Positions 1 to 27,688 of a stretch of 27,688 nt of DNA are shown in pieces. The first letter of the stretch is position 1. The number at the start of each line of letters is the position of its first letter. The position numbers and the translations under genes were made by a program. Below the pieces are notes generated by a model. That model made no database searches. It had not been told where the DNA came from and saw only the letters and a program-made list of their open reading frames with translations. This DNA comes from Gemmatimonadota bacterium (GTDB lineage Bacteria; Gemmatimonadota; Gemmatimonadetes; Longimicrobiales; Gaopeijiaceae). The stretch lies in NCBI GenBank assembly GCA_003695865.1, contig RFGQ01000297.1:1-27688 (forward strand). The letters run 5' to 3'.

Positions 1-2
1 AC

Positions 3-137
3 GGAGCCGACCTGCGCGAGGCGCTGGCGCCCGAGCGCCTGGCCGCGGCCGTGGCCCGCCGCCTCGACGCCGCCGACGCCGAAGAGGCGGGTGCCTGGAT
101 CGACGCGGCGGTGCGGGCCCTGGCGGGCGCCCGATGA
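3..137 (+). CDS. 3' end of an upstream CDS (5'-truncated by the window), product unknown
   Basis: Frame 3 is open from the window start (GADLREALAPERLAAAVARRLDAADAEEAGAWIDAAVRALAGAR*) with GC3-rich codons and TGA at 135-137. Too short to assign. An SbcD-like partner is possible from context only. Confidence 0.55.
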   Translation, partial: GADLREALAPERLAAAVARRLDAADAEEAGAWIDAAVRALAGAR

Positions 138-160
138 CGACGAGAAAGGCCTAGGAGCGT

Positions 161-1501
161 TTGACACTGACGTCGCTGCAGACGGTTTCGGGCGTGCTGC
201 CCGAGCCACTGGCGCTCGAGACCGGCTTCTCGGCGCTGGTCGTGCCGAGCGGACGCCTGCGCCGCGAACTGGGGCTGGCGCTGCGCCAGGACCTGCTGGC
301 GCACGACGACGCCGTGGCGGCGGCGATCGCTTCGCTGCGTGGATCGCCCGCGGAGCAGTTGACGGGGGGCGCGGCGATCCTGGCCCGGGTGCTCGGACTA
401 GACCAGGTCGAGCGCGACCTGCGTGCCGAGAAGGACGGGTCCGCCGATGCCGCGCCCTCGCCGGCGGGCGACCTCGGCGCCCGGTTGGCCGAACTGGAAC
501 CTGTGCCCATGCGGCTCTCCGAACTCGAGGAACGCTTGCGCGATCTTCGGGCCGACGCGGTCGAGGTCGCGGGCGACCTCGAGGTCGAGAACATGGAGTG
601 GCTGCGCCAGCGGCAGGATGCCGAGACGCATCTACAGGCATACCGCGACCGGGCGCGGGAGCTCAAGGGACGCCTCGGTGAGCTCCGCGCACGCGGTGCC
701 GAGTCGACCTGCCCCACGTGCGGCCGGGAGCTCGAGGGGCTGCTCGACACCGTCGTGAAGCAGCTCGAGGAAGAGTGGGAGTCGGTCGTGCAGGACGGCC
801 GCTGGTGGAAGCGCCGGCGAGAGCAGCTCGAACTCAAGCCTGAGAAGCTGCGTTCGCTCGAGGGGCGCTCGATCCGACTACAGGCCGAAATCGAGCGCCT
901 CACCGAAGAGGTGGAGCGCCTGCGCGGGCAGCAGAGCGAACTCCTCGAAGTACGCCGTCGCATGGCCGAAGCGGACGTGCCGCCCGAGCCGTCCACTCCG
1001 CACGGACGTGCACTGCGGGCGCTCGAGGACGAGATCCGGGACGAGGCCCGGGAGCTGCTGCTCACTCGGCTGAGTCGCGCACTGAACCGGCTTTCGGCAG
1101 GCCGCGTGCTCGGCGTGGTGGACGACGCGGATGCGCGGCCGCGCCTCGTGCTCGACGAGGGAGCCCAGGAGCCCGCATCGGACGACGAATGCGCGATGTT
1201 CGGGCTGGGGCTTCGCCTCGCGCTGGCCGATCTCGTCACGCGGCGTGGCGCGGCGCCCGGTACGCTCGTGTTGGGCGAGGACTTCGACCGGCTGCCGCAC
1301 GACGCGCGCATCCGCGCCATCGTGCTCATGCGTGCGCTGTCGCGCCGGGTGCCTCAGATCCTGCTCTTCTGCCCGGGCGAAGTGGCGGGGCTGGTGCCCG
1401 AGTCGTTCGACCGCGTCATCGAGATCCGCGAGCGGGAAGGCGGAGGCGCGGTCGTCGTCCGCACCGTTCGCACGGGCCTGGGCAGAATCCAGGTGCACTG
1501 A
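161..1501 (+). CDS. Degenerate SbcC/Rad50-like coiled-coil protein with intact CxxC zinc hook and inactivated ABC-ATPase head
   Basis: Central CPTC hook (nt 710-721) flanked by coiled coil. The C-terminal lobe keeps SbcC order and spacing: SDDE..LGLRLAL at the signature (SGGE..LALRLAL), LVLGEDFDRLP at Walker B/D-loop (LILDE.FGSLD), LLFCP at the H-loop (ILITH). The N-terminal GFSALVVPSGRLRR sits at the Walker A position. The TTG start is uncertain. Confidence 0.75.
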   Translation: MTLTSLQTVSGVLPEPLALETGFSALVVPSGRLRRELGLALRQDLLAHDDAVAAAIASLRGSPAEQLTGGAAILARVLGLDQVERDLRAEKDGSADAAPSPAGDLGARLAELEPVPMRLSELEERLRDLRADAVEVAGDLEVENMEWLRQRQDAETHLQAYRDRARELKGRLGELRARGAESTCPTCGRELEGLLDTVVKQLEEEWESVVQDGRWWKRRREQLELKPEKLRSLEGRSIRLQAEIERLTEEVERLRGQQSELLEVRRRMAEADVPPEPSTPHGRALRALEDEIRDEARELLLTRLSRALNRLSAGRVLGVVDDADARPRLVLDEGAQEPASDDECAMFGLGLRLALADLVTRRGAAPGTLVLGEDFDRLPHDARIRAIVLMRALSRRVPQILLFCPGEVAGLVPESFDRVIEIREREGGGAVVVRTVRTGLGRIQVH

Positions 1502-1517
1502 GAGGCGCGGGCCGCCT

Positions 1518-3785
1518 TCAACGCCCCAGCGTCTGCCAGGCCAGCAGTCGCTCTCGCCACCGGGCGAACGAGGCGGCGTCGCCGCCCTCCAACGCCGCCT
1601 GCGTGAGGGCGGCGTAGGCCCACGCGTAGTAGTTCGGGATGCCGGCCGAGGGGCGATCCGGCCAGAAGGCCCACGCGTCGGGGATGCCGCCACGGTGCAC
1701 GAACACGCGGTCCACGAGCGTAGCGGTACGCCCCACGTCGACCCGGCGCCCCGTGACCGGCGCCACCCGGTCGTCGGCGACGCGGTGGACTCCGGGGAGC
1801 GAGTCCACTCCGGCGCCCACGAGCCGGTACGCGAGGCCCTGACGCACGACCTGGTCCTCGAGTCCCAGCGTATGCAGCGCCGTGCCGCTCGACGCGAAGT
1901 AGACGGGCCGGTCGCCGAGCGACCGGGCGATGATCGCCATGGCGAGCTGGTGCCAGGGGAGCACGATCATGTCGGCGGGCAGGTTCGCGCGCGCGGCTCC
2001 AAGGTTGATCGAGCGCGCCCGGTCGAGCCTGAAGTACCCCTCGGGGCTCGTCACGCCGTCGATGGTCGCGTCGTCGAGGTCGAGCACGGGCCCGGAGGGG
2101 GCGCGGATCGGTTGTGGTAGTTCGATCAACACCCGCGTCGGGTCGGCGGGCGTGCCGGGCGCAACGTAGGCGGCCGGGCCGCGCGACGGGTCGTACGGGC
2201 GCTGGCAGACGATCCGTGTGGGCGTCGAGTCGGGGTCCTCGCCGGGACCGCAGGGACGGCTGAGGTCGCGAATCTGCCGGGCGTACCAGGGCGTGTTGAG
2301 GTACGACGTCACCACCACGATCACGTCCCGGCGTAGTCCCTCGACCTCCTGCAGATACCAGAGCGGAAACGTGTCGTTGTCGCCGTTGGTGAAGAGCACC
2401 CCGTAGGGTTCGACGCTCATGAGCAGGTTGTAGGCCCAGTCGCGCGCGGCGTAGTCGCCGCTCCGCTCCGCCCACGGCGCGTTGAGCACGCCCGGCACCA
2501 GGGCCACCAGCAGGACCGGCGCCGCGGCGCGCGTCGAGCGGAGGCGGGCCGCCAGTCGCTGCCAGAGGGCGCAGAGTCCCACGCCGGCCCACAGGCCGAA
2601 CACCGAGAACCCGATCAGGAAGAAATAGTCTCGCTCTCGCACCTCGTTGAGCGTGCGGTCGTTGCCCGGCGTCGCGAACGAGTAGCCGTACTTGAAGTTC
2701 AGGTAGACGACGAGGCCCGCGGTGAGGGTGGCGAGCAGAACGATCCCATAGAGGGCGGCCTGCCGGTCGTGCCGCGCCACCGCCGCGAGGCCGACCGCGC
2801 AGAGCATCAGAAAGAGCAGCGTGAACGGCAGCCGGCCGAGGGCCAGGAGGGGGTTCTCGCCCTGCACCGAGCGGCTCCACTGCCAGTCGAGGTACTGAAC
2901 GAAGTTGGCGACCTGCATCGTGAGGGGCGCCTGGCGGGGCAGCAGGGGCGGCTTGTCGTACTGCTCACGCCGCAGCGCCGCAGACAGGTCGTCGCACCCG
3001 GCCTGCCCCCAGGTGGCCACGCTGAGCATGGCGGCGGCGGTCGACTCGCACGTGGGTTCGGCCTCGTTGATCGTGGGGTGAAGGGCCGAGCGCAGCGGCA
3101 GAAAAAGGTGGACCGAAAGCCCCACCAGTACCGCGAGGACGCCCCACCCGTAGAGCCGCGGCCTCAGCAGGCTCGCCGGCCGAACGGTGAACACGAACAC
3201 GGCGAGCGCGGGCGCCGCGAGGAACGCCATCAGGTGGTTGCCGACCGAGAGCGCGAGGATGAAGGCGACCAGCACGAGCAGCCGGTCGCCGCCGCCGCTG
3301 CGCACGCCCGCCCGCCAACGCAGCGCCAGCCAGGTGAGCAGCGCGACGGTGAAGAGCGAGACCGTGTAGACCTTCTCGTTCACGTTCGACTGGTTCCACA
3401 CGGTGAACGCGGTCGCGCTGATCACGACCGCCGCGGCGGCTCCGAGCAGGCGTTGGCGCCGCTCGGAGACGACACCGCCCAGCAGTTCGTGCACCACGAG
3501 GAACCAGAGCCCGTGCGCCGCGGCGCTCATCGCGGCGCTGAACAGGTTGATGCGCACGGCCACGGGCAGGCCGAGAGGGGCGAGCAGCAGCTCCCAGGTG
3601 CGGCCCAGCAGTACGAAGAGCGGATTCCCGGGCGGGTGGGGAATGCCCAGGATGTGGCTGGTGGCGATGTACTCGCTGGTGTCCCAGAACGCGGTCGTGG
3701 GCGCGAGCGTCGAGGCGTAGAGCGCGAAGACGGCGGCCGTGGCCCCTGCGGCCCAGGCGTAGGGAGGGCGTGGCGCCCCGGTCAC
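1518..3785 (-). CDS. DUF2723 (TMEM260-like) multi-pass membrane GT-C glycosyltransferase
   Basis: Motifs TTAFWDTSEY, LGIPHPPGNPLFVLLG, VNEKVY and NGDNDTFPLWYLQEVEG..RDV, about 10 hydrophobic segments, and a soluble C-terminal domain. Start placed at GTG 3785, which overlaps the upstream stop (GTGA); the track start at 3821 is probably too long. Confidence 0.88.
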   Translation of the reverse strand: MTGAPRPPYAWAAGATAAVFALYASTLAPTTAFWDTSEYIATSHILGIPHPPGNPLFVLLGRTWELLLAPLGLPVAVRINLFSAAMSAAAHGLWFLVVHELLGGVVSERRQRLLGAAAAVVISATAFTVWNQSNVNEKVYTVSLFTVALLTWLALRWRAGVRSGGGDRLLVLVAFILALSVGNHLMAFLAAPALAVFVFTVRPASLLRPRLYGWGVLAVLVGLSVHLFLPLRSALHPTINEAEPTCESTAAAMLSVATWGQAGCDDLSAALRREQYDKPPLLPRQAPLTMQVANFVQYLDWQWSRSVQGENPLLALGRLPFTLLFLMLCAVGLAAVARHDRQAALYGIVLLATLTAGLVVYLNFKYGYSFATPGNDRTLNEVRERDYFFLIGFSVFGLWAGVGLCALWQRLAARLRSTRAAAPVLLVALVPGVLNAPWAERSGDYAARDWAYNLLMSVEPYGVLFTNGDNDTFPLWYLQEVEGLRRDVIVVVTSYLNTPWYARQIRDLSRPCGPGEDPDSTPTRIVCQRPYDPSRGPAAYVAPGTPADPTRVLIELPQPIRAPSGPVLDLDDATIDGVTSPEGYFRLDRARSINLGAARANLPADMIVLPWHQLAMAIIARSLGDRPVYFASSGTALHTLGLEDQVVRQGLAYRLVGAGVDSLPGVHRVADDRVAPVTGRRVDVGRTATLVDRVFVHRGGIPDAWAFWPDRPSAGIPNYYAWAYAALTQAALEGGDAASFARWRERLLAWQTLGR

Positions 3786-5782
3786 GGCCCCGTGCTCGGA
3801 TGCAGGTGCAGCACGCCCCACTCATCCACCCGCGCCCGCCAGCCGCTGGGCACCCAGGTGGTGGCGCTGTACTCGAGCACGAGAGTGGGCCCCTCGAGTT
3901 CGTGGCCGGCGCGCAGGTCGCGTCGCCAGACCCGCGCGGCCTCGACCTCCTGCCCACGTTCCACCAGACGCCACGGCTCGAGCCGGGGCGGCCCCTCGGC
4001 CGGGTCCAGCCGTCGCGGCTCCACGTGGGCGCCGGGCGCGGCGGCGGCCACGCGCAGCGTGACGGCTTCCGGCGCGCGTTCCGGATAGGCGTAGCCGTAG
4101 CGGGCGCGGTGGGCCTGGTGAAAGGCGTTGCGCCAATCGGGTGCGGCGGGCACGCGCAGCTCAAAGCTCTGCCCGGGGTAGCGCGCGTCCACTTCGCGCT
4201 GGAGGGTGAGCACGTCGCGCGCCGCGCCCTCGGCCACGAGCGCCTCGGCCGCCGCCGCGTCCAGCTCTTCGAAGGCCGCCGCGATGCGCTCGTCCGCGTC
4301 GGGCGCCGCACCGCTCACCAGCACCGTTCGCGACGCCTCGCGGACGACGTCGGCCGAGAGGATTCCGTACGCGGACAGCGTTCCCGGATCGGGCGGCACG
4401 AGGGCGCCGCGTGCGCCCAGTCGCTCGGCGAGCCCCGCCACGTGAAGCGCGCCGGCGCCGCCGAAGGCCACCACCATGAAGTCGGCCGGATCGTGGCCCC
4501 GTTCGACCGAGATCACCCGAAGGGCGCGCTCCATGGCGGTGTCGGCCACCGCGAGCACGCCCTCGGCGGCCTCCTCGAGCGAGGTGCCGAGCGCCTCGGC
4601 GAGCTCGGCGAGCGGCCCCTCGACGGCGTCGCGGTCGAGCGTGCCCTCGCCCCCCAGGAAGGCGTCGGTGGGCAGGCGACGCAGCCACACGTGTGCGTCG
4701 GTCACCGTCAGACCGGTCCCGCCACGCCCGTAGCAGATCGGGCCGGGGTCGGCCCCGGCCGAGCGGGGCCCCACGCGCAGCGCGCCGCCGGGATCCACGC
4801 GGGCGAGGCTGCCGCCGCCCGCGCCCACCGTGTGGATGTCGACCACCGGCAACGCCACGGGCTGGCCCCCGATGCGGAACTCGCGGGTGCGCAGCGGCCG
4901 GCCCGGACAGAGCGAGACGTCGGTGGAGGTGCCGCCCATGTCGAACGTGATCACCCGCTCCCATCCCGCGCGGCGCGCCCATGCGAGCGCGCCTACCACC
5001 CCGCCCGCGGGCCCCGACAGCACCGTGTGCGCGGGCTCGGCCACGGCCCGCTCGACGGAGAGCGCGCCCCCGTTCGAGCCCATGATGCGCACGCGCTCGG
5101 CGCCCGATTCCCGGGCGATGCGACCGAGGTAGCGCGACATGACGGGCGCCACGTACGCGTTCACGACCGTCGTGGAGGCGCGCTCGTATTCGCGGTACTC
5201 GGGCAGCAGGGCAGACGACAGCGACACGGGCACGGCGAGGTCGGCGAGGGCGTCGCCGACCGCGCGCTCGTGGTCGGGGTTCGCGTAGGCGTGCAGCAGC
5301 ACGACCGCCACGGACTCGGCGTCGCGGACGCGGTCGGCGAGGTCGGCCAGCTCACCGGGGTCGAGCGGCTCGACCTCTTCGCCGTCGGGGCCCAGGCGGC
5401 CGGCGATGCCGATGCGGTCGCCGCGGGCCACGAGGGGTGGGGGGCGGTGGCCGACGAGCGCGTAGAGCTGTGGCCGGTCCTGGCGGCCGATCTCGATCAC
5501 GTCTTCGAAGCCGCGGTTGGTGACCAGGGCCACCCGGGCGCCGCGCCGCTCGAGCAGGGCGTTCGTGGCCACGGTCGAACCGTGCAGCAGCAGGAACGCG
5601 GCACCCTCCTCCACGAAGCTTCGCACCCCCTCGAGCACGGCGTCGGCGGGATCGGCGGGCGTCGAGGGGACTTTCAGGACGTGCAGCCCGCCCTCGTCGT
5701 CGAGGTGGAGCACGTCGGTGAACGTGCCCCCCGTGTCGACGGCCAGGATTCGCGTCGTCTTCCGGTCGGCGTTCTGCGGCAT
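3782..5782 (-). CDS. Hydantoinase/5-oxoprolinase family protein, A (ATP-binding) subunit
   Basis: VDTGGTFTD, HGSTVATNALLER, FDMGGTSTDVS, VDIHTVGAGGGS and VAFGGAGALH motifs; 666 aa. Confidence 0.93.
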   Translation of the reverse strand: MPQNADRKTTRILAVDTGGTFTDVLHLDDEGGLHVLKVPSTPADPADAVLEGVRSFVEEGAAFLLLHGSTVATNALLERRGARVALVTNRGFEDVIEIGRQDRPQLYALVGHRPPPLVARGDRIGIAGRLGPDGEEVEPLDPGELADLADRVRDAESVAVVLLHAYANPDHERAVGDALADLAVPVSLSSALLPEYREYERASTTVVNAYVAPVMSRYLGRIARESGAERVRIMGSNGGALSVERAVAEPAHTVLSGPAGGVVGALAWARRAGWERVITFDMGGTSTDVSLCPGRPLRTREFRIGGQPVALPVVDIHTVGAGGGSLARVDPGGALRVGPRSAGADPGPICYGRGGTGLTVTDAHVWLRRLPTDAFLGGEGTLDRDAVEGPLAELAEALGTSLEEAAEGVLAVADTAMERALRVISVERGHDPADFMVVAFGGAGALHVAGLAERLGARGALVPPDPGTLSAYGILSADVVREASRTVLVSGAAPDADERIAAAFEELDAAAAEALVAEGAARDVLTLQREVDARYPGQSFELRVPAAPDWRNAFHQAHRARYGYAYPERAPEAVTLRVAAAAPGAHVEPRRLDPAEGPPRLEPWRLVERGQEVEAARVWRRDLRAGHELEGPTLVLEYSATTWVPSGWRARVDEWGVLHLHPSTGP

Positions 5783-5824
5783 ATGTTGGTGCGTTCCCGA
5801 TCCACGTCCGATTCCGAGGGACGC

Positions 5825-7327
5825 ATGGAGCTACACCCTTCCTTCGACGCATTCAAGGGGGCGGCGGCCGGCGCCGGGGTCGTGCCCGTGTGGCGCGAGA
5901 TCCTGTTCGACGTCGACACCGCCGTGACGGCGTACGCCAAGATCGCGCGTCCGCCCTTCGGCTTCCTGCTCGAGTCGGTCGTCGGGGGAGAGCAGTGGGC
6001 GCGCTACACCTTTCTGGGGAGCGAGCCCTCGGGTGCGTGGCGCCTGAAGGACGGTGCCGTCGAGTGGTGGACGCCCGAGGGCGGATGGGCCGCCGTCGAG
6101 ACCGACGACCCTCTGGCCGACTTCGACCGGCGACTGCGCGAACGGGCGCCCGTCGCCGACTCCGGACTGCCCAGGCTCTGGGGCGGTGCGGTGGGGTTCT
6201 TCGGTTACGACGTGGTGCGCCACATCGAACGCCTGGGCGAGGGGCCGAGCGACGACCTCGGGCTTCCCGACGGGCTGTTCCTCTTCGTCGACACGGTGCT
6301 CGCCATCGACAACCTGCTGGGTCGCGCGATGGCCATCTCGAGCGTGCCCGTCGAGCCGGGCCTCGACGAAGCGGAGTTGCGCGCGCGCTACGAGGCCGCG
6401 GCGGAGCGGACGGCCGAACTCGTGCGTCGGCTGGAGGAGGGTGCGTCTCCCCCGCCACTCACGCTGACGGCCGAGCCCGACGAAGACCCGCCGTTCACGA
6501 GCTCGACGAGCCGCGAGGCGTTCGAGGCCGCGGTCGAGCGGGTGCGCGAGTACATCCTGGCGGGCGACGCCTTCCAGGTGGTGCTCAGCCAGCGCCTCGG
6601 CATGCCGCTCGAGGCGTCGCCGTTCGACCTCTATCGCGCCCTGCGCTCCCTCAACCCGTCGCCCTATCTGTACTTTCTGGAGCTCGACGGACTGACGCTG
6701 GTGGGATCGTCACCCGAAGTGCTCGTGCGCCTGGAAGACGATGTGGTCACGGTGCGGCCCATCGCGGGGACGCGCCCGCGCGGCGCCACGCCCGAAGAGG
6801 ACCGGGCCCTGGCCGACGACCTGAAGGCCGACGAGAAGGAGCTCGCCGAACACCGCATGCTCGTGGACCTCGGCCGCAACGACGTGGGGCGCGTGGCCGA
6901 GTACGGGAGCGTGCACGTGCCCGACCTGATGGTCATCGAGCGCTACTCGCACGTCATGCACCTGGTGAGTCAGGTCGAAGGGCGGCTGCGCCGCGGGCTC
7001 GGAGCGGTGGACGTGTTCCGTGCCTGTTTCCCAGCGGGCACGGTCTCGGGAGCCCCCAAGGTGCGCGCGATGGAGATCATCGACGAGCTCGAACCGGTGC
7101 GCAGGGGGCCCTACGCGGGAGCCGTCGGGCATTTCGGGTGGGGCGGTCGTTCCATGGACACGGCCATCACGATCCGCACGGTCGTCGTGACCGAGGGCCG
7201 CGCCTACGTGCAGGCCGGCGCCGGGGTGGTCGCCGACTCGGACCCGGCCCGCGAGTACGACGAGACGCTCAACAAGGCGCGGGCCCTGCTCAGGGCCGGC
7301 GCCATGGTCGGGCGCGGGTCCCGCTGA
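5825..7327 (+). CDS. trpE: Anthranilate synthase component I
   Basis: FLLESV, NPSPY, VGSSPE, RPIAGTRPRG, KELAEHRMLVDLGRND, FPAGTVSGAPKVRAM and QAGAGVVADS. Real start is ATG 5825 after GAGGG; the 1185-aa track ORF is an artefactual 5' extension antisense to the hydantoinase. A PabB-type paralogue cannot be fully excluded. Confidence 0.88.
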   Translation: MELHPSFDAFKGAAAGAGVVPVWREILFDVDTAVTAYAKIARPPFGFLLESVVGGEQWARYTFLGSEPSGAWRLKDGAVEWWTPEGGWAAVETDDPLADFDRRLRERAPVADSGLPRLWGGAVGFFGYDVVRHIERLGEGPSDDLGLPDGLFLFVDTVLAIDNLLGRAMAISSVPVEPGLDEAELRARYEAAAERTAELVRRLEEGASPPPLTLTAEPDEDPPFTSSTSREAFEAAVERVREYILAGDAFQVVLSQRLGMPLEASPFDLYRALRSLNPSPYLYFLELDGLTLVGSSPEVLVRLEDDVVTVRPIAGTRPRGATPEEDRALADDLKADEKELAEHRMLVDLGRNDVGRVAEYGSVHVPDLMVIERYSHVMHLVSQVEGRLRRGLGAVDVFRACFPAGTVSGAPKVRAMEIIDELEPVRRGPYAGAVGHFGWGGRSMDTAITIRTVVVTEGRAYVQAGAGVVADSDPAREYDETLNKARALLRAGAMVGRGSR

Positions 7328-7412
7328 GGGTTCCCGCGAGCGCGGTCGACGTTCTCGGCTCTCGGCGAGGCGCGCGGCTGCTCCCCGTTCCCATCCGCTC
7401 CGGGCGACCGGG

Positions 7413-9578
7413 CTATCCTGCCGCCCGCAGTGCTTCCACGTGACGGAGTAGCTCGGACCGCGGAACGCGTGAGAAGCGAAGATCGCCCGTCGAGTCGACG
7501 ATGAAATAGGTCGGAGTCTCCCAACTCCGGAAGGCGTTGTTCACGGCACCGCCCTGGTCGAAGTAAAGGGGTAGGTCGGCATAGCCTTGTCGGCGCAGGT
7601 AGGGGGCGGCGTCCGAGTCGACGGGATCCGCGCTGACGACGACGAGGGGGACCCCCGTGTCTTCGAGTCTCCTTCCCAGCTCGCGCAGCGCAGGCAATTC
7701 CTCGAGGGAGTATCCACAGTAGCGCGACCAGAAAGCGATCACGGCGACCTTTTCTCCGACCAGTTCGCGGAGGCGTGCATGCGTGGAGCCATCCATGGCG
7801 ACCAGGTCGAGAGGGCCGTGCAGGACAGTGCGCTCGGCGAGAGCGTTCGTGTGGCTGATCATCTCGCGTCGCGCCCGGCGGACCTGCACTGCCCAGGCGT
7901 CCGGTCCGAGATACTGCCGCACGGCGTGGATCAGACGGGTCTGCTCCGGGCCGGGCGGCAGGGGATCCGCCGCAAGTCGAGCCACCGGCTCGGCGGCCGT
8001 CACCGTGTCGCCGGCGGAGAGCAGGACCTCGGCGGCCGATGCGAAGACATCTCGATCCCAGACCATCTTCGATGCGAGGAGTAGCGTATCAGCGGCGGCG
8101 GACACTCTACCTGCTGCGAACAGCGCTCTTCCCAGCAGCGCGAGCGTGTGTCCGCGCTCCTCCTGCATGACCCTGGCGAACCGGGATCGGGGGACATCGA
8201 GCGGTCGCGTGGCGTCGTCCGGCGCATGTTCGAGGTCCTCTCGCAACGCGTCCATCGCGCGCGGGGCCCACTCCGGGCGGTCGAGGAGCGTCCGTATCGC
8301 GAGGTCTCGCGTTTCGGGACTCTGTAGGAGCCGAACCGTCCAGCGCGAGACGAGTTCGCTCACCCCCGTTCGCTGGGCCAGTATCAACGCCTGCTGGCCG
8401 ACCACCGGCAAGCGTGACTCGGGTGTCTTCCACATCACCTCGAGCGAATCCAGAGCACGCATCGGTTGGTCCTTCCAGTATAGGCCGAAGATGGTGGCCA
8501 TCCGCTCCTGCACGGCGCGGCGCTCGTTGGGCGCCTCCTTCACCAGCCGACCACGCCAGTACTCGAAGCGGAGCGAATCTCCCACGCCCTGGGCGTACAG
8601 CGTGAGCCCTCGCAGCACCCTTTCCGGCAGCGTGGTCCGGGCCTCATAGCGCACGTGGAGGTCGGCGAACCGCTCGCGGTGACGCGCGAGGAGGGCTTCT
8701 CTCTCCTCGGGAGTGCTGAGCGCGTCTGCGAAGAAGAGGACACTCGACCAGGCGAGCGGGTCGCGAGGGAACAGTTCCGTAGCCCTCAGAGCGGCCTGAT
8801 GGGCTCGGGGGAAGTGGGTCGGTGCCCATTCGGCCTGTTCTGCGTCGAGCGCAGGCAGACCCGGCTTGCTTCCGTCTTCCGAGACCCGCAGGTCCCAGAG
8901 CCTTCCATTGTTGGTATCGATCCGCTCTCCGGTCGTATCCTCGACCGCGAACACACCGTAGGCTGCCTGGGCGGGGAGTTCGAAGCGACCCACGTATACC
9001 CCGTCCCGTCTCGGACGCAGGAGCGCCCATTGTTCGTTGCGGTCCGCCGGGATGCTCGCTCCGCGGATCCTCCCCCGCAGTCGGACTTCGCGGTCTCCGA
9101 CCAGGTGTCCGGCGGGTCGGTAGTGTACTTCGACGACCGTGCCCGCCAGCGGATGGGTCGGCGAGAAGCTGAGAGTGCCCACGCTGGCTGCTGCCGCCGC
9201 CCGGTCCCGCTGAGTTAGGACCAGACCGACCATCGCAAGTGCCAGAGCCACTCCCACCGGGGTGATGATGGCGCTCAAACGCCTGCGGGAGGACGTGTCG
9301 GCCGGCGAGCCCTGAGGCGCATGCACGGCCTGAGGCATGACGACGATGTCTCCCGCACGAAGCCGATCCAGGACGCGGGTGCGGAGCCCGCGCGGGAGCG
9401 CCGGCGGCGGGGTGCTCCGGGCCATCTCGTCGACCTGACGAATCTGACCGAGGGTCCGCCTGCAGCGATCGCACGACATGAGGTGTCGGCTCACCCGGGC
9501 CCGAACCTCTCCGCTCAGCTGGTCGTCCGCGTATTCGGTGAGACGGGAGAAAGACGGGTGAAAGATCGGTCGCCACAT
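7413..9578 (-). CDS. Fusion protein: zinc-binding anti-sigma (ZAS/zf-HC2) domain, one TM helix, beta-sandwich, helical repeats, and a C-terminal TlpA/redoxin-like domain with CxxS
   Basis: H7-x24-H32-x3-C36-x2-C39 at the N-terminus; TM IITPVGVALALAMVGLVL; C-terminal VAVIAFWSRYCGYSLEELPAL...WETPTYFIVDSTG matches the TlpA pattern FWAxWCxPC..E.P.L...P..F.ID..G. The start overlaps the sigma stop (TGATG). Confidence 0.82.
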   Translation of the reverse strand: MWRPIFHPSFSRLTEYADDQLSGEVRARVSRHLMSCDRCRRTLGQIRQVDEMARSTPPPALPRGLRTRVLDRLRAGDIVVMPQAVHAPQGSPADTSSRRRLSAIITPVGVALALAMVGLVLTQRDRAAAAASVGTLSFSPTHPLAGTVVEVHYRPAGHLVGDREVRLRGRIRGASIPADRNEQWALLRPRRDGVYVGRFELPAQAAYGVFAVEDTTGERIDTNNGRLWDLRVSEDGSKPGLPALDAEQAEWAPTHFPRAHQAALRATELFPRDPLAWSSVLFFADALSTPEEREALLARHRERFADLHVRYEARTTLPERVLRGLTLYAQGVGDSLRFEYWRGRLVKEAPNERRAVQERMATIFGLYWKDQPMRALDSLEVMWKTPESRLPVVGQQALILAQRTGVSELVSRWTVRLLQSPETRDLAIRTLLDRPEWAPRAMDALREDLEHAPDDATRPLDVPRSRFARVMQEERGHTLALLGRALFAAGRVSAAADTLLLASKMVWDRDVFASAAEVLLSAGDTVTAAEPVARLAADPLPPGPEQTRLIHAVRQYLGPDAWAVQVRRARREMISHTNALAERTVLHGPLDLVAMDGSTHARLRELVGEKVAVIAFWSRYCGYSLEELPALRELGRRLEDTGVPLVVVSADPVDSDAAPYLRRQGYADLPLYFDQGGAVNNAFRSWETPTYFIVDSTGDLRFSRVPRSELLRHVEALRAAG

Positions 9579-10105
9579 CAGAGTCGATCCTTGAGAAGGC
9601 GGCGCAGAGTCGTGCGGGCCCGACTCAAACGCGCCCGCGACGATGTAACCGAAATGCCCAGCAGTTGTGCGATCTCGTCGTGCGTATACCCCTCCAGCAC
9701 CTTGAGCACGAAGACGGTGCGATACCGGTCGGGGAGGGAGAGGACCGCGTCTTGAATGACGAGGTAGGTCTCGGATTGGGCGGGGGGTGCCGAGCGATCG
9801 ATGACCAGGCCGGTCCTACGAATCCGCATGCGTCGTCCGCGGCGGCGCAGCCGAGCGATGCAATCCCGGGCTGCCGTCGTGCGGAGCCAGCTCAGAAAGG
9901 CTCCTCGATGCGAGTAGGAACGAAGGGCTCTGGGAAGCGAAAGGAAGACATCCTGGACGACGTCTTCGGCCTCATCGGGGCTCGCCAACAGCCGCAGCGC
10001 CAGGGCGAATACCGCGGATGCGTACTCGTCGTAGAGTTGGCCCAGCGCATCGGCCGAGCCGCATCGTGCCTGTTCGATGATGGCGCAGAGCTCATCTGCG
10101 GGCAT
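9578..10105 (-). CDS. ECF (sigma-70 family) RNA polymerase sigma factor
   Basis: Region 2 DALGQLYDEY...AEDVVQDVFL...FLSWL; region 4 LPDRYRTVFVLKVLEGYTHDEIAQLLGIS..SSRARLSRAR. Start is ATG 10105 or GTG 10111. Confidence 0.92.
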   Translation of the reverse strand: MPADELCAIIEQARCGSADALGQLYDEYASAVFALALRLLASPDEAEDVVQDVFLSLPRALRSYSHRGAFLSWLRTTAARDCIARLRRRGRRMRIRRTGLVIDRSAPPAQSETYLVIQDAVLSLPDRYRTVFVLKVLEGYTHDEIAQLLGISVTSSRARLSRARTTLRRLLKDRL

Positions 10106-10157
10106 GCCCACAACGTCGACCCCGGCTCGAGGAACGCCACTTCCTTCGTTCCCAGAA

Positions 10158-10183
10158 TGTCACCAGGTGCTGCGAACGTGACA
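10158..10183. promoter_or_regulatory. Inverted repeat TGTCAC-N14-GTGACA upstream of the ECF sigma; possible operator or promoter element
   Basis: Direct reading: tgtcac at 10158-10163 and gtgaca at 10178-10183, about 50-80 nt upstream of the sigma start. Confidence 0.3.
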
Positions 10184-10198
10184 GGCGATCCGCCTGTC
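10180..10198 (-). terminator. Hairpin immediately after the M20 peptidase stop
   Basis: GACAGGCG-atc-CGCCTGTC, an 8-bp stem 2 nt after the stop at 10200; only a weak U tail. Confidence 0.45.
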
Positions 10199-10199
10199 C

Positions 10200-11564
10200 T
10201 CAGCCTCCCAGTTCGTCGTAGAGGGTGGCGATCGTCCGGATCCCCAGCTCGAACGCCTCCACCGCGAACCACTCGTTGGGCGCGTGCAGGTTGCAGCCGG
10301 GGTACGAGAACCCGATGAGCAGCGCCGGCGCTTCGAGTACGCGCTCGAACTCGCCGACGATGGGGATCGAGCCGCCTTCGCCCACGAGCACCGGGGGTCG
10401 TCCGAAGGCGCGTTCGAGCGCCCGGCGCGCCGCCTGTTCGAGACGTGCGTCGAGCCGGGCCCGCCACGGCCTGCCGCCGTGCAGCTCGTCGACGCGCACC
10501 CTCACACCGGGCGGCGTGACGCGCTCGACGTGGGCGCGGAACAGCTCGCCCACGCGCGCCGGGTCCTGGTCGGGCACCAGTCGGAAGCTGACCTTGGCCG
10601 TGGCCCGCGCGGGCAGCACGGTCTTGGCGCCTTCGCCGGTGTACCCCGAGAGCATGCCGTTGACGTCGCACGTGGGCCGGGACCAGCGCTTCTCGAGCGT
10701 GGAGTAGCCCTCCTCACCGCCCAGCGCCGTCACCCCGATCTCGCGCATGAACCCCTCCTCGTCGAAGGGCAGGCCGCGGATTTCCGCCCGCGTTTCTTCG
10801 TCCCACTCCACCACGTCGTCGTAGAAGCCCTCGATCGCGATGCGGCCGCGCTCGTCGTGCAGCGAGGCGACGATGCGGGCCAGGGCGTTCGCCGGGTTGA
10901 CCACCGGGCCCCCGTATACGCCCGAGTGCAGGTCCGCGTCGGGCCCCTGAACGTGCAACTCGAAGTACGCGAGCCCCCGCAGCGAGTAGAGGATGGACGG
11001 GATACCGGGAGCGAAGAGGCCGGAGTCGGAGATGACCACCGCATCGGCCGCCAGTCGCTCGCGGTTGGCCTCGACGAAGGGCACGAGGTTCGGCGAGCCG
11101 ATCTCCTCCTCACCTTCGGCGATCACCTTGACGTTGACCGGCAGTCGGCCGCGCGCCTTCAGGTGGGCTTCGATCGCCTTGACGTGCAGGTAGAGCTGTC
11201 CCTTGTCGTCGGCGGTGCCCCGGGCGTAGATACGGCCGTCGCGGATCACGGGCTCGAAGGGATCCGATTCCCACTCGTCCAGCGGCTCCACGGGTTGAAC
11301 GTCGTAGTGCCCGTAGACGAGCACGGTGGGTGCGTCGGGTCCGGCTCCGAGCCACTCCCCGTAGACGACCGGATGCCGCGGGGTCTCGCACACCTCGGCT
11401 TCGAGGCCCGCTTCGCGCATGCGCTCGACCAGCCACTCGGCGGCCCGGCGTGTGTCGGCGTCGTGCTCCGACTGGGCGCTGATCGAGGGGATGCGCAGGA
11501 AGTCGAACAGCTCCTCGCGGTAGCGGTCCAGATCGCGGTCGATCGTTGCGGCGACTTCACTCAT
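10200..11564 (-). CDS. M20/M25/M40 family metallo-dipeptidase (ArgE/DapE/CNDP-like)
   Basis: YGHYDVQP, RGTADDKGQ, EGEEEIGS, ISDS and HAPNE metal/catalytic motifs; 454 aa. Confidence 0.95.
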   Translation of the reverse strand: MSEVAATIDRDLDRYREELFDFLRIPSISAQSEHDADTRRAAEWLVERMREAGLEAEVCETPRHPVVYGEWLGAGPDAPTVLVYGHYDVQPVEPLDEWESDPFEPVIRDGRIYARGTADDKGQLYLHVKAIEAHLKARGRLPVNVKVIAEGEEEIGSPNLVPFVEANRERLAADAVVISDSGLFAPGIPSILYSLRGLAYFELHVQGPDADLHSGVYGGPVVNPANALARIVASLHDERGRIAIEGFYDDVVEWDEETRAEIRGLPFDEEGFMREIGVTALGGEEGYSTLEKRWSRPTCDVNGMLSGYTGEGAKTVLPARATAKVSFRLVPDQDPARVGELFRAHVERVTPPGVRVRVDELHGGRPWRARLDARLEQAARRALERAFGRPPVLVGEGGSIPIVGEFERVLEAPALLIGFSYPGCNLHAPNEWFAVEAFELGIRTIATLYDELGG

Positions 11565-11576
11565 GGTGCGACTCCG

Positions 11577-11607
11577 TGAAACCCTCCGTGGGGGTATCCG
11601 TATCTAA
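11577..11607 (+). promoter_or_regulatory. ECF-sigma-type promoter TGAAAC-N16-CGTA(TCTAA)
   Basis: TGAAAC at 11577-11582, exactly 16 nt spacer, CGTA at 11599-11602. Identical to the established B. subtilis SigW consensus. It points into an intergenic region, away from the M20 gene. Confidence 0.6.
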
Positions 11608-11609
11608 CG

Positions 11610-11805
11610 TGTGAGGTGGAAGGATGGGTTGTTGTGAAGACTGGGGAGCCTTCCCGTCGATCGTTCCGGCTGTTGAGCCTGTCGGGGGTTTGGTCACCCC
11701 CTAGATGAGCGGATCCACTTCAAGATCCTCTCGAAGTTCCTTCGAGCTTCCGAGGGGTGGACGGAAAAGGCGGCGGTCCGGAGTTTCGGGCCGCCGCCTG
11801 TCGTT
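11610..11805 (+). ncRNA. Candidate ~190-nt structured sRNA (a 26-aa small ORF at 11624-11704 is an alternative reading)
   Basis: Bounded by the ECF promoter and a terminator hairpin. GU-rich 5' segment, hairpins GGGGGT/ACCCCC (11684-11701) and CTCGAAG/CTTCGAG (11730-11746), the latter enclosed by TCCAC/GTGGA. No recognisable Rfam family by eye. Confidence 0.45.
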
Positions 11806-11806
11806 T
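11765..11806. terminator. Probable bidirectional intrinsic terminator
   Basis: 13-bp stem AGGCGGCGGTCCG/CGGGCCGCCGCCT (11768-11799; one G-U pair on the + strand, a C-A mismatch on the - strand). AAAA on the left gives a U-tract for the - strand GlsB gene; GTCGTTT follows on the right. Confidence 0.7.
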
Positions 11807-11864
11807 GTCGATCGTCTTCGTGCCGGGCTTCGGGGCCCGCACGGCACGCCCCGTGCGCGGCCCG

Positions 11865-12143
11865 CTACAGCATGGAGCGGATGCCCCACCGGTAGATGAA
11901 CGTCATCAGGACCGACAGAACGGCAGCACCCGCCATGCCGCCGACCGAAAGCGCCACGGGCTCGTAGAACTCGAAGATCCCGACGCCGAGCATACCGCCG
12001 ATCACGGCTCCGAACGCGCCGAGCACCATGATGATCGGGACGTGCCCGGGCTGCTCTTCCGGTCGCTTGATCATGGCGCGCATCGTGAGCCCGATGACGC
12101 CCCCCATCACGATCCAGATAGCGATTCCGATCCAGTTCTCCAT
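11865..12143 (-). CDS. GlsB/YeaQ/YmgE (transglycosylase-associated) family stress-response membrane protein
   Basis: 92 aa, three Gly-rich hydrophobic helices (WIVMGGVIG...IMVLGAFGAVIGGMLG...GMAGAAVLSVL). Start placed at ATG 12143. Confidence 0.8.
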   Translation of the reverse strand: MENWIGIAIWIVMGGVIGLTMRAMIKRPEEQPGHVPIIMVLGAFGAVIGGMLGVGIFEFYEPVALSVGGMAGAAVLSVLMTFIYRWGIRSML

Positions 12144-12344
12144 TGCCCTGCGGTTCCCGCTCCGGGGTCCAAGATTGTGACGGCTCACGAATCTATCGGA
12201 GGAACCCGCCGACCGCTACGGGTGCCGGGACGCCCCCGGCGTTGACCCCCCGTCTGTGCGCGTCTACCCTGAGTGGAGCCTGCTTCGGCCCGGGGTCTGC
12301 CATGGTCGGCGCCGGGTGTGCCCCGCACGAAACGGTTGCGAGCC

Positions 12345-12998
12345 TTGAGCGACGACATCATCGATCTCACCTCGTACATCCAGCGGCGTGAGGAACAGGT
12401 CCGGGACGGCGAGCAGGAGCACGCCGACGGTCGCTCGTTCTTCTCGATCTGGGGCGGGGAGGGCGAGCGGTCTCGCTTCGCGCTGCCTCTGTGGCGATCG
12501 GTCTATCTCGCCGGCTGTCGGCGGGGGGCGTTGCTGTCGCGCCGGACCGGTGCGCGGGAGCTCGAGCCGCTCTTCGTGCTGGATCTGGGCGCCGAAGAGC
12601 CCCGCCTGAGCTTCGACGACGACGCGATCGACCCGCGGGCCGTGGAGCGTCACCCCTCGATCACCGAGACCGACGAGGGGGTCGTCGTGCACCTCGGGGT
12701 GCACCGCAATCACGAGTGGTTCATGCTGCTCGACGACCGGGCTCCCGATGCCGAACCCCTCGCCGAGCGAGCCCGAACGGACATCATGTTCCTCGCTGGA
12801 GAGTGCGCGGCTCTGGTGACGTTCTGGGGGCTCGATGGCCGCCCGGCCGGTGGGATCGCCGGGCTGCAGGGACCCGCGGTGGTCTACGAGGAAGCCGGCG
12901 AGGGGAGTGACGGAGGAGACGAAAAGGCACGCGGCGGGGGCGAGGATGGCCCGCCGACGAGCGTGTCCGACGATCCGACCGGAGAGGACCGCTCCTGA
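12345..12998 (+). CDS. Hypothetical protein
   Basis: GC3-rich coding frame with a globular-looking core (IIDLTSYIQRR...RSRFALPLWRSVYL...FLAGECAAL) and a low-complexity tail. Start uncertain (TTG 12345; track 12273). No family recognised. Confidence 0.65.
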   Translation: MSDDIIDLTSYIQRREEQVRDGEQEHADGRSFFSIWGGEGERSRFALPLWRSVYLAGCRRGALLSRRTGARELEPLFVLDLGAEEPRLSFDDDAIDPRAVERHPSITETDEGVVVHLGVHRNHEWFMLLDDRAPDAEPLAERARTDIMFLAGECAALVTFWGLDGRPAGGIAGLQGPAVVYEEAGEGSDGGDEKARGGGEDGPPTSVSDDPTGEDRS

Positions 12999-13023
12999 GC
13001 CTGAGGCCGTGCGTCGCCGCCGG

Positions 13024-13683
13024 CTACCCGTCCTTGCCCATCGCCCGCTTGAGCGCCTCGAGGCGGGCGTCGACATCCATCTCGGGGGCGGGAGAGGGTG
13101 GTTCCGCGTCGGGTCCGAACTCGTCGAAGAGCGCGTCGACCTCTCGCTCGGCCGCGGTGCGGTCGTCGGCGGAGCCCATCTTCTCGGCCATGCGGTCGAG
13201 CTCGGCGAACAGGTCGTCCGCCGCCGAGACGGCCTCGCGCGCGTCCGTGCGTCCGGCCTGCGCGGCGAGGATGTCCCTGTTGCTCTGCGCTTTCTTGAGG
13301 GCCTGGAGCATCTCCTGGACTTCGGCGCGGCGCACGGTGAGTTCCTCTTCGAAGGCCACGACCTTGTGACGGAAGGCCTCGAGACGGCGCTCGTGACGCT
13401 CGGCGTATTCGAGGGCGATGCGCACGGTCTCTTCGTCGCCGATGTCGCGCGCGAGGGTTTCGCGGCGCCGGCAGGTGGCGAGCTGGCGCTCTTCCTCCTC
13501 GACCAGCGCACGGGCCTTGGCCAGATCCTCTTCGAGCTTGCGCACCTGGGCCTGCGCGTCGGTGACCTCGTCGCGCATGCCCGCGAGGAGCCTGTTCACG
13601 GCCTCGGGCACGTCGTCCCGGCCCAGCTCCTCTTTGAAGTTGTCGACCGCCTCGCGGAACGCGCGGCGAAGGTTCTCGAACAT
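13024..13683 (-). CDS. pspA: PspA/IM30 (Vipp1/ESCRT-III-like) family protein
   Basis: 219-aa all-helical coiled coil with the ARDIGDEETVRIAL segment (cf. A...G.E.LA..AL) and the C-terminal VDARLEALKRAMG typical of PspA. Confidence 0.8.
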   Translation of the reverse strand: MFENLRRAFREAVDNFKEELGRDDVPEAVNRLLAGMRDEVTDAQAQVRKLEEDLAKARALVEEEERQLATCRRRETLARDIGDEETVRIALEYAERHERRLEAFRHKVVAFEEELTVRRAEVQEMLQALKKAQSNRDILAAQAGRTDAREAVSAADDLFAELDRMAEKMGSADDRTAAEREVDALFDEFGPDAEPPSPAPEMDVDARLEALKRAMGKDG

Positions 13684-13697
13684 GGCTCCGGCCGCCC

Positions 13698-14303
13698 TCA
13701 GTTCAGGTAGGGCTCGATCCTCTGCGCGAAGGAGTTACGGGCTCGGTGCAGTCGACTCTTCACGGTGCCGAGGTTGACGCCCGTGATCTCGGCGATCTCC
13801 TCGTAGCTCTTGCCTTCGAGTTCCCGCAGCCGGAACACGAGCTGATGATGCTCGGGCAGCGTGCGGACCGTGTCTTCGACCAGCCGGCGCAGGAAACGCT
13901 TCCGGTACAGGTCGTCGGGAGACATGCGGTTGTCCTCGAACTGGATGGGCCGGTGGTCGTCGTCCCAGCCGCCGGTCAGCTTCTGGAAGAGCACGAGCGG
14001 GCTCCGAGAGCGGTTCCGCAACTCGTTCTTCGAGAGGTTGCTGGCGATCGTGTAGACCCACGTCGAGAACTTCTTGTCGGTGTCGAAGCGATGCAGGTGG
14101 CGCGTCACCCGGATGAACGCCTCCTGCACCAAGTCCTGCGCCCGGTCCGGGTCGCCGGTCTTGCGCGCGATGAAGTGGATCAACCGATCCCGGTAGCGCT
14201 CGTAGAGCTCGGGGAACGCTCCCCGCCGCCCCTCGAGGTGGGCTTCCACCAACTCCTCGTCGGTGAGCGACGGAAGCGGGCGCTTCTCGGTCTGGTCGCT
14301 CAC
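13698..14303 (-). CDS. ECF sigma factor, RpoE/SigW-like
   Basis: TDEELV...AFPELYERY...AQDLVQEAFIRV...FDTDKKFSTWVYTIASN...LPEHHQLVFRLRELEGKSYEEIAEITGVNLGTVKSRLHRAR. Start placed at GTG 14303 after TGGGGG; track start 14519 overlaps the E1-alpha gene. Confidence 0.93.
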   Translation of the reverse strand: MSDQTEKRPLPSLTDEELVEAHLEGRRGAFPELYERYRDRLIHFIARKTGDPDRAQDLVQEAFIRVTRHLHRFDTDKKFSTWVYTIASNLSKNELRNRSRSPLVLFQKLTGGWDDDHRPIQFEDNRMSPDDLYRKRFLRRLVEDTVRTLPEHHQLVFRLRELEGKSYEEIAEITGVNLGTVKSRLHRARNSFAQRIEPYLN

Positions 14304-14315
14304 GAATCCCCCAAT

Positions 14316-14330
14316 CAAGAATGATTCTTG
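14316..14330. promoter_or_regulatory. AT-rich 7-1-7 palindrome CAAGAAT-G-ATTCTTG in the sigma leader; candidate operator
   Basis: Perfect inverted repeat read directly. It is overlapped by a second dyad, AATCA-agaa-TGATT (14313-14326), and lies 13-27 nt upstream of the start codon. Confidence 0.45.
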
Positions 14331-14358
14331 TTTTCGACACCTCAATATGGCCGTTCCA
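14331..14358 (-). promoter_or_regulatory. Candidate ECF-type (autoregulatory) promoter TGGAAC-N16-CGAAAA
   Basis: On the - strand: TGGAAC at 14358-14353, 16-nt spacer, CGAA at 14336-14333. ECF promoters commonly have AAC at -35 and CGT/CGA at -10. Confidence 0.4.
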
Positions 14359-14442
14359 CTGGCGGGAGACAAGCGAACGGTCGGACGTGAGCGCATGGCG
14401 GCCGGGCCGCCGACCGAGGCCGCATTTCGCCGACGTTTCGCC

Positions 14443-15561
14443 TCACACGGGGCGCACCGCGAGGCCGTGCAACACCCCTCCCTCCGACACACCATCGTAC
14501 AGGGCGCGCTCCGGATCAACCGGAATCTCCCTCGACCGCAGCGCTTCTTCAGCGGCGGCCTCGACGGCGGTCGTCACCTCTTCTTCGATCTGCTGGAGTC
14601 GGTCGGCAGTGACGCCTCGCTCGGCGAGGTACGCCTCGTATAGACCGATGGGGTCACGGCGCCCCCAGTGCTCGAAGAGCTCGGCGGGGAAGGTTTCGCG
14701 AGCCTCGCGCTCGTCGTGCGTGGCGTGGCCGCCCATGCGAAACGTCTCGGCCACCACGACGGCCGGTCCACCCCCGCCGCGGCACAGCTCGACGGCCGCC
14801 CGGGTGGCGGCGTACATCGCGAGCACGTTGTTGCCGTCGACCACCTTCGACGGCAGCCCGTATTGATCGGGCCAGCGCCGCAGGTCGCCGACCGTGTGGT
14901 GAGCGGCGCGGGTGCCCAGCGCAACCTGATTGTTCTGCAACACGAACACGGCGGGCAGGCGCTGCACCGCGGCAAAGTTGACCCCCTCGTGGCACTCTCC
15001 GGTTCGGGAGGCCCCGTCTCCGATGAACGTCAGCGCGACCTTCGGCTCGCCCCGCCGCTTGAAGGCGAGGGCCACGCCCGCGATGACGGGGGCGTTGGTC
15101 CCCATGTGGCTGATGGGCTGGATCACACCGCGCCCCGGATCCCCCACGTGCAGGTCTCGTCCGCCGTTGGGTCCGTCGGGCGTGGCGAGATACGCGCGGA
15201 AGAGGTCGGCCAGCGGCATACCCATCAGGTAGCACGCGGCGGCGTTGCGGATCATCGGCGTCACCACGTCGCGGCCGGGCTCGAGCGCCCTGACCGCGCC
15301 TACCGTCACCGCCTCTTCTCCGGTGCCCAGCCACGCCTTCGAGATCACCCCCTGCCGGACCCAGCGCTTGAGCGAGATGTCGTGAAGCCGCGCCGTCAGC
15401 AGATCGCGGTAGAACGAGAGCAGCGTGGCTTCGTCGAAGGATCCGACGAGCCCGGCCACCTCGGCATCGTCCTCGAGCGCGGAGCGATAGGCCCGCACGA
15501 GTTCCGGATCGGCTTCCCAATCGACGTATTCGGGGGGGTCGTAGGCCGGATAGCGGCGCAT
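14443..15561 (-). CDS. TPP-dependent 2-oxoacid dehydrogenase E1 component, alpha subunit (PdhA/BkdA-like)
   Basis: TPP motif IGDGAS...FVLQNNQ, QPISHMG, and ETFRMGGHATHD loop; 372 aa. Substrate cannot be determined. Confidence 0.9.
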   Translation of the reverse strand: MRRYPAYDPPEYVDWEADPELVRAYRSALEDDAEVAGLVGSFDEATLLSFYRDLLTARLHDISLKRWVRQGVISKAWLGTGEEAVTVGAVRALEPGRDVVTPMIRNAAACYLMGMPLADLFRAYLATPDGPNGGRDLHVGDPGRGVIQPISHMGTNAPVIAGVALAFKRRGEPKVALTFIGDGASRTGECHEGVNFAAVQRLPAVFVLQNNQVALGTRAAHHTVGDLRRWPDQYGLPSKVVDGNNVLAMYAATRAAVELCRGGGGPAVVVAETFRMGGHATHDEREARETFPAELFEHWGRRDPIGLYEAYLAERGVTADRLQQIEEEVTTAVEAAAEEALRSREIPVDPERALYDGVSEGGVLHGLAVRPV

Positions 15562-15666
15562 CAGCGTGACCGGGGTGGGACGGTGAAGGTATGGGGGGTT
15601 CGCTCCCGCCGACCCCTCGAAGCTATCGAGAGCCTGGAGCGCGAGGCAACCGCCGGTTCGGGTGCG

Positions 15667-15816
15667 CAGCGGGTGCGGGGGGGGGGCGACGTGGCTCCCG
15701 AAACGGACAAAGGCGGAGAAGCCGACGTGAAACCTCAGGGCACGAAACCAGCCCCCCAGGGTGGCCTCACGAGGCCGTCGACTCCGCCCGCCGTTTGTCC
15801 CGGAAGAGCACCGCTG
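15667..15816. other. Structured intergenic element (long irregular stem-loop) containing a G10 run
   Basis: Nested complementarity: CAGCGGGTGC/GCACCGCTG, GGACAAA/TTTGTCC, GGCGGAG/CTCCGCC, CGACG/CGTCG. G10 at 15677-15686. Confidence 0.4.
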
Positions 15817-16018
15817 ATGCGGCTCCCCTCCGTTGCCCGATGATGGAGCGAAGCGCGGTCGCGGTCACTCTCAAAACGGTACGCTTCGGAGAATCTTCAC
15901 GACTTGGCACGCGGTGAAGCAGCATCCCGGTCACCACGTCGGCCGGTGCGTTGCTCTACGGGCGGGGTGAACACAACTTTACCGCTCCAACCGACGGACC
16001 ACCTCGAGCCGGACCCCG

Positions 16019-16663
16019 ATGAACCCTCCCTCGTCCGAAGCGGGCGTGCACCCTGCGACTCGCCGCATCTCATCGACCGTCGCCCTGACGCTGCTGCGCG
16101 TCCTGCGTGCGCAGGACATCCCGGCCGAAGTGCTCGAGGACGAGGACCCGGTCGTCACGATGCCCCGCCGGCTGGGCCTCAGCGAAGTGGTCGAGCGTCA
16201 GATCCGCAATTACGAAGAGGATGTTCGCCGCGGCGTGAAGGCGACGGACCAGGAGTTCGAAGATCTGGTGAAGCTCGTCATCCGTCGCCCCGATTCCGAG
16301 GAGATCTTCCTCGAGGCCGGGCGGCGACTGGCGCTGCCCGAAGGAGGCATCCCCTACCGGGACGGCGGCAGCCGCTGGCCGGATGTCGTGGTCTATGCGC
16401 TGGCGCGGCGGCGTGCACGGCGTCTTCTCCGCCGGTTGTTCGGCCGGCGACTCGGGGGGTTCGCCGACGGCGCGTTCGCTCTCGAGGCGAGCGCCCATCT
16501 GCTCGTGCGGAGCGACCCGGGCGGCGACGCCTGCGCCCTCATGACGGGGCTGTGCCACGGGGTGCTGGAGCGTACCCTGCTGTGCCGCTGCGAGGTCGTG
16601 CACACCCTCTGCCAGGCGCGTGGCGACGAGCACTGCCGCTGGGAGGTGCGTGCGTCCGGTTAG
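16019..16663 (+). CDS. V4R (4-vinyl reductase-like) domain protein
   Basis: C-terminal ACALMTGLCHGVL...VVHTLCQARGDEHCRWEV matches the Cys pattern of V4R/HNOX-related small-ligand domains; no output domain. Confidence 0.7.
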   Translation: MNPPSSEAGVHPATRRISSTVALTLLRVLRAQDIPAEVLEDEDPVVTMPRRLGLSEVVERQIRNYEEDVRRGVKATDQEFEDLVKLVIRRPDSEEIFLEAGRRLALPEGGIPYRDGGSRWPDVVVYALARRRARRLLRRLFGRRLGGFADGAFALEASAHLLVRSDPGGDACALMTGLCHGVLERTLLCRCEVVHTLCQARGDEHCRWEVRASG

Positions 16664-16694
16664 GGGGTGCCGGGGTCGCCCCGGAAGCGGCCGT

Positions 16695-17180
16695 TCACCG
16701 GCGCAGACCCGGCGCGTTCTCGCCCAGCGAGCGATGCGCTTTGTAGATGCAGAGGTTCTGGACGAAGGCGACGCCCGCCGCGCGCGCCTCGGCGGCGACC
16801 TCGGGCGCGAAGATCCCCTCCTGGAGCCATACGACCGGCCGCTCGGGCCGGGCCAGGGCCTGCCGCGCGACCCCCGCCGCCTCTCCCGTGGGCCGGAACA
16901 CCAGCACCAGGTCGACCGGTTCGTGCACTTCGTCGAGCGAGCGCTTCACGGGACGGCCCCAGATGCGTTCGGCGTGCGGGTTCACCGGGATCACCTCGAA
17001 CCCTTTGGCCGCCAGGTACGAGGGCACCCTGCGGGCCGCTTTCGTGGGGTCCCGGGATGCGCCCACCACGGCGATGCGGCGCACCCCGCGGACGATGTCG
17101 CGCAGGGTGGCCGCGTCTGGGTTGTCGGAGTCGCCGCTCTGTGCGCGCAGACGGTCGAGGCGTACCAGGTCGTCGGACAT
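16695..17180 (-). CDS. CoA-binding protein (YccU-like)
   Basis: RIAVVGASRDPTK...YL...GFEVIPVNP...VDLVLVFRP...VWLQEGI...VQNLCI. Confidence 0.92.
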   Translation of the reverse strand: MSDDLVRLDRLRAQSGDSDNPDAATLRDIVRGVRRIAVVGASRDPTKAARRVPSYLAAKGFEVIPVNPHAERIWGRPVKRSLDEVHEPVDLVLVFRPTGEAAGVARQALARPERPVVWLQEGIFAPEVAAEARAAGVAFVQNLCIYKAHRSLGENAPGLRR

Positions 17181-17234
17181 GCTCGAAGGTAGGCGCCGGA
17201 TGCCCGACGGGCCACGGTCGTGCTGCGGCGTCGC

Positions 17235-18155
17235 TCAGACGTGCGGGGGCGGGGGGCTCGTACGTCCGGCCACGCCGTAGGCGCCCGCGACACCGCCGAC
17301 CACGAGCGCGAGGCCGAGCCACCCGACGGGCGGCAGGGTCTGGCCGAGCAGGAAGGCTGCGAGCAGCGCCGCCACGACCGGTTCCGTGGTGGTCGCGATG
17401 GCCGCACGAGTCGCTTCGATGCGACGCAATGCGTCGAAGAACAACAGGGCCGCGACGGTCATCGTGGTCACGCTGAAGACGACGAGCACGAGCCACGCCC
17501 GACCGCTGGGCGGCCCCTCGACCGGCAGTACCCCGGCCGCCCAGGCGCCACCCAGCACCAGGCAGCCTCCCACGGTGCTGAACAGGATGGTCGCCAGAGG
17601 ACCGCAGCGCGGGGACCAGTGCCGGCCGAACAGCGTGTAGGACCCGTAGGAAACTCCGCACAGGATGCCCCACAGCGGCGTGCCACCGGGCAGGTCGAGG
17701 GCACCGCCGCCCCGCACGACCAGCCACACGCCGACGATCGAAAGCCCGACCAACAGGAGCGTTCGCCGAGAGGGCCACTCGCCGAGCAGCGGCCCCGACC
17801 CGGCAACGACCACAGCGGGCGAGAGGTACATCAGGCCGACCGTCGTCGGTACGCCCACGGCTCCGGTCGAGAGCTGGAAGGTGAGCTGGAATACGCCCAC
17901 GGCCGCACCGCCCAGCAGTGTGAGATGGAGCAGCTCCCGGCCGCCGATCCTCAGCGCGGACCGGCGCCAGAGGAGAGCGACGGCGGTGAGGCTGACGGCT
18001 CCGAGTACGGGGCGGAGCAGCGCGAGGCTCTCGGGCGACATCCCCATGCGCATCAGCGCGACCGAAAAGGGCCCGGACGAGCCCCACAGGGCCGCCGCCG
18101 TGATCACCTCGAGGTATCCCAGCGCCCGCTGGCGCGCCCTGGCCTCAGGCGTCAA
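17235..18155 (-). CDS. EamA/DMT family transporter
   Basis: Ten hydrophobic segments in two EamA repeats (AALWGSSG...; LFFDALRRIEATRAAIATTTEPVVAALLA). Start placed at TTG 18155, overlapping the DUF420 stop (TTGA). Confidence 0.9.
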   Translation of the reverse strand: MTPEARARQRALGYLEVITAAALWGSSGPFSVALMRMGMSPESLALLRPVLGAVSLTAVALLWRRSALRIGGRELLHLTLLGGAAVGVFQLTFQLSTGAVGVPTTVGLMYLSPAVVVAGSGPLLGEWPSRRTLLLVGLSIVGVWLVVRGGGALDLPGGTPLWGILCGVSYGSYTLFGRHWSPRCGPLATILFSTVGGCLVLGGAWAAGVLPVEGPPSGRAWLVLVVFSVTTMTVAALLFFDALRRIEATRAAIATTTEPVVAALLAAFLLGQTLPPVGWLGLALVVGGVAGAYGVAGRTSPPPPHV

Positions 18156-18589
18156 CGGTACCCGTACACGTGGTAGAGGAGCACGTACACCGTGAGTCCC
18201 GTGAGCGAGACGTAGAGCCACATCGGGTACGTCCAGCGAGCCAGTCGCCGGTGCTCGTCGAAGCGCTCCTTGAGAGCAAGGAAGACCAGCCGGCCGACGA
18301 GGGGCACGATCAGGACCGCCAGGAACATGTGGGAGAAGAGGACTCCCAGATACACGGTGCGCGCCGGTCCCTCACCCGCGAACTCGTGCGTGCCCGTGAG
18401 CGAATAGCGAACCAGGTAGAAGACCAGGAAGAGCCCCGATGCGGCGAGCGCCCCCAACATGCAGGCACGGTGTCGCTCGATCCGCCCCGCGCGGATGAAC
18501 GCGAAACCGGCGAGCAGCAGCGTCGCGCTGGTCGCGTTCAGCCCCGCATTGACGACGGCGAGCAGGTCACCGAGGCGCTCAGCCTCCAT
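18152..18589 (-). CDS. DUF420 family membrane protein (CtaM/YozB-like cytochrome oxidase assembly factor)
   Basis: VNAGLNATS...IRAGRIERHRACML...FLVFYL...YLGVLFSHMFLA...HRRLARWTYPMWLYVSLTG..VY. Confidence 0.9.
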   Translation of the reverse strand: MEAERLGDLLAVVNAGLNATSATLLLAGFAFIRAGRIERHRACMLGALAASGLFLVFYLVRYSLTGTHEFAGEGPARTVYLGVLFSHMFLAVLIVPLVGRLVFLALKERFDEHRRLARWTYPMWLYVSLTGLTVYVLLYHVYGYR

Positions 18590-19511
18590 GCGCGCCCGCT
18601 GCGGAAGGCGTCGAAACCTGAGGAGCCTCCTCGGGCATCCGCCGCCAGGACCGGGCGCTGATCGTGACGAGGAGCGTCAGCAGCAGCGCCGCCACCAGCG
18701 TGTGGAGCGACACCGGCGGGACGGCGAGCCTGCTCGTGACCGAGAGGACGCCGAGTCCGACCTGAAGGAGCACCGCGCCAAGGGCCGCGACGGCCAGCAT
18801 GCGGTCGGCGGCGGGAGCGTGGCGGCGCACGACGTGCCAGGCGAGCGCCGCCACCAGGGCCACCACGACCAGGGCCGTGACGCGGTGCGCGAAGTGCAGC
18901 GTCACCGTGGCCGTCTCGAGGGGGGGCACCCAGCGCCCCAGGCACGTGGGCACGTCGGGGCACACGAGGCCCGCGTCGGTGTGTCGTACGGCGGCGCCCA
19001 GCACAGACTGAACGAACGTGGCGCCGGCAGCGACCACAGCGAGGCGCACCGACCCCCGATCGAGCGGGGTCCGCTCGCCGAGCCGCGGGTCGGTCGCCAC
19101 GGCCAACACCGTGGCCAGTGTGAGGAAAAGAAAGGCCAGCGTGAGGTGCGTCGTCGAGACCGCGTCGGGCAGCCTGTAGAGCACCGTGAGCCCGCCGAAC
19201 ACGGACTGCACGACCAACAGCCCGACACCGGCGAGCCCCCAGCGCCTGAGCGCCGGGCGGTCCGCCATCGGCTTCCAGCCGACGACGAGCGTCGCGATGA
19301 AGATCAACACCAGCCCGCCGGCCACCAGTCGGTGGAGGTGCTCCCAGAAGACTCCGCCCGACATCTCGGGCATCATGGTGCCGTGGCAGGTGGGCCAGTC
19401 GGGACAGGCAAGGCTCGACTCGGTGGCGTGGACCACGCTCCCCAGAAAGAGCAGCGCGAGGGTCCAGGCGACCGTGATCAGGAATCCGCGGTGGTGGTGG
19501 GTCGTAGACAT
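18579..19511 (-). CDS. ctaA: Heme A synthase (COX15/CtaA family)
   Basis: LACPDWPTCHG, FWEHLHR, second CPDVPTCLG, LHFAHR and SLHTLVA conserved Cys/His motifs; about 8 TM helices. Confidence 0.9.
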   Translation of the reverse strand: MSTTHHHRGFLITVAWTLALLFLGSVVHATESSLACPDWPTCHGTMMPEMSGGVFWEHLHRLVAGGLVLIFIATLVVGWKPMADRPALRRWGLAGVGLLVVQSVFGGLTVLYRLPDAVSTTHLTLAFLFLTLATVLAVATDPRLGERTPLDRGSVRLAVVAAGATFVQSVLGAAVRHTDAGLVCPDVPTCLGRWVPPLETATVTLHFAHRVTALVVVALVAALAWHVVRRHAPAADRMLAVAALGAVLLQVGLGVLSVTSRLAVPPVSLHTLVAALLLTLLVTISARSWRRMPEEAPQVSTPSAAGAHGG

Positions 19512-19551
19512 GCACGATGCTCGCGAATCGCATTCGGTCGTACAAGGGGTT

Positions 19552-19615
19552 TCGCCCCGTGACGCGGGGCGAGGCGTCCCCCCGGGGAGGCGGCCGCGCT
19601 ACCGCCTCCCCGGGG
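19552..19615. terminator. Tandem GC hairpins after the acyl-CoA dehydrogenase stop (terminator or mRNA-stability element)
   Basis: 14-bp perfect stem CCCCGGGGAGGCGG/CCGCCTCCCCGGGG (19580-19615) and 8-bp stem TCGCCCCG/CGGGGCGA (19552-19572); no U-tract. Confidence 0.55.
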
Positions 19616-19623
19616 CCGGCGAC

Positions 19624-21561
19624 TCAGTCGCCCGTTCCGACGGGAGCGGGTTCCGACGCGCGTCCCCCCGTGGCCTCGGCGGCCGTGGGGGCGGGCGGCG
19701 GCGCCTCGACGTCGACGATGCCCTCCTCGAGCCAGGCGAACTCACCCGACAGCGCGCGCTGGGCCACCCGGTAGGTGGACGCGTCGTGGTTGGCGAAGAG
19801 GTGGTCGAAGCGGTCCTGGATGCGCCCGCGCGAGTGCCGGCAGAAGAGATCGGCCAGCGTGAGGGGCGAGCGGTCCCCCGGGTTCTGCCGGAGCCGTTCG
19901 TGCGCCCAGAGGCAGGTGGCCGTCTGCACGAACAGCTCGGCACCGACCTCGACGAGGCGGCCGAGCACCGCCTGCCGCTTCTCGAGCCCCGGCCCGAAGC
20001 GGACCATGGCGTAGAACGTCGACCGCGCCAGCTTGCCCGCCGTGCGGTGTACGTAGCGGAGATGCTCGGCGAGTGGGCCGTACTTCGCGTAGCGCGGCCA
20101 GCGGCCCCACGAGAGCCAGCGCGAGGGGAACCACCAGAGGTAGTGGAGGCCGGCACGCAGCAGAGCGGCCAGGCGCCGCCCCGTAGGTGCGCGCGGGTCG
20201 ATCATGTCGCCCGCCACCGAAAGGTGCGTGTCCACCGCCTCGCGGGCGATGAACAGGCGCATGATCTCGCTGGATCCTTCGAAGATCAGGTTGATGCGCA
20301 TGTCGCGGAACATGCGCTCGACGGGGTAGGGCTTCTCGCCCCGGGCCCGCAGCGAGTCGGCCCGCTCGTACCCCCGGCCGCCGCGGATCTGTACCGTGTC
20401 ATCGACGATGCGCCAGCCGATCTCGCTGTTCCACATCTTGGCGATCGCAGCTTCGAGCCGGATGTCGAACTTCTTCGCGTCGGCCATCCGCGAGGTGACC
20501 TCGACGACCGATTCGAGCGCGAACGTGTGTGAGGCCATCCACCCGAGCTTCTGGGCGATCGCGTCGTGCTTGCCCACCGGCGCCCCCCACTGGACCCGCT
20601 CCGCCGCCCAGCGGCGTGAGACCTGGAGCGCACCCTTGCCCGCCGCCGCGCAGAACGCAGGCAGCGACAGACGGCCGGTGTTGAGCGTGATCAGTGCGAG
20701 CTTGAGCCCCCGACCCTCTTTCCAGAGCAGGTTCTCGCGGGGGACCTTGACGTTGTTGAAGCGCAGCACGCCGTTCGAGAGCGCGTTGAGGCCCATGAAC
20801 GAGCACTCGTGTGCGACCTCGACGCCCTCCCAGTCGGTCTCGACGATGAAGGCGCTGATCGGGCGCCGTCCGTCCGAGCCCTCGGGCGCGGGCGTGCGGG
20901 CCATCACGACGATGATCTCGGCCCGGGGGCCGTTGGTGCACCAGAGCTTCTCGCCGTTGAGAATCCAGTAGCGTCCGTCCTCCGACAGGTCGGCCGTGGT
21001 GCTCATATTCGCGGGATCCGACCCGACCTCGGGCTCGGTCAGGGCGAAGGCCGAAATGGCGCCCTTCGCCAGCCGGGGCAGGTACTTCTGCTTCTGTTCT
21101 TCGGTGCCGAAGTAGATGAGCGGCTGGGGCACCCCGATGGACTGGTGCGCCGACAGATAGGCGCCGGTCGTCGCGCAGCGGCTGCCCACGATCATGAGCG
21201 CCTTGTTGTAGGAACGCTGGCTCAGACCGAGTCCACCGTACTCGGGTGGGATCTTGATGCCGAAGGCGCCGAGCTCGGCCAGGCCCCGGAGCACGTGCTC
21301 GGGCACGTGCCGTTCGCGGTCGAAGGCGTCGCCGTCGATGTGCTCGCGGGCGAAGGCTTCGAGGCGCTCCAGGAATTCCTTAGCGCGCGCTTCCTCCTCC
21401 GGGTCGACGGCCGGGAACGGGTCGAGCAGGTCGAGCCGTAGGCGGCCGTCGAAGAGTTCGCGGGCGAAGCTGTGGTGCTCCCACTCGGTCTCCCGGGCCT
21501 GTTCGGCGACCTGTCGGGCTTCCTGCTCGGACGCGTGGGTGGCTCGATCGGCATCGGACAT
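19624..21561 (-). CDS. Acyl-CoA dehydrogenase, long VLCAD/ACAD9-like type
   Basis: SAFALTEPEVGSD, LNGEKLWCTNG, LNTGRLS, VQIRGGRGY and catalytic IFEGSSEI, plus a C-terminal extension; 645 aa. Confidence 0.95.
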   Translation of the reverse strand: MSDADRATHASEQEARQVAEQARETEWEHHSFARELFDGRLRLDLLDPFPAVDPEEEARAKEFLERLEAFAREHIDGDAFDRERHVPEHVLRGLAELGAFGIKIPPEYGGLGLSQRSYNKALMIVGSRCATTGAYLSAHQSIGVPQPLIYFGTEEQKQKYLPRLAKGAISAFALTEPEVGSDPANMSTTADLSEDGRYWILNGEKLWCTNGPRAEIIVVMARTPAPEGSDGRRPISAFIVETDWEGVEVAHECSFMGLNALSNGVLRFNNVKVPRENLLWKEGRGLKLALITLNTGRLSLPAFCAAAGKGALQVSRRWAAERVQWGAPVGKHDAIAQKLGWMASHTFALESVVEVTSRMADAKKFDIRLEAAIAKMWNSEIGWRIVDDTVQIRGGRGYERADSLRARGEKPYPVERMFRDMRINLIFEGSSEIMRLFIAREAVDTHLSVAGDMIDPRAPTGRRLAALLRAGLHYLWWFPSRWLSWGRWPRYAKYGPLAEHLRYVHRTAGKLARSTFYAMVRFGPGLEKRQAVLGRLVEVGAELFVQTATCLWAHERLRQNPGDRSPLTLADLFCRHSRGRIQDRFDHLFANHDASTYRVAQRALSGEFAWLEEGIVDVEAPPPAPTAAEATGGRASEPAPVGTGD

Positions 21562-21691
21562 CGTATCAGCTCCTTCGCGGGGCAGGCGGGAGGCCCCGAG
21601 TGCTTGGATTCGTACGGTTCAATCTAACCAATGCCCGCCGAGTCCGGGGGGTTCGCGGCGAGCCGGAGGGGCGCTCGATTCGTCGGCCTGA

Positions 21692-23017
21692 TCAACCCGC
21701 CCGGCCCAGGCGTTCGCTCTCTTCGAGGAATGCGTCGATCTCGTCGGCCCGGGCGTCGGCGTCGGCTTCGCCGATGTCCATGAGCGCGCACAGGTAGTCG
21801 GGCTGGAAGAGCAGCAGCGACAGAGCGTCGGGGCTCGCGGTCTCCCGGGTGCCGAGGCCCCGGGTGAGGAACCTGAACGTCCGCGGCAGCCGCGGCTCGA
21901 ACTGGTTGGCGAGGCGCCCGAGGTCGACGGAGGGGCGCATCACGAGCTGGCGCACGATGCGCATGCCGTCCCGCTGCTCCGGTGGCAGCTTGGCCAGCAG
22001 GCGGTTCAGGCGCTGGAGCCTGAGCGCGTCCTGATCGAGCAGATCGAGGAAGACCGAGTTCAGGAGCACGCCGATCACCTGCGCCGGTGGAGGATAGCCG
22101 CTCACGGTGGGCAGGTCGGCCTCGTCGAGTGTGCGATCGTAGCGCGTAGAGATGGCCAGGATCCGCCCTGCGCCCAGATGAAGGGCGGGTGAGAGCGGGG
22201 CGGCCAGCCGTATGCCGCCGTCGCCGTACCAGGCCTTGCCGATCCGGATGGCCGGGAAGAACAGGGGGAGCGCGGCGGACGCCATCACGTGGTCCACCGT
22301 GAGGGTGGTCTTCCGGCTGCGGCGCTGAGGCCGCTCCCATTCGTGGATGTCGGAGCCCTGGATCCAGGTGACCGACTGGCCGGTCGTGTAGGAGGACGTC
22401 GAGAGCGCCACGGCCTTCAGGCGGCCGCGCACCAGGTTGGCCTGGATGCCGGTGAGCTCGCCGTCCACCGCGTGAAGCGCCTCGCTCAGGAAGTCCCGCA
22501 ACGGGCTCGTGTCGACCAGGCCGCGCACGCGGGCCGGCCCTCCGATCCCGCCCGACAGGAGCTGGAACACCCAGCGGATCCCGATCCAGGCCAGTGACGG
22601 CGTGTCGACGCGAAACACGTCTTCGACCGTGAGCCGCTCCCAGAGGCCGCTCAGCTCGTGAACGGCCTGAGCGAAGGAGCCGTGATGCGAGGCGATGTGG
22701 GCGGCGTTGATGGCCCCCGCCGAAACACCGGTGATGATCGGCAGCTCCATGTCCGGATAGCGCCGAGCGAGACAGCGGAGTACCCCCACTTGGTAGGCGG
22801 CGCGGGCTCCGCCGCCGCCCATCACGAGGCCGAGAGGCCCCGAGGCCTCATCGGCGCCCAGGAACCCCGCCGCGGGGTCTCGCAGGGGGCTTGTTCTTCC
22901 GGTGCCGCCGTGCGGGGACCCCGCCGTTTCGGCGTGCTCGCCGCGTCCGGCTCCGCGCTCGGCCGGGCGGGGCTTCGGCCCTCTTTCGGCTTCCGAAGAA
23001 TGGGGCGTATCGGTCAT
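21692..23017 (-). CDS. Patatin-like phospholipase
   Basis: GGGGARAAYQVG oxyanion loop, GVSAG nucleophile elbow and DGG catalytic Asp. Start placed at ATG 23017 (or 23026); the 560-aa track ORF is over-extended. Confidence 0.9.
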   Translation of the reverse strand: MTDTPHSSEAERGPKPRPAERGAGRGEHAETAGSPHGGTGRTSPLRDPAAGFLGADEASGPLGLVMGGGGARAAYQVGVLRCLARRYPDMELPIITGVSAGAINAAHIASHHGSFAQAVHELSGLWERLTVEDVFRVDTPSLAWIGIRWVFQLLSGGIGGPARVRGLVDTSPLRDFLSEALHAVDGELTGIQANLVRGRLKAVALSTSSYTTGQSVTWIQGSDIHEWERPQRRSRKTTLTVDHVMASAALPLFFPAIRIGKAWYGDGGIRLAAPLSPALHLGAGRILAISTRYDRTLDEADLPTVSGYPPPAQVIGVLLNSVFLDLLDQDALRLQRLNRLLAKLPPEQRDGMRIVRQLVMRPSVDLGRLANQFEPRLPRTFRFLTRGLGTRETASPDALSLLLFQPDYLCALMDIGEADADARADEIDAFLEESERLGRAG

Positions 23018-23372
23018 ACGGTGCATCTCGGGTGCTTGAGGCGCCGGGCCGCGCTCCGATGCGCTCGAATCCCACCGACGTTCCTCTGCGTACCAGCCTG
23101 AACATAGGCGCTCCCGAGCGGTCGGGGCACGGGGTTTCACTCTCGCGGCCGATCTCACTGCCACCGCACTCGGGCGCTTGCCGGTCGGCGGCGGGGCGCG
23201 CACCTTGCGCATCTCGCCAACCCGGGTACGTCGGCGGCCGGTTCCGCAGCCTGAGGGAATCGTAGGGGGGTGGCGGGGGCCAGGCCGACGACGGCCGACG
23301 ACGTTGACGCAGGAGACGGGCCGCCAGGGGGGCGGCCCGGTACGTGTGACGAACCGAAGAGGATGGGTGGAC

Positions 23373-25037
23373 ATGACCGACTTGTTCGGCGCCCGACGCT
23401 CCGCGCTGGTCCTCGCGCTCGCTGTGGCGAGCGCGATGCCGGGCCGGGCCAGGGCACAGTTCGACGAACCTCCCCCTCCGCCGGCGTACGCCCTTACGAA
23501 CGTGACCGTGGTTCATGCCGACGGTCGCCGTGAGGAGGGCGTGACCCTGGTGGTGCGGGGGGGAATGGTCGAGACTCTGCGGGCCGGGGCGGACGTGCCG
23601 GCCGATGCGCTGCAGCTCGAAGGTGATTCGCTGTGGGTGTACCCCGGTCTGGTCGACGCGCAGGGAAGCGCCGAGGTCGCGTTTCCCGAGGTTGAGCGCC
23701 CTGACGGCGCCGTGCCCTGGAACGCGCCGCGCGCGGTGCAGGGGCTGCTCGCCCACCGGCGCGTGGCGGATCACTTGGCGGCGACGGGTGAGGACGGCGC
23801 CGACCAGCGCAAGAAGGGCGTGGTCGCCGCCGGGATTCATGCCGAGGGTTCGCTGGCGGCCGGCCGCGCGGCGGCGATCGTGTGGCGGCCCGACGCGGCC
23901 ACCCCGTGGGAGCTGATCGGCGACGAGGTGGTGGGTCTGGACATGTCGTTCCGCGGAGCGCGCGGGGCCTACCCCGGCACCCTCTTCGCGGTGATCGCCT
24001 ACATCCGCCAGGCCTTCGAGGACGCGAACCGCGAGGGCCGTATCCAGGCCGCATACGCGCGCGACCCCAAGGGCCTCGCACCGCCGAGATGGGATCCGGA
24101 TTACGCCGTGCTGCGCGAGGTCGTCGCGGGGGCGTATCCGGTCTTCTTCGCGGCCGACGAGGCCGAGGACATCCGGCGCGTGCTGGGGCTCGCCGACGAG
24201 TTCGGTTTCCGCCCCGTGATCGTGGGTGGCGAGGAAGCGTGGAAGGTGGCCGGCGACCTGGCTCGGCGGAACGTGCCCGTGCTGGTGAACGGCGACTTCC
24301 CCAAGCCGAGCGACTGGGATCCGAAAGCCGAGGATCAGGAGAACCTCGAGCCCGCTGCTGCGCGCGAGAAGAAGCGCGTCGAGGCGGCCTGGTCGAACCC
24401 GGCGCGCCTGGCGGAAGCGGGCGTCCGGTTCGCCATCACAAGTGGCGGCGGCAAGGCCGATCTTCGCGACGCTGCCCGCAAGGCGATCGAGTACGGGCTC
24501 TCCGAGGAGGCCGCGCTCCGGGCGATCACCACCACACCGGCCGAACTGCTCGGCCTGCCCAACGTGCCCCGCGTGGGGAAAGACCTGACCGCCACGTTCG
24601 TGGTGATGGACGGCCCCATCTTCGACGAGGGCACGAACGTGAACTACACGTTCGTGGAGGGCGGGCTCGAGCGGGGCAAGAAGCCCGGCGCGAAGAACGG
24701 AGGCGGCGGGGCGGCCGCCGCGGTGAACGTGAGCGGCGCGTGGATCCTGTCGGTGGAAGCCGGCGGCGCGCAGTTCGACTTCGAGGCGACCTTCACCCAG
24801 GCGCCTGACGGCAGCTTCACCGGCTCGGCGTCGAATCCCGATGCGGGCGACGCCACCGTGAGCGGGTCCGTCTCGGGGAACAGCATCTCGTTGACGCTCT
24901 CGCTCGACGCAGGTGGACAGAGCGTCGAACTCACAGCGTCGGGGACCGTGGAGGGCGACACGATGAGCGGCAGCGGCGAGAGCCCCTTCGGGGAGTTCTC
25001 ATTCACCGGCCGCCGCAAGCCGGGGGGTGCGCGATGA
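23373..25037 (+). CDS. Secreted amidohydrolase-superfamily protein lacking metal ligands, with a C-terminal all-beta domain
   Basis: Signal peptide ending ARA-Q; YPGLVDAQG where the family has PG.ID.HxH; ALRAITTTPAELLG; C-terminal VNVSGAWILS...FTGRRK beta-strand domain after a Gly/Ala linker. Confidence 0.82.
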   Translation: MTDLFGARRSALVLALAVASAMPGRARAQFDEPPPPPAYALTNVTVVHADGRREEGVTLVVRGGMVETLRAGADVPADALQLEGDSLWVYPGLVDAQGSAEVAFPEVERPDGAVPWNAPRAVQGLLAHRRVADHLAATGEDGADQRKKGVVAAGIHAEGSLAAGRAAAIVWRPDAATPWELIGDEVVGLDMSFRGARGAYPGTLFAVIAYIRQAFEDANREGRIQAAYARDPKGLAPPRWDPDYAVLREVVAGAYPVFFAADEAEDIRRVLGLADEFGFRPVIVGGEEAWKVAGDLARRNVPVLVNGDFPKPSDWDPKAEDQENLEPAAAREKKRVEAAWSNPARLAEAGVRFAITSGGGKADLRDAARKAIEYGLSEEAALRAITTTPAELLGLPNVPRVGKDLTATFVVMDGPIFDEGTNVNYTFVEGGLERGKKPGAKNGGGGAAAAVNVSGAWILSVEAGGAQFDFEATFTQAPDGSFTGSASNPDAGDATVSGSVSGNSISLTLSLDAGGQSVELTASGTVEGDTMSGSGESPFGEFSFTGRRKPGGAR

Positions 25038-27688
25038 GGAGCGTGGCTATGAGCAGAGGGCGGCTCGGGTCGCTGGCGGCGGCCCTGGCGGTTGCGGCGG
25101 TGTTGGCTGCGCCCGCGCAGGCGCAGCAGCGTCCGGCCTACGACGTACAGCTTCCCGAGGGGGCGGGCACGTACCCCACGGGAGACCTGTTCATTCGGAA
25201 CCTCGACACGATCTGGACGGCGGCCGGGGATCCGATCGCCGGCGGCTCGATCCTGATCCGCGACGGTGTCATCCGGCGGATCGGTGTGGGTATCCCTGCC
25301 CCGGCCGGCGTACCCGTGGTGGACGGCGCGGGGCTGCAGGCGATGCCCGGGATCGTCGACGAGCACTCGCACATCGCCATGGCGGCGACCAACGAAGGCT
25401 CCTCGCCGATCGTGCCCGAAGTGCGGGTGCTCGACGCGCTCGATCCCACCAGCTTCGGGATCTATCAGGCGCTGTCGGGTGGCGTGACCACCGCGCGCAT
25501 CATGCACGGGAGCGCCAACCCGATCGGTGGCCAGAGCGCGGTGATCAAGACGCGCTGGGGCATGGAGCGCAGCGACCAGCTTCTGGTGCCCGGCGCGCCG
25601 CGCTTCGTGAAGTTCGCGCTCGGCGAGAACGTCACGCGCAAGGGCTCGCCGCAGGGGCGGAACAGCCGCTTCCCGCGCTCGCGGGCCGGCGTCGAGGCCA
25701 TCTACGTCGAGGCGTTCACGGCGGCGCAGCGCTACAAGGAGGTCTGGGACCACTACCGCGAGGACCCCGACGACTTCCGTGTACCTCCGCGCAAGGATCT
25801 GCGAATGGAGGCCCTGGTCGACATCATGGAGGGGCGCATTCGCATCCACGCCCACTCGTACCGGGCCGACGAGATCCTCATGCTGATGCGGGTCGCCGAG
25901 CGCTTCGGCTTCAAGATCGACGTGTTCACGCACGTGCTCGAGGGATACCGGGTGGCGTCCGAGATGGCGAAGCACGGTGCGGCCGGGGCCACCTTCTCGG
26001 ACTGGTGGCAGTACAAGCGCGAGGCGTTCGACGCGACGCCGTACAACGCGGCGATCATGTCGCAGCACGGTGTGCTCACGGCGATCAACTCCGACATCCC
26101 GTGGCTGCAGTCGTTCATGCACCTCGAGATCCCCAAGCCGGTCAAGTACGGCGGCGTGTCGAAGCTTGAAGCGTTGCGCATGCTGACGCTGAATCCGGCC
26201 AGGATGATGTACATCGACGACAAGGTCGGCTCGCTCGAAGAGGGCAAGCAGGCCGACGTCGTCCTGTTGTCGGGCTCGCCGTTCGACAGCTACTCGCGGG
26301 TCGAGAAGACCATCGTCGACGGCATCGTGTACTACGACCTCTCGCGCGAGGCCGAGACCCGCAACGAGCCCTTCCGGCCCGTCGTCACGCCCGACGTGAC
26401 GCCGATCAGCCCGTCGCCCATCATGGGCGAGCCGGGCGCGGGAGGACCGTCCACCGAAGAGGCGGCGCGTCCGGGCGGCCCCGCCGACCCCTATGCAGCG
26501 TGGGTTTCTCCGACCCGCCCGGTGGAACGGTCGTCGGCCGACCAGGAGGCCGTGGTCGCCCTGGTGGGCGGCACGGTGCACCCGGTGAGCGCGCCCGCCA
26601 TCGACAACGGCGTGGTCGTCATCCGCGGCGGCCGCATCGAGGCCGTGGGCGCCGCAGGCTCGGTCGAGGTGCCGGCCGGGGCGCGCCGGGTCGACGTGAG
26701 CGGTAAGCACGTCTACCCCGGCATGATCGACCCGCTCACGACGATCGGGCTGTTCGAGTTCGGGCAGGTCGGCCAGGCCACGGACCAGTCCGAGCTCGGG
26801 AGCTACAACCCGCACATCCGTGCACTCCCGGCCGTCAACCCGTACTACCCGAGCCTCAACGTGGCGCGGGCGAACGGCATCACGTCGGTGCTCACGTCGC
26901 AGGTTTCGGGCGTGATCCAGGGCACGGCCGCGGTGATCCAGTTCAACGACGGGGACACCTGGGAGAAGGTGGCGCTCGATCCCGACGCGGCGCTGATGGT
27001 GGCCTTCCCGGCTGCGCGCAATCGTCCCAAGAGCGCCAAGGAGGACGAAGCGCCGAAGCTCACCGGCACTCGTATGGAGGACCTGGTCGCCTTCTTCCGG
27101 CGGGCGCGTATGTACGTGGCCGAGCCCACCACGGCGGACGATCCTACGCGCCGTTTCGAGGCGCAGGTGTGGGGCGACGAGAAGGTGCTGCTCGACGCCA
27201 TGGTGCCCGCCATGACGGGCGAGATGCCGGTCTTCTTCAGGGCCGATTCGGAGTGGCAGATCCGGACCCTGTTCGTGTTTGCCGACTCCTTCCCCGAGAT
27301 CCGGCCGGTGGTGGTGGGTGGCACCGAGGCCTGGAAGGTGGCCGACGAGTTGGCCGAGCGCGGTATGCCGGTGATCATCACGTCGGCCTATTCGCCCACG
27401 AGTGACCGCGACGAGTCGATCACGGCAAACTATCGGAATGCCGCGGTGCTCGAGGCCGCGGGAGTACTGTTCGCGTTCGGGACGGGCTCGGACGCGGACG
27501 TGCGCAACCTGCCCTACCATGCGGCCCACTCGGTCGCGTTCGGGTTGGACCGCGACGCGGCCCTGCAGGCGGTGACGCTGAACACGGCCCGCATCCTCGG
27601 GATCGACGCGGGCAGCCTCGAGCCGGGGAAGCGGGCCGACGTGATCGTGACCGACGGTGATCCGCTGCAGATCCTCACCCACGTGGAG
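25034..27688 (+). CDS. Secreted tandem amidohydrolase (intact N-terminal barrel plus degenerate C-terminal barrel), 3'-truncated by the window
   Basis: Not in the track because there is no stop. ATG 25034 overlaps the upstream TGA and the frame is open for 885 codons to the window end. Signal peptide ending AQA-Q. Domain 1: PGIVDEHSH, HAHSY, THVLEG, NSD. Pro-rich linker at about 26360-26540. Domain 2: YPGMIDPLTT...EPGKRAD. Confidence 0.9.
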   Translation, partial: MRSVAMSRGRLGSLAAALAVAAVLAAPAQAQQRPAYDVQLPEGAGTYPTGDLFIRNLDTIWTAAGDPIAGGSILIRDGVIRRIGVGIPAPAGVPVVDGAGLQAMPGIVDEHSHIAMAATNEGSSPIVPEVRVLDALDPTSFGIYQALSGGVTTARIMHGSANPIGGQSAVIKTRWGMERSDQLLVPGAPRFVKFALGENVTRKGSPQGRNSRFPRSRAGVEAIYVEAFTAAQRYKEVWDHYREDPDDFRVPPRKDLRMEALVDIMEGRIRIHAHSYRADEILMLMRVAERFGFKIDVFTHVLEGYRVASEMAKHGAAGATFSDWWQYKREAFDATPYNAAIMSQHGVLTAINSDIPWLQSFMHLEIPKPVKYGGVSKLEALRMLTLNPARMMYIDDKVGSLEEGKQADVVLLSGSPFDSYSRVEKTIVDGIVYYDLSREAETRNEPFRPVVTPDVTPISPSPIMGEPGAGGPSTEEAARPGGPADPYAAWVSPTRPVERSSADQEAVVALVGGTVHPVSAPAIDNGVVVIRGGRIEAVGAAGSVEVPAGARRVDVSGKHVYPGMIDPLTTIGLFEFGQVGQATDQSELGSYNPHIRALPAVNPYYPSLNVARANGITSVLTSQVSGVIQGTAAVIQFNDGDTWEKVALDPDAALMVAFPAARNRPKSAKEDEAPKLTGTRMEDLVAFFRRARMYVAEPTTADDPTRRFEAQVWGDEKVLLDAMVPAMTGEMPVFFRADSEWQIRTLFVFADSFPEIRPVVVGGTEAWKVADELAERGMPVIITSAYSPTSDRDESITANYRNAAVLEAAGVLFAFGTGSDADVRNLPYHAAHSVAFGLDRDAALQAVTLNTARILGIDAGSLEPGKRADVIVTDGDPLQILTHVE

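Follow-up and report, generated by a model that had tools for sequence, protein, structure and literature searches.

A Rad50-derived protein with degenerate ATP motifs and a conserved putative zinc hook in a family of Gemmatimonadota

An open question for Mre11-Rad50 (MR) and SMC complexes is which of their functions need the ATP cycle and which depend on the hook, the coiled coil and assembly alone (tethering, scaffolding, signalling), a question that laboratories have addressed with point mutants. Among the closest described systems, archaeal Rad50, a clamp driven by ATP, has long coiled coils and a hook that reads CPVCGR, and LmuB of Lamassu is an active ATPase. In Bacillus subtilis, SbcE/SbcF (YhaN/YhaO) combine an SMC-like ATPase with an Mre11-type phosphoesterase and have a membrane link (PMC2811018).

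In this paper we describe what appears to be a natural separation-of-function variant of these systems, encoded at one end of a 27,688-nucleotide stretch of Gemmatimonadota DNA (the window). The variant has no recognisable ATP site, half a nuclease site, short arms, an apparently intact hook and an added candidate membrane partner, and is under purifying selection across 80 species loci. A full-text literature search found no description of a motif-dead bacterial Rad50.

The Rad50-like gene, its partners and its descent

Three features mark the gene and the end of its upstream partner:

3..137, + strand: 3' end (44 codons and TGA) of the Mre11/SbcD-like partner gene, from translation and alignment to the C-terminal tail of orthologues
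153..157, + strand: AGGAG, a ribosome-binding-like site before the TTG start, read from the sequence
161..1501, + strand: Rad50/SbcC-derived pseudo-ATPase gene, 446 aa, from the ORF, homologue alignment, AF2 model, Foldseek, dN/dS and family counts

The frame runs stop-free for 446 codons from a TTG start that agrees with orthologue N-termini in alignment. Its product is acidic (pI 5.2; N-lobe 4.7) and can be aligned over its full length with more than 240 homologues, themselves 430-500 aa long, which confirms the intact frame reported in the initial annotation. An alternative ribosome-binding-like site, GAAAGG, lies at 144-149, and a 392-aa ORF on the opposite strand (151-1329, - strand) was read as a high-GC shadow frame. 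Neither a sigma-70-like promoter nor an intrinsic terminator was found in positions 1-1800 of the window, and the operon upstream regions of relatives contain short conserved stretches but no recognisable LexA-type palindrome. In metatranscriptomes, proteins of relatives alone were seen, and the window DNA occurred in no RNA run.

Whether the upstream gene is SbcD/Mre11-like, a question left by the initial annotation, can be answered: it is a degenerate Mre11, divided between two contigs. The window fragment aligns with the C-terminal (Rad50-binding-type) tail of Mre11-like orthologues, and the remainder is found on another contig of this assembly, C200, where the end of a membrane-protein gene precedes the Mre11-like gene and the latter is cut off by the contig end; about 10 codons are missing between the contigs. 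We compared this arrangement across a family sample of 80 species-representative loci plus the window (n=81), drawn from metagenome-assembled genomes labelled Gemmatimonadota, Longimicrobiales or UBA6960. The Mre11-like gene lies directly upstream in 79/80 loci, and in 45/80 species the two genes are fused in one open frame; in the representative library the fusion proteins measure 760-930 aa, with N-terminal halves that match Mre11/SbcD models. The partner of the Rad50-like protein therefore appears, from gene order and fusion, to be the product of its own upstream gene.

Of the six or seven residues in phosphoesterase motifs I-V that bind metal or take part in catalysis, the Mre11-like protein retains only some. 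Motif I keeps its Asp and His (78/78), motif II its GD (79/79) and motif V its second His (80/80). The Asn of motif III is found in 0/79 sequences, with the catalytic His replaced by Arg in 79/79, while 44/80 retain the motif IV His and 18/80 the first His of motif V. This pattern indicates that metal site A (motif I Asp/His, motif II Asp, motif V second His) is kept and that site B is lost. In an Mre11 tree the dead sequences form a single clade (97/98) whose stem is long (0.92); because the tree holds four canonical sequences and one distant outgroup only, it does not separate a dead clade nested within the canonical sequences from one that is sister to them.

A predicted six-helix membrane protein is encoded upstream of the pair in 69/80 loci, and in 70/88 loci its stop overlaps the Mre11-like start (an NTGA overlap), an arrangement that points to translational coupling of the membrane-protein gene to the pair. 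The gene is absent from the canonical Mre11-Rad50 loci inspected. Its product matches nothing in Pfam, NCBIfam or PADLOC and falls in unnamed clusters only of the protein atlas, and the AF2 model built from 8 sequences is of low confidence (pLDDT 58), too poor for a fold search. The gene coupling suggests that the membrane protein may contact the Rad50-like/Mre11-like pair.

The dead pairs (L005 and the window) and the canonical pair of the sister family (L027/L028) have a common sigma70-RsgA ... MR ... trpE neighbourhood. At the same chromosomal position the sister family carries canonical Mre11 and Rad50 of 384 and 814 aa, and the other families of the class have canonical proteins of about 390 and 805-815 aa. 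When the canonical 814-aa Rad50 was used as query against 61 genomes of the window's own family, several of them single-contig, no canonical Rad50 was recovered, the matches being limited to the hook region of the dead form and the N-terminus of SMC; a search of the window's own genome, which is 88% complete, likewise found none. From its position, the Rad50-like gene appears to be a direct descendant of canonical Gemmatimonadota Rad50, remodelled in one family-level lineage. Since the dead variant replaces the canonical enzyme, the cell would live without classical Rad50. The Rad50-like gene and its Mre11-like partner are both missing from some genera of the family, so the pair is dispensable in places.

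These results do not support, and for the genomes searched contradict, the initial proposal of a paralogue that shares its cell with canonical SbcC/Rad50 and hook-pairs with it, either as partner in a heterodimer or as an inhibitor. The hook and hook-proximal coiled coil are most like those of canonical Gemmatimonadota Rad50 (37-48% identity), and mixed hooks are therefore sterically conceivable. However, the gene sits at the ancestral MR locus, has an Mre11-like partner of its own to which it is usually fused, and belongs to a family in which the search of 61 genomes found no canonical Rad50 with which to pair. The sole other SbcCD-like pair in the own genome is of the SbcE/SbcF type (contigs C656 and C216, with the AAA_27 gene on C656), and this copy is cut by contig ends; the full-length SbcE-type ATPase of a relative has a membrane hairpin and lacks a CxxC hook. 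We consider heterodimeric pairing very improbable.

Motif loss, hook conservation and selection

Motif positions in the window protein were set by alignment to canonical Gemmatimonadota Rad50, giving the following features:

239..268, + strand: degenerate P-loop VVPSGRLRRE (aa 27-36), by alignment to canonical GPNGAGK(S/T)T
503..703, + strand: N-terminal coiled-coil arm (aa 115-181), from AF2 helix 115-181 and the conservation profile
593-667, + strand: near-invariant pre-hook block (aa 145-169), from the conservation profile
710..721, + strand: putative zinc-hook CPTC (C184, C187), from invariance and alignment to the canonical hook CPTCGRP
743..973, + strand: C-terminal coiled-coil arm (aa 195-271), from AF2 helices 195-222 and 228-271
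767-841, + strand: invariant post-hook block VQDGxWWxxRxxQLxxKP (aa 203-227), from family counts
1178..1189, + strand: signature-motif remnant SDDE (aa 340-343), from alignment and family counts
1265..1297, + strand: Walker B/D-loop remnant LVLGEDFDRLP (aa 369-379), from alignment and family counts
1361..1381, + strand: H-loop remnant LLFCPGE (aa 401-407), from alignment and family counts

The initial annotation had described every ABC motif as substituted, and in the alignment each of the substitutions it listed falls on a true motif position. Walker A has become V28-P-S-G-R-L-R34-R-E, with R34 in place of the Lys and L33 in place of the preceding Gly; across the family the Lys position holds Lys in 0/81 and Arg in 70/81, the P-loop-shaping Gly is present in 5/81, and the Ser/Thr position that follows is mostly Arg. 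The signature SGGE reads S340-D-D-E, with Gly-Gly in 0/81 and conserved acidic residues instead. The Walker B Asp is G372 in the window and Asp in 2/81 of the family. The catalytic Glu position is still E373 in the window copy (family E 37, D 35), the D-loop SLD reads R377-L-P with the FDRL block conserved in 78-80 of 81, and the H-loop His is P405 (family His 0/81, Arg 72, Pro 5). Relative to canonical proteins, the window protein lacks around 200 residues, Q-loop included, from the stretch that joins the P-loop helix to the coiled coil, in agreement with the much shortened N-terminal head lobe noted at the outset. A further ~135 residues are gone from the C-terminal coiled-coil arm, for a total length of 446 aa against 814 aa, ~370 residues fewer. 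None of Walker A, the Q-loop, the signature, Walker B, the D-loop or the H-loop is thus kept in the window protein, and the same is true of the family as a whole; the alignment indicates that the Rad50-like protein lacks every residue required for ATP binding and hydrolysis.

The hook region, in contrast, is the most conserved part of the protein. C184 and C187 are shared by all 101 close homologues and all 81 species loci, against a mean column identity of 49%; the claim that the hook is well preserved therefore stands, and the suggestion that its cysteines might be no better conserved than the rest fails. The window CPTC is aligned to the hook of canonical Gemmatimonadota Rad50, CPTCGRP, and sits between AF2 helices 115-181 and 195-271, which make up two short antiparallel coiled-coil arms of ~67 and ~77 residues. 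Together, alignment and model predict an antiparallel coiled coil capped by a CxxC hook, with zinc binding putative. Complex prediction for the full-length homodimer with Zn scored 0.01, a value that bears neither way on binding. The post-hook block VQDGxWWxxRxxQLxxKP also aligns with canonical Rad50 of the sister family and, being common to dead and active forms, is likely to mark a surface that is important independently of catalysis.

The AF2 model of the Rad50-like protein (pLDDT 86.5) resembles the C-lobe of P. furiosus Rad50 in Foldseek (1f2u_D, TM 0.76, rmsd 2.9; 9a9j_B, TM 0.74; rmsd range 2.6-2.9), and a Rad50-like structural match, the absence of which would have spoken against the original assignment, was thus found. 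SMC and LmuB heads match as well, and archaeal Rad50 ranks first in a search of AFDB/Swiss-Prot structures. The model has a Rad50-type ABC head fold in which lobe II is kept and lobe I is only partly present, as a beta-strand and the P-loop helix followed by helices. The best sequence-family match is Rad50 PRK02224 (E 4e-6); scores for the curated NCBIfam Rad50 (25.4 bits, cut-off 1087) and TIGR00618 sbcC (11.7 bits, cut-off 478.5) models do not reach their thresholds. A Pfam scan of the window protein gave only sub-threshold coiled-coil noise and Rad50_zn_hook under its cut-off (E 0.24), with no AAA_27, and PADLOC matches to LmuB/JetC are confined to the coiled coil (LmuB E 8e-9, aa 105-294).

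All three genes are under purifying selection. Using pairs with unsaturated dS (the window's nearest relative is 56% identical, with dS saturated), we obtained a dN/dS of 0.13-0.16 overall in the Rad50-like gene, with its lowest values, 0.07-0.13, in the C-lobe that carries the dead motifs; the Mre11-like gene gave 0.09-0.14 and the membrane-protein gene 0.18-0.26. Loss of all catalytic motifs, together with a partner gene that is interrupted by an insertion sequence in one relative and maybe frameshifted in another, might be taken as signs of a decaying pseudogene that is open by chance. The selection analysis refutes that reading, to which we give virtually no credence: the overall dN/dS means that the Rad50-like gene is not a pseudogene, the ratio is low in all three domains, relatives are encoded at conserved length in 202 species genomes, and both blocks of invariant residues and the replacement residues are conserved in their own right. 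Far from being absent or frameshifted with dN/dS near 1, the orthologues support the original view of a maintained pseudo-ATPase.

The conserved replacements bear on a further alternative, in which Arg takes over from the P-loop Lys and the H-loop His and the protein still cycles with some ligand at a non-canonical nucleotide or phosphate site. The prevalence of Arg at both positions, the acidic residue retained at the catalytic Glu position and the especially low dN/dS of the C-lobe are in its favor, and the conserved Arg residues could in principle still bind a phosphate ligand. Nevertheless, such cycling is improbable, as the shaping Gly, the Ser/Thr after the Lys, the Q-loop region and the Walker B Asp are lost from nearly all or most of the family, and the acidic residues that replace the signature Gly-Gly throughout would repel phosphate.

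A model for the complex

We propose that the pair probably forms a nucleotide-independent, hook-linked scaffold derived from Mre11-Rad50 and tied to the membrane, its Rad50-like component descended from canonical Rad50 and lacking the ATP residues. An ATP-independent tether, one of the roles raised in the initial annotation, is still the most plausible for the Rad50-like protein. In this model, the Rad50-like and Mre11-like proteins would come together in an Mre11(2)-Rad50(2)-type assembly, closed at one end by a Zn-bridged hook dimer, with heads that would have stopped cycling with ATP; homology and conservation suggest both the hook dimer and the contacts of the heads. The replacement residues (Arg at Walker A and the H-loop, the acidic signature and the FDRL D-loop) suggest a fixed, nucleotide-free interface between the heads or between head and Mre11, and the complex would work at the membrane not as a nuclease motor but passively, as a scaffold or tether. 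What it carries would most likely be DNA ends, or DNA phosphate bound at the Mre11 site that survives. In canonical Rad50, the part of the N-lobe that is deleted here is DNA-binding in published structures; given this deletion and the acidity of the protein, a DNA cargo is not assured.

It is conceivable, if rather doubtful in all its particulars, that the complex is a constitutive nucleotide-free MR clamp, in which one head's Arg residues at Walker A and the H-loop pair with the former signature, now acidic, of the other head, and side chains replace ATP as the glue. A hook-linked M2R2 assembly of this kind, anchored through the six-helix protein, might keep the nucleoid or DNA ends at the membrane at no energy cost, with break processing taken over by the SbcE/SbcF-type pair that this lineage gained.

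Alternatively, the complex may have left DNA metabolism altogether, its fold reused for a non-DNA role as a coiled-coil scaffold associated with the membrane or envelope. The membrane-protein gene has been gained in the dead clade only, the deletion and acidity noted above fit such a role, and the locus neighbors (a TMEM260-like glycosyltransferase, a hydantoinase and trpE) include no repair genes. Moreover, the SbcE/SbcF-type pair, present in 9/16 genomes of the own family and in 0/102 genomes of two canonical-MR families, could cover repair. However, the neighborhood is inherited from the canonical locus and therefore carries little information on function, the hook-proximal block is common to the sister family's canonical and presumably DNA-acting Rad50, and the Mre11-like protein strictly keeps metal site A and an invariant Arg at the catalytic His, which fits a pocket for phosphate or DNA ends. 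On balance we think a non-DNA role unlikely beside the membrane-tied scaffold that we prefer. If it can be expressed, the small size of the complex (~800 residues per fused protomer) would make it an attractive structural model.

Comparison with known systems

The closest counterpart is the canonical pair of the sister family in the same order (L027). It resembles the window in gene order and flanking genes, in its CPTCGR hook and the blocks RQDAET and QDGxWW..R..QL..KP, in the fold of head lobe II, and in an Mre11 that is alignable with the Mre11-like partner over its whole length. Unlike the window protein, L027 Rad50 keeps GPNGAGK(S/T), the Q-loop, SGGE, LDE, the D-loop and the H-loop His and has coiled-coil arms of ~200 residues; its Mre11 keeps GNHD and GHxH, no membrane-protein gene lies upstream and fusion is not seen.

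Archaeal Rad50 (P. furiosus; PDB 1F2U, 3QKT, 9A9J) is the best structural match to the C-terminal head lobe and its hook resembles that of the window protein, which differs in lacking the ATP motifs that drive the archaeal clamp and in its short arms. Lamassu LmuB and other short SMC/Rad50-like defence ATPases also combine short coiled coils with a Rad50/SMC head (Foldseek 9hqu/9hqx). In contrast to Lamassu, the PADLOC match falls on the coiled coil only, and the locus has no LmuA or LmuC neighbors, being flanked instead by the Mre11-like and membrane-protein genes and by housekeeping genes, and lies in a vertically inherited core neighborhood, not a defence island. Proteins of the SbcE type differ again, with AAA_27, intact Walker motifs and a central membrane hairpin where the window protein has its putative CxxC hook; the window protein has neither AAA_27 nor the hairpin, and any link of its own to the membrane would run through another protein.

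An ATP-motif-dead Rad50 with an invariant hook

The window is a complete contig (C610) of an assembly that is 88% complete, comprises 831 contigs and has a G+C content of about 70%. Two of its features are central here:

161-1501, forward strand: Rad50-like open reading frame, 446 codons, TTG start preceded by AGGAG
3-137, forward strand: C-terminal tail (44 codons) of an Mre11-like gene, the body of which lies on contig C200

A 392-aa frame antisense to the Rad50-like gene (151-1329, reverse strand) was read as a shadow ORF, common at 72% G+C. Convergent on the Rad50-like gene lies a gene for a 767-aa TMEM260-like (protein O-mannosyltransferase-like) membrane protein (1518-3821, reverse strand), the two stop codons being 16 nt apart, an arrangement kept in relatives.

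Though Rad50-derived, the family lacks every catalytic feature by which Rad50/SbcC membership is judged and scores below the curated cut-offs. The window protein has no above-threshold match in Pfam; its best family match, below threshold, is Rad50 (PRK02224, E 4e-6) and spans the hook, and the PDB sequence match, also below threshold, is to P. furiosus Rad50 C-lobe chains (E ~0.05). An AF2 model built from a 23-sequence alignment (pLDDT 86.5) comprises a short N-lobe (strand 22-27, P-loop helix 32-47 and further helices to residue 112), a coiled coil (helix 115-181, a turn with C184-P-T-C187, and helices 195-222 and 228-271) and an alpha/beta C-lobe (residues 280-437). The Foldseek comparison with SbcC/Rad50 proposed in the initial annotation matched this C-lobe to that of P. 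furiosus Rad50 (1f2u_D, TM 0.76, rmsd 2.9; 9a9j_B, TM 0.74). The whole chain matched SMC, LmuB and JetC heads, and archaeal Rad50 led the AFDB/Swiss-Prot structure ranking, with RecN next.

Four canonical Gemmatimonadota Rad50 proteins from a phylum scan were aligned with the family, together with two drawn from the representative library; motif columns were then counted in the window protein and at 80 species loci (81 in all).

Table. ATP motifs of canonical Rad50, the dead-form family and the window protein
Walker A: canonical GPNGAGK(S/T)T; family Lys 0/81 (Arg 70), preceding Gly 5/81; window VPSGRLRRE
Q-loop and remaining lobe I: canonical present; ~200 residues deleted in family and window
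Signature: canonical SGGE; family Gly-Gly 0/81, conserved acidic residues instead; window SDDE
Walker B Asp: canonical D; family D 2/81 (G 37, E 36); window G372
D-loop: canonical SLD; family FDRL block in 78-80 of 81; window RLP
H-loop His: canonical H; family H 0/81 (R 72, P 5); window P405

Another ~135 residues of the C-terminal coiled-coil arm are absent, the arms measuring ~67 and ~77 residues in the family as against ~200 in canonical Rad50. The hook cysteines are invariant (81/81 species loci; 101/101 in a closer homologue set), and so too are the blocks on either side of the hook, RxRQDAET preceding it and VQDGxWWxxRxxQLxxKP following it. The initial annotation had described an intact frame of 446 codons, substitution of all the ABC motifs (Walker A, signature, Walker B/D-loop and H-loop), a much shortened N-terminal head lobe and a well-preserved hook, and this observation is right in every detail.

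The dead form shares its hook-proximal blocks (RQDAET; QDGxWW..R..QL..KP) with canonical Gemmatimonadota Rad50 proteins, among them the sister family's active 814-aa protein (L027:1918-4362); the hook region is therefore under an ancestral, catalysis-independent constraint. Coiled coils are rarely so conserved, and these blocks may form a partner-binding or rod-forming surface.

Family extent, selection and the Mre11-like partner

A word-indexed search returned 246 homologues of the Rad50-like protein, nearly all of 430-500 aa and 43-57% identity, with Gemmatimonadota or Longimicrobiales as source names, while its profile gave 873 matches among 1.8 billion representatives. When one genome per species was scanned, 202 genomes encoded a relative; apart from one contig, the listed records are all MAGs carrying the label Gemmatimonadota, Longimicrobiales or UBA6960. 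The exception, a 4-kb contig with a fused copy (L095, DATKBQ010000623.1), is binned as Planctomycetota, which probably reflects a binning error rather than a transfer. In codon alignments restricted to pairs with unsaturated dS (0.4-0.8), dN/dS was 0.13-0.16 for the whole gene, 0.14-0.22 for the N-lobe, 0.10-0.17 for the coiled coil and hook and 0.07-0.13 for the C-lobe, estimates that apply to the family and not to the window branch because the window protein's nearest relative is only 56% identical. At family level, the earlier reading of a maintained gene rather than a decaying pseudogene holds.

Relatives have a conserved gene order: membrane protein (~210-250 aa), Mre11-like (~355 aa), Rad50-like. 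Contig C200 carries the end of the membrane-protein gene, then an Mre11/SbcD-like gene that extends past the contig end and has its tail at window 3-137, which answers in the affirmative the initial question of whether the upstream gene is SbcD/Mre11-like. Mre11/SbcD models match the protein only over its first ~100 residues; alignment with canonical Gemmatimonadota SbcD is full-length. Over 80 copies, the Asp and His of motif I (78/78), the Gly-Asp of motif II (79/79) and the second His of motif V (80/80) are kept. The Asn of motif III is found in 0/79 and its catalytic His is Arg in 79/79; motif IV His stands at 44/80 (Tyr 35) and the first His of motif V at 18/80. By the ligand assignment established for P. 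furiosus Mre11, metal site A is retained and site B destroyed.

Both proteins are encoded in a single open frame, with no intervening stop, in 45 of the 80 species, and the representative library contains many fused proteins of 760-930 aa; these fusions provide strong evidence that the two act as one unit. At one locus (L036:61-2522) a transposase gene (Transposase_mut) is inserted in the Mre11-like gene and the downstream Rad50-like gene is intact. At another (L019:363-2874, genome G291) the Mre11-like part is matched in two frames, a frameshift that may reflect either misassembly or a genuine break.

The membrane-protein gene lies upstream of the pair at 69/80 loci, its stop overlaps the Mre11-like start (NTGA) at 70/88, and its dN/dS of 0.18-0.26 indicates purifying selection, which acts on the Mre11-like gene as well and so on all three genes; the membrane-protein gene was not found at the canonical Mre11-Rad50 (MR) loci fetched. 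Directly 5' of it in the window's nearest clade is a flavin-reductase gene (L005:5718-6867, L039:216-1362), possibly making up a four-gene operon in that clade. In other clades this position is occupied by a divergent promoter region.

Replacement of canonical Mre11-Rad50

When 301 genomes of the phylum were scanned with the Rad50-like profile, strong full-length matches were confined to f1, the family to which the window belongs. Other large families matched at E 1e-13 to 1e-37 (f4, 123/125 genomes; f5, 69/69, including one unpublished genome, G157, on which no conclusion depends by itself), and four such weaker-scoring loci, fetched from f3, f4 and f5, are canonical sbcD-rad50 pairs (~390 and 805-815 aa) with GPNGAGK(S/T) intact. 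Conversely, the sister family's 814-aa Rad50, searched against 61 f1 genomes (one per genus), found no canonical Rad50, matching only the dead-form hook region and the N-terminal 50 residues of SMC. Dead and canonical pairs share a neighbourhood, with sigma70-RsgA upstream and trpE downstream, and in the tree the dead Mre11 proteins form a monophyletic group (97/98) with a long stem. The Rad50-like gene is an orthologue that has replaced canonical MR, and not, given the common neighbourhood and the result in the 61 genomes, the paralogue of canonical SbcC originally proposed. Both the dead pair and canonical Mre11-Rad50 are missing from several complete f1 genomes, in g2, g7 and further genera; the dead pair is thus dispensable there.

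The window's genome also encodes an SbcE/SbcF (YhaN/YhaO)-type pair (named as in PMC2811018) on contigs C656 and C216, comprising a full Metallophos nuclease in which every motif is present and an AAA_27 ATPase whose Walker motifs are intact (GPNEAGKST). In a complete relative (L034) this ATPase has 894 aa and a central hydrophobic (membrane) hairpin without CxxC, and therefore offers the Rad50-like protein no hook partner. The suggested hook-pairing with a canonical SbcC is not supported, as the f1 genomes searched yielded no canonical Rad50. With this query, the SbcE/SbcF-type pair was found in 9/16 f1 genomes, 0/71 in f4 and 0/31 in f5 (0/102 where canonical MR is kept), a contrast that, because the genomes are kin, represents one or few events and not a statistic. 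It suggests that the lineage whose MR lost catalysis also gained a second nuclease-ATPase system.

A proposed assembly and its relation to known systems

The two proteins probably form an M2R2-like assembly (two of each), dimerised through the zinc hook, in which head opening and closing would no longer depend on ATP. Conserved substitutes have taken the place of the ATP ligands (Arg for both the Walker A Lys and the H-loop His, acidic residues in the former signature, and the FDRL block), which leads us to hypothesise a fixed protein-protein interface at the former ATP site. The surviving Mre11 site and the invariant Arg would fit a cargo such as a DNA end or a phosphate of DNA; against this, the Rad50-like protein is acidic and lacks the N-lobe portion with which canonical Rad50 binds DNA.

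Searches of the full-text literature yielded no account of a system of this kind. The complex is Rad50-descended and works within an MR-like architecture.

Follow-up and report, generated by a model that had tools for sequence, protein, structure and literature searches.

A two-gene ECF sigma factor/membrane anti-sigma factor switch whose anti-sigma factor ends in a single-cysteine TlpA-like domain

The window, which is the whole stretch of 27,688 nucleotides analysed here, contains a two-gene ECF sigma factor/membrane anti-sigma factor stress switch of a Gemmatimonadota-type bacterium. The features of the locus are given below in the order of transcription.

10157..10183, minus strand: candidate autoregulated ECF promoter, TGTCAC-N16-GACAT, proposed from the PWM and the motif of the relatives
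9578..10111, minus strand: gene of the ECF (group 4) sigma factor, 177 aa
7413..9578, minus strand: gene of the anti-sigma factor, 721 aa plus stop, an uninterrupted frame by translation
9354..9578, minus strand: predicted cytoplasmic class I anti-sigma domain, residues 1-75, zf-HC2, four helices
9462..9560, minus strand: zinc-ligand motif H7-x24-H32-x3-C36-x2-C39, checked by translation
9213..9278, minus strand: predicted single transmembrane helix, residues 101-122, a hydrophobic segment preceded by RRR
8874..9179, minus strand: predicted periplasmic Ig-like beta-sandwich, residues 134-235 (AF2), with IDTNNGRLW at 220-228
7845..8858, minus strand: predicted TPR-like alpha-solenoid, residues 241-578, about 20 helices (AF2, profile, Foldseek)
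7419..7826, minus strand: TlpA/ResA-type thioredoxin fold, residues 585-720 (Pfam, profile, fold comparison)
7707..7718, minus strand: half-site active motif C621-G-Y-S624, with the nucleophilic Cys retained and Ser in the place of the resolving Cys
7512..7517, minus strand: T688-P689, the cis-Pro loop that characterises oxidoreductases of the thioredoxin fold, assigned by sequence with the geometry presumed

The two genes have one nucleotide in common, as the ATG of the anti-sigma gene and the TGA of the sigma gene overlap in TGATG. Of the 54 relatives' loci, 45 have an ECF sigma gene immediately upstream, as L005, L006 and L063 also do; this bears out the coupling to a sigma factor that the first-pass annotation of this DNA had proposed. 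The sigma protein matches Pfam Sigma70_r2 (3.7e-16) and Sigma70_r4_2 (5.8e-18), and scores 92 bits against the NCBIfam sigma70-ECF superfamily model TIGR02937, the cut-off of which is 42.9; no specific equivalog was reached in the NCBIfam search. It consists of regions 2 and 4 only, and its length of 177 aa falls in the range of about 170-200 aa expected for an ECF (group 4) sigma factor. The nearest solved relative is SigW of B. subtilis (5e-18).

As for the N-terminal part of the anti-sigma factor, translation confirms the ZAS motif claimed earlier, with the ligands at H7, H32, C36 and C39, and Pfam zf-HC2 matches residues 12-40 (E 2.3e-7). The AF2 model places helices at residues 10-17, 23-35, 37-55 and 65-74, and the family profile matches the solved anti-sigma domains of ChrR (2q1z, residues 4-88; 1e-6), DdvA (4e-5), RsiW (1e-4) and 3hug_B (2e-4). 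The four ligands are kept in 136-137 of the 137 representatives that possess the N-terminal domain. On the ligand motif, the predicted fold and profile matches and the adjacent sigma gene, the domain is classed as a class I anti-sigma domain (ASDI) of the ZAS subtype, and it is expected to bind both zinc and the sigma factor.

The segment of residues 101-122, which includes Pro and Gly residues, has a Kyte-Doolittle value of 2.47, compared with 1.27 for the second-best hydrophobic segment, and is the only strong candidate for a transmembrane helix, as had been noticed at first reading. Homologues that lack the ZAS domain start with a signal-peptide-like segment (P0007), and no sigma gene adjoins them. 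Because RRR precedes the one transmembrane helix and the ZAS-less homologues have this signal-peptide-like start, the topology is likely to be N-in, C-out, with a periplasmic sensor, which agrees with the extracytoplasmic C-terminus proposed in the first-pass annotation. The entire 721-aa protein contains three cysteines only, namely C36 and C39 of the zinc motif and C621.

The whole-protein AF2 model has a pLDDT of 91.2 and a pTM of 0.83, and the beta-sandwich modelled alone has a pLDDT of 93.8. The IDTNNGRLW stretch does lie inside a beta-rich domain; the suggested likeness to starch-binding CBM sandwiches, in contrast, did not hold at the level of a family, since the sandwich matches no Pfam family and gives no Foldseek match at E<=0.001. 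Its best VIA Z is 9.6, and the top VIA matches are a mixture of an amylase N-terminal domain, macroglobulin, invasin, Ig and CBM21/56 (Z 7-9.6, identity 5-18%), which amounts to generic fold likeness. The domain is a generic Ig/macroglobulin/CBM-like sandwich without a specific family. It is strongly conserved, with R168 in 100% and E213, D221 and W228 in 99% of the sequences.

The helical, repeat-like region that had been put at about 350 aa spans roughly 340 aa, and the model and the profile identify it as a TPR-like solenoid. The family profile matches the consensus TPR at residues 470-540, and Foldseek matches the OGT, SPY and CTPR superhelices. Pfam TPR_19 reaches an E of just 0.72 with the single sequence, so that the repeats are divergent. 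The conservation of the solenoid residues is 98-99%, with W413 and R458 at 99%, R416 and W507 at 98% and D538 in this range.

The thioredoxin fold expected at the C-terminus is supported by sequence and fold comparisons: Pfam AhpC-TSA (PF00578) exceeds its gathering score with E 1.9e-11, the family profile finds PDB chains of the TlpA/ResA type (1.7e-17), and the VIA Z of the domain is 16.7 for Etrx2, 16.1 for ResA and 14.4 for TlpA. PF00578 also covers TlpA-like proteins, and residues 585-720 have a TlpA/ResA/CcmG-like fold, including the insertions of the TlpA type. The architecture proposed at the outset, zf-HC2 together with AhpC-TSA, is found in one 721-aa protein. By translation, residues 616-629 read FWSRYCGYSLEELP, with CGYS at 621-624. 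The WCxxC dithiol is replaced by YCGYS, and the profile alignment to the WCPPC site of 3kcm indicates that the retained Cys is the first, nucleophilic one and that Ser or Ala stands in place of the second, as the first-pass annotation had read for Ser. ERp44 and Eug1p are natural CxxS proteins of the thioredoxin fold.

The cis-Pro loop has Pro in 142 and Thr in 114 of the 153 representatives, and an S-R pair preceding the Cys is conserved across them, which speaks for an active-site pocket that is maintained. Identity as a peroxiredoxin (AhpC/TSA, BCP or Tpx) was rejected: in terms of the PxxxT/SxxC motif, Ser is present at −3, but Val or Ile occupies −7 in 134 of the 153 representatives in place of Pro, and the position of the loop with the catalytic Arg is taken by the Thr-Pro loop.

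The family comprises 376 clusters at 50% identity (E<=1e-30); this size comes from an exhaustive search, as an initial word-index homology search gave 5 matches only. All named relatives belong to Gemmatimonadota. The domain architecture is kept full-length across hundreds of sequence clusters, so that its features are not a matter of chance, and the fusion of ZAS domain, transmembrane helix and redoxin in one polypeptide, which had been read from this one sequence, is a conserved property of the family.

The active site of the 153 representatives is CxxA in 57, CxxS in 55 and CxxC in 12, and 27 have no Cys. The single-Cys CxxS/A site is therefore the family norm (112/153), and of the 98 CxxS/A members with a ZAS domain, 74 have no other Cys outside the zinc site. 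The nearest orthologue (locus L063) has the identical CGYS. As to whether homologues conserve the Cys, on which the earlier reading depended, most of them do (82%), but the tree shows at least 8 losses of it. Since the Cys was lost repeatedly and the sandwich and solenoid residues are 98-100% conserved, the core function common to the family is independent of the Cys, and thiol chemistry is not its universal mechanism.

A secreted Cys-rich mini-protein and a propeller form a cassette that adjoins about a third of the relatives, and these neighbours tie the family to envelope thiol chemistry. Among the cassette-less loci, to which the window belongs, the single Cys is kept in 26 of 26. The raw table of site class against cassette presence is striking, but the number of independent pairs is 3 (p 0.25), and a relation of the active-site class to the Cys-rich peptide/propeller cassette is suggestive at this level. 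In the own genome of the window, neither the TolB-like propeller PF15869 nor, by HMM search, the Cys-rich peptide was found. The locus in the window is the minimal form of the family, with a single Cys and two genes.

The candidate promoter sits about 45 nt before the sigma start, in the 88-nt gap that follows the upstream M20 peptidase gene. A motif TGTAAs.TT-N-GGCATy occurs at an equal offset upstream of the sigma genes of 28 of 45 relatives, and the nearest orthologue has GTCAC-N15-GGCAT at the corresponding place; the window has TGTCAC as its −35 element, compared with TGTAAC in the relatives, and a spacer that is 1 nt longer. With a PWM built from 21 relatives, from which the window was excluded, this site has the top score (19.8) in the whole 3.18-Mb own genome. 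The operon is probably autoregulated by its ECF sigma factor. The PWM scan of this 88%-complete genome gave no convincing second target. The remaining 9 matches with a score of at least 14 lie mostly within long open frames, and the second match, on C452, was rejected as a regulon site, since it falls in the 3' end of the gene of a TlpA lipoprotein without a propeller and is some 240 nt away from the next start; the N-terminal part of that protein has no similarity to the propellers of the relatives. A scan of the locus for sigma-70 promoters and terminators yielded nothing useful.

The reading that we prefer, tentatively and at just short of an even chance, is that of a bicistronic, autoregulated ECF sigma/class I anti-sigma switch in which the degenerate TlpA domain serves as a periplasmic thiol switch or trap. 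The thiol sensing and the proteolytic relay, as we infer them, would run as follows. The sigma factor would be held in the cytoplasm by a ChrR-type, zinc-stabilised four-helix domain, and the anti-sigma factor would span the membrane once and continue into a rigid periplasmic three-domain sensor made of the sandwich, the solenoid and the degenerate thioredoxin fold. Because the resolving Cys is absent while C621 and the cis-Pro loop are kept, the thioredoxin domain would be unable to cycle alone as a reductase. C621 may be oxidised to a sulfenate, or may form a mixed disulfide with an oxidised envelope protein and stay locked in it; this is the trapping or sensing of an oxidised partner put forward in the first-pass annotation. 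This thiol event, or the binding of a client in the solenoid/thioredoxin groove, could alter the ectodomain so that it is clipped; a site-2 protease would then release the sigma factor by regulated intramembrane proteolysis, and the freed sigma factor would transcribe its own operon from the TGTCAC-N16-GACAT promoter. Both M50 site-2 proteases and transporters of the DsbD type are encoded in the own genome. The analysis of the locus, the relatives and the own genome gave no partner, no member of a regulon and no site-1 protease.

A narrower form of this proposal, possible although we lean against it, is covalent capture, in which the CxxS site, equivalent to a "trapping mutant", forms long-lived mixed disulfides with oxidised envelope proteins and this capture would signal the release of the sigma factor. 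In the relatives that bear the cassette, the adjacent secreted Cys-rich mini-protein could be the capture partner. If this is true, it is a periplasmic disulfide-stress sensor of a kind undescribed for ECF systems.

The periplasmic thiol-switch reading is weakened by the repeated loss of the Cys among the relatives, and it is here that a non-covalent sensor of a ligand or client has to be weighed, which we regard as a serious competitor but, on balance, unlikely. The surface of the sandwich and the solenoid would bind a periplasmic protein, a peptide or an envelope component, the thioredoxin fold would be a pseudo-enzyme scaffold, and C621 would be a relic or a modulator. The residues of highest conservation (R168, E213, D221, W228, W413, R458, R416 and W507) are all located away from the active site, members without the Cys are frequent and have arisen repeatedly, and TPR solenoids are typical protein-binding modules. 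However, such a sensor does not account well for the single Cys kept in 82% of the representatives and in all 26 cassette-less loci, or for the conserved cis-Pro loop and S-R pair.

It is improbable that the protein works as a membrane-tethered enzyme, a reductase or peroxidase of the monothiol kind that an external thiol or DsbD/CcdA would recycle, with the anti-sigma domain mainly coupling its own abundance to the sigma activity. The AhpC-TSA match above the gathering score, the automatic public names "peroxiredoxin" or "TlpA family", the Ser at −3, reminiscent of the T/SxxC of peroxiredoxins, and the DsbD-type transporters in the genome are in keeping with it. On the other hand, the peroxiredoxin hallmarks are absent, with Val/Ile instead of Pro at −7 and the Thr-cis-Pro of thioredoxin-type proteins in the catalytic-Arg loop, a CxxS site alone cannot carry out a reductase cycle, and the whole architecture is kept in relatives without the Cys.

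It is very improbable that redox is sensed at the cytoplasmic zinc site itself, in the manner of RsrA or RshA, with the periplasmic part as an accessory. The HxxxCxxC motif is invariant, and the NCBIfam model of RsrA gives a weak match, with a score of 30.9 bits where the cut-off is 62.5. However, the zinc ligands start with a His at x24 spacing, which is the pattern of ChrR, and the zinc of ChrR is structural; the family profile comes closest to ChrR, RsiW and DdvA and not to RsrA; and the conserved 600-aa ectodomain would be left without explanation.

A gene-calling artefact, by which the ZAS peptide and the periplasmic protein would be two separate genes, can practically be dismissed. In its favour, there is a public gene call of 606 aa (P0003) that starts at M116 within the transmembrane helix. 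Against it, no stop separates the two parts, homologues in more than 100 clusters align over residues 5 to 718, the anti-sigma ATG overlaps the sigma stop, and the 721-aa form is also present in the Atlas. The public gene call, which omits the anti-sigma domain, is now corrected.

Pairs of ECF sigma and anti-sigma factors are a major mode of bacterial signalling, and for most groups the sensed signal is obscure. The present family is large, phylum-restricted and unstudied, and its three-domain sensor is confidently modelled. The literature search found no paper on an anti-sigma factor with a thioredoxin-like sensor, and the main text of the ECF reclassification paper has no mention of a redoxin-type anti-sigma factor. 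The active site occurs naturally in the frozen form that biochemists engineer for trapping thioredoxin substrates, and the relatives with CxxC, CxxS/A and no Cys constitute a natural mutant series for the periplasmic thiol gating of a sigma factor.

Among known systems, SigW-RsiW of Bacillus subtilis and RpoE-RseA of E. coli are pairs in which a single-pass class I anti-sigma factor holds the ECF sigma factor until regulated intramembrane proteolysis frees it. They share with the window pair the ZAS-type anti-sigma domain, the one transmembrane helix and the co-transcription of the pair; the relatives' −35 element of the TGTAAC/TGAAAC type and the M50 site-2 protease encoded by the own genome are further points of likeness. 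The ectodomains of RsiW and RseA, however, are small and unrelated, whereas that of the window protein has about 600 aa in three domains with a thioredoxin-fold end. ChrR, the anti-sigma-E of Rhodobacter sphaeroides, has the identical zinc-ligand pattern H-x24-H-x3-C-x2-C and is the best profile match of the anti-sigma domain, but it is soluble, with a cytoplasmic C-terminal cupin sensor, while the window protein is predicted to span the membrane and to have its sensor in the periplasm.

The TlpA/ResA/CcmG/Etrx reductases have the same fold as the C-terminal domain (Z 14-16.7, TMt 0.72-0.79), and the Thr-cis-Pro loop and the FW...C...LP motif frame are common to both. Unlike these reductases, the window domain has the resolving Cys replaced (CGYS; CGP[AS] in the family), has lost the Trp before the Cys, and follows a sandwich and a solenoid in a fusion that also includes an anti-sigma domain. 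NrsF, the anti-sigma factor of the NrsF-SigF pair, is a DUF1109 protein that passes the membrane several times and has neither a thioredoxin fold nor a ZAS domain; the window protein, with its one predicted pass, has both.

The CnoX/YbbN chaperedoxins combine a thioredoxin domain with a TPR domain (PMC8129009, PMC10998233), and Eug1p and ERp44 have been described as natural CxxS thioredoxin-fold proteins (PMC2195995). The likeness to the window protein lies in a thioredoxin fold that lacks a canonical CxxC and is combined with TPR repeats; the single reactive Cys of these known proteins forms mixed disulfides with clients. CnoX is a cytoplasmic holdase, with the thioredoxin domain before the TPR domain and the reactive Cys outside SQHC; the window protein has the reversed order and a predicted periplasmic location, and no CnoX chain is among its listed sequence or fold matches. 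Membership of CnoX/YbbN was rejected on these grounds, and the CnoX/ERp44-type thiol trap is best taken as a mechanistic analogy. For NrsF-SigF of Caulobacter, an anti-sigma factor with periplasmic cysteines has been reported (PMC3511200), and the window protein would resemble it in the idea that cysteine chemistry lets an ECF anti-sigma factor monitor the periplasm.

The anti-sigma gene was found by translation to be an uninterrupted frame, and the A of its ATG is the A of the sigma-gene TGA (TGATG junction). The features of the region are as follows.

5800-7327, plus strand: anthranilate-synthase-component-I-like ORF, downstream and convergent, 86-nt gap
7413..9578, minus strand: anti-sigma gene, 721 codons
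9578..10111, minus strand: ECF sigma gene, 177 aa, regions 2 and 4
10157..10183, minus strand: candidate promoter TGTCAC-N16-GACAT
10200-11564, minus strand: M20-type dipeptidase-like ORF, upstream on the same strand, 88-nt gap

The sigma/anti-sigma unit is bicistronic, because the M20 ORF ends at 10200 and the downstream ORF is convergent (ending at 7327); neither flanking gene recurs beside the pairs of relatives. Among solved structures, the sigma factor is closest to B. subtilis SigW (5e-18). Of 54 loci, 45 have an ECF sigma gene immediately upstream; the others are versions lacking the zinc anti-sigma domain (ASD) or lie at contig ends. In the closest orthologue (P0008), which is 43% identical, a matching gene pair and an identical CGYS are present. 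The sigma/anti-sigma feature is real.

The public product of the anti-sigma gene (P0003) has 606 aa and starts at M116, within the transmembrane (TM) helix; this start omits the ASD, and automatic annotation therefore shows only a 'peroxiredoxin/TlpA' protein. The 606-aa reading was set aside and the 721-aa reading is right, because the homologues align from residue 5 on, no stop lies between the parts, and the overlapping start couples translation to that of the sigma gene.

The sequence features described in the first-pass annotation were recovered by translation: the zinc motif H7-x24-H32-x3-C36-x2-C39, IDTNNGRLW at residues 220-228, and the single-cysteine CxxS site in FWSRYCGYSLEELP (616-629), where CGYS occupies 621-624. 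The single TM helix it had proposed agrees with the sole strongly hydrophobic segment (Kyte-Doolittle 2.47 against 1.27 for the runner-up), which has RRR ahead of it. Cysteine occurs only three times in the whole protein, twice within the zinc motif and once at the redoxin site. In Pfam, zf-HC2 matches residues 12-40 (E 2.3e-7) and AhpC-TSA matches residues 599-702 above its gathering score (E 1.9e-11), with Redoxin and Thioredoxin_8 under their cut-offs; NCBIfam returned sub-threshold matches to ResA, TlpA and DsbE and a weak anti-sigma match.

The AlphaFold2 model, made with a 150-sequence alignment, has a mean pLDDT of 91.2 and a pTM of 0.83, and contains the following parts.

Residues 10-74: four cytoplasmic helices
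Residues 82-106: disordered linker
Residues 101-122 (hydrophobic segment): TM helix, after the linker
Residues 135-231: beta-sandwich of seven strands
Residues 241-578: solenoid of about 20 helices
Residues 591-720: thioredoxin fold

The three periplasmic domains are predicted to form one rigid body, since the pTM is high. Searched against the PDB, the family profile matched anti-sigma domains at 4-88 (ChrR, 1e-6; DdvA; RsiW; 3hug_B), consensus TPR at 470-540, and TlpA/ResA-like chains at 583-700 (3kcm, 1.7e-17; ResA, 1e-13; TlpA, 3e-9). Foldseek gave TMt values of 0.72-0.79 against Etrx, ResA and DsbF and also matched TPR superhelices, and VIA gave Z values of 16.7 for Etrx2 and 16.1 for ResA; no solved chain spanning more than one domain of the protein was found in the VIA fold search. 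The beta domain modelled alone reached a pLDDT of 93.8, and the earlier hint of starch binding was not borne out, as fold searches returned only a generic Ig/macroglobulin/CBM-like sandwich.

The exhaustive search yielded 376 representatives (50% identity clusters) at E<=1e-30, the majority aligned over residues 5-718. Of 52 species-genome loci, 49 were labelled Gemmatimonadota MAGs; of the other three, two bore only the label 'uncultured bacterium' and one was labelled Halomonas. A genome carries as many as three paralogues, and the ESM Atlas clusters combining zf-HC2 and AhpC-TSA were Gemmatimonadota. The ectodomain (residues 130-590) has a patchy distribution, because it occurs in 11/151 genomes of an even sample of the phylum and in 6/6 genomes of one family versus 1/16 of the window's own. 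Bacteroidota proteins of 590-650 aa resemble residues 133-721 in shape (TM 0.5-0.6), and the ectodomain therefore also occurs without the anti-sigma part.

The defining features of a peroxiredoxin are PxxxT/SxxC and a catalytic Arg. The family frames are V-A-F-W-S-R-x-C-G-P-[AS]-L-x-x-L-P around the active site and W-G-T-P-x-Y-[FY]-V-L-D-x-x-G-R; position -7 is Val/Ile, and the would-be Arg loop holds Thr-Pro, a thioredoxin-type cis-Pro loop. The peroxiredoxin identity was therefore rejected for a TlpA-type fold without WCxxC. Alignment with 3kcm pairs the family Cys with the first Cys of WCPPC and the family Ala/Ser with the second, and the domain amounts to a naturally occurring CGPS/CGPA 'trapping' variant. 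Of 153 representatives, 57 have CxxA at the site, 55 have CxxS, 12 have CxxC and 27 lack the Cys, and at least eight Cys losses were counted on a tree that excluded the active-site columns. Outside the site, conservation was highest at R168 (100%), E213, D221, W228, W413 and R458 (99%), and R416 and W507 (98%). Because conservation is higher in the sandwich/solenoid body and the Cys was lost repeatedly, the core function of the family rests on that body, with the thioredoxin site as a variable end. The zinc ligands were kept in 136-137 of the 137 sequences bearing the N-terminal domain. In three sigma-adjacent members (L009, L012 and L032) the zinc ligands seem to be missing, with E/P/S, E/F/S and E/F/C at the aligned positions instead of H/C/C, which suggests zinc-free ASD variants within the family.

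In 20/54 loci the anti-sigma gene has a PF15869 TolB-like six-bladed propeller gene as its neighbour. A small gene encoding a signal peptide and a Cys-rich mature part (ACAxGxCC...C, 4-5 Cys) comes before the propeller gene; it lies directly upstream in L007, L008, L011, L020, L028, L029, L037, L038, L041, L042, L045, L051 and L054. Site class appears to go with the presence of this cassette (counts below), but phylogenetically independent contrasts number only three, all in the same direction (p 0.25).

Active-site class at loci with and without the cassette
Cxx[SA]: 4 with, 26 without
CxxC: 7 with, 1 without
No Cys: 9 with, 0 without

Neither the propeller family nor the Cys-peptide was found in the window's genome (88% complete), and the window has the minimal form of two genes and a single Cys.

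The motif TGTAA[CG].TT-N-GGCAT[CT] occurs 55-75 nt ahead of the sigma start in 28/45 relatives, one subgroup having ACGTTTC as its -10. A weight matrix built on 21 relatives, with the window left out, was scanned over both strands of the 3.18-Mb genome, with a pre-filter that let through only TA, TC or AA at two positions of the -35 element. The best match (score 19.8) was the candidate promoter, in the gap that separates the peptidase stop from the start of the sigma gene. At the matching offset, the closest orthologue carries GTCAC-N15-GGCAT. The scan found no second convincing site in this genome. The runner-up (17.8) lies elsewhere in the genome, at about 1786-1816 of L004 (G000:C452:1-3218), and falls inside a TlpA gene at its 3' end. 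This gene belongs to a three-gene run, which codes first for a small 3-Cys protein that is exported (2..355), then for a lipoprotein-like protein of 513 aa whose 370-aa N-terminal part, without assignment, is fused to a canonical WCGPC TlpA domain (360..1901), and last for an OMP-like protein of 208-228 aa (1998..2684). Relatives have extra sites beside propeller cassettes, for example ahead of the cassette in L020 (5296-5326, minus strand). A second motif copy, TGAAAG...GGCATCTA, in L038 (2151-2181, minus strand) and L048 (3222-3252, minus strand) faces away from the operon of the sigma gene and is separated from the sigma promoter by about 150 nt, which suggests a divergent regulon gene in these relatives.

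The analysis establishes the gene pair, its domains, their conservation and the promoter motif; the overall mechanism is plausible but unproven. Zinc would have a structural role in the ASD, since its ligands follow the pattern of ChrR, not of thiol-sensing RsrA. Sigma release would probably proceed by ectodomain clipping and then by an M50 site-2 protease; the genome has three M50 genes, and Pro and Gly lie within the TM helix. The main rival for the trigger is non-covalent sensing of a client, for which the Cys would not be needed, and the Cys-less relatives speak for it. The favoured trigger is a thiol event in which C621 is sulfenylated or enters a mixed disulfide with an oxidised client, a bond that the site could not resolve. 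The reasons are that the domain retains its nucleophilic Cys together with the cis-Pro loop and a conserved Ser-Arg pair, that the resolving Cys is systematically removed, that the Cys is kept in every cassette-less relative, and that the site could be reset by the DsbD-type importers of reductant that are present.

No description of an anti-sigma factor whose sensor is thioredoxin-like was found in the literature searched, and the sandwich-solenoid-half-site-TlpA sensor is without a solved or described counterpart. CxxS proteins such as ERp44, and CnoX/YbbN, are functional analogies only. CnoX/YbbN combines a thioredoxin with TPR and forms mixed disulfides with clients (PMC8129009, PMC10998233). 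The mode of working is like that of SigW-RsiW and RpoE-RseA, and ChrR has a similar ASD; the window protein differs from all three in its sensor body.

Follow-up and report, generated by a model that had tools for sequence, protein, structure and literature searches.

What is encoded in the spacer between two − strand genes of a Gemmatimonadota genome, whose + strand carries an ECF-type promoter followed by a series of stable hairpins? Is there an RNA gene, which sigma factor would read its promoter and how would the RNA act? The window, meaning the whole stretch of DNA that we analyzed, is a 27.7-kb contig (27,688 nt) of a metagenome-assembled genome (3.18 Mb in 831 contigs, 88% complete, ~68% G+C). 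Gemmatimonadota are abundant in soils and sediments. ECF-dependent sRNAs are well known from the envelope-stress response of enterobacteria and have recently been shown in Fusobacterium as well. A sequence-only reading of the window had proposed that the spacer encodes an undescribed, ECF-controlled sRNA on the + strand.

The locus and its promoter

The spacer separates the genes of an M20-family dipeptidase and of a small membrane protein, with an ECF sigma gene farther out on either side:

9578–10111, ECF sigma gene, downstream of the M20 gene and paired with an anti-sigma gene at 7413–9578
10200–11564, − strand, M20-family dipeptidase gene, the divergent neighbor (Pfam M20; NCBIfam dipeptidase PRK08201, 576 bits)
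11565–11864, flagged spacer, between two − strand genes
11577–11582, + strand, −35 box TGAAAC of an ECF-type promoter (read directly, enriched in the genome, with an equivalent box in relatives)
11599–11602, + strand, −10 box CGTA, separated from the −35 box by a 16-nt spacer
11865–12188, − strand, small membrane-protein gene (up to 107 aa), the convergent neighbor, with its stop codon at 11865
13698–14303, − strand, ECF sigma gene conserved at the locus, ~85% identical across the family

Two features of the surroundings are as the sequence-only reading had described them: the next gene is convergent (the small membrane-protein gene), and an ECF sigma lies less than 2.7 kb away, there being two such genes. 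The names that it gave to neighbors, pspA and GlsB/YeaQ, did not hold up, as neither is supported by any Pfam or NCBIfam match; the small membrane protein itself matches no named family in Pfam or NCBIfam, GlsB/YeaQ included.

The promoter was found where it had been claimed, as an exact TGAAAC-N16-CGTA on the + strand at 11577–11602. The consensus of Bacillus subtilis SigW promoters is TGAAAC-N16-CGTA, to which the window's promoter is identical letter for letter. Since transcription from ECF promoters usually starts 5–8 nt downstream of the −10 box, the RNA would begin at ~11608–11611. Within the window, GAAAC-N15-18-CGTA occurs once, compared to an expected 0.15 occurrences. Across the genome, TGAAAC-N16/17-CGTA is found at 10 sites and its reversed control at none, while GAAAC-N16/17-CGTA is found at 27 sites and its control at 5. 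These sites are mostly intergenic and face co-oriented genes; the genes behind them encode, among others, regulators of the PadR (two) and TetR (one) types, a TolC-like outer-membrane efflux protein, a secreted DUF5916/CBM9 protein, an anti-sigma factor and small membrane proteins. Chance does not explain the promoter motif.

A structured RNA and its relatives

Downstream of the promoter, the + strand is predicted to fold as a variable 5′ domain, three hairpins and an intrinsic terminator:

11609–~11808, + strand, predicted small RNA of ~200 nt (fold z-score and covariance model R1)
11609–11665, + strand, variable 5′ domain, differing in sequence and length among relatives
11612–11722, + strand, long-range helix P1, in which 11612–11620 pairs with 11714–11722, enclosing a 5′ hairpin, P2 and P3
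11626–11639, + strand, GU-rich stretch GGGTTGTTGTGAAG within the variable 5′ domain
11668–11679, + strand, hairpin P2 (GGCU GUUG AGCC), shifted relative to the family consensus
11684–11701, + strand, hairpin P3, with a GGGGG/CCCCC stem and the loop UUUGGUCA; the family loop is kept and the stem covaries
11691–11696, + strand, UGGUCA, the near-invariant core of the P3 loop, kept in 33 of 34 members
11727–11757, + strand, hairpin P4 (fold and family pair changes)
11768–11809, + strand, intrinsic terminator, with a 14-bp stem at 11768–11799 (11 of 14 pairs G-C) and the interrupted U tail GTCGTTTGTC

The 204-nt + strand RNA has a predicted folding free energy of −97.3 kcal/mol (z = −3.85), and none of 200 shuffled sequences was as stable; the hairpins that had been noted after the promoter are thus unusually stable, and P2, P3 and P4 recur in relatives. 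The spacer's − strand, too, is predicted to be more stable than its shuffled versions (z = −2.4). The terminator had been described as a 13-bp stem whose wobble pair favors the + strand. The stem has 14 bp rather than 13, and the wobble is present, as a U-G pair on the + strand that becomes C·A on the − strand. Read on the − strand, however, the hairpin would likewise make a good terminator, with 11 of 12 positions paired and UUUU after them, and the modeled structure at 11768–11799 can serve the convergent − strand gene as well.

The 5′ domain proved variable, and one family member is almost without it. Its GU-rich stretch is present as had been noted, but the suggested comparison with a GcvB-like seed fails, as the stretch is variable and unconserved. 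G-rich 5′ motifs (GGGUUGGGA and similar) were rejected as G-quadruplex or CsrA sites because they are not universal and because the distribution of CsrA does not fit. Helix P1 appears in the minimum-energy folds of the window's RNA and of the nearest genus, where it closes a multiloop around P2 and P3. As a general feature that pairs the 5′ domain with the linker following P3 it was rejected, a duplex test having given no better result than shuffled controls.

A BLAST-type DNA search of relatives with the spacer gave no useful match, and homologues were located by synteny, through the neighboring M20 and membrane-protein genes. Of the 151 genomes of the family, 142 have the M20 gene (~60–74% identity). 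The small membrane-protein gene, which is syntenic with the RNA locus across the Gemmatimonadota family, lies just upstream of M20 and on the same strand in 29 of 30 fetched loci, including the window's. In most of 28 relatives compared, the spacer between both genes is −4 to ~114 nt, so that the two genes look co-transcribed there. In 8 of the 28 it is 277–534 nt, and all eight spacers hold the RNA element; one further relative has a 979-nt spacer with an unrelated ORF. In the long spacers, the strand opposite to the two genes has an ECF-type promoter, hairpins that the spacers share, and a terminator ending in a U tail. The RNA is placed, in the window as in relatives, between the small membrane-protein and M20 dipeptidase genes and antisense to both. 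A hairpin word from the most conserved hairpin, GAGRGGCTGGTCACCTCTC, was found in 19 records of a species-genome collection, ~15 of them Gemmatimonadota MAGs, a distribution that assigns the window to this phylum.

Covariance model R1 describes the 3′ domain (P2, P3, P4 and terminator) and was built from 20 sequences, including the window's. Its matches lie in 37 of the 151 family genomes and, by genus, in 28 of 81, with a single copy in the window's genome. The full model scores 54.1 bits on window positions 11638–11808 (E = 6.4e-11 for the whole genome), a value that is partly circular, the window being in the training set. Scores are 68–70 bits in the nearest genus and 120–140 bits in the core group, and members outside the training set reach 135 bits. 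By these scores, the window copy is a divergent member of the family. Nearly all strong matches adjoin M20; a second copy elsewhere was seen in one genome, and a different context in one member. The surroundings of these two off-locus copies were uninformative. In a 150-genome sample of the phylum, matches outside the family were weak (E of 5e-6 or weaker) and are probably terminators. As far as searched, the RNA family is thus confined to part of one Gemmatimonadota family.

A hand alignment of 20 sequences (A3) defines the 3′ domain, with the following consensus:

Family P2, stem GUUCGG/CCGAAC, loop CGCGUAAU
Family P3, stem GGAGGGG/CCUCUCC, loop CUGGUCA
Family P4, stem CUCCACGG/CCGUGGGG, loop GGUGCCU
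Family terminator, at the 3′ end of the domain

In this alignment, 90% of cells pair, and its covariation score was reached by none of 500 shuffles. When 36 distinct sequences were aligned with R1, pairing extended to 94% of cells, both sides had changed in 28 of 32 pairs, and the covariation score was 0.42, compared to 0.04–0.14 for controls with slid partners. The R1-based alignment is biased towards the model's structure, and the hand alignment agrees with it. Across the family, changes on both sides were found for all P2 pairs, all seven P3 pairs and all eight P4 pairs. The P3 stem, for example, appears as GGAGGGG, GGGGUGGC, GAGGCC, CGAGGG, GACGGUGG and others, while in its loop UGGUCA are the only six bases that are strictly conserved and the flanks vary. 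G-U is the commonest pair at three terminator positions, at one position in P3 and at one in P4. These pairs would be A·C mismatches on the other strand, and the structure therefore belongs to the + strand, the strand that the sequence-only reading had assigned.

The promoter is conserved together with the hairpins. In the 300 nt that precede the core, G[AC]AAC-N15-17-CGT[AC] is found on the RNA strand at 27 of 33 loci and on the other strand at none. Hence both elements, as the sequence-only reading had required of a real gene, recur in relatives with covariation (27/33 loci, 28/32 pairs). The comparison strongly supports a conserved, structured + strand RNA with P2, P3, P4 and an intrinsic terminator.

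Known RNA families do not account for it. Rfam, including the 6S model RF00013, gave no match at the gathering score for the window or at E ≤ 1 for seven loci, and the models of MicA, RybB and MicL likewise gave none at these thresholds. Elsewhere, the Rfam search gave one chance-level NiCo match. 6S RNA was rejected, as there is no match to RF00013 or a variant and the fold is a series of hairpins, not a rod with a central bubble. CsrA binds a GGA motif, and a CsrB/RsmZ-type sponge for CsrA was rejected because the loops UGGUCA, GGUGCCU and CGCGUAAU contain no GGA and because no CsrA was found in an RNA-bearing genome, G079.

RNA-sequencing data point in the same direction for relatives. None of the RNA-labeled runs searched contains the window's own DNA; the one data set in which it is complete is a hot-spring metagenome, perhaps its source. 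The conserved core of a relative is present in 13 RNA-labeled runs from seven studies (sediment, seawater, estuary, marine and soil). The RNA contigs that cover the core measure 104–260 nt in four studies, with one more of 472 nt; one contig of 126 nt is exactly the core, two more, 223 and 248 nt long, reach from the terminator 130–160 nt into a G-rich 5′ domain, and two others continue past the core into the last part of the membrane-protein gene. These contigs fit an abundant RNA of sRNA size, from libraries in which strand and ends are not readable and DNA carry-over is possible.

Taken together, positions 11609–~11808 of the + strand probably constitute a stand-alone, ECF-promoter-driven, non-coding RNA gene. 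The family is uncatalogued and new to the literature searched, in which we found no regulatory RNA of Gemmatimonadota. The original proposal of an undescribed, ECF-controlled + strand sRNA thus gains support from the Rfam negatives, the conserved promoter and hairpins, the covariation and the strand-fixing G-U pairs.

The gene's history was traced on a tree of M20 proteins (46 rows, leaving out duplicates and loci with fewer than 330 aligned residues; the absence scored for G062 is an artefact of a truncated locus). On well-supported branches, the presence of the RNA requires at least six changes. Because all copies are homologous and at one locus, the simplest reading of the tree is an old gene that has been cleanly lost, repeatedly.

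Candidate sigma factors

The SigW-type label that had been given to the promoter fits, but its likelier reader is a sigma factor encoded on contig C421, not either of the two local ones. The C421 gene, identified by its promoter boxes and by SigW models, encodes a SigW-like ECF sigma, with a zf-HC2 anti-sigma gene behind it; of the 151 family genomes, 131 have a single copy of this sigma gene. Its scores on the NCBI SigW models, 168 and 151 bits, are above those of both local sigmas and below the SigW cut-offs (168 of 209 bits and 151 of 243). By these models, it is SigW-like and not a SigW orthologue. GAAAC-N17-CGTA stands upstream of its start and again directly after its stop codon; among 30 orthologues, the box after the stop codon is found in 26 and the upstream box in 12. 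Because its own operon carries this motif twice, the C421 sigma would be expected to read the window's TGAAAC-N16-CGTA as well, although the spacer is 16 nt in the window's promoter and 17 nt in the sigma's own promoters.

The two local sigmas fare less well. The sigma/anti-sigma pair downstream of M20 was rejected as the driver, as it is syntenic in the window's genome only. The conserved sigma at 13698–14303 is probably not the driver either; it has a sigma-70-type promoter, TTGNCN-N17-CATATT, and no ECF box. On promoter and model evidence, the C421 sigma is the likeliest driver of the RNA, ahead of both. If so, the RNA would be the non-coding arm of an envelope-type stress regulon.

In relatives, there may be a second input. 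Eleven loci have tandem promoters, a distal GAAAC-N16-CGTA and a proximal GCAACC-N16-CGTC(A/T)T. The GAAAC type stands alone in the window, in the nearest genus and in genome G060, while in most relatives the promoter nearest to the RNA is of the GCAAC..CGTC type. The latter type is not enriched in the window's genome. In five relatives, GCAACC..CGTC sites precede PadR genes and a small conserved protein, and no sigma gene was found behind any of 26 such sites in five genomes.

Mode of action and relation to known systems

How could the RNA act? We tentatively favor a mechanism whereby it would act in trans by fast base pairing, without Hfq or ProQ. Pairing would start at the invariant P3 loop, (C/U)UGGUCA, and the partners would be RNAs that contain UGACCA. 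U-turn loops of the form YUNR are typical of antisense RNA–RNA recognition. The P3 loop has 7–8 nt and opens with four bases, CUGG (UUGG in the window), that fit YUNR. It is the one invariant unpaired element of the RNA and it fits this form, and pairing in trans from the loop is therefore favored.

The search for helper proteins was consistent with such a mechanism. A search of five genomes found no Hfq, ProQ or KhpB (Jag). For KhpA, the same five genomes gave only weak, below-cut-off KH matches inside open frames of ~560–740 aa, and CsrA is present in two of the five and was not found in G079, which carries the RNA.

Target searches did not single out a partner. UGACCA occurs near start codons of the genome 66 times, compared to an expected 63, and is thus not enriched. 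Neither whole-RNA duplex ranking nor seed extension gave a clear target in the genome; the top matches of the seed extension, which are not significant, include two signal-peptide proteins and a likely RsgA. We rejected a feedback of the loop on the mRNA of the SigW-like sigma and its anti-sigma, as none of the 30 orthologues has UGACCA in the sigma gene or its leader; three scattered occurrences in the 30 orthologue loci lie downstream of the stop codon. We also rejected the 3′ arm of P3 as an anti-Shine-Dalgarno mimic. Its sequence UCACCUCUCC resembles the 3′ end of 16S rRNA, but the arm covaries freely.

Alternatively, the RNA could bind a protein or serve as a decoy, with the loops UGGUCA, GGUGCCU and CGCGUAAU as recognition sites for a chaperone, a nuclease or a regulator. 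Six strictly conserved loop bases are short for an mRNA seed, conserved loops are found on three hairpins, and both the lack of enrichment near start codons and the missing sRNA chaperones would be accommodated. We nevertheless consider this mechanism unlikely, since no partner protein suggests itself by co-occurrence with the RNA (CsrA was not found in G079 and the loops are without GGA) and a loop that fits YUNR is typical of RNA–RNA recognition.

Less likely still is that the RNA acts in cis, with ECF-driven transcription repressing or uncoupling the neighbors through promoter occlusion, polymerase collision or antisense pairing with read-through. The arrangement itself invites this explanation. 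The RNA's promoter is right next to the M20 start codon and its terminator next to the stop codon of the membrane-protein gene, the RNA's position between the two genes is kept, and the genes are adjacent and probably co-transcribed where it is missing. In the window, the M20 ATG (11564) and the −35 box are only 12 nt apart, and therefore any M20 promoter there must overlap the RNA's promoter or 5′ end. By inspection, a − strand TGACCA was rejected as the −35 box of an M20 promoter, no −10 box being found at the proper distance. The two RNA contigs that run into the end of the membrane-protein gene would agree with read-through. However, several relatives have a separate, sigma-70-like M20 promoter (TTGAGG-N18-TACATT) that lies between the M20 start and the RNA promoters without overlapping them, and gene order is kept across the whole locus in the family, so that the RNA's position may be inheritance only. 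The second copy elsewhere and the member in another context also speak against action in cis, and an antisense role would need neither conserved hairpins nor covarying stems nor an invariant loop.

A short open reading frame overlaps the RNA:

11624–11704, + strand, 26-codon ORF MGCCEDWGAFPSIVPAVEPVGGLVTP, with the Shine-Dalgarno-like sequence GAGGTGG upstream and its ATG 15 nt after the inferred transcription start

The statement that no convincing protein gene lies on the + strand thus needs qualification, in that an ORF with a Shine-Dalgarno-like sequence exists, but it is not conserved. The nearest genus has an 18-aa ORF starting with MG at the same spot; beyond these first two residues, the two peptides do not agree. 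A search of 150 family genomes with the 26-codon peptide gave no match (best E = 0.17), several family members lack the ATG, and no conserved ORF was found among the RNA loci of relatives. The conservation lies in stems and loops downstream of the ORF start and takes the form of compensatory changes. It is thus highly improbable that the ECF promoter serves to express this small protein.

Equally improbable, and contradicted by the comparative data, is that there is no gene at all, the hairpin at 11768–11799 being the membrane-protein gene's terminator, the others chance folds of G+C-rich DNA and the promoter a coincidence: although the − strand hairpin and the − strand fold are good enough to suggest it, most relatives lack the spacer altogether, the spacer covaries where present and has G-U pairs that are mismatches on the − strand, the ECF boxes stand on one strand only at 27 of 33 loci, and some RNA contigs have the size of an sRNA.

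Among known systems, the RNA's closest counterparts are the sigmaE-dependent and Hfq-dependent sRNAs of enterobacteria, MicA and RybB (PMC1804206) and MicL (PMC4102768). Like them, the Gemmatimonadota RNA is small and non-coding, has its own ECF-type promoter and an intrinsic terminator, and belongs to a diderm host and a candidate envelope-stress regulon. By analogy, it would provide the repression that a purely activating sigma factor cannot. Unlike them, it is about twice as long and has no match to them in sequence or structure, no Hfq was found in the genomes searched, its putative seed is a hairpin loop and not a single-stranded 5′ end, and it often has two tandem ECF promoters.

A second comparison is with FoxI and FoxJ, the sigmaE-dependent sRNAs of Fusobacterium nucleatum, whose transcripts and targets have been measured (PMC9546586, PMC11005410), in a phylum without Hfq, ProQ and CsrA (PMC11039985). 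They show, far from Proteobacteria, that a sigmaE-plus-sRNA circuit can do without the classical chaperones; the Gemmatimonadota RNA would be a similar case, judging from its promoter motifs and from the five genomes in which no Hfq or ProQ was found. The sequences are unrelated, and the Gemmatimonadota RNA is predicted by comparison. In Fusobacterium, KhpA and KhpB are major sRNA binders, whereas in the five genomes searched here KhpB (Jag) was not found and KhpA gave only the weak matches described above. Finally, for all the identity between the window's promoter and the B. subtilis SigW consensus, the C421 sigma differs from SigW in scoring below the SigW cut-offs and in the 17-nt spacers of its own promoters.

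The most complete account that we can offer is possible, though more doubtful than its central step. An old and repeatedly lost sRNA may join the output of two ECF sigmas through tandem promoters and, under stress, may shut down a few envelope or transport mRNAs by kissing-type pairing of its UGGUCA U-turn loop, independently of Hfq, ProQ and KhpB; it would be the first regulatory RNA to be described from Gemmatimonadota. Its reach would be limited, the RNA being present in part of one family of mostly uncultured bacteria. The locus offers several handles: the six-base loop core, the promoter pair, a candidate sigma, a covariance model and a partial list of the regulon's promoter sites. If the account is true, the design of an activating ECF sigma with a repressing sRNA reaches one more deep-branching diderm phylum, the RNA there being mechanically different. 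As a third and unrelated case, after enterobacteria and Fusobacterium, it would speak for the sigma-plus-sRNA circuit as a recurrent solution.

The conserved block around the sRNA

The sRNA lies in a gene block conserved across the family, which comprises the locus sigma, its coiled-coil partner, an orphan gene on the opposite strand, the small membrane-protein gene and the M20 dipeptidase gene (window 13024-14400 and the relatives' loci L075, L080 and L082-L091). In the window, three of its members and one neighbouring gene pair are:

12273-12998, + strand: orphan ORF of 241 aa with gene-like codon bias
13024-13683: coiled-coil protein, partner of the locus sigma
13698-14303: locus sigma, ~85% identity between genera
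7413-10111, - strand: sigma factor and anti-sigma factor (721 aa, AhpC/TSA-like domain)

The locus sigma is preceded by a conserved promoter of sigma-70 type, after which comes a likewise conserved stretch resembling TTTTAAACTCAAAAT. It has no recognisable anti-sigma gene. The sequence-only reading listed a pspA gene nearby; neither Pfam nor NCBIfam matched the coiled-coil protein to PspA, and the name is unconfirmed. The orphan's product is likewise without a match in either database; it keeps its position and orientation in most relatives, at 35-44% identity. Among the 30 loci compared, the sigma/anti-sigma pair follows M20 in this genome alone. It was probably inserted into the block in this lineage.

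M20 promoters and sRNA copies at other loci

Five relatives (L075, L080, L089, L094 and L100) share a conserved sigma-70-like promoter for M20, TTGAGG-N18-TACATT. It stands 50-64 nt ahead of the M20 start, with the distal ECF promoter of the sRNA on its far side. In the window there is no space for such an element: the M20 ATG and the sRNA -35 box are 12 nt apart. On its - strand, a TAGATA overlaps the sRNA -10 box and start region.

The sRNA also occurs away from M20. One relative (genome G081, contig C35; L133) carries a second copy scoring 62 bits, with a histidine-kinase gene on one side and a gene of the endonuclease/exonuclease/phosphatase family on the other. A member in genome G021 (contig C467; L113) adjoins a LuxR-type response-regulator gene rather than M20.

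ECF-type promoters elsewhere in the genome

On contig C114 (L005, 17-78), GAAACC-N15-CGTA and GCAACC-N16-CGTC stand in tandem, spaced 36 nt, ahead of a gene for a secreted DUF5916/CBM9 protein. Relatives show the same arrangement of two promoters ahead of the sRNA.

The operon of the SigW-like sigma, on contig C421, contains a further box:

L011:233-259, - strand: GAAAC-N17-CGTA, immediately 3' of the sigma stop codon and before the zf-HC2 anti-sigma gene

This post-stop box is found in 26 of 30 orthologues (L011 and L138-L166), and a box upstream of the sigma gene itself in only 12 of the 30. As an internal, sigma-dependent promoter for the anti-sigma factor, the post-stop box would build in negative feedback.
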